Virus record (IMG/VR): IMGVR_UViG_3300045988_067475
Span: 1 to 39,645 of that record
Direction: 5' to 3' (one strand)
Source of the DNA: a virus
DNA: 39,645 nucleotides
Numbering within the stretch: position 1 is the first letter of the stretch; each line of letters begins with the position of its first letter. This document shows positions 1 through 39,645 of the stretch, one piece after another. A program made the position numbers and the translations under genes. The notes under the pieces were generated by a model, which was given only the letters and a program-made list of their open reading frames with translations, was not told the origin of the DNA and did not search any database.

Positions 1-77
1 ACAGGTAGATATACATGGACACTCTGTCGTCCGTCAGCGCGTCCATTTTGTTGCCGTACGCCTCAGAGTCTGCCCGG
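1..77. repeat. Terminal direct repeat (left copy), interpreted as an assembly overlap of a circular molecule
   Basis: Read directly: bases 1-77 equal bases 39569-39645. The portal reading frame is continuous across the join (682-46 = 636 = 212 codons). Confidence 0.95.
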
Positions 78-682
78 ATAGAATCAATGTCGTCCTTCCT
101 GACGCCGTTTTTCTCGGCCAGATTCTTTACATATTCCACCTGTTTTCGCATGGGAATAATGATATACGGCTGCTGCTGCACGTTCCGTTCGTTCGGATTG
201 CCGAAGATGATTCTTGTGTTCTCGATGATCTCCGTGACAATGCCGCCCTTTGCTTCCTGCCCCGTCTCCATATCCGGGTCAAACCACGAATAGGTTGCCC
301 CGTCTCCGTCCACGGCGGCATTGCGCATGAACTCGCGCACCTTTGTCACAATTTTGTTGCGTTCAAAGACCTCTGCAAACTGCTTGTTGATCACATCCGT
401 GACCTGTTCCAGATCTGCGAGGCCATATCTGGACGTAGAGTTCAGCGGTGTCGCCTGCATGGACAGGTTGTCGGAGCTGATCGTTGCAATCTGAAAGAGC
501 GTGACACGCTTGAGGAAATTGAAGACCGGCGTCGGCAGGCCGTTTGCCTCCACGCCCTCCCACTGCTTACCAATGAAGAAGTTTTCGTTTTCCGTGACCG
601 TGTCATATAGGCCGATCTGCGTATTAAACATTACGCCCTTGTCATACCGCTTGGAAACAAGCTCCGGTGTTGGTTTCTTCAT
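1..682 (-). CDS. Portal protein, N-terminal 227 codons; the gene continues across the contig junction into 39645..38571
   Basis: ATG at 682-680 follows AAAGGAGAGGG. My translation is MKKPTPELVSKRYDKGVMFNTQIGLYDTVTENENFFIGKQWEGV..., which runs in frame into MDALTDDRV of ORF 38571..39614. The joined product is 559 aa. The N-terminus looks SPP1 gp6-type. Confidence 0.9.
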   Translation of the reverse strand, partial: MKKPTPELVSKRYDKGVMFNTQIGLYDTVTENENFFIGKQWEGVEANGLPTPVFNFLKRVTLFQIATISSDNLSMQATPLNSTSRYGLADLEQVTDVINKQFAEVFERNKIVTKVREFMRNAAVDGDGATYSWFDPDMETGQEAKGGIVTEIIENTRIIFGNPNERNVQQQPYIIIPMRKQVEYVKNLAEKNGVRKDDIDSIRADSEAYGNKMDALTDDRVSMYIYL

Positions 683-915
683 CTATCCCTCTCCTTTGGA
701 TTCCCGTAAGAAAGAATGTTCGCAACGCCTTCGTTGAACAGTTTCATTTCCATCTCTGCTCTGCGTTCTTCCTCTGTCTTTTCTGCCGCCTCTTCCGGAA
801 CGGCCTTTTTCTCCCGCCGCTTCCAGAGCGCCGCCGCAATCAGCAGCAGTACCGAGCAATGCAAAAGGATGAACATACTCAGAATCCCGAGAAGCACACA
901 CATAAAAATTTCCAT
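679..915 (-). CDS. Small membrane protein (78 aa) with an N-terminal TM helix and a charged tail
   Basis: Track ORF. An AGTGAGG RBS lies upstream. The hydrophobic segment is CVLLGILSMFILLHCSVLLLIAAAL. Its TGA stop overlaps the portal ATG (ATGA). Confidence 0.55.
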   Translation of the reverse strand: MEIFMCVLLGILSMFILLHCSVLLLIAAALWKRREKKAVPEEAAEKTEEERRAEMEMKLFNEGVANILSYGNPKERDR

Positions 916-922
916 ACAGACC

Positions 923-2698
923 TCACTTTACATAACCCGTGAACCGTACCCGCATATCAACGCCAAGAACAGTAACGTCGTTCGCGACCGATACCGCGCC
1001 GATCAAAAGCTTGTAGTAGACGAACTTCTTTACTTTCAGCTTGACTCTCTGCATATGCGGGCTTCTGTTCGTGTTGAAAGAAAAATGTCCAAAGTCAACG
1101 GATGCAAAATTCGAGATCTGCGCCGTGACGGTTTTTTCTGCATACTCGCTCTTCCGGTCAGACCTTGCCGATACTGTGCATCGCGCGCCTGCCGCCGGTT
1201 TGAGACTCACCCAGAGTACCGAGCTGTGCTTCCTCTGGTAATCTGACCCGAAGTCCATATTGCCGCTTTCCCACGTGCACTCGATTTCCTGCCCGAAATC
1301 GTTGTGCACCAGCTCGTCAAACAGCGCAAGCTTTCCGTCTGACGTGCCGAAGTAAATGTCGTCTCCGCTTCTGCATGCACACACGACCTTGAGATTCGTA
1401 TATTTATACCAAACGTCTTCAATGTACCGGTGCACCAGCGCCGTACCGGACGCATCGTTCAGGAACACGTAGTATTCCTGCTTGCTGTCGTCATCAAAGA
1501 TAAATACCTTCTCCGGCTCTGCCCGCTGCATCGTGCTTCGTACACGTTCTGACACCATCTTTGCGTTTCTCTCGTCTCGAACCGTCGAGGAGGTCATTTT
1601 CCAGTCGTAAAGCGCGCTTGCGTACATCGAGCGCGGAAAGTTGTAGACAAGCCGCACCTGTCCCGGCGCTTCGTTTCCGATCTCCCGGTTCAGTGGGATC
1701 GTGTAAAATCCTGCCGTAACCGCCCCGTCGGCCAGCGTCACCGTCGAATACTCCGTTGCGTATACGCTTCCCGGCTTGAAGGTGAGTAACCTGTCATAGT
1801 GCTTGACCATCGCCGTAATGGGCGTATTTTCATCTCCGACCAGCATTTCATAAAGATCCGGGAAATACTCCGCCGACGCAACGCCTTTTTCTGTAATGCC
1901 GCAATACAGAGCCTTCGCCGTTCCGTCTCCGTACAAAAACACTCTTGTATCATTTGCGCCGTTGAAAAATTCCCAATACCGCATGGCCGTGACCTGAGAA
2001 CGCAGGCTGTTCGGCGCGGTATAATAAATCTCGACATTGTTGCTCCCGGCTGCCGGAGCCGTAGAAAACGTGACCGTACCGGCTGCCGCGTCCTTCTCTG
2101 CCGCTGTTTCCGTCCCTTCGACATAAACAAGGTCGATGGACGAAAGTCCGGATTCTGGGAGGACATATTTTGTGCTCTCGCCGTCCGCCGAAAAGCGCAC
2201 CCGCCGTTTTCCCGTCAGCCGGTTAATGTTTTCCAGCGTCGTTCCGCCGCCTTTGGGGGATGCCGCCGTTACCACGCACGGGATATACCCGTCCACCGTT
2301 TTCACGCTTCCCGCGCCGTCCCACGACAGATATTCGTGCCCGTTGAGCATATAGACCTTGTTGTTGAATCCGAAAAACGTTGTCGGCGCGTCCGTGATGT
2401 TTCCAAGCCTTGTCTTGCCTTCGGAAATCTTCCATACGCCGCCATCTGCTGCGCAGAGGGTAACTTCCTCCCCCGCAACGAAGCCGTGCCACAGCCCGCG
2501 TACGGCCCCCTGAAAGGTCTCCATCGCCTGCATACCCGGCCGAACCTTCAAATGGTACTGCGGCGTGACCTGCCAGTTTTCAAGTTTCGAGGCCTCGCCG
2601 ACTTTGAGCTGCGTGTCGCCGTCCTTCGATTCGTTAAGCCCCAGAAATTTTTGTATCTGTAAAACCTTCGCGACATCCGAGGTTACAATTTTCGCCAT
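923..2698 (-). CDS. Large virion structural protein (591 aa); possibly a tail-hub/beta-propeller-like protein (P22 gp10-like), function unassigned
   Basis: Track ORF with a GGGGGAAG RBS. It lies between the capsid and portal genes. It has repeated blade-like segments (DDIYFGTSDGKLALFDE, NKVYMLNGHEYLSWDG). The gp10-like call is my impression only. Confidence 0.55.
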   Translation of the reverse strand: MAKIVTSDVAKVLQIQKFLGLNESKDGDTQLKVGEASKLENWQVTPQYHLKVRPGMQAMETFQGAVRGLWHGFVAGEEVTLCAADGGVWKISEGKTRLGNITDAPTTFFGFNNKVYMLNGHEYLSWDGAGSVKTVDGYIPCVVTAASPKGGGTTLENINRLTGKRRVRFSADGESTKYVLPESGLSSIDLVYVEGTETAAEKDAAAGTVTFSTAPAAGSNNVEIYYTAPNSLRSQVTAMRYWEFFNGANDTRVFLYGDGTAKALYCGITEKGVASAEYFPDLYEMLVGDENTPITAMVKHYDRLLTFKPGSVYATEYSTVTLADGAVTAGFYTIPLNREIGNEAPGQVRLVYNFPRSMYASALYDWKMTSSTVRDERNAKMVSERVRSTMQRAEPEKVFIFDDDSKQEYYVFLNDASGTALVHRYIEDVWYKYTNLKVVCACRSGDDIYFGTSDGKLALFDELVHNDFGQEIECTWESGNMDFGSDYQRKHSSVLWVSLKPAAGARCTVSARSDRKSEYAEKTVTAQISNFASVDFGHFSFNTNRSPHMQRVKLKVKKFVYYKLLIGAVSVANDVTVLGVDMRVRFTGYVK

Positions 2699-2713
2699 AC
2701 TTCCCCCTGTTTG

Positions 2714-2738
2714 AGAAAAGGGCGGCTCGCGCCGCCCC
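2714..2738 (-). terminator. Intrinsic terminator/attenuator just downstream of the capsid gene
   Basis: On the minus strand the sequence reads GGGCGGC-gcga-GCCGCCC followed by UUUUCUC. The stem is 2720-2726/2731-2737. Confidence 0.6.
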
Positions 2739-2744
2739 TATTAC

Positions 2745-3815
2745 TCAGTTCTGACCAACCGCCACGCCAGACCAATACATGCCGGACTTCGTCGCGACAG
2801 CCTTGATGGTATCGCCCGTTGCAAGCGTCGGCTTGCTGGACGCCGAATACGTTAATGCGGTATCGCTGAAACGCGGGTCGCTGCCGTCCGTGGTGTACTT
2901 GATGACCGCGTCGGTCGTGTCCGAAGTGATCGTTGCAACATTCGTTGCAATCACGATCGCGGGCGTTGCCGCAACGGTAGACGCCGAGCAGCCGACATAA
3001 ATACCGTCCGCTCTCGTGGGCTTCACGAATGCGTCGAACATCACGCGGCCTTCCACCAGATCACCGGACAGGCCGGGCGGGTCGGAGTGGATCTTGTAGT
3101 CGTTCAGCTTCATCGGCGAGATCGCCGCATCCTTCAGGACGATCATGAAATACACATCCGACGGGAAATAGCTCTTCGGTACCTTCTTGACGGGCATACC
3201 GTCAAACTCGCCCACAACGCCATTGACAAGTGCCTTCGTGCCGATGCCCTCGAGCTTGACATACTCGTCGCAAAGCTTCAGCGCCTTATAAAGGTCGTTG
3301 CGGATATACAGCGTTCTGCCGTTCTGCGGGACGAACATATCGTCGAGCGCGCAGGTCGCATCCATGATGATACCGGCAATCGTGCTCTTCGTCGGCGCCG
3401 CCGTCAGCGCAACGTGCTGGCCTGCGTTCACTGCCCAGGTCTTGAAACGGTGCTTGTCGATGTACGGGGTCACAACTTCGCGCATCTCGCGTTTCAGGCT
3501 CGTTGCAGCCGTCTTGATGTTGAACTGCTCTTTTGCATTGCCCTTGTCGATGGTGTAGGTGAACGCCTTGTCCTGCTTCATCTGGAACTCATAGATGCTG
3601 TCTGCAAGCTCCTGCGGCGTGCCGTAACGGTTCGAGCCGGAACGGGTGTAGTCGTTGAGCGGGGACGTGTGCGCTTCATAGACCTTCACGGTCTTCACGC
3701 CGACGAACTCCATATCGAGATCCTTCGAGAAGGAACTCTGCGTCAGAGAATCCTGATAAAATCTTTCCTGTACCTTATCCGAGTACTTTTCTGCAAGGTT
3801 GATAGTTTTAGACAT
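2745..3815 (-). CDS. Major capsid protein (356 aa) with a C-terminal Ig/CHB_HEX_C-like decoration domain
   Basis: Track ORF with a GGAGGT RBS, immediately after the scaffold gene. The N-terminus MSKTINLAEKYSDKVQERFYQDS... is typical of Firmicutes-phage capsid proteins. The C-terminus has an IKYTTDGSDP motif. Confidence 0.8.
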   Translation of the reverse strand: MSKTINLAEKYSDKVQERFYQDSLTQSSFSKDLDMEFVGVKTVKVYEAHTSPLNDYTRSGSNRYGTPQELADSIYEFQMKQDKAFTYTIDKGNAKEQFNIKTAATSLKREMREVVTPYIDKHRFKTWAVNAGQHVALTAAPTKSTIAGIIMDATCALDDMFVPQNGRTLYIRNDLYKALKLCDEYVKLEGIGTKALVNGVVGEFDGMPVKKVPKSYFPSDVYFMIVLKDAAISPMKLNDYKIHSDPPGLSGDLVEGRVMFDAFVKPTRADGIYVGCSASTVAATPAIVIATNVATITSDTTDAVIKYTTDGSDPRFSDTALTYSASSKPTLATGDTIKAVATKSGMYWSGVAVGQN

Positions 3816-3828
3816 TCTTTACCTCCTG

Positions 3829-4686
3829 TCAATCATCGCTCAACAGGTATTCGAGGAACGGGTCCTTCGCCGTCTCCTTTCCTTCTGTTTTCGCGGAACC
3901 AATACTTTTCTGTTTGTTTTTCTCATTCTGTTTGAGTGCGTTGATGCTCTCCTGGAGTTTGCGGTTACTCTCGGCGAGCTGCCGGTTCTCGTACCGGCCG
4001 TAGGCAGAAACTAACGTTTCGCCGTTTCTGACATCGTCCCAGACTTCCTTCGGGATCGTGTTTGGGTCAACATCCTTGTAGAGCTTCAAAAACCGTTCGA
4101 TGTCCTGCTGCCGGGCAAGCTCCTGCCCCTGCTGCGCCTGCTGCTTTTCCGCATCCGCCTTTTCCGTTCTGGAAAGCCGCTGCTCTGCGTCCTCCCGTAA
4201 AACGCGCTCGTGTGCCGCGTCCCGGCTCAAGCCCTGCGAGACATAAGCGTTTTCCCGCACCGACTGCAAAAATGTGTTCCTGTCTGTGCCGGATTTCTGA
4301 GCTGCTGCGTCCAGTAGCCCGATAATCGCCTCGTTGTCCTGCTTGAACTTCAAAAGCTCTGCGTTTTCCTGCTGTAAGTGGTCTCTCTGCTCTAAAATGC
4401 GGTCATGGTTCAGCCCCTTTTGGGCAAGCTCCGTGACCTCCTGGCGGTTCACCTTTCGGATTTCCTTGTTGAACTTGAGATCAAACAGCTCTTCTTCCTT
4501 CTGTTCCTTTGTGGGTTCCGCTTCCGGTTGCCCCGCCGGTTCTTCTGGTTCTTCCGAAGGCTCCTGTTCTTCTTCGTTCGCTTCGGCTACTTCTTCGCTG
4601 GTTTCCTCTTCGGTCTGGTTGCCGTCGTCTTCGGAAACAATATCGCTCAGATCTACGCCGAATTCTTCATCCATAAACTCGTTCAT
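3829..4686 (-). CDS. Scaffolding protein (285 aa)
   Basis: Highly acidic N-terminus (EEETSEEVAEANEEEQEPSEEPEEP), then long charged coiled-coil-like sequence. Located directly upstream of the capsid gene. AGGAGGAAG RBS. Confidence 0.75.
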   Translation of the reverse strand: MNEFMDEEFGVDLSDIVSEDDGNQTEEETSEEVAEANEEEQEPSEEPEEPAGQPEAEPTKEQKEEELFDLKFNKEIRKVNRQEVTELAQKGLNHDRILEQRDHLQQENAELLKFKQDNEAIIGLLDAAAQKSGTDRNTFLQSVRENAYVSQGLSRDAAHERVLREDAEQRLSRTEKADAEKQQAQQGQELARQQDIERFLKLYKDVDPNTIPKEVWDDVRNGETLVSAYGRYENRQLAESNRKLQESINALKQNEKNKQKSIGSAKTEGKETAKDPFLEYLLSDD

Positions 4687-4749
4687 TTTCTTCCTCCTGT
4701 TTTTGGCTCTGGTAGGCCATATTCACGGCTCTGGTAGGCCGCTGTTTAC

Positions 4750-5157
4750 TCAAAATCCGTAATACGGGGTAATTTCCTCCCATACGGAGGGCTTCTTTGC
4801 CGCGAGCGTCGCGACAAGCTCGGAATACCGTTCGTTGAAAAAACTCGCCATCGAATCGTTTTCGCCCAAAAGAAGGTGCGCTGCCAATCCGTAGGGCATA
4901 ATCCCCTGCGCAATGACATCGTCGAGGCCAATCTCGTCCGTAAAGTCCTTGATCTCCGGGCACACTGCCCGTTTCCCGTCCTCTCCTGTCCGGAACGTGT
5001 CGGAATACGGGAAAAGCTCGTGCCGCAGAACGTTCAGAATGCTGATCGTCCGCAGCCTGTATTCCTGCGTATCTTGCGTTGCTGTCGCACCGCTTGACTC
5101 GTTCTGCTCATCCATCAAGTGGATCGCTCGGGAAAATACCCAGTCTGGCGTTGTCAT
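4750..5157 (-). CDS. Hypothetical morphogenesis protein (135 aa)
   Basis: Track ORF with a TAGGAGGA RBS, between terL and the scaffold gene. No motif recognised. Confidence 0.6.
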   Translation of the reverse strand: MTTPDWVFSRAIHLMDEQNESSGATATQDTQEYRLRTISILNVLRHELFPYSDTFRTGEDGKRAVCPEIKDFTDEIGLDDVIAQGIMPYGLAAHLLLGENDSMASFFNERYSELVATLAAKKPSVWEEITPYYGF

Positions 5158-5166
5158 AGAATCCTC

Positions 5167-6546
5167 CTAGAAATTCAGGTAGCTGCTGTCCGCTTCCCCT
5201 CCGGTCATGTAATCGCCGTAGCTTTCTTCGTGCTCTTCTTCGTCTGCAATGACCTGCTGTTCCGGCTTGAGCGTCCGAAGCTGCGCGTAATACCGCAGCG
5301 CATCCGGCGCGTGGGTTATATCGTGCGGTTCATTGGCACAGTCCGACGGGTTCTTGTCGTCGTGCTGAATCGCCATCAGATCGTCGATAATCCCCTTGCA
5401 GGTGTTGAAAACCAGAAGCCCCGGCTTTCCATCTGCCATGGGCTTTAGCAGTTCCTTAACTGCCATCCAGCCCGCCACACGGGAATTATTCGCTTTGACA
5501 ACCGGAAGTCCGCTTTCTGCGAACAGCTGTGCCATTGTCTTGCCAGTGTCCTTTAATGTCGACCACATATCCGGCGGCGCAATCGTATACTCTACTCGTT
5601 CGCCCGGCGGCGTCGACACAATCGCTGCATTCGCCGCCTGCGAAACAATCAGCCTCGATTCGTTGTACTCCCGGTACAGATACGCCCTTCCGTTATAGTC
5701 CACGGCAATCCAGAGGCACGCGAACATATCGAGGCCGTAGTCGAATGCCCGGTATTTCGTCCAGCCTGTTGGAATTGCAAACGGCTGAATGACATGCGTC
5801 TTGATTGTAAACTCCGGGAAGTACCCGCCGGACAGTGCATCCCAGTCACCAAACCGGTGTGCCCTTCTGACATCCTCCGGCAGCAGATTCAATGCGTTTA
5901 CATAATTCGGAGATCCTTTCAGCAGATCGACGTTATCATCGACCGTCGCTTTCAGAAACAGATAATCGTCCGGATTCTCTTCCGGCAGAAAATCTCTTGT
6001 GACAAAGATTCTCTTCACCCACTGGTGCCCGACGCCGCCGGGGTTACATGTCAGATACACTCGTTTCGGGAAAGGCGTTGCACCACGGCAGCATGCCGCG
6101 ATACCGCGAAATTCCTGTTCGGTGAACTGCGTCGCCTCTTCAATGAAAATCCAGTCGTATTCCTGGCCCTGATACTTGCCCGTAACCGCCGAGCCGTACC
6201 CGTCCATGTTGCCGAATTTGATGCTGGACCCATTCACAAACGTCAGAAGATGCTTTTGCACGTTGTATGTAGCAAGACCGTCCGGAATCAATTTCAGAAT
6301 CGGGTCTATGACGGAGTTTTCCAGATGTTCATATCTCCGTCTGATAACCAGAACCCGAAGCCCCGGATACTCAATGCACCCGCCGACCGGTTTTCTCTGC
6401 GTACACCACGACTTTCCGCCGCCTCTCGCGCCGCCGTAGCACGTGTATTTCACCCGGCTTTCAAAGAACCGCCTCTGCGGCTCGCTGTTCGGGCAGCCAA
6501 GATTCAGCGTGATCGCTCCGCCCTTTGCTGTTTGCTTTCTCGCCAT
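5167..6546 (-). CDS. terL: Terminase large subunit (459 aa)
   Basis: Walker A is YGGARGGGKS and Walker B is YDWIFIEEA. It has a TCNPGG coupling motif and a C-terminal RNase-H-like nuclease region (FDYGLDMFACLWIAVDYNGRAYLY). GGAGGG RBS. Confidence 0.95.
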   Translation of the reverse strand: MARKQTAKGGAITLNLGCPNSEPQRRFFESRVKYTCYGGARGGGKSWCTQRKPVGGCIEYPGLRVLVIRRRYEHLENSVIDPILKLIPDGLATYNVQKHLLTFVNGSSIKFGNMDGYGSAVTGKYQGQEYDWIFIEEATQFTEQEFRGIAACCRGATPFPKRVYLTCNPGGVGHQWVKRIFVTRDFLPEENPDDYLFLKATVDDNVDLLKGSPNYVNALNLLPEDVRRAHRFGDWDALSGGYFPEFTIKTHVIQPFAIPTGWTKYRAFDYGLDMFACLWIAVDYNGRAYLYREYNESRLIVSQAANAAIVSTPPGERVEYTIAPPDMWSTLKDTGKTMAQLFAESGLPVVKANNSRVAGWMAVKELLKPMADGKPGLLVFNTCKGIIDDLMAIQHDDKNPSDCANEPHDITHAPDALRYYAQLRTLKPEQQVIADEEEHEESYGDYMTGGEADSSYLNF

Positions 6547-7093
6547 AGCGCCCTCCGCCCGTGCTCACCTTGACGCCCGGATTGCTCCGGGACGCCAAAG
6601 TAAGGAGGATTGAAACGTTGGCTCGCCGCCAAGGTCAACACGGGATTTTTGAAAAATTTGAGATTCGATTTGTGCAAAGGGGTACGCCGTTTTTCTCCCA
6701 CCCCTCCCAATGAATGGGAAAAGGTCTAGAAGCGAATCCATGGGGGAGCTGGATATAACTATACATACAGGAGACCGCGCCCCCTGTTTTTCCGCTACCC
6801 CCTCCCATTGCCTGGGCTTTGGTGAGAAGCATACCCGGAACAGTGCCCCCGTCTGCGCGCCCTCAGAAAAAACGCGCGGGGGCTTATTGGCTCCGCAGCA
6901 GGGGCTAATAGCCAGCACGCGCACACGCACCAGCAGCGCCCCATCTCTCCGGCATTATGCCGAAAGATAGTAGACCATAATCTATTTATGTCTACTCATA
7001 AGCGAATAGTTGTGCGAACTACATAAAACTCGGAGCCCCCCATAACTATTTGCGAAAAACGAACGCAGCAAAATGGATATTTGGTGGCGTTGA
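6547..7093 (-). ncRNA. 547-nt untranslated, GC-rich, helix-dense spacer between terS and terL; candidate structured RNA and/or packaging (pac) region
   Basis: No ORF here has a credible RBS. A duplicated module lies at 6689-6718 and 6786-6816. Stable hairpins lie at 6846-6882 and 6576-6591; the latter has a GCAA tetraloop only in minus sense. A long-range pairing 7031-7040/6878-6895 competes with the 6846-6882 hairpin. Confidence 0.35.
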
Positions 7094-7468
7094 CTACTTG
7101 AAAGCCGTTTTTGAGCCTCCAAACTCGATATTTATAGTAAGCTCGCCCGAGCATTTGCCGTCGTCCGCCTTATCGATCATCTTACAGCCGTCGAAGTCCT
7201 GCTTATTGGCAAAGATGCTCTTTGACGAGTTCGGGCCGGACCAGCCCGGAGCCGTGTTGTACTGCCCGCGAATCCAGGTAGCAAACTTTTTTAGCTCGCG
7301 CGCCACGTCCATTTTATTGGCCGGCGGATTTTTGATCGCCTTTGACACGCTCTCGGCGTCCATGCCGATTGTGCCGCAGAAATGCCACCAATCGGCCTTT
7401 GGGTACTCCCCTGTCTCGACCTTATGTTTGTAATCGTTGATCGCCGCTACTGTCTGCTTGTAGCTCAA
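7094..7468 (-). CDS. terS: Putative terminase small subunit (124 aa from TTG 7468; the track ORF extends to 7501)
   Basis: It is the first gene of the late operon, upstream of terL. A GGGGAGGTGA RBS lies 7 nt before TTG 7468. The HTH-like segment PKADWWHFCGTIGMDAESVSKAI and its size fit the GP3-package type of small terminase. Confidence 0.55.
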   Translation of the reverse strand: MSYKQTVAAINDYKHKVETGEYPKADWWHFCGTIGMDAESVSKAIKNPPANKMDVARELKKFATWIRGQYNTAPGWSGPNSSKSIFANKQDFDGCKMIDKADDGKCSGELTINIEFGGSKTAFK

Positions 7469-7542
7469 TGGATCGTCACCTCCCCGAACATTTCGCAGCA
7501 AAAGCCAGTCTTAAAAAATCTTCGATGCGTGGAGATTCAAAC

Positions 7543-7574
7543 GGGAAATTCGGAAACGAAGTTTCCGATTTCCC
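7543..7574 (-). promoter_or_regulatory. Long hairpin (14 bp, one bulge, GAA loop) in the leader upstream of terS
   Basis: GGGAAATTCGGAAAC (7543-7557) pairs with GTTTCCGATTTCCC (7561-7574). In minus sense it is followed by GUUUGAAUC. Confidence 0.4.
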
Positions 7575-7906
7575 TTATTGAATCTCCCCAGATGTATATA
7601 TATCACAGATTTTTTGACCACCAATAAAAAGCCGTTTATTGCTTCTTAAAAATATTGATTTTTTCGGGCAAAAAAGCGTTGGAAATGCAGGAAAAACCGT
7701 GATTTGAAAAAATTTTATAAAATAGTGGGCGTAGGGTCTTGACAAAAATAATCAGAATTTTCCAGCTGTGAAATCAGGCTGCGCACGGGCGTAATCGAGC
7801 CGCCGCATCTGGCCTTGTCCGTTATGCAGCATTTTGAGCACACTATAATACAATCCGCACAAATACATTGCAAAAAATGCCCTCGAAAAAAATTTTTGAA
7901 AAAGGC

Positions 7907-7935
7907 TTGACATATACGGTTTGCCCGTATATAAT
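7907..7935 (+). promoter_or_regulatory. Consensus sigma-70-type promoter for the plus-strand accessory island
   Basis: TTGACA (7907-7912), a 17-nt spacer, then TATAAT (7930-7935). It sits about 57 nt upstream of ATG 7992. Confidence 0.7.
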
Positions 7936-7991
7936 AAGGCCATACAGCAAAACAAAAAACAAACCCCAACACGGGGCAGGAGGAAACGAAA

Positions 7992-8261
7992 ATGAAGGTT
8001 ACTATTTACGAGAACTACGGAATGCTTGCAGCTGAAAAGCGCTGCATCTACACCACGGCCGAAACCGACGCCACCGTCTCCGAGCCGCTTGACGTCATCA
8101 TCCCCGAGAAATTCGCCCCGGCGAAAAACGCTGCTGACGAGATCGTCGTCACGCTGAACGGTTACAATTATCGCTTGCAGGATGTCCTGTGCGGCGACGA
8201 ACAGCCCTGCATCATGGTCCCGGGGTACACCACCAGATACGAGCGGCTTGCTCGTGCCTAA
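7992..8261 (+). CDS. Hypothetical small acidic protein (89 aa)
   Basis: Track ORF with an AGGAGGAA RBS. It is the first gene behind the consensus promoter. Confidence 0.65.
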   Translation: MKVTIYENYGMLAAEKRCIYTTAETDATVSEPLDVIIPEKFAPAKNAADEIVVTLNGYNYRLQDVLCGDEQPCIMVPGYTTRYERLARA

Positions 8262-8281
8262 GTCAAAGCGAGGGAATCCAA

Positions 8282-8761
8282 ATGCCAACTGATGCACAGA
8301 AACGCGCCCGCAACAAGTGGGACGCGGAGAACCGCACCGTGATCGGGTGCAAGATGCGGCGAGAAGACGCGGAAGCGTTTAAAGCCGCCGCGCAGGAAGA
8401 CGGAACAAACCCCAACGAGCTCTTGCGCGGCTGGATCGGGGACTACATGAGCAGGGAGGAATCAGACATGACGAATGACCAAATTCAGGCGCTCGCTGTG
8501 ATCTTTGCGATCTGCCGCAAGGCGACAAAGACGCAGAGCCAGAGCGACATTGACAACGCGCAGCGTTACCCCATCAAATGGGCGACCATTATGGTGCGCA
8601 AGCTCCACGCGATGGGCAAGGCAACGGACGATATCGACCGCGCAATCGCCGAGCAGTACGGAAAAATCGACATCGACACGTTTACGGCCAACTTTGACAA
8701 ATGCCTAACGCTCGAGCAGCAAGGCGTTTGGAGCCTTGCATTTTATAAGGCAATGCAATAA
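8282..8761 (+). CDS. Ribbon-helix-helix (Arc/CopG-like) N-terminal domain protein (159 aa)
   Basis: Internal ATG 8282 follows GAGGGA. MPTDAQKRARNKWDAENRTVIGCKMRREDAEAFKAAAQEDGTNPNELLRGWI matches the RHH pattern seen again in the protein at 9358..9546. Confidence 0.55.
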   Translation: MPTDAQKRARNKWDAENRTVIGCKMRREDAEAFKAAAQEDGTNPNELLRGWIGDYMSREESDMTNDQIQALAVIFAICRKATKTQSQSDIDNAQRYPIKWATIMVRKLHAMGKATDDIDRAIAEQYGKIDIDTFTANFDKCLTLEQQGVWSLAFYKAMQ

Positions 8762-8805
8762 AGCACGCTTTGGGCGCGCTGGGACACTTTAATAGGAGGG
8801 ACATT

Positions 8806-9177
8806 ATGACGGCAGGAGAGTACATAGCCAAACTGGAGAGCCGCTGGCCCAAAAACATCCCGCTGGGGATGCTACGCGACGCAGTGATCGTCGTCTCCAG
8901 CCGGAAGTTGCAGGAGATTAAAGCCGAGCTGCATGGGACGGATCAATCGCACAACCTTTGCGCTGGGTGCCTTTGTGAGTACAAAATAGGGACTGTCGAC
9001 ATGTCAAACTTTGAGGCGCTCGTCCCGGGCTTTGACGCAATCCATTTCGTGGAGGTCGGGGACTACCTTGTCCATCAAGGCAAACTATCACAAGTCACAC
9101 GTGTCAACCGTAGCTCAACCGGGCGTGAGGCCTTTGTTGATATCACGCCAGTCGCTGACATTACATACCTTGGATAA
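8806..9177 (+). CDS. Hypothetical protein (123 aa)
   Basis: ATG 8806 follows AGGAGGGA. It is the last gene of the island operon, ahead of the terminator. Confidence 0.6.
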   Translation: MTAGEYIAKLESRWPKNIPLGMLRDAVIVVSSRKLQEIKAELHGTDQSHNLCAGCLCEYKIGTVDMSNFEALVPGFDAIHFVEVGDYLVHQGKLSQVTRVNRSSTGREAFVDITPVADITYLG

Positions 9178-9180
9178 AAA

Positions 9181-9215
9181 TACCCGGTGCCCAACTTGGG
9201 CACCGGGGTATCTTT
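9181..9215. terminator. Bidirectional intrinsic terminator between convergent units
   Basis: TACCCGGTGCCC-aactt-GGGCACCGGGGTA, flanked by an A-run upstream and a T-run downstream. Confidence 0.7.
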
Positions 9216-9227
9216 ATATTATGTCGT

Positions 9228-9374
9228 TTAGTCTTCCAGTGTCTTTTGCAGGTTGTCCACGATCTCTGCAAGCTTTGCTTCCTTCTTCTTCGGGTCTTTC
9301 TCTGCGATATAGTCTTTCAGCATCGCGAGCAGGAACCGAACCCAGCTTTGAAACTGCTTATCTGTCATTCCCAT
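9228..9374 (-). CDS. Hypothetical small protein (48 aa), below the ORF-track size cutoff
   Basis: My translation is MGMTDKQFQSWVRFLLAMLKDYIAEKDPKKKEAKLAEIVDNLQKTLED. An AAGGAGGGA RBS lies 10 nt upstream. It overlaps the end of the RHH gene. Confidence 0.5.
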   Translation of the reverse strand: MGMTDKQFQSWVRFLLAMLKDYIAEKDPKKKEAKLAEIVDNLQKTLED

Positions 9375-9546
9375 TTTCAATGTCCCTCCTTACTGCATTT
9401 AATATGAACGTCTGGACGCTCTGCCCTGCGCGGGCGGCTGCGTCTCTGATCTTCTGCCCTTCTTCCTTCTCGGGGCGAATCATGATATTGTCCCGGCTGG
9501 CATTCCATTTAGCCGAGGCTCTTTTATGCGCGTCGCTGACTGCCAT
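9358..9546 (-). CDS. Ribbon-helix-helix (Arc/CopG-like) DNA-binding protein (62 aa)
   Basis: ATG 9546 follows GAGGTGA. The sequence is MAVSDAHKRASAKWNASRDNIMIRPEKEEGQKIRDAAARAGQSVQTFILNAVRRDI. It sits next to divergent promoters that carry repeats. Confidence 0.6.
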   Translation of the reverse strand: MAVSDAHKRASAKWNASRDNIMIRPEKEEGQKIRDAAARAGQSVQTFILNAVRRDIENGNDR

Positions 9547-9568
9547 TGCGTCACCTCGCTTCACTTTG

Positions 9569-9675
9569 ATTGTACACCCTCTCCGTCTAACCGTCAACGT
9601 ATAAAATTCACCAGAAATAACCGTTAACTTTTGTGCAACCTGCCTCTTGACGGAATAACCGTTAACGTGTATGAT
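9569..9675. promoter_or_regulatory. Divergent promoter pair with direct-repeat operator candidates
   Basis: Minus-strand promoter: TTGACG (9597-9592), 17 nt, TACAAT (9574-9569). Plus-strand promoter: TTGACG (9647-9652), 17 nt, TATGAT (9670-9675). The 13-bp repeat AATAACCGTTAAC occurs at 9616-9628 and 9654-9666, with a degenerate copy TCTAACCGTCAAC at 9586-9598. Confidence 0.6.
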
Positions 9676-9724
9676 TGAGCCATCAAAACGAAACGAAAAC
9701 GGCACCGCCGAGGAGGAACACACC

Positions 9725-10378
9725 ATGAAAATCATCAACACATCTGAAACCTTCCGCATCATCGACCTGATGAACCAGTATGACGATCTCTATTTTGAAG
9801 ATCTGAACATCTGCGCGCACCCCTACCGCAGCAGCCTTGTCATCATCGACCTGACAAACGGCATGAAGACCGGCAAGACCTGCACGCGCTGGCTGTTCTC
9901 AGTCAGCCCGTGGAAGATGAACGCTGACCGCCTTTGCCTGACCGAATATGTCGAGATGGCCGCGCCGGAATGTGACACACTCTGTGAGCTGGTCGCGTGG
10001 CTCAGAGCCGAAAAACCTTTGCACGAAGTCGACGGCCTGACCTTTGAGACAGGCGCGCAGCCGAGCAACCGGACGTTCAGCCCCTTTTCCGTAGTCAAGC
10101 CGGTTAAGCTTGGGGAGCGTCTGAACGCGTCGACGGTCGCGAAGGCCATCCGCGTCGGGCAGATTGTCGCAGGCCGCACCGATGGCCGCTATACGGACGA
10201 TTACGCCGCCGATGCCGCTTATGACTTCTACCGTGGGGACATTGATTTACAAGCTTTCGCGCAGGACATCTTCGAGCACCCGAGCGGCTGGCGTTTCTGG
10301 TGGCGCGACGAAAGCCGAACCGAGATCACCGCCGCCTGTCATACCTTCGATTATAAAACCCTTACTGTGGCGGTCTGA
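9725..10378 (+). CDS. Hypothetical protein (217 aa)
   Basis: ATG 9725 follows GAGGAGGAA. It is a single-gene unit between the repeat-bearing promoter and a strong hairpin terminator. Confidence 0.65.
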   Translation: MKIINTSETFRIIDLMNQYDDLYFEDLNICAHPYRSSLVIIDLTNGMKTGKTCTRWLFSVSPWKMNADRLCLTEYVEMAAPECDTLCELVAWLRAEKPLHEVDGLTFETGAQPSNRTFSPFSVVKPVKLGERLNASTVAKAIRVGQIVAGRTDGRYTDDYAADAAYDFYRGDIDLQAFAQDIFEHPSGWRFWWRDESRTEITAACHTFDYKTLTVAV

Positions 10379-10390
10379 CCTCCCTTGAAA

Positions 10391-10427
10391 AGCAAAAGCT
10401 GCATCCAAAACGGGTGCAGCTTTTGCT
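10391..10427. terminator. Hairpin terminator (13-bp stem) between convergent units
   Basis: AGCAAAAGCTGCA (10391-10403), an 11-nt loop, then TGCAGCTTTTGCT (10415-10427). Confidence 0.6.
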
Positions 10428-10604
10428 TTATGCTCTTCCGACAAGCTCGTCAAGCGACACGCCGTAAGCGTCCGCAAGCTCACACAGCATAGGGACATCC
10501 GGCAGCGGATAACCATCCAGCCCGACAAGCTGCACACGCCCTTCCAGCGCGCCAAGAAGCCTTTCGCCAATGCCTGTCTTTGATCACGCTTTTGCGTTTG
10601 TCAT
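10428..10604 (-). pseudogene. HTH-like small ORF interrupted by an in-frame TGA (possible decayed regulator)
   Basis: My translation is MTNAKA-TGA-SKTGIGERLLGALEGRVQLVGLDGYPLPDVPMLCELADAYGVSLDELVGRA. The TGA is at 10586-10584. The tail resembles the C-terminal helix of XRE-type HTH proteins. Confidence 0.3.
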
Positions 10605-10628
10605 CCCTCGTTTTGTAACATCTCCCCA

Positions 10629-11042
10629 TCATCTGCCCGAACTCCCGAACCCATTGTCCCCGCGTTCCGTCTCATCGAGTGAGCTGACCACTTCCAGCTC
10701 CGGAAGGATGCAGGGCAGTATAACAAGCTGCGAGATCTTATCGCCCTTGCAGACCTTGTAAGGATTGCTCCCGTGGTTGTAGAGCTTGACCATGATGCTT
10801 CCGGTGTAGCCGACGTCTATAACCCCTTCGCTTGTGATTCCGTGCTTGACGTTCAGACCGCTTTTGCTCTTGATGAATCCAACCGTATTCTTCGGCAGCT
10901 GAATGTGAACGCCTGTATCAAATAGGAAGCTTCCTCCGGGGGATATCCAAATATCGTAGTTCGCGGAATACAGGTCTAACCCCGCGTCGTATTCATGCGC
11001 CCTTGTGGGCATGATCGCCCACGGTTCCAAAACAATTTTCAT
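10629..11042 (-). CDS. dut: dUTP diphosphatase (137 aa from ATG 11042)
   Basis: Trimeric dUTPase motifs are present: AGLDLYS, GVIDVGYTG and RGDNGFGSSG. The ATG overlaps the upstream stop (ATGA). Confidence 0.9.
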   Translation of the reverse strand: MKIVLEPWAIMPTRAHEYDAGLDLYSANYDIWISPGGSFLFDTGVHIQLPKNTVGFIKSKSGLNVKHGITSEGVIDVGYTGSIMVKLYNHGSNPYKVCKGDKISQLVILPCILPELEVVSSLDETERGDNGFGSSGR

Positions 11043-11368
11043 TTGTCCCACCAATCCTTGATTGTTTCGTTCCGTTCGAAAAACGGCTGAAAGAACGCCC
11101 CGCAGAGCTTCTTGAGGCTCGAATCGATTCTGTGAATGGCCTCGTCAGATTCTGGCTTTCCCTGCCATGCCACGCCGTATTCCTTCTCGAGTTCGCGCAT
11201 CTTATCGAATAACTGTTTCGCTTTGGAAGGGCTTTTGAGCATCCCGAGTTCATACGCCGCAACGAATAGCAGGTCGATTGCCTTCTGCATCCCAGCGTCC
11301 ATTCCTGCGTTCAGGTATGCCGCGTTGCTGCTCCGGATACGCTTCGCCAGATCGTTCATTGTACTCAT
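11039..11368 (-). CDS. Hypothetical protein (109 aa)
   Basis: Track ORF with a GAGGGGGA RBS. It is coupled to dut. Confidence 0.6.
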   Translation of the reverse strand: MSTMNDLAKRIRSSNAAYLNAGMDAGMQKAIDLLFVAAYELGMLKSPSKAKQLFDKMRELEKEYGVAWQGKPESDEAIHRIDSSLKKLCGAFFQPFFERNETIKDWWDK

Positions 11369-11383
11369 AGTTGTATCCCCCTC

Positions 11384-12202
11384 TCACAAGAAAACGGTCT
11401 CATCGGTGACTTGTCCATTGTCTGTGATTTCTACTTCCATTTCATCAGATAGCTTCACGCGGATTTCTGCCCGCTTTGCACGAAAAGGTGCAAATGACGA
11501 ATTATAACAATCGCATACAATGTAGTCTCCATCAAAACGGAACGTGTTTTTGTGGCAGTCCTTGTACTCTGCATTCTTGTTGCAGGTTGAAAGCTTTGCC
11601 CATCGCCCCTTCCAGTCCGGAACTTTGATTTTGTAATCAGGATACGCTCCCTGGAATGCTGCGTACTTTTCTGGGAATAGCCCACGCAGCTGATGCAAAA
11701 ACATTGGGACGATTTTGTCCTGATAATCCCGAATCACGCCGCCCATTATTGCGTGTGGGATAAAATCGCAAATTCTCTTGATGTTTTCTGGCGTGAGTTT
11801 GTCTGCGCTTATGTACAGTTTGTTTGTGCCAAAATGCGGGTTATCGCAACGGATTTCCCCACCGAAATCCTCCAACCATGTATAAGAAACGGTGAGAAAA
11901 GCGTCTTCTCCTATGCGTGTAATCAAATTGGTTGATGGATATCGTAATTTCCCGTAAGCGGGATTTGTTCTGGCTTCTTCCTGAACCAGTAAAAACTTCT
12001 TTGACTGTTTTGTTCCACCATCCACAATTGTGATATCACCGTTGGGGCATTTGACGCCAAATAGTGTTGTTACGCAAAAACACTTTCCATTTTTATAGGC
12101 AGAGCATTCCCCGGCGCGGTTGCAGCGGATGTATTCCGCTCTTAACCTACAATTCCTGCTACCATCTCCGTATAAATGCGCGCAAATGCAGTTATCGTTC
12201 AT
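11384..12202 (-). CDS. Hypothetical Cys-rich protein (272 aa)
   Basis: Track ORF with an AAGGGGGG RBS. The N-terminus has a cysteine cluster: CICAHLYGDGSRNCRLRAEYIRCNRAGECSAYKNGKCFC. Confidence 0.65.
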   Translation of the reverse strand: MNDNCICAHLYGDGSRNCRLRAEYIRCNRAGECSAYKNGKCFCVTTLFGVKCPNGDITIVDGGTKQSKKFLLVQEEARTNPAYGKLRYPSTNLITRIGEDAFLTVSYTWLEDFGGEIRCDNPHFGTNKLYISADKLTPENIKRICDFIPHAIMGGVIRDYQDKIVPMFLHQLRGLFPEKYAAFQGAYPDYKIKVPDWKGRWAKLSTCNKNAEYKDCHKNTFRFDGDYIVCDCYNSSFAPFRAKRAEIRVKLSDEMEVEITDNGQVTDETVFL

Positions 12203-12699
12203 AGTTTTACCCCCCTTATGTACTTGTCAAAATACGTTGTTGCTACCGCCATCGCCGCCCACATATCCGCTGCGAACCCGTAAAAGAAACCGGGGTTCTT
12301 CTTTGTTCCCTTGCCGTAGTTCGGCTGACCGGGCGCGTAGCGGTCAACAAGGGCTTGTCGGATGTTCCCATCCTTCGCCGACGCTCTGCCGCATAAGTAA
12401 AGCTTTTCTTCCCGGCGGAAGATCTTCTGTATCTGGTACCCCTTCCGGTAAAGCTCGGCGTACTCCCAGAACCGCCCAATCCAGAAGCACGTATCAAACA
12501 CCTCTTGACCGACTGGCATTCCCATACCGGCAACCATTTCAATCGCTAAGTGCTGATACTCCCGGCAGAGAACGGGGAATATCTCCCCGTTTGGAACTTT
12601 CCCAACGTCCAGCACCTTCCGGATTTCCTTCCCGTCGTGCTCGACGATGACATAGCCGGATTGAATGTTGCCGGGGTCAATCGCCAGAATCGTTCCCAC
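12199..12699 (-). CDS. RuvC-like Holliday-junction resolvase (166 aa, GTG start)
   Basis: The N-terminus ILAIDPGNIQSGYVIV is typical of the RuvC/RNase-H fold. Acidic residues follow (AIEMV). Located in the early-operon DNA-metabolism block. Confidence 0.65.
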   Translation of the reverse strand: MGTILAIDPGNIQSGYVIVEHDGKEIRKVLDVGKVPNGEIFPVLCREYQHLAIEMVAGMGMPVGQEVFDTCFWIGRFWEYAELYRKGYQIQKIFRREEKLYLCGRASAKDGNIRQALVDRYAPGQPNYGKGTKKNPGFFYGFAADMWAAMAVATTYFDKYIRGVKL

Positions 12700-13294
12700 G
12701 TTTTGCCCTCGCTTTCCAAAACATACTGTTGTAGATGTCGTATCGGTGTTGGATGTAGGTACTCATGACTTCCGGTCGAAGTCTGGACCAGCTCTCATAC
12801 AGACCGCATGTCTGCATCTCCGGGCATCCGCACCGATAAACGCAGTTAGGTACTAGAACGTCCGAGATCTCCGGCTGCACCTCATGCAGCGCTGCTTTGA
12901 AATCCTCGGCATACGCGCGCGTCTCCGGGTCTGCCTGCCCGCATAACCGCTTGCGCATGGAGTCAATCAAAGCTTGTACGTTCGCTTCTCCCTCGAAGAT
13001 TACCGGCGCGTCCTGCGGGAGCTTGTCCCTCGGCGTTCCGGTTCGGTCTGTCCTCTGCGTAGAGATAAAGCACTCCCATTTGTGCCTTGACCAGTGCGTC
13101 GCAATCCAGCTCTTAATGCCTTTCCAGACCCACGATACCGAGATCCGCCGAATCGGCGAGTGTTCGGCAATTAAAATCCGGCGCTTAAAATCCTCGCTCG
13201 GCTCATGCCCAAGAGGACCTTTGCCGGAGGTGGCGCGGCAGGTGTCCACGACCTCCTGCCAGTCGCCCTTGATATTTGTAATGTGTGTGTTCAT
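12677..13294 (-). CDS. ThyX-like (Thy1-fold) protein (205 aa), putative nucleotide-metabolism enzyme
   Basis: AEHSPIRRISVSWVWKGIKSWIATHWSRHKWECFISTQRTDR resembles the ThyX core (EH...RHR...S.QR), but with K in place of the second R. Confidence 0.45.
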   Translation of the reverse strand: MNTHITNIKGDWQEVVDTCRATSGKGPLGHEPSEDFKRRILIAEHSPIRRISVSWVWKGIKSWIATHWSRHKWECFISTQRTDRTGTPRDKLPQDAPVIFEGEANVQALIDSMRKRLCGQADPETRAYAEDFKAALHEVQPEISDVLVPNCVYRCGCPEMQTCGLYESWSRLRPEVMSTYIQHRYDIYNSMFWKARAKRGNDSGD

Positions 13295-13641
13295 TCTTCC
13301 CTCCGTTCTCCATTGTTACCTCCATCCATCTTCGCCCCGCACTTACCGCAGAAGTTGTGCCACCGTGAGCACAGCGTTGCGCCGCATATTGGGCAGTTGT
13401 CATACGGGATATCCGCATGCACCATATTCCTGCGATAAAGTGTAGAGCGGTCTCCCGCTAAGACCCCGATCTCCTCATGGTATCCCACAATCGTCCTCGT
13501 GCGCACTTCCGTCACCGGCGTTCCATGCACCACCTCCGCAACGTCGGCGGCGGGCAGTCTCTTGATAACGTCCATCGCTGCGTAAGCATAGTCGTTGTAT
13601 AGAGCTTTCAACGCATCCTCGCGCCGGATATAATCAGTCAT
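13291..13641 (-). CDS. Hypothetical protein with a C-terminal zinc-ribbon (116 aa)
   Basis: Track ORF containing CPICGATLCSRWHNFCGKCG. ATGA coupling to the next gene. Confidence 0.6.
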   Translation of the reverse strand: MTDYIRREDALKALYNDYAYAAMDVIKRLPAADVAEVVHGTPVTEVRTRTIVGYHEEIGVLAGDRSTLYRRNMVHADIPYDNCPICGATLCSRWHNFCGKCGAKMDGGNNGERREE

Positions 13642-13834
13642 AAGCCATATACTCCCTTACGATTCTGCTTTGCATTTCCGGCTTAAAGACATAAAGCGGT
13701 GTGCATCTACTCAAGATCTCTGCTTTCAAAAGCCGCTCCGCCTGCCGCTTGGTCAGCCGCCGCTCCCGCTTTTTCGGCGGCAGCTCGCCTTTTGCCGCCG
13801 CAATGGCGGTCGGGTTGTGCTTATGTTGACCCAT
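13634..13834 (-). CDS. Hypothetical basic protein (66 aa)
   Basis: Track ORF whose ATG and stop overlap the neighbouring genes. Confidence 0.5.
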   Translation of the reverse strand: MGQHKHNPTAIAAAKGELPPKKRERRLTKRQAERLLKAEILSRCTPLYVFKPEMQSRIVREYMAYD

Positions 13835-14054
13835 CGTCCCGCACCTCCACGCCAGCCTCGTTCAGCAGGGCAGAAAGATCGGTGTCCACGCTGCTACCAA
13901 TAAACTCGCCATTTTCGTCGTAGTGGTTGTACTCCGTGGTCGGGCGGGATTCTATCCCTGCAAACTCTTTTAAAAGTCTCAGATATTCGTCGTTATCGAA
14001 GAGCTGAGCCTGATCGAGTTGTCTCAACTGCGCTTTGGTTATGTGCTTAGCCAT
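13821..14054 (-). CDS. Hypothetical protein (77 aa)
   Basis: Track ORF that overlaps its neighbours on both sides. Confidence 0.5.
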   Translation of the reverse strand: MAKHITKAQLRQLDQAQLFDNDEYLRLLKEFAGIESRPTTEYNHYDENGEFIGSSVDTDLSALLNEAGVEVRDDGST

Positions 14055-14544
14055 CCTTCTTGTCCTCCATTTCCTGCAAAGCCTTCTCGGCTTCTTCGCG
14101 GCTCAAAAATACGGTCTTGCCAATGCTACCTGGTCTAAATGTAAAATTAAACGTTAGCCCTGTTTCTTTATCGACGTGCTTGCTGCGAACCTGCGAGATA
14201 CTTGCTTCCCCCATCTCGTACCCTGTGACCTTATATTGGAGAATAGGATTGGCGCGGGCGAAATAAATCGTATCGCCCACCTTGCACGGCAGCACCACCA
14301 CGCGCCCTTCCTTGTCGGCTTTGTAGAGTTCGCGGAGGCGCTCAACCTCCGACGTGTCATCCGAAAACGCCATCTCGATAGTTTTCTTTGCCCACGCGGC
14401 TTTCTCTGGTGTTTGCACCGCGTCCTCGAACTGCTTGAGCCTTTCCCATACCTCCTTCTGCGTGCAGTTCCCGTCATATTTACACGGCAGTTCGCGGCAC
14501 TGCGCAATGTCGCAGAAGTTCCCTTCAAACGTTAATCGTTCCAT
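14047..14544 (-). CDS. Hypothetical protein (165 aa)
   Basis: Track ORF with an AGGAGGGG RBS. Confidence 0.65.
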   Translation of the reverse strand: MERLTFEGNFCDIAQCRELPCKYDGNCTQKEVWERLKQFEDAVQTPEKAAWAKKTIEMAFSDDTSEVERLRELYKADKEGRVVVLPCKVGDTIYFARANPILQYKVTGYEMGEASISQVRSKHVDKETGLTFNFTFRPGSIGKTVFLSREEAEKALQEMEDKKDG

Positions 14545-14552
14545 TGCCCCTC

Positions 14553-14909
14553 CTATTCAATCCAAAACGTCGCAACCGGAACAAGTTCTTCATACCATTG
14601 CTGGAAATCATTCCAATCGTTAAGAATGTTCCGGAAAAATTGTGCTGTCCCTTTTACCGTTCCCCATCCGTTCGGTGCTTCGTATTCTTTGAATTTGTCG
14701 GGGTTCTGCTCCAACTTTCTCAAGCCAACCTCGATTTTTGGAATTACATCCACGCAAAGCCCATTGTTCTGGCAGTTCTTCCATTCCAGACCAGTTGATT
14801 TCTCAATAATCTTCCGAACGTTCCAAGTTATATTTGCGTCGCACGCACCAACGGGAACGTAGGCATCAACTCCGTCGACTTTTACCTTGAACGAAATATC
14901 GTAGCTCAT
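14553..14909 (-). CDS. Hypothetical protein (118 aa from ATG 14909)
   Basis: Internal ATG follows GGAGGAAGGAGG and overlaps the upstream stop (ATGA). Sequence starts MSYDISFKVKVDGVD... Confidence 0.6.
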   Translation of the reverse strand: MSYDISFKVKVDGVDAYVPVGACDANITWNVRKIIEKSTGLEWKNCQNNGLCVDVIPKIEVGLRKLEQNPDKFKEYEAPNGWGTVKGTAQFFRNILNDWNDFQQWYEELVPVATFWIE

Positions 14910-15211
14910 GCCTTGCCTCCTTCCTCCGGCGCTTCCGGCAAGCCGCGCCATTCCCAGTTGCTTCGTCCAAGGCTGCAGCTCCCACACTTGCAATTTTGCT
15001 TTTTTGTGCAATCGCAGCACGTAAGCAGCAGCGACTCTTGGTGGTCACGGCGGTGGTTGCAGCAGTGTTTGCAAGCGGCACACCCGGCAAATATCTTCAG
15101 ATCTACAATTGCCGCGTCCCTCTCGGCAGCAAGCCGACCAGCCAGATCACCCAGTTTGTTGATTAAACTGCGTAGAGACTGGATGTCCTCAAGAATTTTT
15201 TCCGTCGTCAT
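14906..15211 (-). CDS. Cys-rich coiled-coil protein (101 aa), paralogue of 15189..15488
   Basis: Track ORF. It shares the AERDAAIVDL segment and a cysteine cluster with its neighbour. Confidence 0.6.
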   Translation of the reverse strand: MTTEKILEDIQSLRSLINKLGDLAGRLAAERDAAIVDLKIFAGCAACKHCCNHRRDHQESLLLTCCDCTKKQNCKCGSCSLGRSNWEWRGLPEAPEEGGKA

Positions 15212-15488
15212 CGTTCAGCACCTCGTCTGGGAACTTTCCGCAAAATGTCCAGTTGGAAGCATCCTTGCAAGTCTTGCAACTCCGCACATCCGCGAGGTCT
15301 GCTAACGCCGCGTCCCTCTCGGCTTCTGCCTTCGCATTCTCGGCGGTCAGGCGCTCGATCAAATCAGTAGCTGCCTCGCCTAAATGCACGATGCAATCCG
15401 CGTCGCTAAAAAGCGGGCATAAACCACCGTCTGCACAAACTTCTTTTTCGCAGCACCGCAGCGCCTGTATAATTTCCTTGTCTGTCAT
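15189..15488 (-). CDS. Cys-rich coiled-coil protein (99 aa), paralogue of 14906..15211
   Basis: Track ORF with an AERDAALADL segment and CxxC motifs. Confidence 0.6.
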   Translation of the reverse strand: MTDKEIIQALRCCEKEVCADGGLCPLFSDADCIVHLGEAATDLIERLTAENAKAEAERDAALADLADVRSCKTCKDASNWTFCGKFPDEVLNDDDGKNS

Positions 15489-15492
15489 AGCG

Positions 15493-15705
15493 TCACATTT
15501 CCCCTCCTATTTTCCGTTTCCCTCTTGCCGCCCTCCGGCAATTTCTCGCCCCGCCATCGGTCATCTGGCTTATGTCGATGATCTCGGCGCGCCTGCCGTA
15601 GCTTTTCAGCCGTTCTCCCTTCACGGCGTTCCAAGCCTCGTAGGACGCGCTGCATCCAGCTTTCCGGTTGGGGCAGTCCTTCGCGCATGGTCCGAAATTA
15701 TTCAT
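15493..15705 (-). CDS. Hypothetical small Cys-containing protein (70 aa)
   Basis: Internal ATG 15705 of the 189-aa track ORF follows GGAGGAAGGA. Sequence starts MNNFGPCAKDCPNRKAGCSASYEAW... Confidence 0.5.
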   Translation of the reverse strand: MNNFGPCAKDCPNRKAGCSASYEAWNAVKGERLKSYGRRAEIIDISQMTDGGARNCRRAARGKRKIGGEM

Positions 15706-15941
15706 TCCTTCCTCCTGACCTGCACCGTCACTTCCGCCTCCCAGCATTCCGGTTCCCGGACGGTGATAATCTTCCGCCGCCCGTCCTCCGGGTCCTTGAC
15801 GCTGACGAGGTAAAACGTCTTGTTCTGCATCTTCTGCGGATACTTCTGCGCCCTTAAAGGCGTTCTGAGCTTCGGCATGAGCCGTTGGTAAATCGGCAGC
15901 GGCTCCGGTATGACAATCCAGACCTTGACTCCCTGCTTCAT
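15702..15941 (-). CDS. Hypothetical protein (79 aa)
   Basis: Track ORF with ATGA coupling to the upstream replication gene. Confidence 0.55.
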   Translation of the reverse strand: MKQGVKVWIVIPEPLPIYQRLMPKLRTPLRAQKYPQKMQNKTFYLVSVKDPEDGRRKIITVREPECWEAEVTVQVRRKE

Positions 15942-16663
15942 CGTGCTTCCTCCCCCAACATCCGCTGAATCGCTGCTTTCTGGAAATCAGACAGCTCGTC
16001 CCCGTGGTGCTGCACGTTGTAGCCCGGCTTCTTCCCCGGCTGTGACGGCGCGCCCTTCTCATGTTCTTTCGATTCCCACGTCAAAAACTTCTGCTTCCAG
16101 TTCCGTACTGGGTCGCCCTTCCCGTCGACCCAATTTCCGGCAGAATAATAGTCAAAAAATTTCTGTGCCAGATTCGGGACTCCACGCTCCTTCGCGTATG
16201 CGGAAACATCTTCCAACGTAGGTGGTATAAATTTCTTACGTTTCTTCTCAGGAATAGAACTACTCTCTTTTCTATTTCCATTTCCATTTCCATTTCCTAA
16301 AGGTAATACCGTGGTATTACCGCAAGCACTACCATCAGCCATACCAGAGTTATCATTTTCTTTATTCCAACGCTTGCTGATGTTCTCCCTTTGGCGCTGG
16401 CAATGCTTGTCCCGTTTTTCGATTTCAAGCTCCATCCGGCGGTTGAAGTACTTGCCGTCCTCATCCTTCTGAAACTTGCTCATAACCTCGTCTGACGGCT
16501 TTTTGACAGCCCGTATGATTTCCTGCATCGTCATATGCCCGCGCTCTCTTTGGAGGCACAGGAGCGTGATATACTGTCCACGCTCCCGCATATCCATCAA
16601 GGCACAGCCGGATAGGAAATCCGACGTGTAAAACAAGACGGCAGGGTCTTTGTTGTTTGCCAT
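15938..16663 (-). CDS. DUF1376-type replisome organiser / replication initiation protein (241 aa)
   Basis: VLFYTSDFLSGCALMDMRERGQYITLLCLQRERG matches the DUF1376 signature. The C-terminal segment PTLEDVSAYAKERGVPNLAQKFFDYYSAGNWVDGKG is typical of phage replisome organisers. Confidence 0.65.
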   Translation of the reverse strand: MANNKDPAVLFYTSDFLSGCALMDMRERGQYITLLCLQRERGHMTMQEIIRAVKKPSDEVMSKFQKDEDGKYFNRRMELEIEKRDKHCQRQRENISKRWNKENDNSGMADGSACGNTTVLPLGNGNGNGNRKESSSIPEKKRKKFIPPTLEDVSAYAKERGVPNLAQKFFDYYSAGNWVDGKGDPVRNWKQKFLTWESKEHEKGAPSQPGKKPGYNVQHHGDELSDFQKAAIQRMLGEEAR

Positions 16664-16675
16664 CCCGCCACCGCC

Positions 16676-17242
16676 TTAGAACGGCAACGGCTCGCCGTCA
16701 TCTTCGTCCATCATCGTAAACCCGCCAAACCCCTGCGTACCGCTCTCAGGCGCTGCGAATCTCTGCGCCGTCGTAGGAGCCGCAAGCAGCTTCTTTGCAG
16801 GAACCGTAAAGTCTCCGTCCCGAATGGCCTGTACAGATCGCGCGGCGGCCACATAGAGGCGCGTACCGGTAGACCCGTCGTTTTTCTGGTATTCTTCTTC
16901 GCCCAGCACCACGCCAAATCGCTTGCCTCTCAGCCCGTCCAGCATGGCTTCGTCAAACCGGTATCCGGGATTGGATTCTTCAACCGCCGTCTTAAACGCC
17001 TTGAAGAACGGAAGCGCCTTCGGCTTGTACGAACGAATCAGAATAATCGGCCAGAACCCGGCGCGCTTGTATGTATCGCGGTTGTTGCCCATGTACTCGC
17101 CTTCTGCGAAGTCCCACGCAATCTTGATGTACTCTTTTTCCTCTACGTCCTGTACCTGGCAGATTTTCGCGATGTACGCCCCGGGCGTCGGATTGTCAAA
17201 TTCCTGTGCTTCCTGAACTTCGTCCCAATTAACCTTCTGCAT
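16676..17242 (-). CDS. DUF669-like single-strand DNA-binding protein (188 aa)
   Basis: It sits downstream of the AAA_24-type ATPase, the canonical pairing. The C-terminus MMDEDDGEPLPF mimics the SSB acidic tip. Confidence 0.6.
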   Translation of the reverse strand: MQKVNWDEVQEAQEFDNPTPGAYIAKICQVQDVEEKEYIKIAWDFAEGEYMGNNRDTYKRAGFWPIILIRSYKPKALPFFKAFKTAVEESNPGYRFDEAMLDGLRGKRFGVVLGEEEYQKNDGSTGTRLYVAAARSVQAIRDGDFTVPAKKLLAAPTTAQRFAAPESGTQGFGGFTMMDEDDGEPLPF

Positions 17243-17876
17243 TTTCTGTTTCCTCCTTTTTGTTCTTCGGGTTCAAGCCCCAATATGTGCGAATCGTCTC
17301 ATCGACCATTTTCAGATCGTTGTCGATCTGCTCTGGGAACATCTCCATCGGGCTTTTCGCCGTGGAATACCCTTCTGACTGCGTAACAAAATAGTGCTTG
17401 TCCTTCTCCGCCCGGCAGAGCAGCACAATCGAAAACAAACCTTCTACCGTAAGCTTTTCGTCTAGCATCTTGCCAATCGTCTTCGCTTTCAGCGTCCCGT
17501 CCTGCAAGGTCTCCGTATGATGCAGGAAATAAACGATGCAGTCCGGCGGCGTCTGCGTAATGACGAACTGAATCAAATTCCGGAAATTGATCGCAATATC
17601 CGTGAATTTGTTGTAGCCGGTTTCCTTCGCCCGGTCGAAGAACTCAAAAGCAAGCAGATATTGACTGTCGTCAATTGCGTAAGACTTGAACTGTCCGGCC
17701 TTGAGCGTGTTCAGGATCTCACCGTAGCTCGAACCATTGATAACCGGAAGCTTCTTCCGGAACGGCAGAGGCTTCGACGCTACATTAAATACGCCGATCT
17801 CTTTTGCCGTAAAGTTGCGTAGCGAAGTCGACTTCCCGCTCCCGCTCTCACCTAAAATCAAAACTGGAATTCCCAT
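17229..17876 (-). CDS. AAA (AAA_24 / Sak4-like) ATPase (215 aa)
   Basis: An N-terminal Walker A motif (LILGESGSGKST) sits right at the start. The size and neighbours are typical of Sak4-type recombination ATPases. Confidence 0.7.
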   Translation of the reverse strand: MGIPVLILGESGSGKSTSLRNFTAKEIGVFNVASKPLPFRKKLPVINGSSYGEILNTLKAGQFKSYAIDDSQYLLAFEFFDRAKETGYNKFTDIAINFRNLIQFVITQTPPDCIVYFLHHTETLQDGTLKAKTIGKMLDEKLTVEGLFSIVLLCRAEKDKHYFVTQSEGYSTAKSPMEMFPEQIDNDLKMVDETIRTYWGLNPKNKKEETENAEG

Positions 17877-18106
17877 TATGTATCCTCCATTTCATTTGCT
17901 GGTTTCAGCGGGCAATCTCCGCCGACATAGCGCCCCGACCAGAGCATTGGCTCATTCGTCAGCCCGCACCGGCTGCTGCTCTTTCGGTAAAACTGGCAAG
18001 CATCACAGCAGATGTATACATTCCCTTTCAGATCGACCGGGAAATATACCTCCACGGTCGCCGTAGCCTTAATGTACCGGCTCACACCGGTTTCAAAGTT
18101 CGCCAT
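17876..18106 (-). CDS. Hypothetical Cys-rich protein (76 aa)
   Basis: Track ORF with a GGAGGT RBS. Confidence 0.55.
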   Translation of the reverse strand: MANFETGVSRYIKATATVEVYFPVDLKGNVYICCDACQFYRKSSSRCGLTNEPMLWSGRYVGGDCPLKPANEMEDT

Positions 18107-18117
18107 GCCATTACCTC

Positions 18118-18285
18118 CTATTTGCCTTCTACATTTACATTGAAGAGGACCTTCATGAACTCGTCGAACCGATACGATTCCATCCCCTTGTATGCCTTTT
18201 CGATAATTTCCAGCTGCGTGCTTCTCGAAATCAGCTCTTCATACTGGTCTTTTTCCAGAGGAACAAACACTTTACATTCGCTCAT
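18118..18285 (-). CDS. Hypothetical small protein (55 aa), below the track cutoff
   Basis: My translation is MSECKVFVPLEKDQYEELISRSTQLEIIEKAYKGMESYRFDEFMKVLFNVNVEGK, with an AAAGGAG RBS. Confidence 0.5.
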   Translation of the reverse strand: MSECKVFVPLEKDQYEELISRSTQLEIIEKAYKGMESYRFDEFMKVLFNVNVEGK

Positions 18286-18302
18286 ATTTTAAACTCCTTT
18301 TC

Positions 18303-18479
18303 TTAATTACTTTCGCTCCACACCGTGAATCCCTGCTCGGTCCAGTCTGCGTATTCTTCGAGCATATCCATAACCGTATCGTCTCCGCCGACAATGCCAT
18401 CGGTCAGATACTCAAAAAACTGACTCTGGAACGCCTTGCAGTATTCAACAATTTCGTAGAGTTTCTTGTAGTCTCGCAT
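18303..18479 (-). CDS. Hypothetical small acidic protein (58 aa)
   Basis: Internal ATG 18479 follows GGAGGTAGGA. Sequence starts MRDYKKLYEIVEYCKAFQSQFFEYL... Confidence 0.5.
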   Translation of the reverse strand: MRDYKKLYEIVEYCKAFQSQFFEYLTDGIVGGDDTVMDMLEEYADWTEQGFTVWSESN

Positions 18480-18481
18480 TC

Positions 18482-18655
18482 CTACCTCCACGCTTCTGTA
18501 AACACCGTCCAAAACACGATATCGCGATACGTGACCTTCTGTTCCTGCGGCGCTTCTTGCGGATTTGCGCATGTGTAGCGGAACCACTCCCGCCATCTGT
18601 TGCACATGCAATTCTCCCCGCGCCCTTTCGTGCAGCTCTCACAAGGATGCTCCAT
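18482..18655 (-). CDS. Hypothetical small Cys-rich protein (57 aa), below the track cutoff
   Basis: My translation is MEHPCESCTKGRGENCMCNRWREWFRYTCANPQEAPQEQKVTYRDIVFWTVFTEAWR. The ATG lies 1 nt after the upstream stop, with a GGGGG RBS. Confidence 0.45.
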   Translation of the reverse strand: MEHPCESCTKGRGENCMCNRWREWFRYTCANPQEAPQEQKVTYRDIVFWTVFTEAWR

Positions 18656-18656
18656 A

Positions 18657-18920
18657 TCATGCCCCCGTCAGTATCGCGCCGACGAAGAAGCACGCCGCCG
18701 CGCCGCCAAGCGTGACCGCCGCCCGGAACAGGCCGAAGCCCAGCATAACCGCCGTACCGCCCAGCAGCATACACGCCACAGAGAAGCAGGCCGTTTCCGC
18801 GATCTTCATCAGGCTCTTTTGCCTCTTGCGAAGCCGTACGATCTCGTCCCACCTTTCGCCAAGCTCGCGCTCCCGCGCCGCCCGGTGGTTTAACTCCGTG
18901 ATAATCTCAACGTCACTCAT
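18657..18920 (-). CDS. Small two-TM membrane protein (87 aa)
   Basis: Internal ATG 18920 follows TAAGGAGGA. It has a charged N-terminus, then the hydrophobic stretches CFSVACMLLGGTAVMLGFGLF and LGGAAACFFVGAILTGA. Confidence 0.6.
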   Translation of the reverse strand: MSDVEIITELNHRAARERELGERWDEIVRLRKRQKSLMKIAETACFSVACMLLGGTAVMLGFGLFRAAVTLGGAAACFFVGAILTGA

Positions 18921-19652
18921 TTTCTCATCCTCCTTAAATAATCTTCCTTGCCGAGTGGGGCTTTCCTGTTTGCTGCATAGCCATTGCGTCTCTGAGCCCT
19001 TCGCAGCCCTGCCGCCGCTACGCATGGCTGAGCTTTACATTGCCCTTGCCGTGCCGATCAGTGCCCATCTCTGCCCTTGCCTGTCGAAGCAAAGCGTGCG
19101 TTACTACGCCGTTGCCAATCCTTGCTTTACTTCGCCTTTGCCGCGCCAGTCCAAGCCGCGCCGTTCGTAGCCCTCGCGTCGCTTATCCTTGCCTTTCCGT
19201 CGCAAACATAGCATCCCATGCCGCCGCGAAGCCATCCTATTCTTTGCCTTTGCGAGGCACATCAAATCTCTACAGTGCCGTTGCCACGAATTGCATACCA
19301 AAGCCTTTGCTTACCCAGCATTGCACTACCAAGCCTTTGCTATGCGGAGCAGTCAATGCCACGCCATCGCTACGCTTTGCCGCACATTGCCGTTGCCGTT
19401 CAATGCCTGTCTTCGCCGATCGCTGCCATGCTTCTCCCTCGCGACACTCTGCGTTTCATCGCTTATCCGTTGCTCCTCTGCGCCTTTCGCGGCTTCTCCT
19501 CTGCGCTCGTAGCTTATCGATGCCTTCGCTGTGAATCGTGTTGCCCCGTTGCGGCTCATTGCACTGCTTTGCTTTTCCGTTGCTGTGCCGCTCAGAGCCC
19601 CGCGCGGCTACGCCTTTGCTTGTCGTTGCCAAACCCAGCCGTGCCCTTGCAC
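18921..19652 (-). repeat. 732-bp non-coding tract with strong strand asymmetry and a dispersed one-orientation TTGC (sense GCAA) motif
   Basis: By my scan there are stops in all three sense frames (24 in total, mixed types). My hand count of 18961-19650 on the plus strand is A 94, G 151, T 196, C 249. TTGC occurs 28 times and GCAA 2 times on the plus strand. A local 30-nt duplication lies at 19289-19348. Confidence 0.6.
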
Positions 19653-20237
19653 TTACTCGAGCACTTCGTAGGTGAACCGTCCCTTTCCGGAGTTCCGCCA
19701 CTGGCCAATGCCTCTGAGCCGTCCGTAATCCAGCCATTCCAAGACGATATCCTTGTGCGCCTTTTCGTCCAGCATCGTAATTTCAAACTCGATCGTGCTG
19801 CCCGCCGGAATCTCCTCCGAGTTCGCAAGCGCCACACGCTCGCCCTGCGGGGTCGGTGCTCTCAAAGGCCGCTGGCATTCGCTGATCTCGCCGCTGACCT
19901 GAATTGGGATGTGCCGCGGCTCGACGAAAATCAAACCGTCGATGATCTTCTTGTAAGCTTTCAAGCTCGAGCTTTTCGTGCTCTTGACTCTTGTCAGCAT
20001 ACCGCAAGCGTCCTTGAAGAACCCCTTGATCTGGTAGTCATACAGAACCGGGCACCCGTTCGCGCGGGGGAAAACCGTCATGCCCTTGTCTGCCACAACG
20101 TCCGCACCCAAAGCCGCGATCTCGTCTTCGATGGTGGAAGCGTCCGGCGCTTTCGACGCGATGAAATCCCGCGCCACATTCTCGTTGCTCGGCCACGTGC
20201 CAAGCACAGGCTCCAAAAAGGTTAATCTGACTTTCAT
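19653..20237 (-). CDS. Hypothetical protein (194 aa) carrying RAMP-like (Cas7/Csm3-type) motifs
   Basis: ATG 20237 lies 9 nt after AGGAAGA. GCPVLYDYQIKGFFKDACGML resembles the RAMP P.IPGSSIKGALR motif. The C-terminal GIGQWRNSGKGRFTY fits the glycine-rich loop GhGxxxxxGxGR. The family assignment was not verified. Confidence 0.3.
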   Translation of the reverse strand: MKVRLTFLEPVLGTWPSNENVARDFIASKAPDASTIEDEIAALGADVVADKGMTVFPRANGCPVLYDYQIKGFFKDACGMLTRVKSTKSSSLKAYKKIIDGLIFVEPRHIPIQVSGEISECQRPLRAPTPQGERVALANSEEIPAGSTIEFEITMLDEKAHKDIVLEWLDYGRLRGIGQWRNSGKGRFTYEVLE

Positions 20238-20258
20238 TCGTTTCAATCTTCCTAATAT

Positions 20259-20477
20259 TTACGGCTGGTGCCGTCTCCTTCGTTCCTTCCTCTGCGCTTC
20301 CCACTGATCAAGCACAGAGATGATGACCGGTCTGAGCTTCCGGGCGCTCGCCCGTCCGTTTAGTACATTGCTGATGTGGCTCTGCGTCACGTTGCAGCAG
20401 TCTGCAAGATCGGCCTGCGTCATGCCCAGATCATGCAGCCTTGCCTTCACATAAGCGCCAAAGCTTCTTTTGCTCAA
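20259..20477 (-). CDS. XRE-family HTH protein (72 aa, TTG start)
   Basis: LGMTQADLADCCNVTQSHISNVLNG is a classic HTH. AAGGGAGG RBS. Confidence 0.7.
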   Translation of the reverse strand: MSKRSFGAYVKARLHDLGMTQADLADCCNVTQSHISNVLNGRASARKLRPVIISVLDQWEAQRKERRRRHQP

Positions 20478-20490
20478 TCTCTCGCCTCCC

Positions 20491-20730
20491 TTACCACGGG
20501 TAACAGATCATTTCCCGCACGTCTGCGATCGGGACCGACAAACACCGCATCAGCTTGAGTGTTTGCGGGAAGTACGCCGTTGGGCTTTTATAGAGCTTCA
20601 GTAGTGTCGGCTTGCTCATACCCGCATACTCACACGCCTTTTGGGTGCTTACCCCCTGCGCCTTGATTTCGCCCTGAATTCTTGCGGACAGGTTGTAATC
20701 AAGCGTCCGCTTTACCGCCGCCTTCGGCAT
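20491..20730 (-). CDS. HTH protein (79 aa)
   Basis: Internal ATG 20730 follows GGAGGTGAAG. The HTH-like segment is GVSTQKACEYAGMSKPTLLKLYK. Confidence 0.6.
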   Translation of the reverse strand: MPKAAVKRTLDYNLSARIQGEIKAQGVSTQKACEYAGMSKPTLLKLYKSPTAYFPQTLKLMRCLSVPIADVREMICYPW

Positions 20731-20923
20731 GTTCTTCACCTCCCGCAAATAGTTCGTCGATCGTGCATTTGTAGAGCCTTGCGAGCCCTTTGTGATGTTT
20801 TCGTGCGATTCTGGTATCTCCAGTTTCCCATCTGTGAACCGCCGCTTGGCTGACGTGCATCTTTTTCGCAACTTCCGCCTGCGTAAGACCTGCATTCAGC
20901 CGGAGTTCTTTCAAATTCAACAA
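20699..20923 (-). CDS. Cro-like XRE-family HTH regulator (74 aa from TTG 20923; the track ORF starts at ATG 20944)
   Basis: LKELRLNAGLTQAEVAKKMHVSQAAVHRWETG is the HTH. An AGGGGG RBS lies 6 nt before TTG 20923. It is the first gene of the early operon, divergent from the cI-like gene. Confidence 0.75.
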   Translation of the reverse strand: MLNLKELRLNAGLTQAEVAKKMHVSQAAVHRWETGDTRIARKHHKGLARLYKCTIDELFAGGEEHAEGGGKADA

Positions 20924-20962
20924 TTCTCGCCCCCTGTTCCTCATAAATATGAGTAGTTTTCA

Positions 20963-20992
20963 TTGACAACCCAAAGGAAAAGGTGCTAAGAT
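20963..20992 (+). promoter_or_regulatory. Near-consensus plus-strand promoter inside the switch region
   Basis: TTGACA (20963-20968), an 18-nt spacer, then TAAGAT (20987-20992). It points into the gene-free 21000-21370 tract. Confidence 0.5.
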
Positions 20993-21039
20993 AAGAATGC
21001 CAATCAATCTTAGCCCCGTTCCTAAGGGTTCTTACCATC

Positions 21040-21371
21040 GATAACGCCGGTCACAAGTATCCAGCTGGATAGTGGCAATACCAGGTGAAAGGGGTGATTG
21101 CCTCTTGAAGAAATTCTTTAAGGCTATCATGCTATTTCACCGCGTCTCCGGGTAACGCTCGCCCGTAACCAAACGGAGCGTTTTCCCGATTTGATGCAGC
21201 GGTGGTGCAGGATACCGAAGTGCATCAGCCAAACGGTAAAAACAGAGGTTGGTTTCTGTTCGGCTCCGGTCAACCAGAACCGGGATACAGCCGAACCGTA
21301 TGGTAGAGACTGAAACCTGCGGGAGCCGTCCGTGTCCCAACCACACGGGCGTGCTTTCCTATCGCGTTATC
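21040..21371 (+). ncRNA. Candidate structured RNA / complex operator region (about 330 nt) between the cro-like and cI-like genes
   Basis: Closing helix GATAACGC (21040-21047) / GCGTTATC (21364-21371). Internal hairpins at 21154-21182, 21192-21227, 21241-21260, 21261-21293 and 21330-21348. No ORF here has an RBS. Confidence 0.3.
21058..21071. promoter_or_regulatory. Perfect 14-bp palindrome, candidate protein-binding site
   Basis: TATCCAGCTGGATA, read directly. Confidence 0.4.
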
Positions 21372-21401
21372 TTTGGTACGCTCATATAATAACTCATAAA
21401 C

Positions 21402-21440
21402 TTCGGTTTGTAAATATGCAAAACCGAATAAATTCGGTTT
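21402..21440. promoter_or_regulatory. Operator candidates upstream of the cI-like gene
   Basis: Half-site TTCGGTTT lies at 21402-21409. The 20-bp palindrome AAACCGAAT-AA-ATTCGGTTT lies at 21421-21440. Both overlap -10/-35-like boxes (TTTGTA...TAAATT, TATAAA). Confidence 0.6.
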
Positions 21441-21471
21441 CTATAAAACACACAATTTCGGAGGTTCTATT

Positions 21472-21825
21472 TTGGATATTGTGCTGAGTCGCATTCTCTC
21501 CCTCATTCCGAAAAACGAAAGCGGGAAATACAAGCACGGCTCAAAAGCCGACTTTGCCCGCAGTATTGGGTACGACAGCGGCGACATCGTTTCCATGTGG
21601 GAAAATGGCTCAAGCGTTTCTTATAAAAAGAAGCTTCACGAGATCGCCGCAAAATATGGCGTCTCTGTCGCCTGGCTCAAGGGCGAGACAGACGAAAAAA
21701 ATGCCCCCGTCCCGGAGGACGAGAGGAAGTTAAACGAGGATCTTATTTCACGTCTGGTTTCTTTGACACCCGAAGAGATGCAGAAGGTTGACGCTTTTGT
21801 GCAAGGGCTCTTAGCAAATCGTTGA
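21472..21825 (+). CDS. cI-like XRE-family repressor (117 aa, TTG start)
   Basis: A GGAGG RBS lies 7 nt upstream. KADFARSIGYDSGDIVSMWENG is the HTH. It is divergent from the cro-like gene and heads the integrase-side unit. Confidence 0.75.
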   Translation: MDIVLSRILSLIPKNESGKYKHGSKADFARSIGYDSGDIVSMWENGSSVSYKKKLHEIAAKYGVSVAWLKGETDEKNAPVPEDERKLNEDLISRLVSLTPEEMQKVDAFVQGLLANR

Positions 21826-21886
21826 GTTGTCGCTTTTCATCGTAAGATAGACGCTCTATGTATTTGGCTGCTTCTTCGCGTGTCAT
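21743..21886 (-). CDS. Possible small protein (47 aa), convergent with and overlapping the 3' end of the repressor gene
   Basis: ATG 21886 lies 7 nt after AAGGAG. Sequence starts MTREEAAKYIERLSYDEKRQLNDLLRALAQK... The last 83 nt are antisense to 21472..21825. Confidence 0.3.
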   Translation of the reverse strand: MTREEAAKYIERLSYDEKRQLNDLLRALAQKRQPSASLRVSKKPDVK

Positions 21887-22031
21887 TGACGTTCTCCTTC
21901 CTTCGCGGCGTATTGATATTTTAGAACAAGCGTTCGTAAAATACAATATGCAAGATTCCACAAATTTCATATTCAATTTTCTACACGGAAATTTTGAATA
22001 AGTACAAAATATTGGACAGGGAGTGTGCTAT

Positions 22032-22514
22032 ATGGAGAAAAAGCGAAGTGTCCTGCTTCGCCCGGTCGCATGGATAGCAACCGTCGCACTAATTTATTGC
22101 ATGGGAATGATTTCGAAACTGGTCTGTAATCTCGGGGTATGGGCAGTCAACGAATTTAGCCATCTCTCAATTGGCATGGTAATTTTGCTGGTCATTCTTT
22201 TCGGAAGTATCTACATCAGTATTTATTTCTACTCTGCCGTCTTACTTCCGCAGTTGCTTGTCTTTGTGTCAGATTTTATTTATCCATCAAATCACGCTTT
22301 TCGATATTACTTTGTCGGTGTTCTTGAAATAATCATCTGCGCAATTGCTGTGTTTGGCGGGATTCTTGGTTTGGTTGTTCAAACCGGCAGTACAAGTATG
22401 TTCTGGTTTTACGCTGCTCACGTTCATTTTATTTTAGCGATGATAGTAATGATGCTGCATGGACGTTCAGCATCAGAAGGACGCCACGAGGCAGCAGCCG
22501 GCGGTTCTCAGTAA
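22032..22514 (+). CDS. Polytopic membrane protein (160 aa), moron / superinfection-exclusion candidate
   Basis: ATG 22032 lies 8 nt after GGGAG. It has at least 4 hydrophobic helices. The sequence is visibly AT-richer than its flanks. It has its own terminator. Confidence 0.65.
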   Translation: MEKKRSVLLRPVAWIATVALIYCMGMISKLVCNLGVWAVNEFSHLSIGMVILLVILFGSIYISIYFYSAVLLPQLLVFVSDFIYPSNHAFRYYFVGVLEIIICAIAVFGGILGLVVQTGSTSMFWFYAAHVHFILAMIVMMLHGRSASEGRHEAAAGGSQ

Positions 22515-22519
22515 TGTTG

Positions 22520-22557
22520 CCCCGCCGCCGAGCCACCGAGCGGCGGGGACTTTGTTT
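22520..22557 (+). terminator. Intrinsic terminator after the membrane-protein gene
   Basis: CCCCGCCGC (22520-22528) pairs with GCGGCGGGG (22540-22548), followed by a TTTGTTT tract. Confidence 0.7.
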
Positions 22558-22674
22558 GCCAAGCAGTAGTGGGAGCTGCCTGTAGTTCCAGCATATACCG
22601 TTCCATATGGGCATGTCGAGGCACAATGTCCGCTTCTCGCGCACATCAGCATAGGTTTTGTCCAATAAAAACAT

Positions 22675-23091
22675 ATGGGGGAATGTATTTTGGTTAAAAA
22701 GCTGTGGGAAATCTGCCGTGACGCGAAAGATACCGCACATATTACGAACCAGCATATTGCAGACGAAACAGGTTTGGCTTTGAACACGGTTTCGCAATAT
22801 CTTCGCGGAGATACCAAGCAACCGTCTGTCTACACAGTCGGACCGATTTGCCGTGCATGCGGCGTTGATCTGAACGCCTACTTTGATATTGAAATACCGC
22901 GAGAAAAGAACCCGGACGATTGCAGCGCTTGCCCGGAACTGGCGCACGCAGAGCAGATGCAGCGGATCTATGAACGCGGGCTTCGCGTGCGTTCCGTGAT
23001 TATTATGGGGCTGTGCGTCATTCTGGTGCTGGCCCTGGTTGCGCTGATCATCGACCCTTGCAATCCAAACGTCGGCTGGGCTCGCGCATAG
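22675..23091 (+). CDS. Membrane-anchored HTH protein (138 aa; an alternative TTG start at 22690 gives 133 aa)
   Basis: The N-terminal HTH is ITNQHIADETGLALNTVSQYLRG. The C-terminal TM helix is VIIMGLCVILVLALVALII. A GGGGGA RBS fits TTG 22690. Confidence 0.65.
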   Translation: MGECILVKKLWEICRDAKDTAHITNQHIADETGLALNTVSQYLRGDTKQPSVYTVGPICRACGVDLNAYFDIEIPREKNPDDCSACPELAHAEQMQRIYERGLRVRSVIIMGLCVILVLALVALIIDPCNPNVGWARA

Positions 23092-23100
23092 GAGAATCAT

Positions 23101-24123
23101 ATGAAGAAAATCAGCGTTCCCGAAGCCAAGCAGCTTCCGTCCGGCGCGTATCGCTGCCGGGTAAAGGTAGACGGGAAAACATATTCTTTTACAGCTGCAA
23201 AAAAATCAGATGCCGAGCAGGAAGCGCGTGACTTCAAGCTCGGCTATCTTTCCGCGCCGGAGGAAAAAACGCTACTCACCGTCTCCGGCGCGATCGATCT
23301 CTATCTGGCCGCAAACGAAAAGTCGATTTCTCCGTCCACAAAGCGCGGCTATAAAACCATTCAAAATAACCGCCTGCAATCTTTAATGTCCATGCCCGTC
23401 TCGAGCCTTACAGACGCGCTCTGCCAGCGCGCCATAAATCTTGAAACCGTATCCCCGAAATCCGTAAAAAACGCGTGGGCGCTCGTCTCTGCCGCCGTGA
23501 AGCATCAGACGGGAAAAACATTCACCGTGTATCTCCCAAAACTTACGCAAGAGGAACACCCGTTCTTGCAGCCGGAACAAATCCAGACGTTTCTTTCCGC
23601 AATCGAAGGCACACCGTGCGAAATCCCCGCCCTTCTCGGTCTTCACTCCCTCCGGCGCTCTGAAATCATGGGTCTGAAATGGCGCAGCGTTGATCTGAAA
23701 AACGGCCTTCTGTATATTCGCGGTTCGACCGTCTACGATGAAGACAACAAGATCGTCAATAAGCCGGACAATAAAAATAAGACCTCCCGGCGCACGGTAC
23801 CGATTATGATACCGCGCCTGAAAGATCTTCTTTCCTCCGCGCCTCATGATTCCGAATTCGTTGTCACCTGTAACCCCAATACCATCTGGGCGCAGGTCAA
23901 CCGCATCTGCGCCGCCAACGGCCTTCCGAAAATCGGCACGCATGGCCTACGCCATTCCTTCTGTTCTCTCGCCTATCATCTTGGCGTATCTGAAAAGGTC
24001 GCCATGAAAATCGGCGGCTGGGCAGACTATCAGACTATGCGGAAAATTTACACGCACGTTGCCGATTCCGACATCGCCGCCTCTGTAAAATCCATCTCCG
24101 ATTTCTTCGCCCCGAAGCCCTGA
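23101..24123 (+). CDS. int: Tyrosine recombinase / phage integrase (340 aa)
   Basis: Catalytic signature is present: LRRSE (R), HGLRHSF (H-x-x-R), GGWAD and IYTHV (Y). GGAGA RBS. It is adjacent to attP. Confidence 0.9.
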   Translation: MKKISVPEAKQLPSGAYRCRVKVDGKTYSFTAAKKSDAEQEARDFKLGYLSAPEEKTLLTVSGAIDLYLAANEKSISPSTKRGYKTIQNNRLQSLMSMPVSSLTDALCQRAINLETVSPKSVKNAWALVSAAVKHQTGKTFTVYLPKLTQEEHPFLQPEQIQTFLSAIEGTPCEIPALLGLHSLRRSEIMGLKWRSVDLKNGLLYIRGSTVYDEDNKIVNKPDNKNKTSRRTVPIMIPRLKDLLSSAPHDSEFVVTCNPNTIWAQVNRICAANGLPKIGTHGLRHSFCSLAYHLGVSEKVAMKIGGWADYQTMRKIYTHVADSDIAASVKSISDFFAPKP

Positions 24124-24146
24124 ATTTCGTGACCCTGCTTTCAAAA

Positions 24147-24170
24147 GTGACACGAAAAGTGACACGAAAT
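24147..24170 (+). repeat. Arm-type integrase-binding repeats, left arm (2 tandem copies of GTGACACGAAA)
   Basis: Read directly at 24147-24158 and 24159-24170. A partial inverted copy lies at 24122-24133. Confidence 0.6.
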
Positions 24171-24213
24171 TAAAAGCGCATTGAAAACACTGTATTTTTG
24201 AGCGAATATGTAT

Positions 24214-24239
24214 GGGTTCAAGTCCCGCCTCGCGCACCA
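24214..24239 (+). other. attP core: a mimic of a tRNA gene 3' end (T-loop, 3' acceptor strand, CCA); not a complete tRNA
   Basis: GGGTTCAAGTCCCGCCTCGCGCACCA has a T-loop TTCAAGT, a 3' T-stem CCCGC, an acceptor strand CTCGCGC, a discriminator A and CCA. No 5' acceptor, D arm or anticodon arm lies upstream. Confidence 0.7.
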
Positions 24240-24247
24240 ATAAATGG

Positions 24248-24279
24248 AAGCCCGCAATCAACTGAGATTGCGGGCTTTT
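24248..24279 (+). terminator. Intrinsic terminator downstream of int/attP core
   Basis: AAGCCCGCAATC-aactga-GATTGCGGGCTT followed by TTTT. Confidence 0.75.
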
Positions 24280-24365
24280 CCTTGTATATCAATGGTTTCC
24301 GGGTTTTTGAGAGGTAAAAGAACGCATACAATAGTAAGTGTTCTTTTACAAAAATATCACAAATA

Positions 24366-24401
24366 GCGACACGAAAAGTGACACGAAAAGTGACACGAAA
24401 T
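24366..24401 (+). repeat. Arm-type integrase-binding repeats, right arm (3 tandem 12-nt copies)
   Basis: GCGACACGAAAA, GTGACACGAAAA and GTGACACGAAAT lie at 24366-24401, in the same orientation as the left arm. Confidence 0.6.
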
Positions 24402-24444
24402 TCAGAGCTTCAGAGTGAAGAAATCAGCGTCACCAATAATGAAT

Positions 24445-24903
24445 TTAGTTTGTGCTGTTTTTCTTCTTCGCAATGCAATGATAATACGCTGAAATCTTCT
24501 CCTCCGGCTCCCCTGCGTCCTTGTCAAACAGGAACGCCTGCGCCATATCCGCGTAAAATTCCGGCTTGTCCACCCCGTGCTTTCTCGCTACCATGCAGTA
24601 GTCCGAGCGCATCATGTTCACCGCCGCAAACCAGATACAGGCTGGAAGATACACACCCATGCTCTTTGCCATCGCGCTTGTCTCGTCCATCGTCCATTGC
24701 GCCCCAGTCGTGCCGTCGCTGTTTTCCATGTGCTCCACCCAGTAAAGCGCATCTTCTTTCGTGAACGTCTCGCCGCACTCAAGCTTCTCCAGCGCCCGAA
24801 TGGTCTTCGCGTAGAGCCTGACCTCTTCCACGTTCCCGGTCGTGGCCGGCCGCTCCATCAGCTCATGCAGCCGTTCCTGAAGCTTTTCTATGTATTTTCT
24901 CAT
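24445..24903 (-). CDS. Hypothetical protein (152 aa), post-lysis accessory gene
   Basis: Track ORF with ATGA coupling to the upstream gene. It is the last gene before attP. Confidence 0.6.
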   Translation of the reverse strand: MRKYIEKLQERLHELMERPATTGNVEEVRLYAKTIRALEKLECGETFTKEDALYWVEHMENSDGTTGAQWTMDETSAMAKSMGVYLPACIWFAAVNMMRSDYCMVARKHGVDKPEFYADMAQAFLFDKDAGEPEEKISAYYHCIAKKKNSTN

Positions 24904-25238
24904 GCTGCCTCCTTGATATATCTGTAAAGTTTGTCAACATCGTTCTGGTCAAATGTCAGCTCCCCGATAAACGGAATCGAAACCGGGAGCCGCTGCTCAA
25001 ACTTTGGTCTCGCCACATTGTAAAGCCGGTCAATGTTGATGTTCCCTGTCTCGTCCATAATGCCCATCATCTGCACAACCGGGTGTTCCCGCAGCGCAAG
25101 GATTCGTTCTTTCCCGCCGTCCATCATAAGCGCCATCGCGATACCGGCTCCGATCCCCTTTCCGGTCGGAAGATGCGGAAGAATCTCCGTGTCAACAAAA
25201 CGCACGATGCCGCGCATTGCCTGATCAATTGTTACCAT
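24900..25238 (-). CDS. Hypothetical protein (112 aa), post-lysis accessory gene
   Basis: Track ORF with a GGAGGGG RBS. Confidence 0.6.
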   Translation of the reverse strand: MVTIDQAMRGIVRFVDTEILPHLPTGKGIGAGIAMALMMDGGKERILALREHPVVQMMGIMDETGNINIDRLYNVARPKFEQRLPVSIPFIGELTFDQNDVDKLYRYIKEAA

Positions 25239-25285
25239 ATGCCCCTCCTGAGACGTTGGGGCGGCGGTTGCCGCCCCTTTGTACG

Positions 25286-25774
25286 TTAGGTCGTCGTGCT
25301 GGTTGTCGGTGCCGTCCAGCTGTTATACCGCTGCATAGGCTCCGGGCAGACGTTGCCGATGGGAATGACGGTCTTCGTCATGGCCGAGAGCGCCGCGATC
25401 TCATTCTGCATGCAGCTGATATTCGCCGTGGTCTGCGCATTGATCACGCGCTGCTGACAGAGCTGCTCTTCGATCGAGCGCATTCTGCCGTCCGTGTACT
25501 GGTACAGCTCGAGCATTTTCTTGTCGGTGTAAGCGTTCGCGTCGCGCAGCTTCACTTCCGTCTCCAGCTCTGCGATTCGTGCGGACTGACCAGCCTCATA
25601 CCGGCTGACATACCGGTTGTCACTGTTACCCGCAGCCATAGCCGCAGCCGCAGCAGGATTCGCGCCGAATCCGCCGAGGATGCCGCCGAGACCGCCGTTC
25701 AGCACGCCAAGACCGGTGCCGATCGCGCCCAGCGTCACGCCGAGGTTGCCTTTTCCGTTGCTTGCGTATTCCAT
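25286..25774 (-). CDS. Hypothetical Gly-rich / coiled-coil protein (162 aa from ATG 25774)
   Basis: Internal ATG follows GGGGGT. The N-terminus is glycine-rich and hydrophobic (LGVTLGAIGTGLGVLNGGLGGILGGFG), followed by a coiled-coil-like region. Confidence 0.55.
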   Translation of the reverse strand: MEYASNGKGNLGVTLGAIGTGLGVLNGGLGGILGGFGANPAAAAAMAAGNSDNRYVSRYEAGQSARIAELETEVKLRDANAYTDKKMLELYQYTDGRMRSIEEQLCQQRVINAQTTANISCMQNEIAALSAMTKTVIPIGNVCPEPMQRYNSWTAPTTSTTT

Positions 25775-25871
25775 AAAAATACCCCCAAAAAGATAGTGAA
25801 CCGGCCAGTTCCTACCATCATTCTGTGGGAAAACGCCATAACAAAAAACCAAGCCAAAGGCTAGAAAAGGC

Positions 25872-25903
25872 ATAGAAAAAGGCAGGCGCTTACGCGTCTG
25901 CCT
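25872..25903 (-). terminator. Intrinsic terminator ending the late operon
   Basis: The stem is 25880-25888/25895-25903, followed by UUUUUC in minus sense. The stop codon of 25890..26102 lies in the loop. Confidence 0.65.
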
Positions 25904-26102
25904 TCAATAAAACTTCCGTGCATCGTTTGATAATGCCCTTCATACCATTCACAGAAAACCCGAACCGTTCGGCCAACCGCTCTGCCGTTTCCCCGTCGCA
26001 GATATTCCTTCGCATGATCTCCCGATACAGTGCGTTGTGAATCCATTCAGAAATCAGGTGCTCCCACTCACTGCGCGGCTTTAATGGCAATCCGCGCTGC
26101 AT
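25890..26102 (-). CDS. Small HTH protein (70 aa), Mor / sigma-70-region-4-like, putative transcription regulator
   Basis: REIMRRNICDGETAERLAERFGFSVNGMKGIIKRC resembles Mor-family and region-4 HTH proteins. It is the last gene of the late operon. Confidence 0.4.
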   Translation of the reverse strand: MQRGLPLKPRSEWEHLISEWIHNALYREIMRRNICDGETAERLAERFGFSVNGMKGIIKRCTEVLLKADA

Positions 26103-26109
26103 ATTTCCC

Positions 26110-26814
26110 CTACTTTCTGTTCAGAACCGCAATGCTTCCCTGATTCGACACTTCCAAATCGAGCGCCGCCGCAAGGTCTCTGACCTTGATATAGTTCGTG
26201 CCGTCCTTGAGAATCCGGTCGACTTCGATCTCCTTGCCGTCTACAATGATCTTCGATTTTTCTACCACTTCCAGCTCTCCTTCCGACTTTTCGCCGTTTC
26301 CAAGTGCCATTGCCGTATGTCTCGATTCGTTGACGAGCACGTCGCCCTCCAAGAGATAGTCCGGGCAGTCCAGATACTTACGATCTGTAAGCAGCTCAAA
26401 TTCACCTGTCTTGCCCCACTGCTGCCGCATCTGGAACGTCGCCGGGGCGTTTCCTGCCGTGTATGCAGACTCCATGTCCACGCCTGCCGCTTCTGCGCAA
26501 ACCGCCATAAATGCCGAGCAGTCCGTCTCACAGTCGTCTGTGACCGCCGCAAGATTCCACTTGGCGAGTTTTGCGTAATACCGCAGCGTATTCCTCTGCC
26601 ACTGGTCATACCCGATGTGCCGATTTCCAACGCCCGCGCGGCACGCCGCCGCCATCTTTTTTGCTGTGGTTCTCCACTTTGGCCGCAGGACCAGTGTCCA
26701 GCCGTTGGCATACCAGTCTCGGATATTCAGCTCCCAGCCGGACTGATTACCGGCGCTGCCGCCGGTAATCTTTCCACGCTCGTCAATGCTTGCCTGCCCG
26801 ATAAGCACGCTCAC
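26110..26814 (-). CDS. Endolysin (234 aa from GTG 26814): NlpC/P60-like cysteine peptidase with a Cu-amine-oxidase-N1-like wall-binding domain
   Basis: GTG follows GGAGGTGGAAAG and overlaps the holin stop. [16 protein letters not shown] resembles the DCSG catalytic motif, with a later ESRHTAMAL. The C-terminus [34 protein letters not shown] is typical of the clostridial wall-binding module. Confidence 0.7.
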
Positions 26815-27008
26815 TCGCTTTCCACCTCCGGAAGACCCGCAACCGAGGTCAGCAGCGACAGGATACCCGCCAGAGCCGACGCCGAAGCGACCGCGACCCA
26901 GTTCACTTCGTTCAAAAGCGCCGACGTGCCGATCGTCGCAATCGCCGTCTGACACACCGTTTTCACCGCGCGGATCCCCGCAGCCTTCCACCAATTTTTG
27001 TTCATCAT
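26811..27008 (-). CDS. Holin (65 aa from ATG 27008)
   Basis: AAAGGAG RBS. The sequence [27 protein letters not shown]...[21 protein letters not shown] has two TM segments. It lies immediately upstream of the endolysin. Confidence 0.7.
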
Positions 27009-27022
27009 ACCATACTCCTTTC

Positions 27023-27325
27023 TCATGCTTTCAGACCGAGTCTGAACAGCACATATCCAATGATTCCGCCAACTACCGCCGTGACAATGGTTTTCACCGC
27101 CCCCTCCCACATTGCCCCCGGCTTGCCCGTAAGACGCTGAACGGTCTTGTCGATCTTATTGATCTTTTCGTTCATCGTCTTAAACTGTTCTGCCATGACC
27201 TTCACCGACGAAGTCAATTCCTGTAAGACCTTGTAGTCTGCTTCCAGATCATTGATCCGGCGCGTGTTGTCCCGCGTCAGTGCCTCCGTTTCCGTCAATC
27301 TGTGTTCCATTTCTACTTCATTCAT
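27023..27325 (-). CDS. xhlA: XhlA-like lysis-associated membrane protein (100 aa)
   Basis: An N-terminal coiled coil ([29 protein letters not shown]) is followed by a single C-terminal TM helix ([22 protein letters not shown]), as in the XhlA family. GAAGGGAG RBS. Confidence 0.55.
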
Positions 27326-27341
27326 AGGCGCTCCCTTCTAT

Positions 27342-30300
27342 TTACCCGGCCATTCGGACGGGGATTTTTGTCCCGTTCTTCTCCGCGATGATCTCCCCGC
27401 GAACCAGTTTCCAAGTCCACCCGTCCGGCGCGCCCCACGTCTTCATGACGCCGTTCTGCATCATCTTATACGCAAGCTGCCCCGCCTTCGAGCCGACCGT
27501 GTATCCCTCGCCCGGCTCGTCGTCAAAGCCGTTTCTTCCGAGGACGGCCCGCGCCCGAAGCTGCCGCCCGTCCTTTGTCCGGACGATCACGTCTCCATTT
27601 TCTCCGACCGACCATACAGACCCGTCCTTCGCTTCATACCGGTCTTTCCGCTTGAGAAGCAGGCTCAGATACTCCCGGTATCCATCGTCCGTCCGGATGT
27701 CGTAGGTTTCCTCCTGTGGCTCTTGCTCTGCGGAGGATACCCCATCCCAGCCGACGTTCTTCTGGATTTTCTTCCTCGTGCTCTCTGCGTAATCCTGAAC
27801 GCTGACGGCAATCGCGTATTTCTGCTCCGCTGTCATGTCCGTTTGGTTGAGATAATCGCAGAACCAAGCCCATTTCGTTCCGAAGCCCTGTGACTTCCGC
27901 TCGTCGGCATTCGGTGCTTCCTTGAACTGCGCCCATGCGTCGATGTAGTCGGCCATTGCCGCGCCCGTGTCCATGACGCTGTGCGTCCATCCGGTCTGCG
28001 CTCTCGCCGAAAGCTCGCTCTTCGCCGCCGCGACGCTGATATTGCCCTCCCGGAGCTCCGAGGAAAGATACCGGAGGTTCTTCACCGAGTCCGCGTAGAA
28101 CCCGGCGCGTACTGCGTCCTTCTGGTCTTCCGTCCAGTCCCGGCGCTCGAGCCAGGAATCAAACTGATCTTCCGCGCTGCGCACAACGTTTCCGTCCATG
28201 TCGTAGACCGTTTCGATGTTCTTGAGCGCCGCCTTTGCTTCCTGATACATGGCTTCCGTGGCTCCTGCCGCCATGCCGAACCGCTCGTAGGCCTTCTGCG
28301 CCTGACTCTTTTTCTCTGCATCGCTGCTCCATCCGCTGAAAGTTCCGCCGCCAGTCCCGCTGGAAGCGTAGCTGCCGGAACTGGAAGTGGCACTTCCGGT
28401 CGACGTGACCGCTGTACCGCCGGGGTTTCCACCGTCTGTAGCGGGCGCAACATACGCCGCGCCAAGCTTGTTTGCGATTTTCTTCTTGGTCTTCTCAGAC
28501 ATGGAGCGGTCTGTGCTGATCGCGATCGCGTACTTCTGTTCTTTGGTCAGTTCCGTGTTCTTGTTCAGCTCATTGCAGAACCATTCCCACTTGCTGTCAA
28601 AGCCCATCTTGTCGCGTTCTTCCGCTGTCGGCGCGTTCTCAAACGTCGCCATGCTGGAAATGTAATCGCGCATCTGAACGCCGGTGCTGCTGACATTGTG
28701 CGTCCATCCGTACTGGTATGTGGGGGATAGTGCTTGCTTCGCCTCTCCGACGGTAATGTTTCCGATGTCAAGGTCTTCCACAAGTTTGTTATAGGTATCT
28801 ACCGTATCCCCGTAGAAGCCCATGCGAAGCGCCTTTTTCTGTTCTTCGGTCAGATTCTTCGAATCCAGCCAATCGTCATACTGATTCTGTACGCTACTGG
28901 TCACAATGCCGTCAATGTCTTTGACTTCGTGCATTCTCGCGTGCGCGCTGGACGCTTCCAGCATCATCTGCGGCGTAACGCCTGCGGCCTTTCCGAACTT
29001 CTGATACGCATCGACTTCCCGGGCAGACAGAACCGCAATTGCTGTCCGGTCGTTCAGCTCATTGTCGTTGTATGCCTGCAAAAGCTCGTCCCGGTTCGTG
29101 CCGTCTTTATTCGCATCCTTGTATTTGGCCTTGACTGCCTCGTCGAGGAAATACTCTGCAAGCGTCTTCTGGTTTTTCCCTTCAAGCTTCTGCTGCTCTT
29201 CGGAAAGTTTGTATCCAAATTTCGCCTTTTCCGCATTCTGGAAATACTCTGCCGCCTTTTCCCGCGCAGATTCTTTCAGATCGTCGGATACCCCTGCATA
29301 CGCAAGCGAATCATAGATCTTCTGCACGTTCCCAAGCTTGTTTTTCGCTTCGTCGCTGATGTACTTTTCACTCTCAACGGCTCGCCCGAGAATCGCGTTC
29401 ACGATCTCCTCGTCGGATTTCCCCTTTAGTCCGTTGATCCATTTCTCATCGCTTTCATAGCCAACGCCCGCCGCTTCTTTTCCAAGCGCGTTCGCGTACT
29501 CCTGCGAAAGACTCATTGCCTTAGACTTTACATTATCCGGAAGCCCCTTGTAGATATCGCTATCCAACATATTCTTCCGGAGATTATAGTCCGTCTGGCC
29601 TCTCGTTTCTGTATAGTTTGCGTATTGTTCAGAGGTCAGTTTGACATTCTCCCCATCTACGGCAATGCTCTTCGGCGGCTTCGTATAGAAGTTGGAGTAT
29701 TCCGCGTTCACATCATGCAGCCGCGCGATTTCTTCTTCGACTGCATCTGTCTTTTGCTTGGAAGGATATACCGGCGTGACCGCTTTGAAAACGCCCTCGC
29801 CAAAGCCGTTTGCTCCGTTTCCTTCGACCGGAACGCCCCAGTTTCCGTAGGTAACGGCCATATCCTCCCGAAGCCCCGGGAGCTTCTTCTGTACACCCTG
29901 TACGGCAGACTGCACCGGACTCCAAGCGCCGTCCGGTTCCAGATACGTACTTCTCTGGTTCTTGTCAAGACTGGCCGCTACACGCCCCACGATCGTCGGC
30001 ACGTACTGCCCGACATAGTTTCCGATAATCTGTACGCCCATCTTGGTCAGTAGCTCGCCGGTTCCCGCGTTGTCGGAATTCTGAATCGTCGTCAGGATGC
30101 TGTCCATGCCGCTGAGCATCGACTGCTCAAACACCGGGTCTGTGATCTTGGACAGCGCATCGAGAAAATCTTCAAACGAGATCGGTTCGTCACCGTTTCG
30201 CGCGTTCTGCGCCGCCTCCCAGATTTGCGCGCCCGTCAATAGCCCTGTCCCGGCCAGCGTCAGGCTGTCAATGGGAATATACGTATCTCCAACCAGAATG

Positions 30301-33300
30301 GAGAAATCTTTCGCGCCAAAGGCGTTCTTCTGCTGCTCTTTTTCCTTGTCGTCGCCGACGCCCGTCGCCCGAAGGATTCCCTGCTTGGCCAGCATCGCGC
30401 CGACGCCGAGAAGCGCCGTCCCAGTGGTTGCCGCCGCAAAATCATCAATTGCTTTGGCCGCCGTGATATCCGGATTCCCTTTCTGCATCTGAATGAGATC
30501 CCATGCCCCTTTCAGATACCCGAGCGGCGAATATTCCACCGTCCGAACCATAACGTTTGCCGGGACCTTCTTGAATGGATAGACCGTGCTGGACAAGAAC
30601 CGTCCGAGTTTGCTTCCCTTTCCAAGAGATGTCGCCCACTTGGATACGGCGTTCAGGTCGTTATACGTGCCCTTCTTCGCTTCGGTCATTGCGTAGGTTC
30701 TAGCCGCGTCTGTGATTTCCGTAAGCCCATTGGCTTTCATATACCCGGCCAGCGCCACAGAATACATAGGCTTCGAGAACCACATATCTTCCACTTCCAG
30801 CGCCTTGCTGTTCAGGTTGTTCGCCTTTTCCGCGATATTCAAAGCCTTGTCAATTCCGCGTGTCAAAGCGTTCTGCGGGTCGTTGATCTTCCAGTACCGG
30901 CGCTTGTCATTGATGTCACCCGCCGTGTTGGAGTACTTCCCCGTGCTGTCTTCATAAAGATCGACTGCGTTGTCGTAGTCCGCCCAGCCCAGATTCAGAA
31001 GATTCTGGTCTGCCTTATTCAGCGGATTTAAGAATGCTTTCGTTCGGCCTTCTTTGTTCCCGATGAAAACAGTTTCCATGAGCGCCGCAAGGTTATCCTT
31101 GCCGATCTTTGCAACTGCGCCGGAGACGTTACCCATGATGTTCTTTGCATGTGTCGAAGGGTTCGCCAGCATCGAGAAATACCGCCACTGCTGCGCCGCT
31201 TCGCCGAGAGATGTCGGAATCTGGTCTGCAACATTTTGATAAATGTTCTGCAAAGCGGCTTCCTGCGCGTCTGCCGTCGCGGCGTTCTGATACGTCTGCA
31301 AAAGCGCATCCGGAACATTGATCTCGATCTGCTTGTTCGCGGCTCTTCTCTGGTTGATCTGCGCTTCCAGATTGGAGACCATCTTCTGCACCGTGAAGAT
31401 TCTGCCCTCCGGCGTTAAGGACTTCATGAGTCTTGCCGCCTGCACCGTCTGACCGGCGTTTGTCTCAACCGCCGTCAGTGCAACCAGAATGTCGGACGCT
31501 GCGTTGTAGTCCCCTTCCGCGATAGCGTCTGCATACAGTGTCGTACCCTGAGAAACGAATTTTGCCCCGGCCTTTCCTGCGTTTGCGTCGCGAATGAACT
31601 CTCCGCGGATTTGCTCGATGCTCTTGCCTCTGGCATACTGCTTTTCAATCTGCTTTGCGCCGTCCTCAATCGCCTGCTTGTTACCGTAGACCTCATGACT
31701 GAGCTTTCCATCCTGCACCAGCTGCTCAATTCTTCCGACCATCTCGTCTGTCGTGATCTGCGCCTCTGCCGCTGTCCGGGAGAACCTGCTGACTTTTGTT
31801 TCTCCGTCCATAGAAGCGGGGATATCCACCACACGCGAAGGATTCTCGCCGGGAGGAATCGCGCCGTACTGGTTGCTCGCATGGCTCAAGGGGTCAAATC
31901 CGGCAGGCGCCGCGCCGGGCGCTTCGATCTGTGCTGCTTCCGTGCCTGCCGGAGACGCACCCTGCCGCTCTGCATGCCACGTGCGTTCTTCTGTTCCTGT
32001 CTCCGCATTTGCGGCGAGGCTAGTATCTACCGGCTTGGGCGCGTTCTGCTCGTCTTCCGTCTCCATCAGCCATGTAAGCGCTGATGTTTCTGATTTTTGC
32101 CGCATATCCGCGCCGGGAATCTGCTGCTTCGCACGGATATACGCCTCGTTTGGTGGAACGAATGTACCCGCCTCGCTTTTCGGTGTCATTGCATCGTACC
32201 CATTTGTGAGCATATCATCGAGCAAAAATTCCACGCGCCGAGCATCGGCGTAGTTTTCTGCGCCCTCATCTTTAATGATGTTCTCCGCAGCTTTTGCAAG
32301 ATTATCCCACGTAATGCCAAAGCGGTCTTTGAGTTCGGCAATACCTTTTGTCGTGCGTCTCTTTGTTCCTGTCCAGTGATAGTATCCGCCGTTATCTCCA
32401 TTTTCTGTTGGCGTGGCGAAACGTTCACCTTTGGTCGAATCTGCAATATCCTCCAAGAGAAGTTCCGCTGCTTCCTTCATGTACTCATGGAGTTCCGGAT
32501 TGTCATACTGGAACGAATGTCCGCCTCGCTGCATTCTCTCGCTGATATCATGGTTGTCTATATGGTTGGCCGGATCGACTTTGTAAATGCCGCCGCCTGC
32601 ATCATATTTGTACTGTGTTTTTCCAGTCTCAATATCGTTAAGGAACGCATTTAAGGCAGCCGCGTCTTCACCCTGCAACGAGTTACCGTAGTCCACCCAC
32701 TGATTGAAAGACAGTTTTCCTTTGTTTTTTTCTATCAGTTTATCAAAATCACCCTTGATTTTCTCAGAAGCAGCATTTATATTAGAGGTGCCGGCTTCCG
32801 CTGCATTCGACCTTACAGGCCCGTTCATCGGCGACTCTGTTGTTTGTTCGAATGTGGCGGAATTTTTATTTTGGTTCATAGCCGCCAGAATCGCATTATC
32901 CAGCGCCGTCGCTTCTCTTGTCTGCGTCACATTCTCCGGCGTCTGCACGCCCTGCAACGCATCGAGAATTGCCTGATCGAGCGGGCTTGCTGTCGGGTCG
33001 ACAATGCGGTTTCGCGCATTGATTGCCTCCTGCGCCAGCATCTGCCCGCCGCCAAGAATGCCGCCGATTGCTGCGCCCATTCCGAATTCCTTCAACGATT
33101 GGTCGAAATTGAAGACTGCATCTTCGTTTTTGCCCGTGTCGTCGTTCCACGGCGCATCCTGATTGTAGACAGCTTTGTTTACAAGGCGCTCAATCATGCC
33201 CTGCACGACTTCTTCCTTGCCTTCATCCAGAGACGAAGAAACCCATTTCCGGATTTTCTCCGCGCTGGTAAGCCCTTCTTTTCTCAGTTCGCCCGGCAAC

Positions 33301-34664
33301 TGCTCGACGCCTCCGCCGACCTCGACAATCGCGTTTGCCGTCGAGGAAAGAAGCGTTGCCAGAAGCGCTTCGTCCTCCGTCGCGCCCTTTTCGATTGCTT
33401 CGTCATACGAATTGCCGAAGCTCTGAACGAAGCTTGTCCAGTACATGGGGTCTTTGGAGAGCTTCTGCACCGCGTCCGCTACCGTCGCCGTCAGCCCCGA
33501 AGCCTCCGGGGCGAGCGTCGCCGCTGCCGAGCCGCCCGCCGTTGCCATTGCAAGAACTGCGTTCGGGACTGCCGAAATCGTGCCCTGAATCAGCTGATTT
33601 GCAAGGTTGCCGCCTTTCCCATACTGATTCCATCCCGTAGCCGCCTTCTGCGCGAACTGCGCCGTCGTGTCCTTCGTGCTCTGGTTCAAATCAGATACCG
33701 GTTGAAGGAGAGAACCAAAAAACGGCGCATCGCCCTTCACAAACTTACCGCTTTCCTTGTCCCAGCCGCCGTTTGCAAAAGCTTCCAGCTGCATTAGAAC
33801 ATTTTTACCCGCATTCAGTGTGCTGGTAACGCCGGAGTTAAACTGCCCTGCGCCCGCTTCCAGTGCGTTATAGATAGAATCCAAAACGCCGTAGTCGCCC
33901 GTCACGTCCTTTTTCTTCTGAATCAGTTTGCTTCGCTCTTCAGTCAGCGCCTCTTTGGTCTTCCCGCTTTTCTCGCCGACTACAGGGTAGCGGCCTTCAA
34001 TTTTGTTCTTGAGCGGCGCAAGTTCGCTGTCGATAGCCGCGATCTGCTTGTTAAGCTCAGATACAGTCCGGTTGTACCCCTTTTCCTGATCTCGGTTAAC
34101 CGTCCTTTGTGTTCTGATGCGCTGCTGCTCATCCGCTCTCGCCTCGCTCGGGCTCTTCCCGCTGGAAATGGCTCGTTCAAGCTTTTGATTGACCGTATTG
34201 CGGAAATCCTGTGCCTGCTTCGTGTTCTGGCCAACCAGATACCCGTTCTTCGTCGCCTGCTCCACAAGCGTCTGCTTCCGCTTTGCCTCCGTGTCGGAGA
34301 TCTTCCGGTTGGCAGAGCTCTGAAACGAAAGCCCGTAGGTTCTCGAGCTGCCGATCGTTGCCCTGTCCATCAGGTCGCTGAGCGCTTTGGATTTTTCCGC
34401 CGCGCTCAGTGATTTTTTCTTGCTGGAGGAACTGGAAGAAGACGAAGAAGAGTTGCTTGTCGAGCTTTCCGTCGGCTTGGGTGTTGTAAGTGAACCGCTT
34501 GTGCTGGAAGAAGGCGTCGTTTTCGGCGTGCTTGCGGAGGCGCTTGGAATCGACTTTGGCGCGCCGCCCTTGTTTCCCGTGCCGGTATTTTTCTTCGCGC
34601 TCGGCTTGATGCTGTCGTACTGCTTCTGCGCCTTCAAGTTGCGTTCGCCGTCTTTTGTAATCAT
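27342..34664 (-). CDS. Giant virion-associated protein (2440 aa), putative internal/ejection or polyvalent protein
   Basis: A single uninterrupted track ORF with ATGA coupling to the upstream gene. It has a Ser-rich N-terminus, a Gly/Ala-rich hydrophobic patch (AVPNAVLAMATAGGSAAATLA) and two tandem repeats of about 190 aa near the C-terminus. No catalytic motif was recognised. Confidence 0.6.
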   Translation of the reverse strand: MITKDGERNLKAQKQYDSIKPSAKKNTGTGNKGGAPKSIPSASASTPKTTPSSSTSGSLTTPKPTESSTSNSSSSSSSSSSKKKSLSAAEKSKALSDLMDRATIGSSRTYGLSFQSSANRKISDTEAKRKQTLVEQATKNGYLVGQNTKQAQDFRNTVNQKLERAISSGKSPSEARADEQQRIRTQRTVNRDQEKGYNRTVSELNKQIAAIDSELAPLKNKIEGRYPVVGEKSGKTKEALTEERSKLIQKKKDVTGDYGVLDSIYNALEAGAGQFNSGVTSTLNAGKNVLMQLEAFANGGWDKESGKFVKGDAPFFGSLLQPVSDLNQSTKDTTAQFAQKAATGWNQYGKGGNLANQLIQGTISAVPNAVLAMATAGGSAAATLAPEASGLTATVADAVQKLSKDPMYWTSFVQSFGNSYDEAIEKGATEDEALLATLLSSTANAIVEVGGGVEQLPGELRKEGLTSAEKIRKWVSSSLDEGKEEVVQGMIERLVNKAVYNQDAPWNDDTGKNEDAVFNFDQSLKEFGMGAAIGGILGGGQMLAQEAINARNRIVDPTASPLDQAILDALQGVQTPENVTQTREATALDNAILAAMNQNKNSATFEQTTESPMNGPVRSNAAEAGTSNINAASEKIKGDFDKLIEKNKGKLSFNQWVDYGNSLQGEDAAALNAFLNDIETGKTQYKYDAGGGIYKVDPANHIDNHDISERMQRGGHSFQYDNPELHEYMKEAAELLLEDIADSTKGERFATPTENGDNGGYYHWTGTKRRTTKGIAELKDRFGITWDNLAKAAENIIKDEGAENYADARRVEFLLDDMLTNGYDAMTPKSEAGTFVPPNEAYIRAKQQIPGADMRQKSETSALTWLMETEDEQNAPKPVDTSLAANAETGTEERTWHAERQGASPAGTEAAQIEAPGAAPAGFDPLSHASNQYGAIPPGENPSRVVDIPASMDGETKVSRFSRTAAEAQITTDEMVGRIEQLVQDGKLSHEVYGNKQAIEDGAKQIEKQYARGKSIEQIRGEFIRDANAGKAGAKFVSQGTTLYADAIAEGDYNAASDILVALTAVETNAGQTVQAARLMKSLTPEGRIFTVQKMVSNLEAQINQRRAANKQIEINVPDALLQTYQNAATADAQEAALQNIYQNVADQIPTSLGEAAQQWRYFSMLANPSTHAKNIMGNVSGAVAKIGKDNLAALMETVFIGNKEGRTKAFLNPLNKADQNLLNLGWADYDNAVDLYEDSTGKYSNTAGDINDKRRYWKINDPQNALTRGIDKALNIAEKANNLNSKALEVEDMWFSKPMYSVALAGYMKANGLTEITDAARTYAMTEAKKGTYNDLNAVSKWATSLGKGSKLGRFLSSTVYPFKKVPANVMVRTVEYSPLGYLKGAWDLIQMQKGNPDITAAKAIDDFAAATTGTALLGVGAMLAKQGILRATGVGDDKEKEQQKNAFGAKDFSILVGDTYIPIDSLTLAGTGLLTGAQIWEAAQNARNGDEPISFEDFLDALSKITDPVFEQSMLSGMDSILTTIQNSDNAGTGELLTKMGVQIIGNYVGQYVPTIVGRVAASLDKNQRSTYLEPDGAWSPVQSAVQGVQKKLPGLREDMAVTYGNWGVPVEGNGANGFGEGVFKAVTPVYPSKQKTDAVEEEIARLHDVNAEYSNFYTKPPKSIAVDGENVKLTSEQYANYTETRGQTDYNLRKNMLDSDIYKGLPDNVKSKAMSLSQEYANALGKEAAGVGYESDEKWINGLKGKSDEEIVNAILGRAVESEKYISDEAKNKLGNVQKIYDSLAYAGVSDDLKESAREKAAEYFQNAEKAKFGYKLSEEQQKLEGKNQKTLAEYFLDEAVKAKYKDANKDGTNRDELLQAYNDNELNDRTAIAVLSAREVDAYQKFGKAAGVTPQMMLEASSAHARMHEVKDIDGIVTSSVQNQYDDWLDSKNLTEEQKKALRMGFYGDTVDTYNKLVEDLDIGNITVGEAKQALSPTYQYGWTHNVSSTGVQMRDYISSMATFENAPTAEERDKMGFDSKWEWFCNELNKNTELTKEQKYAIAISTDRSMSEKTKKKIANKLGAAYVAPATDGGNPGGTAVTSTGSATSSSGSYASSGTGGGTFSGWSSDAEKKSQAQKAYERFGMAAGATEAMYQEAKAALKNIETVYDMDGNVVRSAEDQFDSWLERRDWTEDQKDAVRAGFYADSVKNLRYLSSELREGNISVAAAKSELSARAQTGWTHSVMDTGAAMADYIDAWAQFKEAPNADERKSQGFGTKWAWFCDYLNQTDMTAEQKYAIAVSVQDYAESTRKKIQKNVGWDGVSSAEQEPQEETYDIRTDDGYREYLSLLLKRKDRYEAKDGSVWSVGENGDVIVRTKDGRQLRARAVLGRNGFDDEPGEGYTVGSKAGQLAYKMMQNGVMKTWGAPDGWTWKLVRGEIIAEKNGTKIPVRMAG

Positions 34665-35896
34665 CTGTACGCTCCGTTCAGTATGTCTGTAACGCTATAG
34701 CCGTTGCCGTCAGTTCGGCTGGAACTGTTCTTTCTGATTTCCTTCAGCTTCAGCGCAAGGTCGAGCCTGCGTCCAAGCTCCGTGTCAGCCAATTCTTTAT
34801 TGTAGATCGTTTCAAGCTGCGCGATCACGTCGTCAGAAAGTCCGTAAAGCTTCCCATACAGACCGTATTTGCCGCCAGCTGCCGCGATCTCCGCTGCCCG
34901 CCGTGCCTCTTCCGAAGCAAGGTTTCGGTCGGAGCTCACCTGATTGAGCATCATATTGAGAATCTCCAGCGCGCGGTTGCTGTCGTTCTTGGAAGCGTCA
35001 ATGATGCTCTCGTCCACGCGCACGGCCTCCTGATACAGCCTTTGCGCCAGCTCCATGTTGTTTTCCGCCTGCGCCTTCTGGATCGCGTTCTGATACTGCT
35101 GCCCGAGAAGCGTCCTCTGCCGCTCGATCTCCGCCCGGTTCTGCGCCTCGGCATTTCCGAGCGCCGTCAGATCGCTTTGCAGCTGATTGCTTCTGGCAAG
35201 TGCCGCCTGTCCGCCCGTGCCGGAGTTGAGCCCCGAGGCGTTCGCCATCTCGTTATAGCTCGCCTGCGACCGGTCGGCGTTTGCCTGCGTCTGCCGTCTC
35301 TGCTCATAATAATTAGAGCCAATCTTGCTTGCCTCGCTGTCGAGTCCGCTGACGTTCTGGTTGTAGTCGCTCTCGAGCTGGGCTTTGTTCGCCGCCAGCT
35401 GCTGTTCGTACATCTGCCGGATATAATCCGACTGGTCTCCCGCCGTCGCTGTCTTCTGCCCCTGCATCGCTTGCAGCTGCTTGAGATAATCCTGAATCAG
35501 CTGATCATATGCTTGCCTCTGGCTTGCCGCGTTGTCGACTGTTTCGCTTGTCCCCGAGCCGGTTGTGCCTCCGCCAAGACCTGTCCCATTTCCGGAAGTG
35601 TTGCCCCCGGACGGCTGCGACCCTGCCGGTGGCTTTGTTGCCCCGCTGCCTCCGGTATTTGAAATACCGGGTCTCCTGCCGCCGGAAACATAGCCGCCAG
35701 CACCTCCGCTGCCGCCGCCCGGTTGGTATGTGATATTTGCCTTTGTGGTTACGCCGTCCTTCGTGACCCAGATGTTCCCGTCCCGGTCCGCCGTCCACGA
35801 AGACCCGTCCGAGACCGTCGTGCTCGTGCCCTGATTCTTTTTCAGCGACTCGGAAATGTCATACCCGGCTTTGGTGCCGATGTTGTAAGCGCCCAT
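34661..35896 (-). CDS. Virion-associated protein (411 aa) with a Gly-rich linker and long Q/A-rich coiled coil
   Basis: Track ORF containing GGGSGGAGGYVSGGRRPG...GTGLGGGTTGSG, then heptad-like sequence. Confidence 0.55.
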   Translation of the reverse strand: MGAYNIGTKAGYDISESLKKNQGTSTTVSDGSSWTADRDGNIWVTKDGVTTKANITYQPGGGSGGAGGYVSGGRRPGISNTGGSGATKPPAGSQPSGGNTSGNGTGLGGGTTGSGTSETVDNAASQRQAYDQLIQDYLKQLQAMQGQKTATAGDQSDYIRQMYEQQLAANKAQLESDYNQNVSGLDSEASKIGSNYYEQRRQTQANADRSQASYNEMANASGLNSGTGGQAALARSNQLQSDLTALGNAEAQNRAEIERQRTLLGQQYQNAIQKAQAENNMELAQRLYQEAVRVDESIIDASKNDSNRALEILNMMLNQVSSDRNLASEEARRAAEIAAAGGKYGLYGKLYGLSDDVIAQLETIYNKELADTELGRRLDLALKLKEIRKNSSSRTDGNGYSVTDILNGAYR

Positions 35897-36562
35897 TTAT
35901 TCCTCCACTTCCCACGCAGCGGCGTATTCCTCCAGACTGTAGGACGTGTCCTGCACACATTTTGTGAACTTCCCGCCCTGCACTGCCCATTCTCCCGCCT
36001 TGTACATATCGTGCGCGCCCGTCGGATGGACAAACTGCCGCGCCGTCTCGCGCGATGTCCCGTGGTACGGCCTGTTGAACGTGTACCAGGCAGTCTTCCC
36101 CGGCGCGATATCCGGATAGACTGCGTTGTCATACGCCTGAAAACAAGTCCATGGCTCTCCGTCAACAAGGAACGTTTCGCCCACCGTGTGCTTTCCCGCC
36201 GTCCATTCCGGGTACAGCGCGGAACACCGGATGATCTCGTCTGCTGTTTCCAGCTTTACATCCTTCATCAAAAACCGCACCGCATTTGTCATCGAAACCT
36301 CCAAGTCGTATTCTACCGGCTCCCGCGCCATCGGCTGCGGCAGTGGAATATTGGTAAGCACCCAGAGCCCATCTGTAATTTCCTGCCGGAGATAATCTGC
36401 CGTGTCGAATGTCTGCATCTGGAAGCCATTGTTCGTGTAGACCGCAATAGACCCGGACAGAGCAGAAACGCCAGCCAAGCTTGCACCCTCGAACCGTACC
36501 GTACTATCCATGCGCGTCACGCGGATATTCGGGTACTGTATAGACTGATTTGTAATGTACAT
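35897..36562 (-). CDS. Tail/adsorption-associated protein (221 aa) with a CBM5/12-like carbohydrate-binding C-terminus
   Basis: YPEWTAGKHTVGETFLVDGEPWTCFQAYDNAVYPDIAPGKTAWYTF resembles chitin-binding-type W/Y motifs. GGAGA RBS. Confidence 0.5.
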   Translation of the reverse strand: MYITNQSIQYPNIRVTRMDSTVRFEGASLAGVSALSGSIAVYTNNGFQMQTFDTADYLRQEITDGLWVLTNIPLPQPMAREPVEYDLEVSMTNAVRFLMKDVKLETADEIIRCSALYPEWTAGKHTVGETFLVDGEPWTCFQAYDNAVYPDIAPGKTAWYTFNRPYHGTSRETARQFVHPTGAHDMYKAGEWAVQGGKFTKCVQDTSYSLEEYAAAWEVEE

Positions 36563-36571
36563 TCTGATCTC

Positions 36572-36898
36572 CTATCCCATCGTGATATCGCAAATATACC
36601 ATGAGCCGCTGCTGTTGCTTTTTTTATCGAATGCAATGACTGCGTTCCCGGTCACTTTCAGTGCGTACGTTCCGGCCCCAGCCAATACCAGGTCCCCATT
36701 GAGACTTATCCTGTTTTGCTTCTCAAAACCGCCTACATAGACGTCAACTGTCGCATCCGGCTTCACTTCTACCGTTGCCGCCGCCGTATATTTTGTTTCC
36801 CCAATTGTCGCATATGCGTTTGTGGAACTGAAATCGCCGGATATATCCACTGTGAAGTGTTCCGGGGTCGGAAGACCTCTTCTCAAAAACATTCCCAT
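36572..36898 (-). CDS. Hypothetical virion protein (108 aa)
   Basis: Track ORF with a TAGGAGGT RBS. Confidence 0.6.
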   Translation of the reverse strand: MGMFLRRGLPTPEHFTVDISGDFSSTNAYATIGETKYTAAATVEVKPDATVDVYVGGFEKQNRISLNGDLVLAGAGTYALKVTGNAVIAFDKKSNSSGSWYICDITMG

Positions 36899-36907
36899 AA
36901 CGACCTC

Positions 36908-37570
36908 CTAAAAGCAAAAGCAAAACGCCGTTCCAGTCGCTTCGGATTTTATGTCTTGGCTGGATGGGGCACCCATAGTTCCAATCGCATAGACATTACT
37001 TCCGCCCGCGCGTGTCCGTGTCCACCATCTTTTTTCTCTTCCCGCCATTTGCTTTACGCTATAAAGCCGATGGGAATAATACGCATACTGCATACCATCG
37101 TCAGCGGATACGCCGGAATCGCCAGGTTGTCCGACCTCCACTACCGACGGGAGGAACAATTTGTCAGCTGTTGTATCGATACTTGAACCGTTTTTCGTCA
37201 GCTTGGTCACCTCTCGAATCCCGCTTTGTACCTCGGTAGGCATAAGCGCAAGGATCGCCGGAAGCGTTTCCGTCCGCATGGTGCTCTCAATCCACGCAGA
37301 GCCGCCGGTGATTCCGTATCGTCCCGCCGCATAACAGTCGTGCAGTTGGAAGGTCAGCGGTGCTTTGCCCGAGCCGTCCGCGTAATCATCGTGGTTCATG
37401 CCGATAATGTCGATTCGGTATTCTGCGCCGTTGATCGTCATGTTCTTCCAGTCATGCACCTTCCACTCTGGCGGGATTTGCTTATTTTGGCAGGCTGCTA
37501 TGATCTGTGCCCACGGCCACCCGGCAAACCCTACCGGCTTTTCAATCCATCTAGGGCTTCTTCCGCTCAT
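36908..37570 (-). CDS. DUF6273-like adhesin-domain protein (220 aa)
   Basis: DKLFLPSVVEVG...YAYYS...REKRWWTRTR resembles the KIFLLS...WWLRS pattern of DUF6273. ATGA coupling to the fibre gene. Confidence 0.45.
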   Translation of the reverse strand: MSGRSPRWIEKPVGFAGWPWAQIIAACQNKQIPPEWKVHDWKNMTINGAEYRIDIIGMNHDDYADGSGKAPLTFQLHDCYAAGRYGITGGSAWIESTMRTETLPAILALMPTEVQSGIREVTKLTKNGSSIDTTADKLFLPSVVEVGQPGDSGVSADDGMQYAYYSHRLYSVKQMAGREKRWWTRTRAGGSNVYAIGTMGAPSSQDIKSEATGTAFCFCF

Positions 37571-38571
37571 CCAAATACCACCACCTTAATTGGAATGTTG
37601 ATCTCCGGCGGCGCGCCGATGCACTGTGCGGTCAGACTGTTCGCACCTGTCGTAAAGTTACTGATGCGGGAGAACCCCGTCAGAAGTGCGCTGTCTGCGT
37701 CCTTGTCCATCCCGGAAAGTGCAACGTCCCACTGCGGGTCGACATCGTAGGACGCTTTCAGCCCTGTGATCGTGATCGTCTGGCTCTGATACCCGTGAGA
37801 ATCCGCCGCCCATCCCGTGGACAGAAGCGTACCGGTGTACTGAAATGCGTTTTTGACATTTTTGATCGCCGCATACACGCCACCGGATTTGACAAGGTTT
37901 TCGCTTCCTTCCGTCGGTGTGCTGTCAAACTCTGTCGTAATATCTGAAAGCACATGCGTATGCACAGCGTTCGCTTTTCCGGAAAGTCCGGATGTAAGCG
38001 CCTGCGTCAGGTTCTGAATGGCTGCATGCACGACCTTGTTCATGATCGCGTCCGAGCTGGTAGCGGACAGTTCGTTATTGACAAAGACCTTTGTCGCGCC
38101 CGCCGCGATCCCGTCGAGCTTCACCTTATCTTCCTTGCTCATCAGGCCGTTTGCCGAAGCCGTCGCCGGGTCAATGATAATCGGCCGGTTCTGTAGCTCT
38201 GTGATATTGCCCTGTGCCTGTGTCAGATCGGTCCGAAGCAGCGTCAAGATCGTCGTGACGTCATTCGCCAGCTTGATATAGTTGATACTGCCGTTCGGAA
38301 CGGCCGCAATAGTCGCCTGCTTGACCTGTTCTTGCACATTCTCAATGGCTTCCTGAATGGTTTTCGCCGGAATATCCGTCGTCGCCTGAAAGCCCAGATT
38401 CGCCGCGACCAGCGCCGGGAGCAGCACTGTGTTTAACCAGTTCTGAATCGTAAGCCCCGCTTCGTCGAACTTCGCCTTGAGCTCCGCCGCCGTCAAACCG
38501 CCTACGTCGTTCGGCTCGTCATCCAGCTTCTGAATGATATTCAGATCGTCTTGAAATTCTGTCAGTGCCAT
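37567..38571 (-). CDS. Tail fibre / receptor-binding protein (334 aa from ATG 38571)
   Basis: The GLMSKEDKVKLDGI motif is common in phage fibre proteins. The gene lies directly downstream of the portal gene, and its ATG overlaps the portal TGA by 1 nt. Confidence 0.6.
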   Translation of the reverse strand: MALTEFQDDLNIIQKLDDEPNDVGGLTAAELKAKFDEAGLTIQNWLNTVLLPALVAANLGFQATTDIPAKTIQEAIENVQEQVKQATIAAVPNGSINYIKLANDVTTILTLLRTDLTQAQGNITELQNRPIIIDPATASANGLMSKEDKVKLDGIAAGATKVFVNNELSATSSDAIMNKVVHAAIQNLTQALTSGLSGKANAVHTHVLSDITTEFDSTPTEGSENLVKSGGVYAAIKNVKNAFQYTGTLLSTGWAADSHGYQSQTITITGLKASYDVDPQWDVALSGMDKDADSALLTGFSRISNFTTGANSLTAQCIGAPPEINIPIKVVVFG

Positions 38572-39645
38572 CAAATCACCCCCGTCTCATTAAGCGCCCG
38601 CTGGAGCTGCCCGTATCCGCTGCCGCCCTCTACGGGAATTTCTGTCCCCTGTCCCATCACTGGGGAATTCGATTGCTGCCCCGCCATCTGCGCCTGCATA
38701 CCTTGCAGTTTGTCAATCAGCTCCTGCTTCTTGGACACATACCCCTCCGGGATACGTTCCAGATAGTCCACCAGCTCGATTTTCCCCTGCATCAGAAGAT
38801 TGTCGAGTGTCTGTACCGTTGTGATCTCGCTCCAATACGAAGACGCGCCCACATCCAGTTTCAGGCTCATCGGGATTTCATTCAGAATCGAAAAATCAAA
38901 CGGCTTGTTGAAATTCGTGTCCTGAATGCTCATACCAAGCGGCTGATTGTTCATCTCCTGTTTGGAGAGGAACTTCACCTGCACGTACCGCGTCCCGTAG
39001 TAGACCCGCATCATGTCGAGGTATATCCTCCCGAGGTCTTCAATGGACTCGTACATGTTGAGCTTTACAAGCTCCAACGGTGCGTTCGATGCTCTTTGCA
39101 GCGCGATAATGGCCGACGTGTTGTCCGGCCTCGTGTCACCCAAAGCCGCGTCGGAAGCGCCCATAAAGTTTTGCGTGTAGTTGACGGCCAGATCAATAAA
39201 CTGCGAGATCTGCGGGCTGATCTGTGCCGGGTCAATGATCTTCGCAATGGAGTTCATGTCCCCGCCGTTCACGCCAATGGCTGCGCCGACCCTCGAGTCC
39301 CATTTAGGAATTCTTGTCTTGTCGTAGACGATCTTCGGATAGGCCGTCGTCATCAGCGAGATCATCGCCATTGCGAACGCCTTGTTCACAAACTTCTGGT
39401 TCGGAAGCAGCTGCGAAATCAGCGCCTGCCCGTGGTAGCTGTCCTGAATATAATCCCAGTTCATCCATGTAATGGGATAATGCTTCAGCTCCGTATCCTT
39501 GTCTTCTTCCAGCTCCACGTTCTGTGTGCACTTGTAGCTGTGAATCGTCCCCGTCTCAAAATCCCGGTACAGGTAGATATACATGGACACTCTGTCGTCC
39601 GTCAGCGCGTCCATTTTGTTGCCGTACGCCTCAGAGTCTGCCCGG
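38571..39645 (-). CDS. Portal protein, C-terminal part (continues from 682..1 through the junction)
   Basis: Track ORF 38571..39614 is in frame with the N-terminal part via the 77-bp repeat. Conserved portal body and clip-like sequence is present (AFAMAMISLMTTAYPKIVYD). Confidence 0.9.
   Translation of the reverse strand, partial: RADSEAYGNKMDALTDDRVSMYIYLYRDFETGTIHSYKCTQNVELEEDKDTELKHYPITWMNWDYIQDSYHGQALISQLLPNQKFVNKAFAMAMISLMTTAYPKIVYDKTRIPKWDSRVGAAIGVNGGDMNSIAKIIDPAQISPQISQFIDLAVNYTQNFMGASDAALGDTRPDNTSAIIALQRASNAPLELVKLNMYESIEDLGRIYLDMMRVYYGTRYVQVKFLSKQEMNNQPLGMSIQDTNFNKPFDFSILNEIPMSLKLDVGASSYWSEITTVQTLDNLLMQGKIELVDYLERIPEGYVSKKQELIDKLQGMQAQMAGQQSNSPVMGQGTEIPVEGGSGYGQLQRALNETGVI
39569..39645. 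repeat. Terminal direct repeat (right copy)
   Basis: Identical to bases 1-77. Confidence 0.95.

Follow-up and report, generated by a model that had tools for sequence, protein, structure and literature searches.

What occupies the interval between the two terminase genes of a phage when that interval is 547 nt long and seems to encode no protein? The question is raised by a viral contig of 39,645 nt (IMG/VR record IMGVR_UViG_3300045988_067475, referred to here in its full length as the window), in which the gap at positions 6547-7093 is flanked by two minus-strand genes, ORF 7094-7501(-) and terL at 5167-6546(-). The upstream ORF encodes a terS-like protein of 135 aa and heads the minus-strand packaging/structural operon, and the 459-aa product of terL matches Pfam Terminase_3 (1.5e-13), Terminase_6N, and the PHROG terminase large subunit families. 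An initial annotation, made from this one sequence, had described the gap as an untranslated, helix-dense spacer with a duplicated hairpin-box module, and all of the features that it listed are present where it placed them. The tract is in fact a composite of several elements, and we see about an even chance that it is the control region of the late (packaging/morphogenesis) operon of a temperate Oscillospiraceae phage, with box-dependent promoters and a structured terL leader. That the spacer would act partly as DNA and partly as RNA is a proposition we hold to be evenly balanced.

The gap between terS and terL is non-coding and conserved. Only a single ORF crosses it (6565-6930, 121 aa, GTG start), and the GC content of this ORF is flat over the three codon positions (0.58/0.55/0.55, compared with about 0.55/0.42/0.66 in real genes). 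The same ORF contains 1-nt indels in close relatives and, like the other ORFs of the tract, has no family match in Pfam or PHROG. Together these observations rule out a hidden or decayed gene and bear out the original description of the spacer as untranslated. A decayed gene, for example the remnant of an HNH endonuclease, had been named as an alternative; at this position, however, the close relatives, a group with 73% TerL identity, and the L008 group all carry homologous non-coding sequence with frame-breaking indels, and no protein matches were found. In relatives with short gaps, terS abuts terL directly.

The identity of the upstream gene required a less direct approach. Its coding signal is real (GC3 0.68), and direct searches of Pfam, PHROG, and NCBIfam returned no match. 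In a profile-profile comparison, its family aligns to one with a Pfam GP3_package member (hhalign probability 96.8%, E 3e-10), and the terS label assigned in the initial annotation is supported on this basis. The phage itself has no DNA match among GenBank phages, and the best TerL match in a search for cultured relatives was to an unannotated faecal phage contig, at 46% identity.

Four kinds of element make up the tract: an invariant palindromic hairpin, about 230 nt of lineage-specific hairpins, two 16-nt boxes, and a multi-branch RNA domain at the 3' end. All of the elements mapped here are on the minus strand. This strand folds with a minimum free energy of -226.7 kcal/mol (z -4.59 relative to shuffles), and the plus strand has a z of -2.33. 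Whole-length homologues of the spacer occur in about 29 related phage contigs, and across 20 homologous spacers 89% of cells are paired, compared with 36-51% when the partners are slid, and 30 pairs are changed on both sides, compared with 9-14. The two boxes reach much more distant phages, whereas homologues of the 5' region and of the 3' domain are restricted to some 29 close loci, so the tract does not appear to be a single RNA unit of 547 nt. The sequence upstream of box A also differs among sub-groups in which everything from box A onward is shared.

The core of the region is a pair of modules, each with one copy of the box, whose starts are 97 nt apart. Module A (6742-6816) consists of a CCCA-GGCAA-TGGG hairpin (6816-6804), box A (GGGGTAGCGGAAAAAC, 16 nt, 6801-6786), a G-run (6785-6775), a TATA-like box (TATGTATAGTTATAT, 6767-6753), and a CA plus C-run (6752-6742). 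Module B (6645-6718) opens with a CCCA-TTCATT-GGG hairpin (6718-6706) and the second box copy, box B (GGGGTGGGAGAAAAAC, 6704-6689), followed by a -35-like TTGCAC (6677-6672), a 17-nt spacer, a weak -10-like TTTCAA (6654-6649), and an A/T-rich tail ending at 6645. The duplication had been recognized from the single sequence (6816-6786 and 6718-6689), and it holds up well: a degenerate 14-mer of the box occurs twice in the window where 0.14 occurrences are expected, and the box columns carry about 2 bits each over 44 sequence clusters. Spacing is also conserved: after box A, the A-run and the CA are separated by 38-39 nt in 55 of the 81 instances. When column pairs were scanned in an anchored alignment, no stacked covariation was seen at box A. 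An RNA helix around the module A TATA box was considered as well and rejected, since the cognate duplex differed little from non-cognate ones (-12.0 versus -10.7 kcal/mol), was absent in several families, and came with neither strand asymmetry nor stacked covariation.

The repeated boxes are far more widespread than could be seen from one sequence. More than 50 diverse viral contigs carry the pair, with order and strand unchanged, upstream of a TerL homologue, as do Oscillospiraceae prophages, and tRNA genes often come after it. Every locus that has both the extended motif and a TerL match places the two on one strand, with the motif 244-4800 nt ahead of the TerL homologue (41-98% identity); the motif also directly adjoins a terS-like gene, which may be on either side. 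The ORF-free stretch around the boxes measures 0.9-1.5 kb in relatives. Genome occurrences are limited to Oscillospiraceae-type prophages, with the motif upstream of TerL in every case where a TerL match falls within the 8-kb block examined; Pseudoflavonifractor sp. Marseille-P3106, P. phocaeensis An507, and Neopoerus faecalis CMD_1836 are candidate lysogens with a related prophage. The box is not part of a generic host promoter type, as the combination of box and TATA pattern was found, among 185,579 species genomes, in Oscillospiraceae-type prophages only, plus chance matches. In the literature the box sequence gave only chance matches in unrelated papers, and no description of it was found under structured RNA, terminase, or prophage; the duplicated 16-nt box matches no curated RNA family or paper that we could find.

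Oscillospiraceae are abundant anaerobes of the human and animal gut. Gut viromes commonly contain their phages, which infect Dysosmobacter, Pseudoflavonifractor, and related bacteria and which to our knowledge have seen almost no experimental genetics. In dozens of phages that are otherwise mosaic, a nearly invariant pair of 16-nt boxes stands where the packaging/structural module begins, and it can serve as a landmark when late operons and the limits of modules are annotated. The box is also usable as bait for the regulator or terminase that reads it, and inducible late-gene reporters for these hosts, which are hard to study, could be built with its help.

The core of the region is best fitted by a promoter and regulator-box reading, which was not among the identities offered in the initial annotation. 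The boxes would be putative binding sites for a regulator, either phage-encoded or of the host, that drives two tandem promoters, P_A and P_B. P_A would lack a -35 and consist of a TATA-like -10 followed by a CA start, and P_B would have a -35 of the TTGAAA type and a -10 that is weak in this window. The sigma-70-like scores at box B have a mean of 8.76, compared with 7.99 in shuffles, and 31% lie above the 95th percentile (29 clusters). A -35 begins 12-16 nt after the box B A-run in 16 of these 29 clusters, the remaining 13, including the large L107 group, being without an in-register promoter; the window's own hexamers (TTGCAC-N17-TTTCAA) are weak, with a poor -10. At box A, no sigma-70 -35/-10 pair rises above chance (mean 7.76, compared with 7.72 in shuffles, at scattered positions), and the promoter label there consequently rests on the AT-rich box, the CA, and the spacing.

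The surroundings of the boxes bear on this reading in several ways. In other families, a Shine-Dalgarno sequence and start codon (L196, L228, L251) or a tRNA-like sequence (L143, L268) begins at most a few tens of nt from the predicted box B start. In L109 and L092, by contrast, what follows box B is a hairpin resembling an intrinsic terminator, which counts against the promoter reading. A gene for a ribbon-helix-helix protein is found 0.5-1 kb upstream in 16 loci and is, by co-occurrence, a candidate regulator. The hairpins with compensatory changes upstream of box A are not needed by a pure promoter model. In the window terS lies upstream of the boxes, and its expression would have to be independent of that of the other late genes; the gene has promoter-like sites of its own in a divergent AT-rich region.

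A useful comparison is the late control region of lambdoid phages, in which the Q gene is followed by PR', qut, 6S RNA, and tR', with tRNA genes downstream in Stx phages. Both regions are non-coding, occur once per genome at the early/replication-late boundary, and are directed toward the late genes; both would combine a promoter with a transcribed leader, and in both tRNA genes can follow. The lambdoid region has a single Q-binding element, however, whereas two direct 16-bp box copies are present here. It also precedes the lysis genes, whereas the present element adjoins terS and terL, is unrelated in sequence, and belongs to phages of Oscillospiraceae hosts. A comparison of 20 window proteins with PHROGs found no Q homologue of the kind used in lambdoid-type control.

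A pac or terS-binding site with repeated boxes was among the identities offered in the initial annotation. According to this explanation, the two 16-bp boxes are putative recognition sites for TerS or TerL on either side of an AT-rich stretch that receives the first headful cut. Several observations are what such a site would lead one to expect. The element is always within a few hundred nt of a terS-like gene, on either side, and upstream of terL, and its occurrence is limited to this TerL clade, with a TerL of the Terminase_3 / Terminase_6N type. Each genome has one box pair, which forms two direct repeats in fixed orientation with an AT-rich box after the first, and motif positions are scattered across contigs of 38-40 kb, as circularly permuted headful genomes would give. 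The pac site of P1 has repeats on both sides of the cut, and the pacL-pacC-pacR region of SPP1 overlaps the terminase operon promoters; as in the present case, these sites are directional, with repeated boxes around a central region that lies within the small-terminase gene or next to it.

As a rule, pac sites that are known diverge along with their TerS. Here, by contrast with P1 and SPP1, the box is nearly invariant across terS-like proteins that are too diverged for BLAST alignment, and box B stands in promoter register. A fixed register between box B and the -35/-10, with genes just after, is something that a pac site does not need. There is also no sign of physical DNA ends: about 10 short contigs break near box A, which a mosaic junction explains equally well. 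Physical ends of the cos type at the element were considered and discarded as an artefact of the way loci had been stored, the true contig positions being scattered. All told, we think a packaging site unlikely, with a small though appreciable chance of being the right explanation.

If the boxes are transcribed, they might instead work as RNA. Lambda nut boxA/boxB, HK022 put, and Bacillus EAR are cis-acting antitermination RNAs, and a processive antitermination RNA of this nut-, put-, or EAR-like kind would have the transcribed boxes and leader modify RNA polymerase, so that the enzyme, either unaided or together with Nus factors or a phage protein, reads through the terminators of the late operon of about 20 kb and the tRNA genes. 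We consider this rather improbable. Like its proposed counterparts, the element is a leader at the start of a long operon, a very long one in this case. It has conserved boxes, short and single-stranded, beside hairpins, and a boxA-like string after box B. In many families this string resembles the Firmicute/Mollicute rrn spacer motif GTTCTTTGAAAAC, which we take to be boxA, and half of the clusters lie above the 95th percentile of random windows. The motif is conserved enough to serve as a primer for the mycoplasma 16S-23S spacer. The string coincides, however, with the -35 TTGAAA of the box B promoter, and because of this overlap it is more simply explained as the -35; the window's own boxA-like match is weak.

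Other points in favor of antitermination come from single families. L135 and L163 have CCCUGAAAA strings and two hairpins with UGAAAAU loops on different stems, L109 and L092 have an intrinsic-terminator-like hairpin after box B, and in L008 the 3' domain precedes tRNAs rather than terL, a setting where control of translation is unneeded. Against these stand the absence of any N-like or Q-like gene among the 20 window proteins compared with PHROGs, and of any terminator identified between box B and terL in the window. In addition, no conserved boxB hairpin of the lambda nut type was found, and Rfam gave no match to EAR (epsC).

The late-operon control reading has a second component, which lies downstream of the boxes. 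The last 90 nt or so before terL form a covariation-supported RNA domain on the sense strand. This multi-branch 3' domain (6558-6644) is closed by a helix, P1, in which 6644-6627 pair with 6575-6558; of its 19 pairs, 7 are changed on both sides, and 98% of cells are paired. A branch within 6615-6597 presents AAUCCUCCUUA, an anti-Shine-Dalgarno-like sequence. The GCAA-capped (GNRA) hairpin at 6591-6576, picked out in the initial annotation, lies inside P1 and covaries in relatives, with two compensatory pairs. The ribosome-binding site of terL, GGAGGG (6556-6551), and its ATG start (6546-6544) can be read directly from the sequence, and the Shine-Dalgarno sequence is 1 nt 3' of P1. Three sub-families folded independently gave the same 3' domain architecture, which is 3-14 kcal/mol more stable on the sense strand than on the opposite strand and has a folding z of -1.9 to -2.7. 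With compensated helices on the coding-sense strand, beside a ribosome-binding site, the domain is probably a structured 5' leader. Such a structured leader after box B occurs only in the families of the window, L010, and L008 and in L212. A promoter-like TTGACC-N18-TTCAAT (6634-6605) was rejected as a terL promoter, its bases forming the 5' strand of the covarying P1 helix.

Transcription from P_B would begin at about 6646-6640 in this lineage, making the multi-branch domain the 5'-terminal leader of the terL mRNA. The exposed CCUCC loop of this leader, beside the GGAGG ribosome-binding site, could tune terL translation or mRNA stability, and L003 has an equally stable alternative fold in which AUCCUCC is paired with the terL Shine-Dalgarno sequence. 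A covariation-supported terL leader with an exposed anti-Shine-Dalgarno loop would be a concrete example in which control of a terminase gene through translation or mRNA stability can be tested.

A further candidate is a large, multi-domain, ornate non-coding RNA like ROOL or GOLLD, in which about 450-550 nt (1-1.5 kb of ORF-free sequence in some relatives) would form one folded RNA, with the A-rich boxes and the GNRA loop engaged in tertiary contacts and a function separate from terL expression. The reported context of those RNAs (PMC12286853) is similar: a non-coding element of about 550 nt in phages and prophages of Firmicutes, frequently adjoined by tRNA genes, with GC-rich helices and A-rich strands. 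The better-than-shuffled folding of the sense strand, the compensatory pairs in many helices, the GNRA tetraloop with its conserved A-rich single strands, the long ORF-free gaps of relatives, and the tRNAs that replace terL after the L008 3' domain would all suit such an RNA. The large structured ncRNA proposed in the initial annotation is upheld to this extent, that the 3' domain is a real structured RNA on the terL-sense strand, but not as one unit of 547 nt, and box A shows no base-pair covariation.

Several findings argue against the ornate RNA, which we regard as quite unlikely. The flanking domains are lineage-specific, the sequence upstream of box A is replaced between sub-groups, and the conserved core at box A is without covarying pairs. 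Box B is immediately followed by the start of an ORF or tRNA in other families, where the next 110 nt are not unusually structured. ROOL and GOLLD share a multi-helix fold, whereas the widely conserved part here is a pair of short boxes, and covariation is seen only in the 3' domain and some lineage-specific hairpins. No single multi-helix fold was found to covary across all box carriers, the 5' and 3' domains being present only in about 29 close loci. Rfam 15 gave no match at gathering thresholds in the whole window, including to ROOL, GOLLD, and HEARO; in region 6400-7250, with E up to 10, only mir-2 and CRISPR-DR9 appeared, both at the level of chance, and twelve related loci gave only tRNAs at gathering thresholds. 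This agrees with the initial annotation, which could not match the tract to a known class.

A structured RNA from the terS-terL region of a phage is not without precedent, as the terminase genes of staphylococcal phages give rise to cabRNA, which is sensed by CBASS cyclases (PMC10686824). The present element is, however, an intergenic tract with no sequence relationship to cabRNA. More broadly, the boxes and the 0.5-1.5 kb of ORF-free DNA around them may encode an unrecognised class of phage RNA, either ornate or a cis-acting termination-resistance RNA, specific to Oscillospiraceae phages and with invariant GGGGUAGCGGAAAAAC strands as its functional core. We would give this only a small chance of being correct; were it so, the large structured RNAs recorded from phages, which are very few, would gain a new family.

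Upstream of the boxes, the lineage-specific 5' region (6846-7051), homologous only in the close loci, contains a promoter-like TAGACA-N16-TACTAT (6994-6967), a CGGCA-UAA-UGCCG hairpin (6962-6950), a G.U-rich hairpin (6942-6901), and the GC hairpin (6882-6846) described in the initial annotation. At 6962-6950 the loop (AUAA) is conserved and the stems change, and helices 5-11 of the alignment of 20 spacers carry compensatory pairs (for example 230:280, GC10/CG9, and 232:278, CG10/UA6). A long-range pairing of 7040-7031 with 6895-6878 had been proposed as mutually exclusive with the GC hairpin; it is possible in this sequence but absent from the consensus fold of relatives.

Directly after terS is the invariant hairpin, T1, a 30-nt palindrome (AACGCCACCAAAT-ATCC-ATTTTGCTGCGTT, 7091-7062) followed by a U-rich tail (CGTTTTTCGC, 7061-7052), which could be a terminator-like element or a protein operator. 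It might thus end, or operate on, a separately promoted terS transcript. The base of the stem consists of 5 G-C pairs, the upper half is A/U-rich, and the tail reads CGUUUUUCG; a consensus terminator scan made no call. Eight of the 11 stem pairs never vary in 20 spacers, the arms being kept by sequence and not by covariation. With nhmmer, T1 was found on both strands in 38 loci, including distant families in which it also follows a terS-like gene.

The spacing of 547 nt between terS and terL that drew attention in the initial annotation is borne out by both flanking genes: the upstream ORF (7094-7501, minus strand) ends in a TAG stop at 7096-7094, and TerL (5167-6546, minus strand; Pfam Terminase_3 and Terminase_6N) starts at 6546. 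Searches of Pfam, PHROG and NCBIfam gave the upstream ORF no direct match. Its family profile aligns with a second family holding a Pfam GP3_package member (hhalign probability 96.8%, E 3e-10, 112 columns), and the terS label given to it earlier is therefore reasonable. An ORF of 121 aa (6565-6930) spans part of the tract and was rejected as a gene, given its flat codon-position GC (0.58/0.55/0.55 versus about 0.55/0.42/0.66 in real genes), 1-nt indels inside it in close relatives, and family searches that gave no match. Each of the helices and repeats described at the outset was found again at its coordinates, and the minus strand of the tract folds better relative to shuffles (z -4.59) than the plus strand (z -2.33).

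We give an even chance to the reading of this tract (6547-7093, minus sense) as a late-operon control region, in which two 16-bp boxes (box A, 6801-6786; box B, 6704-6689) would serve tandem promoters and, in the lineage of the window, a structured terL leader would come after those promoters.

Relatives gathered with TerL as the query comprise 80 viral loci. Homology over the whole spacer is seen in L001-L007, L028 and L038, with 74-85% nucleotide identity in the spacer and TerL and terS proteins 91-98% identical; end-to-end alignment extends to L008 and to L009-L025, the 73% TerL identity group. Along this alignment variable stems alternate with conserved blocks. The spacer is absent from L027, L029 and L031, where terS lies directly against terL, and no close relative was found among cultured phages. 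When the tract was cut into five segments and a profile HMM built for each, the distributions differed, and to judge by them the tract is composite. The HMM of T1, a palindromic hairpin following terS (7091-7062), found 38 loci on both strands, including distant families in which T1 likewise follows a terS-like gene, and that of module A (6742-6816) found 69; those of the 5' region of about 230 nt (6846-7051) and of the 3' domain (6558-6644) each found only about 29 close loci. Upstream sequences that are unlike between sub-groups become near-identical from box A on (the L107 and L138 groups, for example), and about ten short contigs start or stop within 160 nt of box A (such as L111, L086, L109, L176, L212, L221, L240, L257 and L134). 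The pattern at this edge points to either mosaicism (a recombination junction) or a break in assembly.

The finding is genuine, with an element of wide conservation at its core. A 14-mer from the duplicated module of the initial annotation was scanned over viral contigs; about half of the first 120 matches were chance occurrences in coding DNA, and some 55 matches share an extended architecture. Module A consists of a box, GGGGTAGCGGAAAAAC, a G-run, about 22 nt leading to a TATA-like box (TATAGGnTATAT), CACA and a C-rich run, and module B (6645-6718 in the window) follows at 80-320 nt in the same orientation, with the second box, its own G-run and then an A/T-rich tail. A stricter gapped pattern recovered 93 stretches from all viral contigs. 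In all extended-motif loci showing a TerL match, the element lies 244-4800 nt upstream of TerL on the same strand, and these TerL homologues are 41-98% identical. The box/TATA pattern was also scanned in 185,579 species genomes, where the true matches all fall in Oscillospiraceae-type genomes or MAGs (Dysosmobacter, Pseudoflavonifractor, Neopoerus and 'Clostridiales'), upstream of TerL wherever the fetched block contains a TerL match. The element adjoins a terS-like gene directly, on one side or the other; that it is a pac site is nonetheless unlikely in our estimation. Literature searches found no description of this conserved box element. tRNA genes are frequent after the element in relatives (L008 2580-3000, L107 518-592, L103 7222-7305, L130 2614-3239, L196 2464-3160 on the minus strand, and L138 8678-8746 on the minus strand), one to four of them following the box pair at a distance of a few hundred nt, in the same orientation; the window has none at the corresponding position.

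No conserved pairing is evident in module A. Its G-run and C-run can pair around the TATA box, with a marginal difference between cognate (-12.0 kcal/mol) and non-cognate (-10.7 kcal/mol) partners; this helix is absent in several families, and the opposite strand forms it equally well. An anchored scan covering every pair of columns in 44 sequence clusters found no stacked covarying pairs in module A, and across these clusters the information content of its box columns is about 2 bits per column. In 55 of 81 instances 38-39 nt separate the A-run from CA, and such fixed spacing around variable, unpaired sequence is as protein-DNA geometry gives. That the element is a large ornate ncRNA seems quite improbable beside these data, even with the structured 3' domain described below. 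No sigma-70 -35/-10 pair above chance was found in module A.

Module B, judged by its sequence, looks like a promoter. Its best sigma-70-like pair scores 8.76 versus 7.99 in shuffles, with 31% above the 95th percentile, and in 16 of 29 clusters the A-run is followed after 12-16 nt by the start of its -35 element, typically TTGAAA. Just past box B, other families have a Shine-Dalgarno (SD) sequence and start codon (L196, L228, L251) or tRNA-like sequence (L143, L268). The L107 group is without an in-register box B promoter, the window's own hexamers are weak (TTGCAC-N17-TTTCAA), and in place of a -35/-10 pair L109 (minus strand) and L092 (2273-2330) have a canonical intrinsic-terminator-like hairpin and U-run directly behind box B. 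A string resembling rrn boxA is enriched after box B; it consists of the same bases as the -35 hexamer. We hold it improbable that the element acts as a cis-antitermination RNA. L135 and L163 have, some 40 nt ahead of box B, hairpins sharing a UGAAAAU loop on different stems (GGGAGGG/CCCUCCC versus GGCG/CGCC), reminiscent of a boxB-type GAAAA loop.

RNA pairing was judged on 20 spacers from three sub-families, with a consensus structure derived from the same alignment, which favours it: 89% of cells are paired versus 36-51% with slid partners (a shifted-pairing control), 30 pairs are changed on both sides versus 9-14, and the covariation score is 0.236 versus 0.04-0.125. The best helix is P1, which closes the 3' domain (6644-6627 with 6575-6558; 19 pairs, 7 compensatory, 98% of cells paired). 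Covariation extends to the GCAA hairpin (6591-6576), which has a GCGA loop in L008. The window, L007, L008, L010, L019 and L024, folded independently, give one closed multi-branch architecture, and the sense strand of the 3' domain exceeds the antisense in stability by 3-14 kcal/mol, a reflection of G.U pairs. The domain displays AAUCCUCCUUA, and 1 nt past P1 comes the start of the terL SD, GGAGGG; in L003 a fold pairing AUCCUCC with the SD equals the P1 fold in energy. A predicted start from box B at about 6646-6640 would put the domain at the extreme 5' end of the transcript. In L008 tRNAs lie between the domain and terL, and its role is therefore not only translational. Within P1, GUGUUG/GAGCAC is invariant in all three sub-families, G.G mismatch and U.G wobble included, while neighbouring pairs covary; it may serve as a motif for specific recognition or tertiary contact.

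By co-occurrence, a small ribbon-helix-helix (RHH)-like protein family sharing a conserved C-terminus, GQSVNAWIIDAIRDKL, is a possible regulator of the boxes. In 16 loci (L103, L112, L127, L138 and L180 among them) members are found 0.5-1 kb upstream of module A; the two in the window (9358-9762, minus strand; 8189-8761, plus strand) are 1.4-3 kb upstream of it. The family resembles NCBIfam YlcI/YnfO weakly, below the cut-off. E. coli ylcI likewise lies immediately ahead of a small-terminase homologue, in a cryptic prophage. In L138, L127, L180, L103, L112 and L092 the stretch free of ORFs that holds the boxes runs for 0.9-1.5 kb from the RHH gene to terS (about -750 to +750 of box A), unusually long for compact phage genomes.

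T1 is a 30-nt palindrome conserved in sequence, with 8 of 11 pairs never varying among the 20 spacers and a U-rich tail directly after it; it may be a terminator or operator, and a consensus-based search for terminators did not pick it up. The promoter-like sites of terS itself lie in a divergent AT-rich intergenic region (7502-8188), likely a switch region between plus-strand regulatory genes and terS. Its plus strand carries a perfect TTGACA-N17-TATAAT (7907-7935), its minus strand TTGCAA-N17-TATTAT (7873-7845). The window is a temperate phage, with integrase, Sak4, primosomal protein, resolvase and dUTPase genes. Its structural module contains a single 2440-aa ORF (27342-34664, minus strand), presumably a tail or tape-measure fusion.

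What the first reader, a model, noticed from the sequence alone, without database searches (positions are those of the whole stretch)
18921..19652. A 732-bp gene-free, strand-asymmetric tract saturated with a one-orientation TTGC/GCAA motif lies in the middle of the early operon
This is the largest gap in an otherwise gapless operon. No terminator separates it from the upstream gene, so it should be transcribed as part of the early mRNA.

What the sequence shows:
- By my scan all three sense frames contain stops: 24 in total, mixing TAA, TAG and TGA. The long plus-strand ORFs here exist only because that strand is A-poor.
- My hand count for 18961-19650 on the plus strand is A 94, G 151, T 196, C 249. 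The transcribed-sense strand is therefore about 64% purine and only about 14% T.
- TTGC occurs 28 times on the plus strand and its complement GCAA only twice. About 4-5 copies would be expected from base composition alone.
- The usual context is CC(K)TTGCY, which reads RGCAA(V)GG in sense. Spacings are often near 10-11 or 30-31 nt.
- There is a local 30-nt duplication: CATTGCAyACCAAAGCCTTTGCT at 19289-19348.
- The motifs have no conserved repeat/spacer structure, so this is not a CRISPR array.

Hypotheses:
- An iteron-type or R-loop-prone replication origin, since the non-template strand is G-rich.
- A long RNA that is bound or coated by the adjacent RAMP-motif protein.
- An RNA or DNA decoy or sponge for a host factor.
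Basis: seen in the sequence. Interest (0 to 1): 0.7.

Follow-up and report, generated by a model that had tools for sequence, protein, structure and literature searches.

The report
Phage VIPR guide-RNA repeat array
The gene-free tract is an array of five-base repeats that most likely encodes guide RNAs for the small Cas7-like protein made by the gene just upstream, so the pair is a member of the phage RNA-guided DNA-silencing systems (VIPR) first described in 2026 preprints, here with an unusual 31-base unit structure.

Summary
Composition, stop counts and the one-orientation TTGC/GCAA excess all reproduce, and the excess survives dinucleotide-preserving shuffles (29 observed, 13.65 expected, 0 of 5000 shuffles reach it).

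GCAA is only the visible tip of a pentanucleotide repeat on the transcribed (minus) strand. The unit is N-G-(C/A)-N-N, with G at position 2 in 89% of units. Six pentamers plus one extra base form 31-nt units, joined at RGCAA-N-GGC.

The adjacent 194-aa protein folds as a minimal Cas7-type RAMP; the 50 best-ranked PDB fold matches are all CRISPR-Cas effector-complex entries. In 77 of 80 species-level genomes carrying a homologue, a same-strand period-5 G tract lies next to the gene. The tract sequence itself turns over completely between clades.

This matches VIPR systems (bioRxiv 10.64898/2026.04.26.720920 and .720927): a Vipr RAMP plus vrRNAs made of pentamer repeats. It departs from the characterised type II in four ways:
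- The first G of GGY is not conserved.
- There is no 3' tail.
- Units have six repeats.
- No conserved accessory gene was found.

No targets were found. The replication-origin and sponge ideas are not supported. Verdict: a new member of a recently described kind.

The parts
19653..20237 (-). vipr-like gene: a 194-aa minimal RAMP (Cas7-type fold) with the C-terminal G-loop GIGQWRNSGKGRF. The longest ORF starts at TTG 20246; the ATG-initiated 194-aa form matches most homologues.
   Evidence: - AF2 model: pLDDT 79, pTM 0.74.
- The 50 best-ranked Foldseek PDB matches are all CRISPR-Cas effector-complex entries (type VII, type III Csm/Cmr, type IV-A3). Best: 8z4j_J, E 1e-6, TM 0.55.
- The G-loop aligns to type VII Cas7 and to Csm4.
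- hhalign to SUSP1 Vipr: probability 77%, E 2e-5, end to end.
- More than 7,900 homologues, none with a Pfam domain.
- BFVD relative at 88% identity, named 'Cas system-associated RAMP superfamily protein'.
18951..19652 (-). Putative vrRNA array: about 135 pentamers of N-G-(C/A)-N-N, arranged mostly as 31-nt units (six pentamers plus one nt), about 16 units in all. It has no ORF and no predicted stable structure.
   Evidence: - Period-5 G autocorrelation.
- The period-5 power is unique to this stretch of the window.
- Pentamer parse.
- Substitution rates by repeat position.
- 31-nt unit logos in three clades.
- RNA fold z-score 0.14 against shuffles.
- 24 stops across the three sense frames.
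18987..19650 (-). Fifteen GCAA-N-GG unit junctions. The G of GCAA lies at window 19650, 19619, 19583, 19552, 19473, 19396, 19340, 19310, 19284, 19253, 19141, 19115, 19080, 19049 and 18987. These are putative unit boundaries or processing sites.
   Evidence: - Junction positions and spacings of 31, 36, 31, 79, 77, 56, 30, 26, 31, 112, 26, 35, 31 and 62.
- The junction motif is conserved in the close, mid and far clades.
- Very regular 31-nt units occur in L102.
19281..19340 (-). Two adjacent units, 73% identical, 30 nt apart.
   Evidence: the repeat finder family D2. L008 carries a whole-unit 31-nt insertion relative to its relatives.
21386..21414 (-). Sigma-70-like early promoter candidate (TTTACA-17-TATTAT), facing the cro-like gene, the HTH gene, vipr and the array.
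   Evidence: Consensus scan, 10 of 12 matches. No minus-strand terminator-like site lies between it and the tract. That it drives the array is an inference.
18657..18935 (-). Downstream neighbour: a 92-aa small membrane-type protein with a strong RBS (AAGGAGG) at the 3' edge of the tract. It is not a conserved partner of vipr.
   Evidence: ORF listed. Homologues are found only in the close clade. No family hits.
20259..20477 (-). Upstream neighbour: a 72-aa HTH protein (phrog_1468, 'transcriptional repressor'). It was considered as a vap-like accessory gene, but it is present next to vipr in only 3 of 80 related loci.

Best explanation
The tract and the gene upstream of it form one module, a VIPR-type RNA-guided system of a temperate phage of gut Clostridia.

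Proposed mechanism:
- The tract is transcribed with the early operon.
- Its RNA is a concatenated array of pentanucleotide repeats (N-G-M-N-N).
- The 194-aa Cas7-like protein (Vipr) polymerises on the RNA, one protomer per repeat.
- Each protomer sequesters the conserved G and the following C/A with its G-loop and thumb. The hypervariable bases are left exposed as a non-contiguous guide.
- By analogy with the characterised SUSP1 system, the filament then binds matching double-stranded DNA of competing phages and silences transcription.

In this clade the guide units appear to be six repeats long (31 nt with a one-base spacer), joined head to tail at RGCAA-N-GGC junctions without a structured 3' tail.

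Shown here:
- The repeat anatomy.
- The position-specific conservation.
- The RAMP fold.
- The gene-tract linkage.

Inferred from the preprints:
- Transcription, processing and protein binding.
- DNA targeting and the biological role.
For: 1. Protein.
- The AF2 model (pLDDT 79) shows an RRM core, a helical insertion, a flexible beta-hairpin 'thumb' (residues 119-143) and a C-terminal G-loop.
- The 50 best-ranked PDB fold matches are all CRISPR-Cas effector-complex entries.
- The G-loop aligns to type VII Cas7, Csm4 and SUSP1 Vipr.
- The W and R that contact G2 and Y3 in SUSP1 Vipr (W178, R179) correspond to W180 (invariant) and R181 (conserved in at least 90% of sequences) in this family.

2. 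Repeat.
- G recurs every 5 nt. In the pooled logo of related tracts it is 82% at +5 from a GC, and 96% when the next GC is at +10.
- Between homologous tracts at 70-85% identity, the mismatch rate is 3.0% at G, 9.0% at the next base, and 17-19% at the other three positions. This conserved-core, hypervariable-rest signature is what defines vrRNAs.

3. Linkage.
- All 80 IMG/VR relatives have a GCAA-rich, purine-rich tract directly downstream.
- 77 of 80 species-representative genomes with a homologue at about 54-71% identity (one, L082, at 99%) have a strong same-strand period-5 tract downstream or upstream of the gene.
- No 11-mer of the window tract survives in clades whose protein is 83-92% identical to the window's.

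4. The 31-nt unit and its junction are conserved in three clades.

5. The RNA is no more structured than shuffles (z 0.14). There is no ORF, no Rfam family and no CRISPR array or cas genes. The context is a temperate phage early region.

6. Natural control in L102.
- One prophage carries this family with N-G-M arrays, plus a SUSP1-type Vipr (hhalign probability 98%) with canonical GGY-NN arrays.
- The SUSP1-type proteins keep H17 and an acidic G-loop residue, which contact G1. This family has an invariant Q at that position and no H17 equivalent. That fits its loss of G1 conservation.

7. The preprint reports variant consensus repeats (NNNGG, YNNNG, NNNNG) and tail-less 'staggered' arrays in other VIPR types.
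Against: - Sequence homology to an experimentally characterised Vipr is weak. Profile-profile comparison gives 62% probability and covers only the C-terminal 44 columns.
- The canonical features of the characterised type II are absent: the GGY triplet, 9-16 repeats per vrRNA, and a conserved 3' tail or pseudoknot.
- No conserved accessory (vap) gene was found.
- No target was found under any tested pairing rule in the window or in 160 related loci; real guides scored the same as shuffled ones. One exact gapped scan of IMG/VR with a window guide also found nothing.
- A six-repeat guide read by the published NN rule would specify only 12 nt, which seems too little.
- There are no expression or binding data for this locus.
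- I could not check whether this clade is among the preprint's 667 classified systems, because the supplementary data are not held.
Confidence: 0.8

Rival explanations
1. Replication origin. The tract would be an iteron-type or transcription-dependent (R-loop) origin of the phage. The G-rich transcript would stay hybridised to the C-rich template and prime replication, or the repeated motif would bind an initiator.
For: - The tract lies in the early region upstream of recombination and replication genes: Sak4-like at 17229-17876 and a primosomal-like gene at 15938-16663.
- It shows strong strand asymmetry with a purine- and G-rich sense strand.
- The 31-nt super-period is close to three helical turns.
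- No terminator precedes it.
Against: - No iteron-length sequence is conserved. Only one to two bases per 5 nt are constrained and the rest are hypervariable.
- The sequence is fully replaced between clades.
- The tract co-varies in position with the RAMP gene (downstream or upstream of it). It stays directly downstream of vipr in all 80 IMG/VR relatives, although the genes beyond it differ between clades, as judged by homologues of the window's downstream genes.
- In L102 two arrays flank the RAMP gene.
- There are no inverted repeats and no AT-rich unwinding element in the tract.
Confidence: 0.05
2. Counter-defence decoy. The phage Cas7-like protein and the repeat RNA would sequester or poison a host factor. 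One possibility is aberrant complexes formed with host type III or type I CRISPR subunits, as with RNA anti-CRISPRs. Another is sponging of an RNA-binding protein. In neither case would anything be guided to DNA.
For: - The protein's closest solved folds are Csm3 and type VII Cas7.
- Phages are known to carry CRISPR-repeat mimics (my own knowledge of RNA anti-CRISPRs; not tested here).
- No target was found for the putative guides.
Against: - The tract has no CRISPR-repeat-like unit and no Rfam CRISPR direct-repeat match.
- Hypervariability concentrated at three of five positions, together with unit indels, is what a specificity-encoding guide shows. A decoy has to keep mimicking a fixed ligand.
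- The same architecture in SUSP1-type systems was shown to guide DNA binding.
Confidence: 0.07
3. The tract is a structured non-coding RNA, a decayed protein-coding gene, or a gene read in an alternative genetic code.
For: It is a large gene-free gap in a compact operon. Long ORFs appear on the antisense strand.
Against: - The fold energy equals that of shuffles (z 0.14).
- No Rfam match at E <= 1.
- 24 stops spread over the three sense frames (7, 10 and 7), so no frame is open.
- The first 750 nt downstream of vipr in all 80 IMG/VR relatives is the same GCAA-rich, purine-rich repeat tract rather than recognisable coding sequence.
- The periodicity is 5, not 3.
Confidence: 0.02

Closest known systems
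VIPR type II (Escherichia phage SUSP1 and Pseudomonas fulva prophage; bioRxiv 10.64898/2026.04.26.720920 and 10.64898/2026.04.26.720927)
   Same: - The host element is a phage.
- The protein is a single small (~195 aa) RAMP with an RRM core, thumb and G-loop (G-x-G-x-W-R...G-R-F).
- A long intergenic tract next to the gene holds tandem pentanucleotide repeats with a conserved G core and hypervariable remainder.
- There are no cas genes and no CRISPR array.
- I read the SUSP1 locus directly (L081: vipr 28474-29061, arrays 27500-28030) and saw the GGT-NN repeats.
   Different: - Repeat consensus: N-G-(C/A)-N-N instead of G-G-Y-N-N. The first G is as variable as the NN positions.
- Length: units of six repeats instead of 9-16.
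- Tail: no conserved 3' tail or pseudoknot.
- Arrangement: units are concatenated with a one-base spacer into arrays of about 0.5-0.75 kb, about 16 units in the window. SUSP1 has four separate vrRNAs of about 100 nt.
- G-loop: Q replaces the acidic residue that reads G1, and there is no H17 equivalent.
- No conserved vap gene was found.
- The protein families are barely alignable.
Other VIPR types with variant repeats (NNNGG, YNNNG, NNNNG) and 'staggered' arrays (same preprint, methods and the Fig. S17-S18 legends)
   Same: The preprint states that some types use YNNNG or NNNNG repeats. [quoted passage not shown] That matches the C/A-N-N-N-G repeat and the tail-less head-to-tail 31-nt units seen here.
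   Different: I could not see the figures or data tables. Whether this gut Clostridia clade, its six-repeat unit and its RGCAA-N-GGC junction are among the described types is therefore unknown.
Class 1 CRISPR effector backbone (Cas7/Csm3/Cmr4 filament on crRNA)
   Same: Same protein fold. The RNA-binding logic is also the same: thumb and G-loop, periodic base flipping, one protomer per fixed number of nucleotides.
   Different: - Periodicity is 5 nt rather than 6 nt.
- There is no repeat-spacer array, no Cas6/Cas5 handle, no large or small subunits, and no adaptation genes.
- The guide information is interleaved with the protein-binding bases rather than held in a contiguous spacer.
TRAP-type recognition of spaced triplets (Bacillus trp attenuation protein; from my own knowledge, not tested)
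   Same: A protein oligomer reads a short conserved element that recurs every 5-6 nt on an otherwise variable single-stranded RNA.
   Different: The fold is unrelated, the protein forms a closed 11-mer ring, and the role is regulatory rather than guiding. This is only a formal analogy.

Membership tests
VIPR (Vipr + vrRNA) | A small stand-alone RAMP protein (~20 kDa) with an RRM core, thumb and glycine-rich loop | tested here: met
   - 194 aa.
- The AF2 model has an RRM core, a beta-hairpin thumb and a G-loop.
- The 50 best-ranked PDB fold matches are all CRISPR-Cas effector-complex entries.
- The G-loop aligns to Cas7 and Csm4.
VIPR (Vipr + vrRNA) | Sequence homology to an experimentally characterised Vipr (SUSP1) | tested here: inconclusive
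   - Family profile against the SUSP1 protein: probability 77%, E 2e-5, colinear over 175 columns.
- Profile against profile: probability 62%, E 8e-5, over only the C-terminal 44 columns.
- The SUSP1-type protein of L102 does not match this family's profile.
VIPR (Vipr + vrRNA) | An adjacent non-coding tract of tandem pentanucleotide repeats with conserved core bases and hypervariable remaining bases | tested here: met
   - Period-5 G autocorrelation.
- Mismatch rates of 3% (G), 9% (next base) and 17-19% (other three positions).
- The linkage holds in 80 of 80 viral loci and 77 of 80 genomic loci.
VIPR (Vipr + vrRNA) | The canonical GGY/NN repeat consensus | tested here: not met
   Position 1 is G in only 37% of units and is as variable as the N positions. 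Position 3 is C 55%, A 28%. This fits the alternative YNNNG/NNNNG consensus that the preprint lists for other types.
VIPR (Vipr + vrRNA) | vrRNA architecture of 9-16 repeats followed by a conserved structured 3' tail (type II) | tested here: not met
   - The modal run is six repeats in three clades.
- No segment is conserved across clades.
- There is no excess structure.
- The preprint describes tail-less staggered arrays in other types.
VIPR (Vipr + vrRNA) | A phage or prophage context without a CRISPR array or other cas genes | tested here: met
   - The window is a temperate phage with integrase, cI-like and cro-like genes, terminase and portal.
- No Rfam CRISPR direct repeat.
- The relatives are IMG/VR viral contigs and prophages in Clostridia MAGs.
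VIPR (Vipr + vrRNA) | An associated accessory gene (vap) | tested here: inconclusive
   The upstream 72-aa HTH gene is next to vipr in only 3 of 80 loci, and the downstream small membrane protein only in the close clade. No conserved partner was found. Other flanking genes were not searched systematically.
VIPR (Vipr + vrRNA) | vrRNAs match natural DNA targets by the one-nucleotide-skip rule | tested here: inconclusive
   - No excess of matches over shuffled guides for dinucleotide or trinucleotide readings with target periods 2-5, in the window plus 160 loci.
- One exact IMG/VR scan with a window guide gave no hit.
- The databases and the exact-match tool are too limited to call this negative.
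VIPR (Vipr + vrRNA) | The RNA is expressed, processed and co-purifies with the protein | not testable with these tools
   This needs sRNA-seq and pull-down experiments.
CRISPR array | Near-identical direct repeats of 23-50 nt separated by unique spacers of similar length | tested here: not met
   The repeat finders give only degenerate families at 60-80% identity. The only conserved element is an 8-nt junction, and the interior keeps the 5-nt G period.
Iteron-type replication origin | Several copies of a conserved 12-22 bp initiator-binding sequence, usually with an AT-rich region, linked to the replication initiator gene | tested here: not met
   No conserved iteron-length sequence within the tract or between relatives. 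The tract is linked to the RAMP gene instead.

The most novel reading that the evidence does not exclude
This very abundant gut-Clostridia clade may be a distinct VIPR type that uses a different code from the published GGY/NN rule. Three features would define it:
- The protein fixes only G-(C/A), and three bases per repeat are programmable.
- Each guide is six repeats long. That equals one turn of the six-subunit Vipr filament seen in the SUSP1 binary complex.
- Guides are stored head to tail in long tail-less arrays that grow by unit duplication and are cut or delimited at RGCAA-N-GGC.

If so, the pairing geometry with DNA (the skip rule) and the processing mechanism would both be new.
Probability: 0.3. 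Interest if true: 0.7.

Novelty: new member of a known kind. Interest (0 to 1): 0.5.

Why it matters
VIPR systems were proposed in 2026 as an RNA-guided DNA-recognition mechanism older than CRISPR, with a non-contiguous code.

This locus shows that a related module is very common in temperate phages of human-gut Clostridia such as Oscillospiraceae, Faecalibacterium and Lachnospiraceae. More than 7,900 protein clusters were found.

It offers a natural variant in which one of the three protein-read bases has been released and the guide is shortened to six repeats. Two things follow:
- The variant could refine the rules of the code. The G-loop D-to-Q change is a directly testable determinant of G1 recognition.
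- It points to inter-phage warfare in the gut virome that could be decoded once the targets are found.

For annotation, such 'gene-free purine-rich gaps' next to a ~195-aa unannotated protein should be called vrRNA arrays. They should not be called origins or pseudogenes.

Tried and rejected
- Known RNA families: Rfam at gathering threshold over the window and at E <= 1 over 18600-20400 gave nothing, with no hammerhead between units. No tRNA or tmRNA.
- Structured RNA: fold energy z-score 0.14, so rejected.
- Pseudogene or recoded gene: rejected.
- CRISPR array: rejected.
- Target prediction:
  - Exact gapped 16-mers with skips of 0-3 gave only chance-level hits.
  - 18-nt gapped guides, scored by number of matching positions, were tested in two dinucleotide registers and as trinucleotides, with target periods 2-5, against the window plus 80 and then 160 loci. 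Real guides scored the same as shuffled ones. The few period-5 hits were unmasked homologous tracts.
  - Two exact IMG/VR scans gave no hits. One used a window run that I later realised spans a fused unit junction. The other was meant as a positive control, with a canonical 12-repeat GGY guide from L102.
  - Exact matching of 12-18 specified bases per unit cannot separate true hits from chance.
- I suspected that the clustering of contig ends downstream of vipr (30 of 80 loci) reflected array hypervariability. It does not. The breaks lie in a different downstream ORF with perfect 18- or 27-nt coding tandem repeats.
- The upstream HTH gene as vap: not conserved next to vipr.
- The phages collection holds only four unannotated gut phage records with the protein.
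- Sequence search of PDB gives only marginal G-loop hits. The fold search was needed.
Full report
**1.

The genes around the tract are on the minus strand. On the plus strand of 18961-19650 the counts are A 94, G 151, T 196 and C 249, exactly as reported, so the transcribed-sense strand is 64.5% purine and 13.6% T. TTGC occurs 29 times in 18921-19652 and GCAA twice. The three sense frames hold 7, 10 and 7 stops.

The shuffle mean is 13.65 (sd 2.9), and none of 5000 shuffles reaches 29. The extended context CC[GT]?TTGC occurs 17 times against 2.2 expected. Over the whole window TTGC is not enriched.

The 30-nt duplication is present, and the spacings of 10, 16 and 31 are real. The consensus scan finds no minus-strand terminator-like site between the upstream gene and the tract. 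The only minus-strand promoter-like site is the early promoter candidate at 21414-21386.

**2. Anatomy of the tract**

GCAA is only the most visible part of a five-base periodicity on the sense strand. The autocorrelation of G peaks at lags 5 (0.37) and 10 (0.27). It splits at 15/16 and 20/21, then recovers at 26, 31 and 36. That pattern is expected if six pentamers are followed by one extra base, giving a 31-nt super-period.

- Pentamer parse. A dynamic-programming parse gives pentamers N-G-(C/A)-N-N, with single inserted bases mostly in the context RGCAA-N-GGC. The 15 junctions are spaced 31, 36, 31, 79, 77, 56, 30, 26, 31, 112, 26, 35, 31 and 62 nt apart.
- Composition across 67 non-redundant related tracts. 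Position 2 is G in 89% of pentamers. Position 3 is C in 55% and A in 28%. Positions 1, 4 and 5 are mixed and A-rich.
- Location. On the minus strand the period-5 power is confined to about 18951-19650 of the window.
- Structure and families. The RNA is not predicted to be more structured than its shuffles (z 0.14). It matches no Rfam family even at E <= 1.

**3. The neighbouring protein**

The 194-aa product of 19653-20237 has no Pfam, PHROG or NCBIfam family, yet more than 7,900 homologous clusters exist in metagenomes.

An AlphaFold model built on 26 homologues has pLDDT 79 and pTM 0.74. It shows an RRM-like core, a helical insertion, a flexible beta-hairpin and a C-terminal glycine-rich loop, GIGQWRNSGKGRF.

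Foldseek against the PDB returns, as its 50 best-ranked matches, only CRISPR-Cas effector-complex entries: type VII, type III Csm and Cmr, and type IV-A3. The best is 8z4j_J at E 1e-6 and TM 0.55. Sequence profiles reach only the G-loop of type VII Cas7 and Csm4, at E about 0.1. A BFVD entry 88% identical had already been named 'Cas system-associated RAMP superfamily protein'.

**4. Relatives: the motif is conserved, the sequence is not**

All 80 IMG/VR loci that encode a homologue (69-99% identity) carry a purine-rich tract directly downstream, with 11-34 GCAA against 1-7 TTGC.

- Length variation. Among phages whose flanking genes are nearly identical, the tract ranges from 488 to about 750 nt. 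Indels come in multiples of the repeat: a 10-nt indel, and a 31-nt whole-unit insertion in L008.
- Sequence turnover. No 11-mer of the window's tract is shared with the clades whose protein is 83-92% or below 75% identical. Those clades nevertheless show the same autocorrelation pattern, the same modal run of six pentamers, and the same RGCAA-N-GGC junction.
- Position-specific substitution. Between homologous tract segments at 70-85% identity, the mismatch rate is 3.0% at the periodic G and 9.0% at the following base. It is 17-19% at the other three positions.
- Wider linkage. In one genome per species (GTDB), 80 loci with homologues were examined. All but L082 (99%) are about 54-71% identical to the window protein, and most are Oscillospiraceae, Faecalibacterium, Ruminococcaceae, Lachnospiraceae or other Clostridia. 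In 65 of the 78 with enough sequence, the period-5 tract is downstream. In most of the others it lies upstream on the same strand. In total, 77 of 80 loci have a strong signal on one side.

What is conserved is the repeat grammar and its linkage to the RAMP gene.

**5. Identification**

A full-text search for phage-encoded RAMP/Cas7 proteins returned two 2026 bioRxiv preprints from the same group.

The first is 10.64898/2026.04.26.720920. [quoted passage not shown]
- They are mostly phage-encoded.
- They pair one ~20-kDa ancestral RAMP (Vipr) with vrRNAs made of tandem pentanucleotide repeats.
- In each repeat GGY is conserved and NN is hypervariable.
- The NN dinucleotides pair with double-stranded DNA, skipping one target base per repeat.
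- Natural targets are competing phages, and binding represses transcription.

The second is 10.64898/2026.04.26.720927. It shows that one Vipr protomer binds one repeat. The G-loop and thumb sequester GGY and present NN. The RNA-only filament has six subunits per turn.

I read the reference locus in phage SUSP1 (KT454805). A 195-aa gene at 28474-29061 is flanked by intergenic regions that hold obvious GGT-NN runs followed by a hairpin tail.

The window's family profile aligns end to end with the SUSP1 protein (probability 77%, E 2e-5). With profiles on both sides, however, only the C-terminal strand-helix-G-loop region is significant (probability 62%, E 8e-5). Protein-level membership therefore rests mainly on fold, size, G-loop and context.

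**6. How it differs from the characterised type, and a structural rationale**

This tract departs from type II vrRNAs in four ways:
- The first G of GGY is not conserved.
- The third base is C or A rather than a pyrimidine.
- Runs are six repeats long rather than 9-16.
- There is no conserved tail.

The preprint states that other VIPR types use NNNGG, YNNNG or NNNNG repeats. [quoted passage not shown] The locus is therefore likely to fall within the described diversity. I could not verify that, because the supplementary tables are not held.

In SUSP1 Vipr, G1 is read by H17 and D177, G2 by R138 and W178, and Y3 by R179 among others. In the window's family the G-loop reads G-I-G-Q-W-R. W180 is invariant and R181 is conserved in at least 90% of sequences. 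The acidic residue is an invariant Q, and H17 falls in an alignment gap.

Locus L102 gives a natural control, because one prophage carries both kinds of module:
- A window-type gene flanked by very regular 31-nt-unit N-G-M arrays.
- A SUSP1-type Vipr (hhalign probability 98%, E 8e-14) that keeps the His and has Glu at the G-loop position, flanked by canonical GGY-NN runs.

The correlation between the G1-reading residues and G1 conservation is an inference from two families. It is directly testable.

**7. Mechanism proposed, with what is shown and what is inferred**

Shown here:
- The repeat grammar.
- The position-specific constraint.
- The RAMP fold.
- The gene-tract linkage.
- The absence of ORF, RNA structure and terminator.

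Inferred from the preprints:
- The tract is co-transcribed with vipr from the early promoter.
- It is bound by a Vipr filament at one protomer per pentamer.
- The filament uses the variable bases to recognise DNA of competing phages and represses them.

My own inferences:
- The functional unit is six repeats, perhaps one filament turn.
- Units are delimited at RGCAA-N-GGC.
- Arrays grow by unit duplication. The evidence is the two adjacent units at 19281-19340 that are 73% identical, and the 31-nt insertion in L008.

**8. What did not work**

I tried to find targets. Exact gapped 16-mers gave nothing beyond chance. Gapped 18-nt guides, scored by number of matching positions and read as dinucleotides or trinucleotides with target periods 2-5, scored no better than shuffled guides against the window plus 160 loci. 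Two exact scans of IMG/VR returned nothing. The first of these used a run that I later recognised as spanning a fused junction.

With six-repeat units, the published NN rule specifies only 12 bases. That is too few for exact-match scanning. It also raises the question of whether three bases per repeat are read in this type.

No conserved accessory gene was found.

**9. Rivals**

- An iteron or R-loop origin is not supported. Nothing of iteron length is conserved, the tract follows the RAMP gene rather than the replication genes, and it can lie on either side of that gene.
- A decoy or sponge would have to keep a fixed sequence, whereas three of every five bases are hypervariable.
- The pseudogene, recoded-gene and structured-RNA readings are excluded by the period of 5, the stops in every frame and the fold statistics.

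**10. Verdict**

This is a real and well-observed feature. It is best explained as the guide-RNA array of a VIPR-type system, with confidence 0.8. It belongs to a kind described only in 2026 preprints, so it is not new in kind. It is an abundant gut-phage clade whose repeat consensus and unit architecture differ from the experimentally characterised type and may imply a variant code.

Noticed in passing
L102:2560-5940 (MAG Eubacteriales JAZNPB010000108.1): One prophage carries two different VIPR-like modules side by side.
- Module 1 is a window-type RAMP (2992-3687) with 31-nt-unit N-G-M arrays on both sides. An ORF at 3467-4276 lies between the gene and the downstream array and was not characterised.
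- Module 2 is a SUSP1-type Vipr (4908-5585; hhalign probability 98% against the SUSP1 family). It has a canonical 12-repeat GGY-NN vrRNA upstream (4650-4710) and a GGY-NN array downstream (5590-5940).
   Followed up: partly
L015:5189-6271, with the same position in about 30 other IMG/VR loci (for example L019, L023, L029): In many relatives an extra ORF sits downstream of the array. In L015 and L017 it lies between the array and the small membrane-protein gene.
- It contains perfect coding tandem repeats of 27 nt (9-aa ATGDQGAAS-like) or 18 nt (GIEAGW-like).
- Thirty of 80 viral contigs end inside or near these repeats, so they break assemblies.
- This explains the clustering of contig ends downstream of vipr.
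- The window lacks this ORF, and its function is unknown.
   Followed up: partly
window:20259-21825 and the upstream flanks of L001-L080: The immunity region directly upstream of vipr is mosaic. It comprises a cI-like repressor (21472-21825, +), a cro-like HTH (20699-20944, -) and a 72-aa HTH (20259-20477, -). Only 3 of 80 relatives with near-identical vipr share these genes. The vipr-array module therefore recombines as a cassette next to different immunity regions.
   Followed up: partly
window:27342-34664 (-): A single 2,440-aa ORF in the structural region has no Pfam domain at E <= 1e-5. It is presumably a tail tape-measure or tail-fibre giant protein.
   Followed up: no
window:20491-20895 (-) and 20699-20944 (-): Two long minus-strand ORFs overlap in different frames across the cro-like region: one of 134 aa and one of 81 aa with an HTH. 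Both have homologues in L016 at 97-100% identity. Because they share the same DNA, this does not show which of them is translated.
   Followed up: no
window:17229-17876 (-) and 15938-16663 (-): Downstream of the module lie a Sak4-like single-strand annealing protein (phrog_2872, E 3e-67) and a primosomal-type protein (phrog_9327).
   Followed up: no
BFVD A0A8S5R426 (Siphoviridae sp. ctcMb1): A gut-virome protein 88% identical to the window's Vipr-like protein was already deposited under the name 'Cas system-associated RAMP superfamily protein'. The RAMP similarity had therefore been picked up by an annotation pipeline before the VIPR preprints.
   Followed up: no
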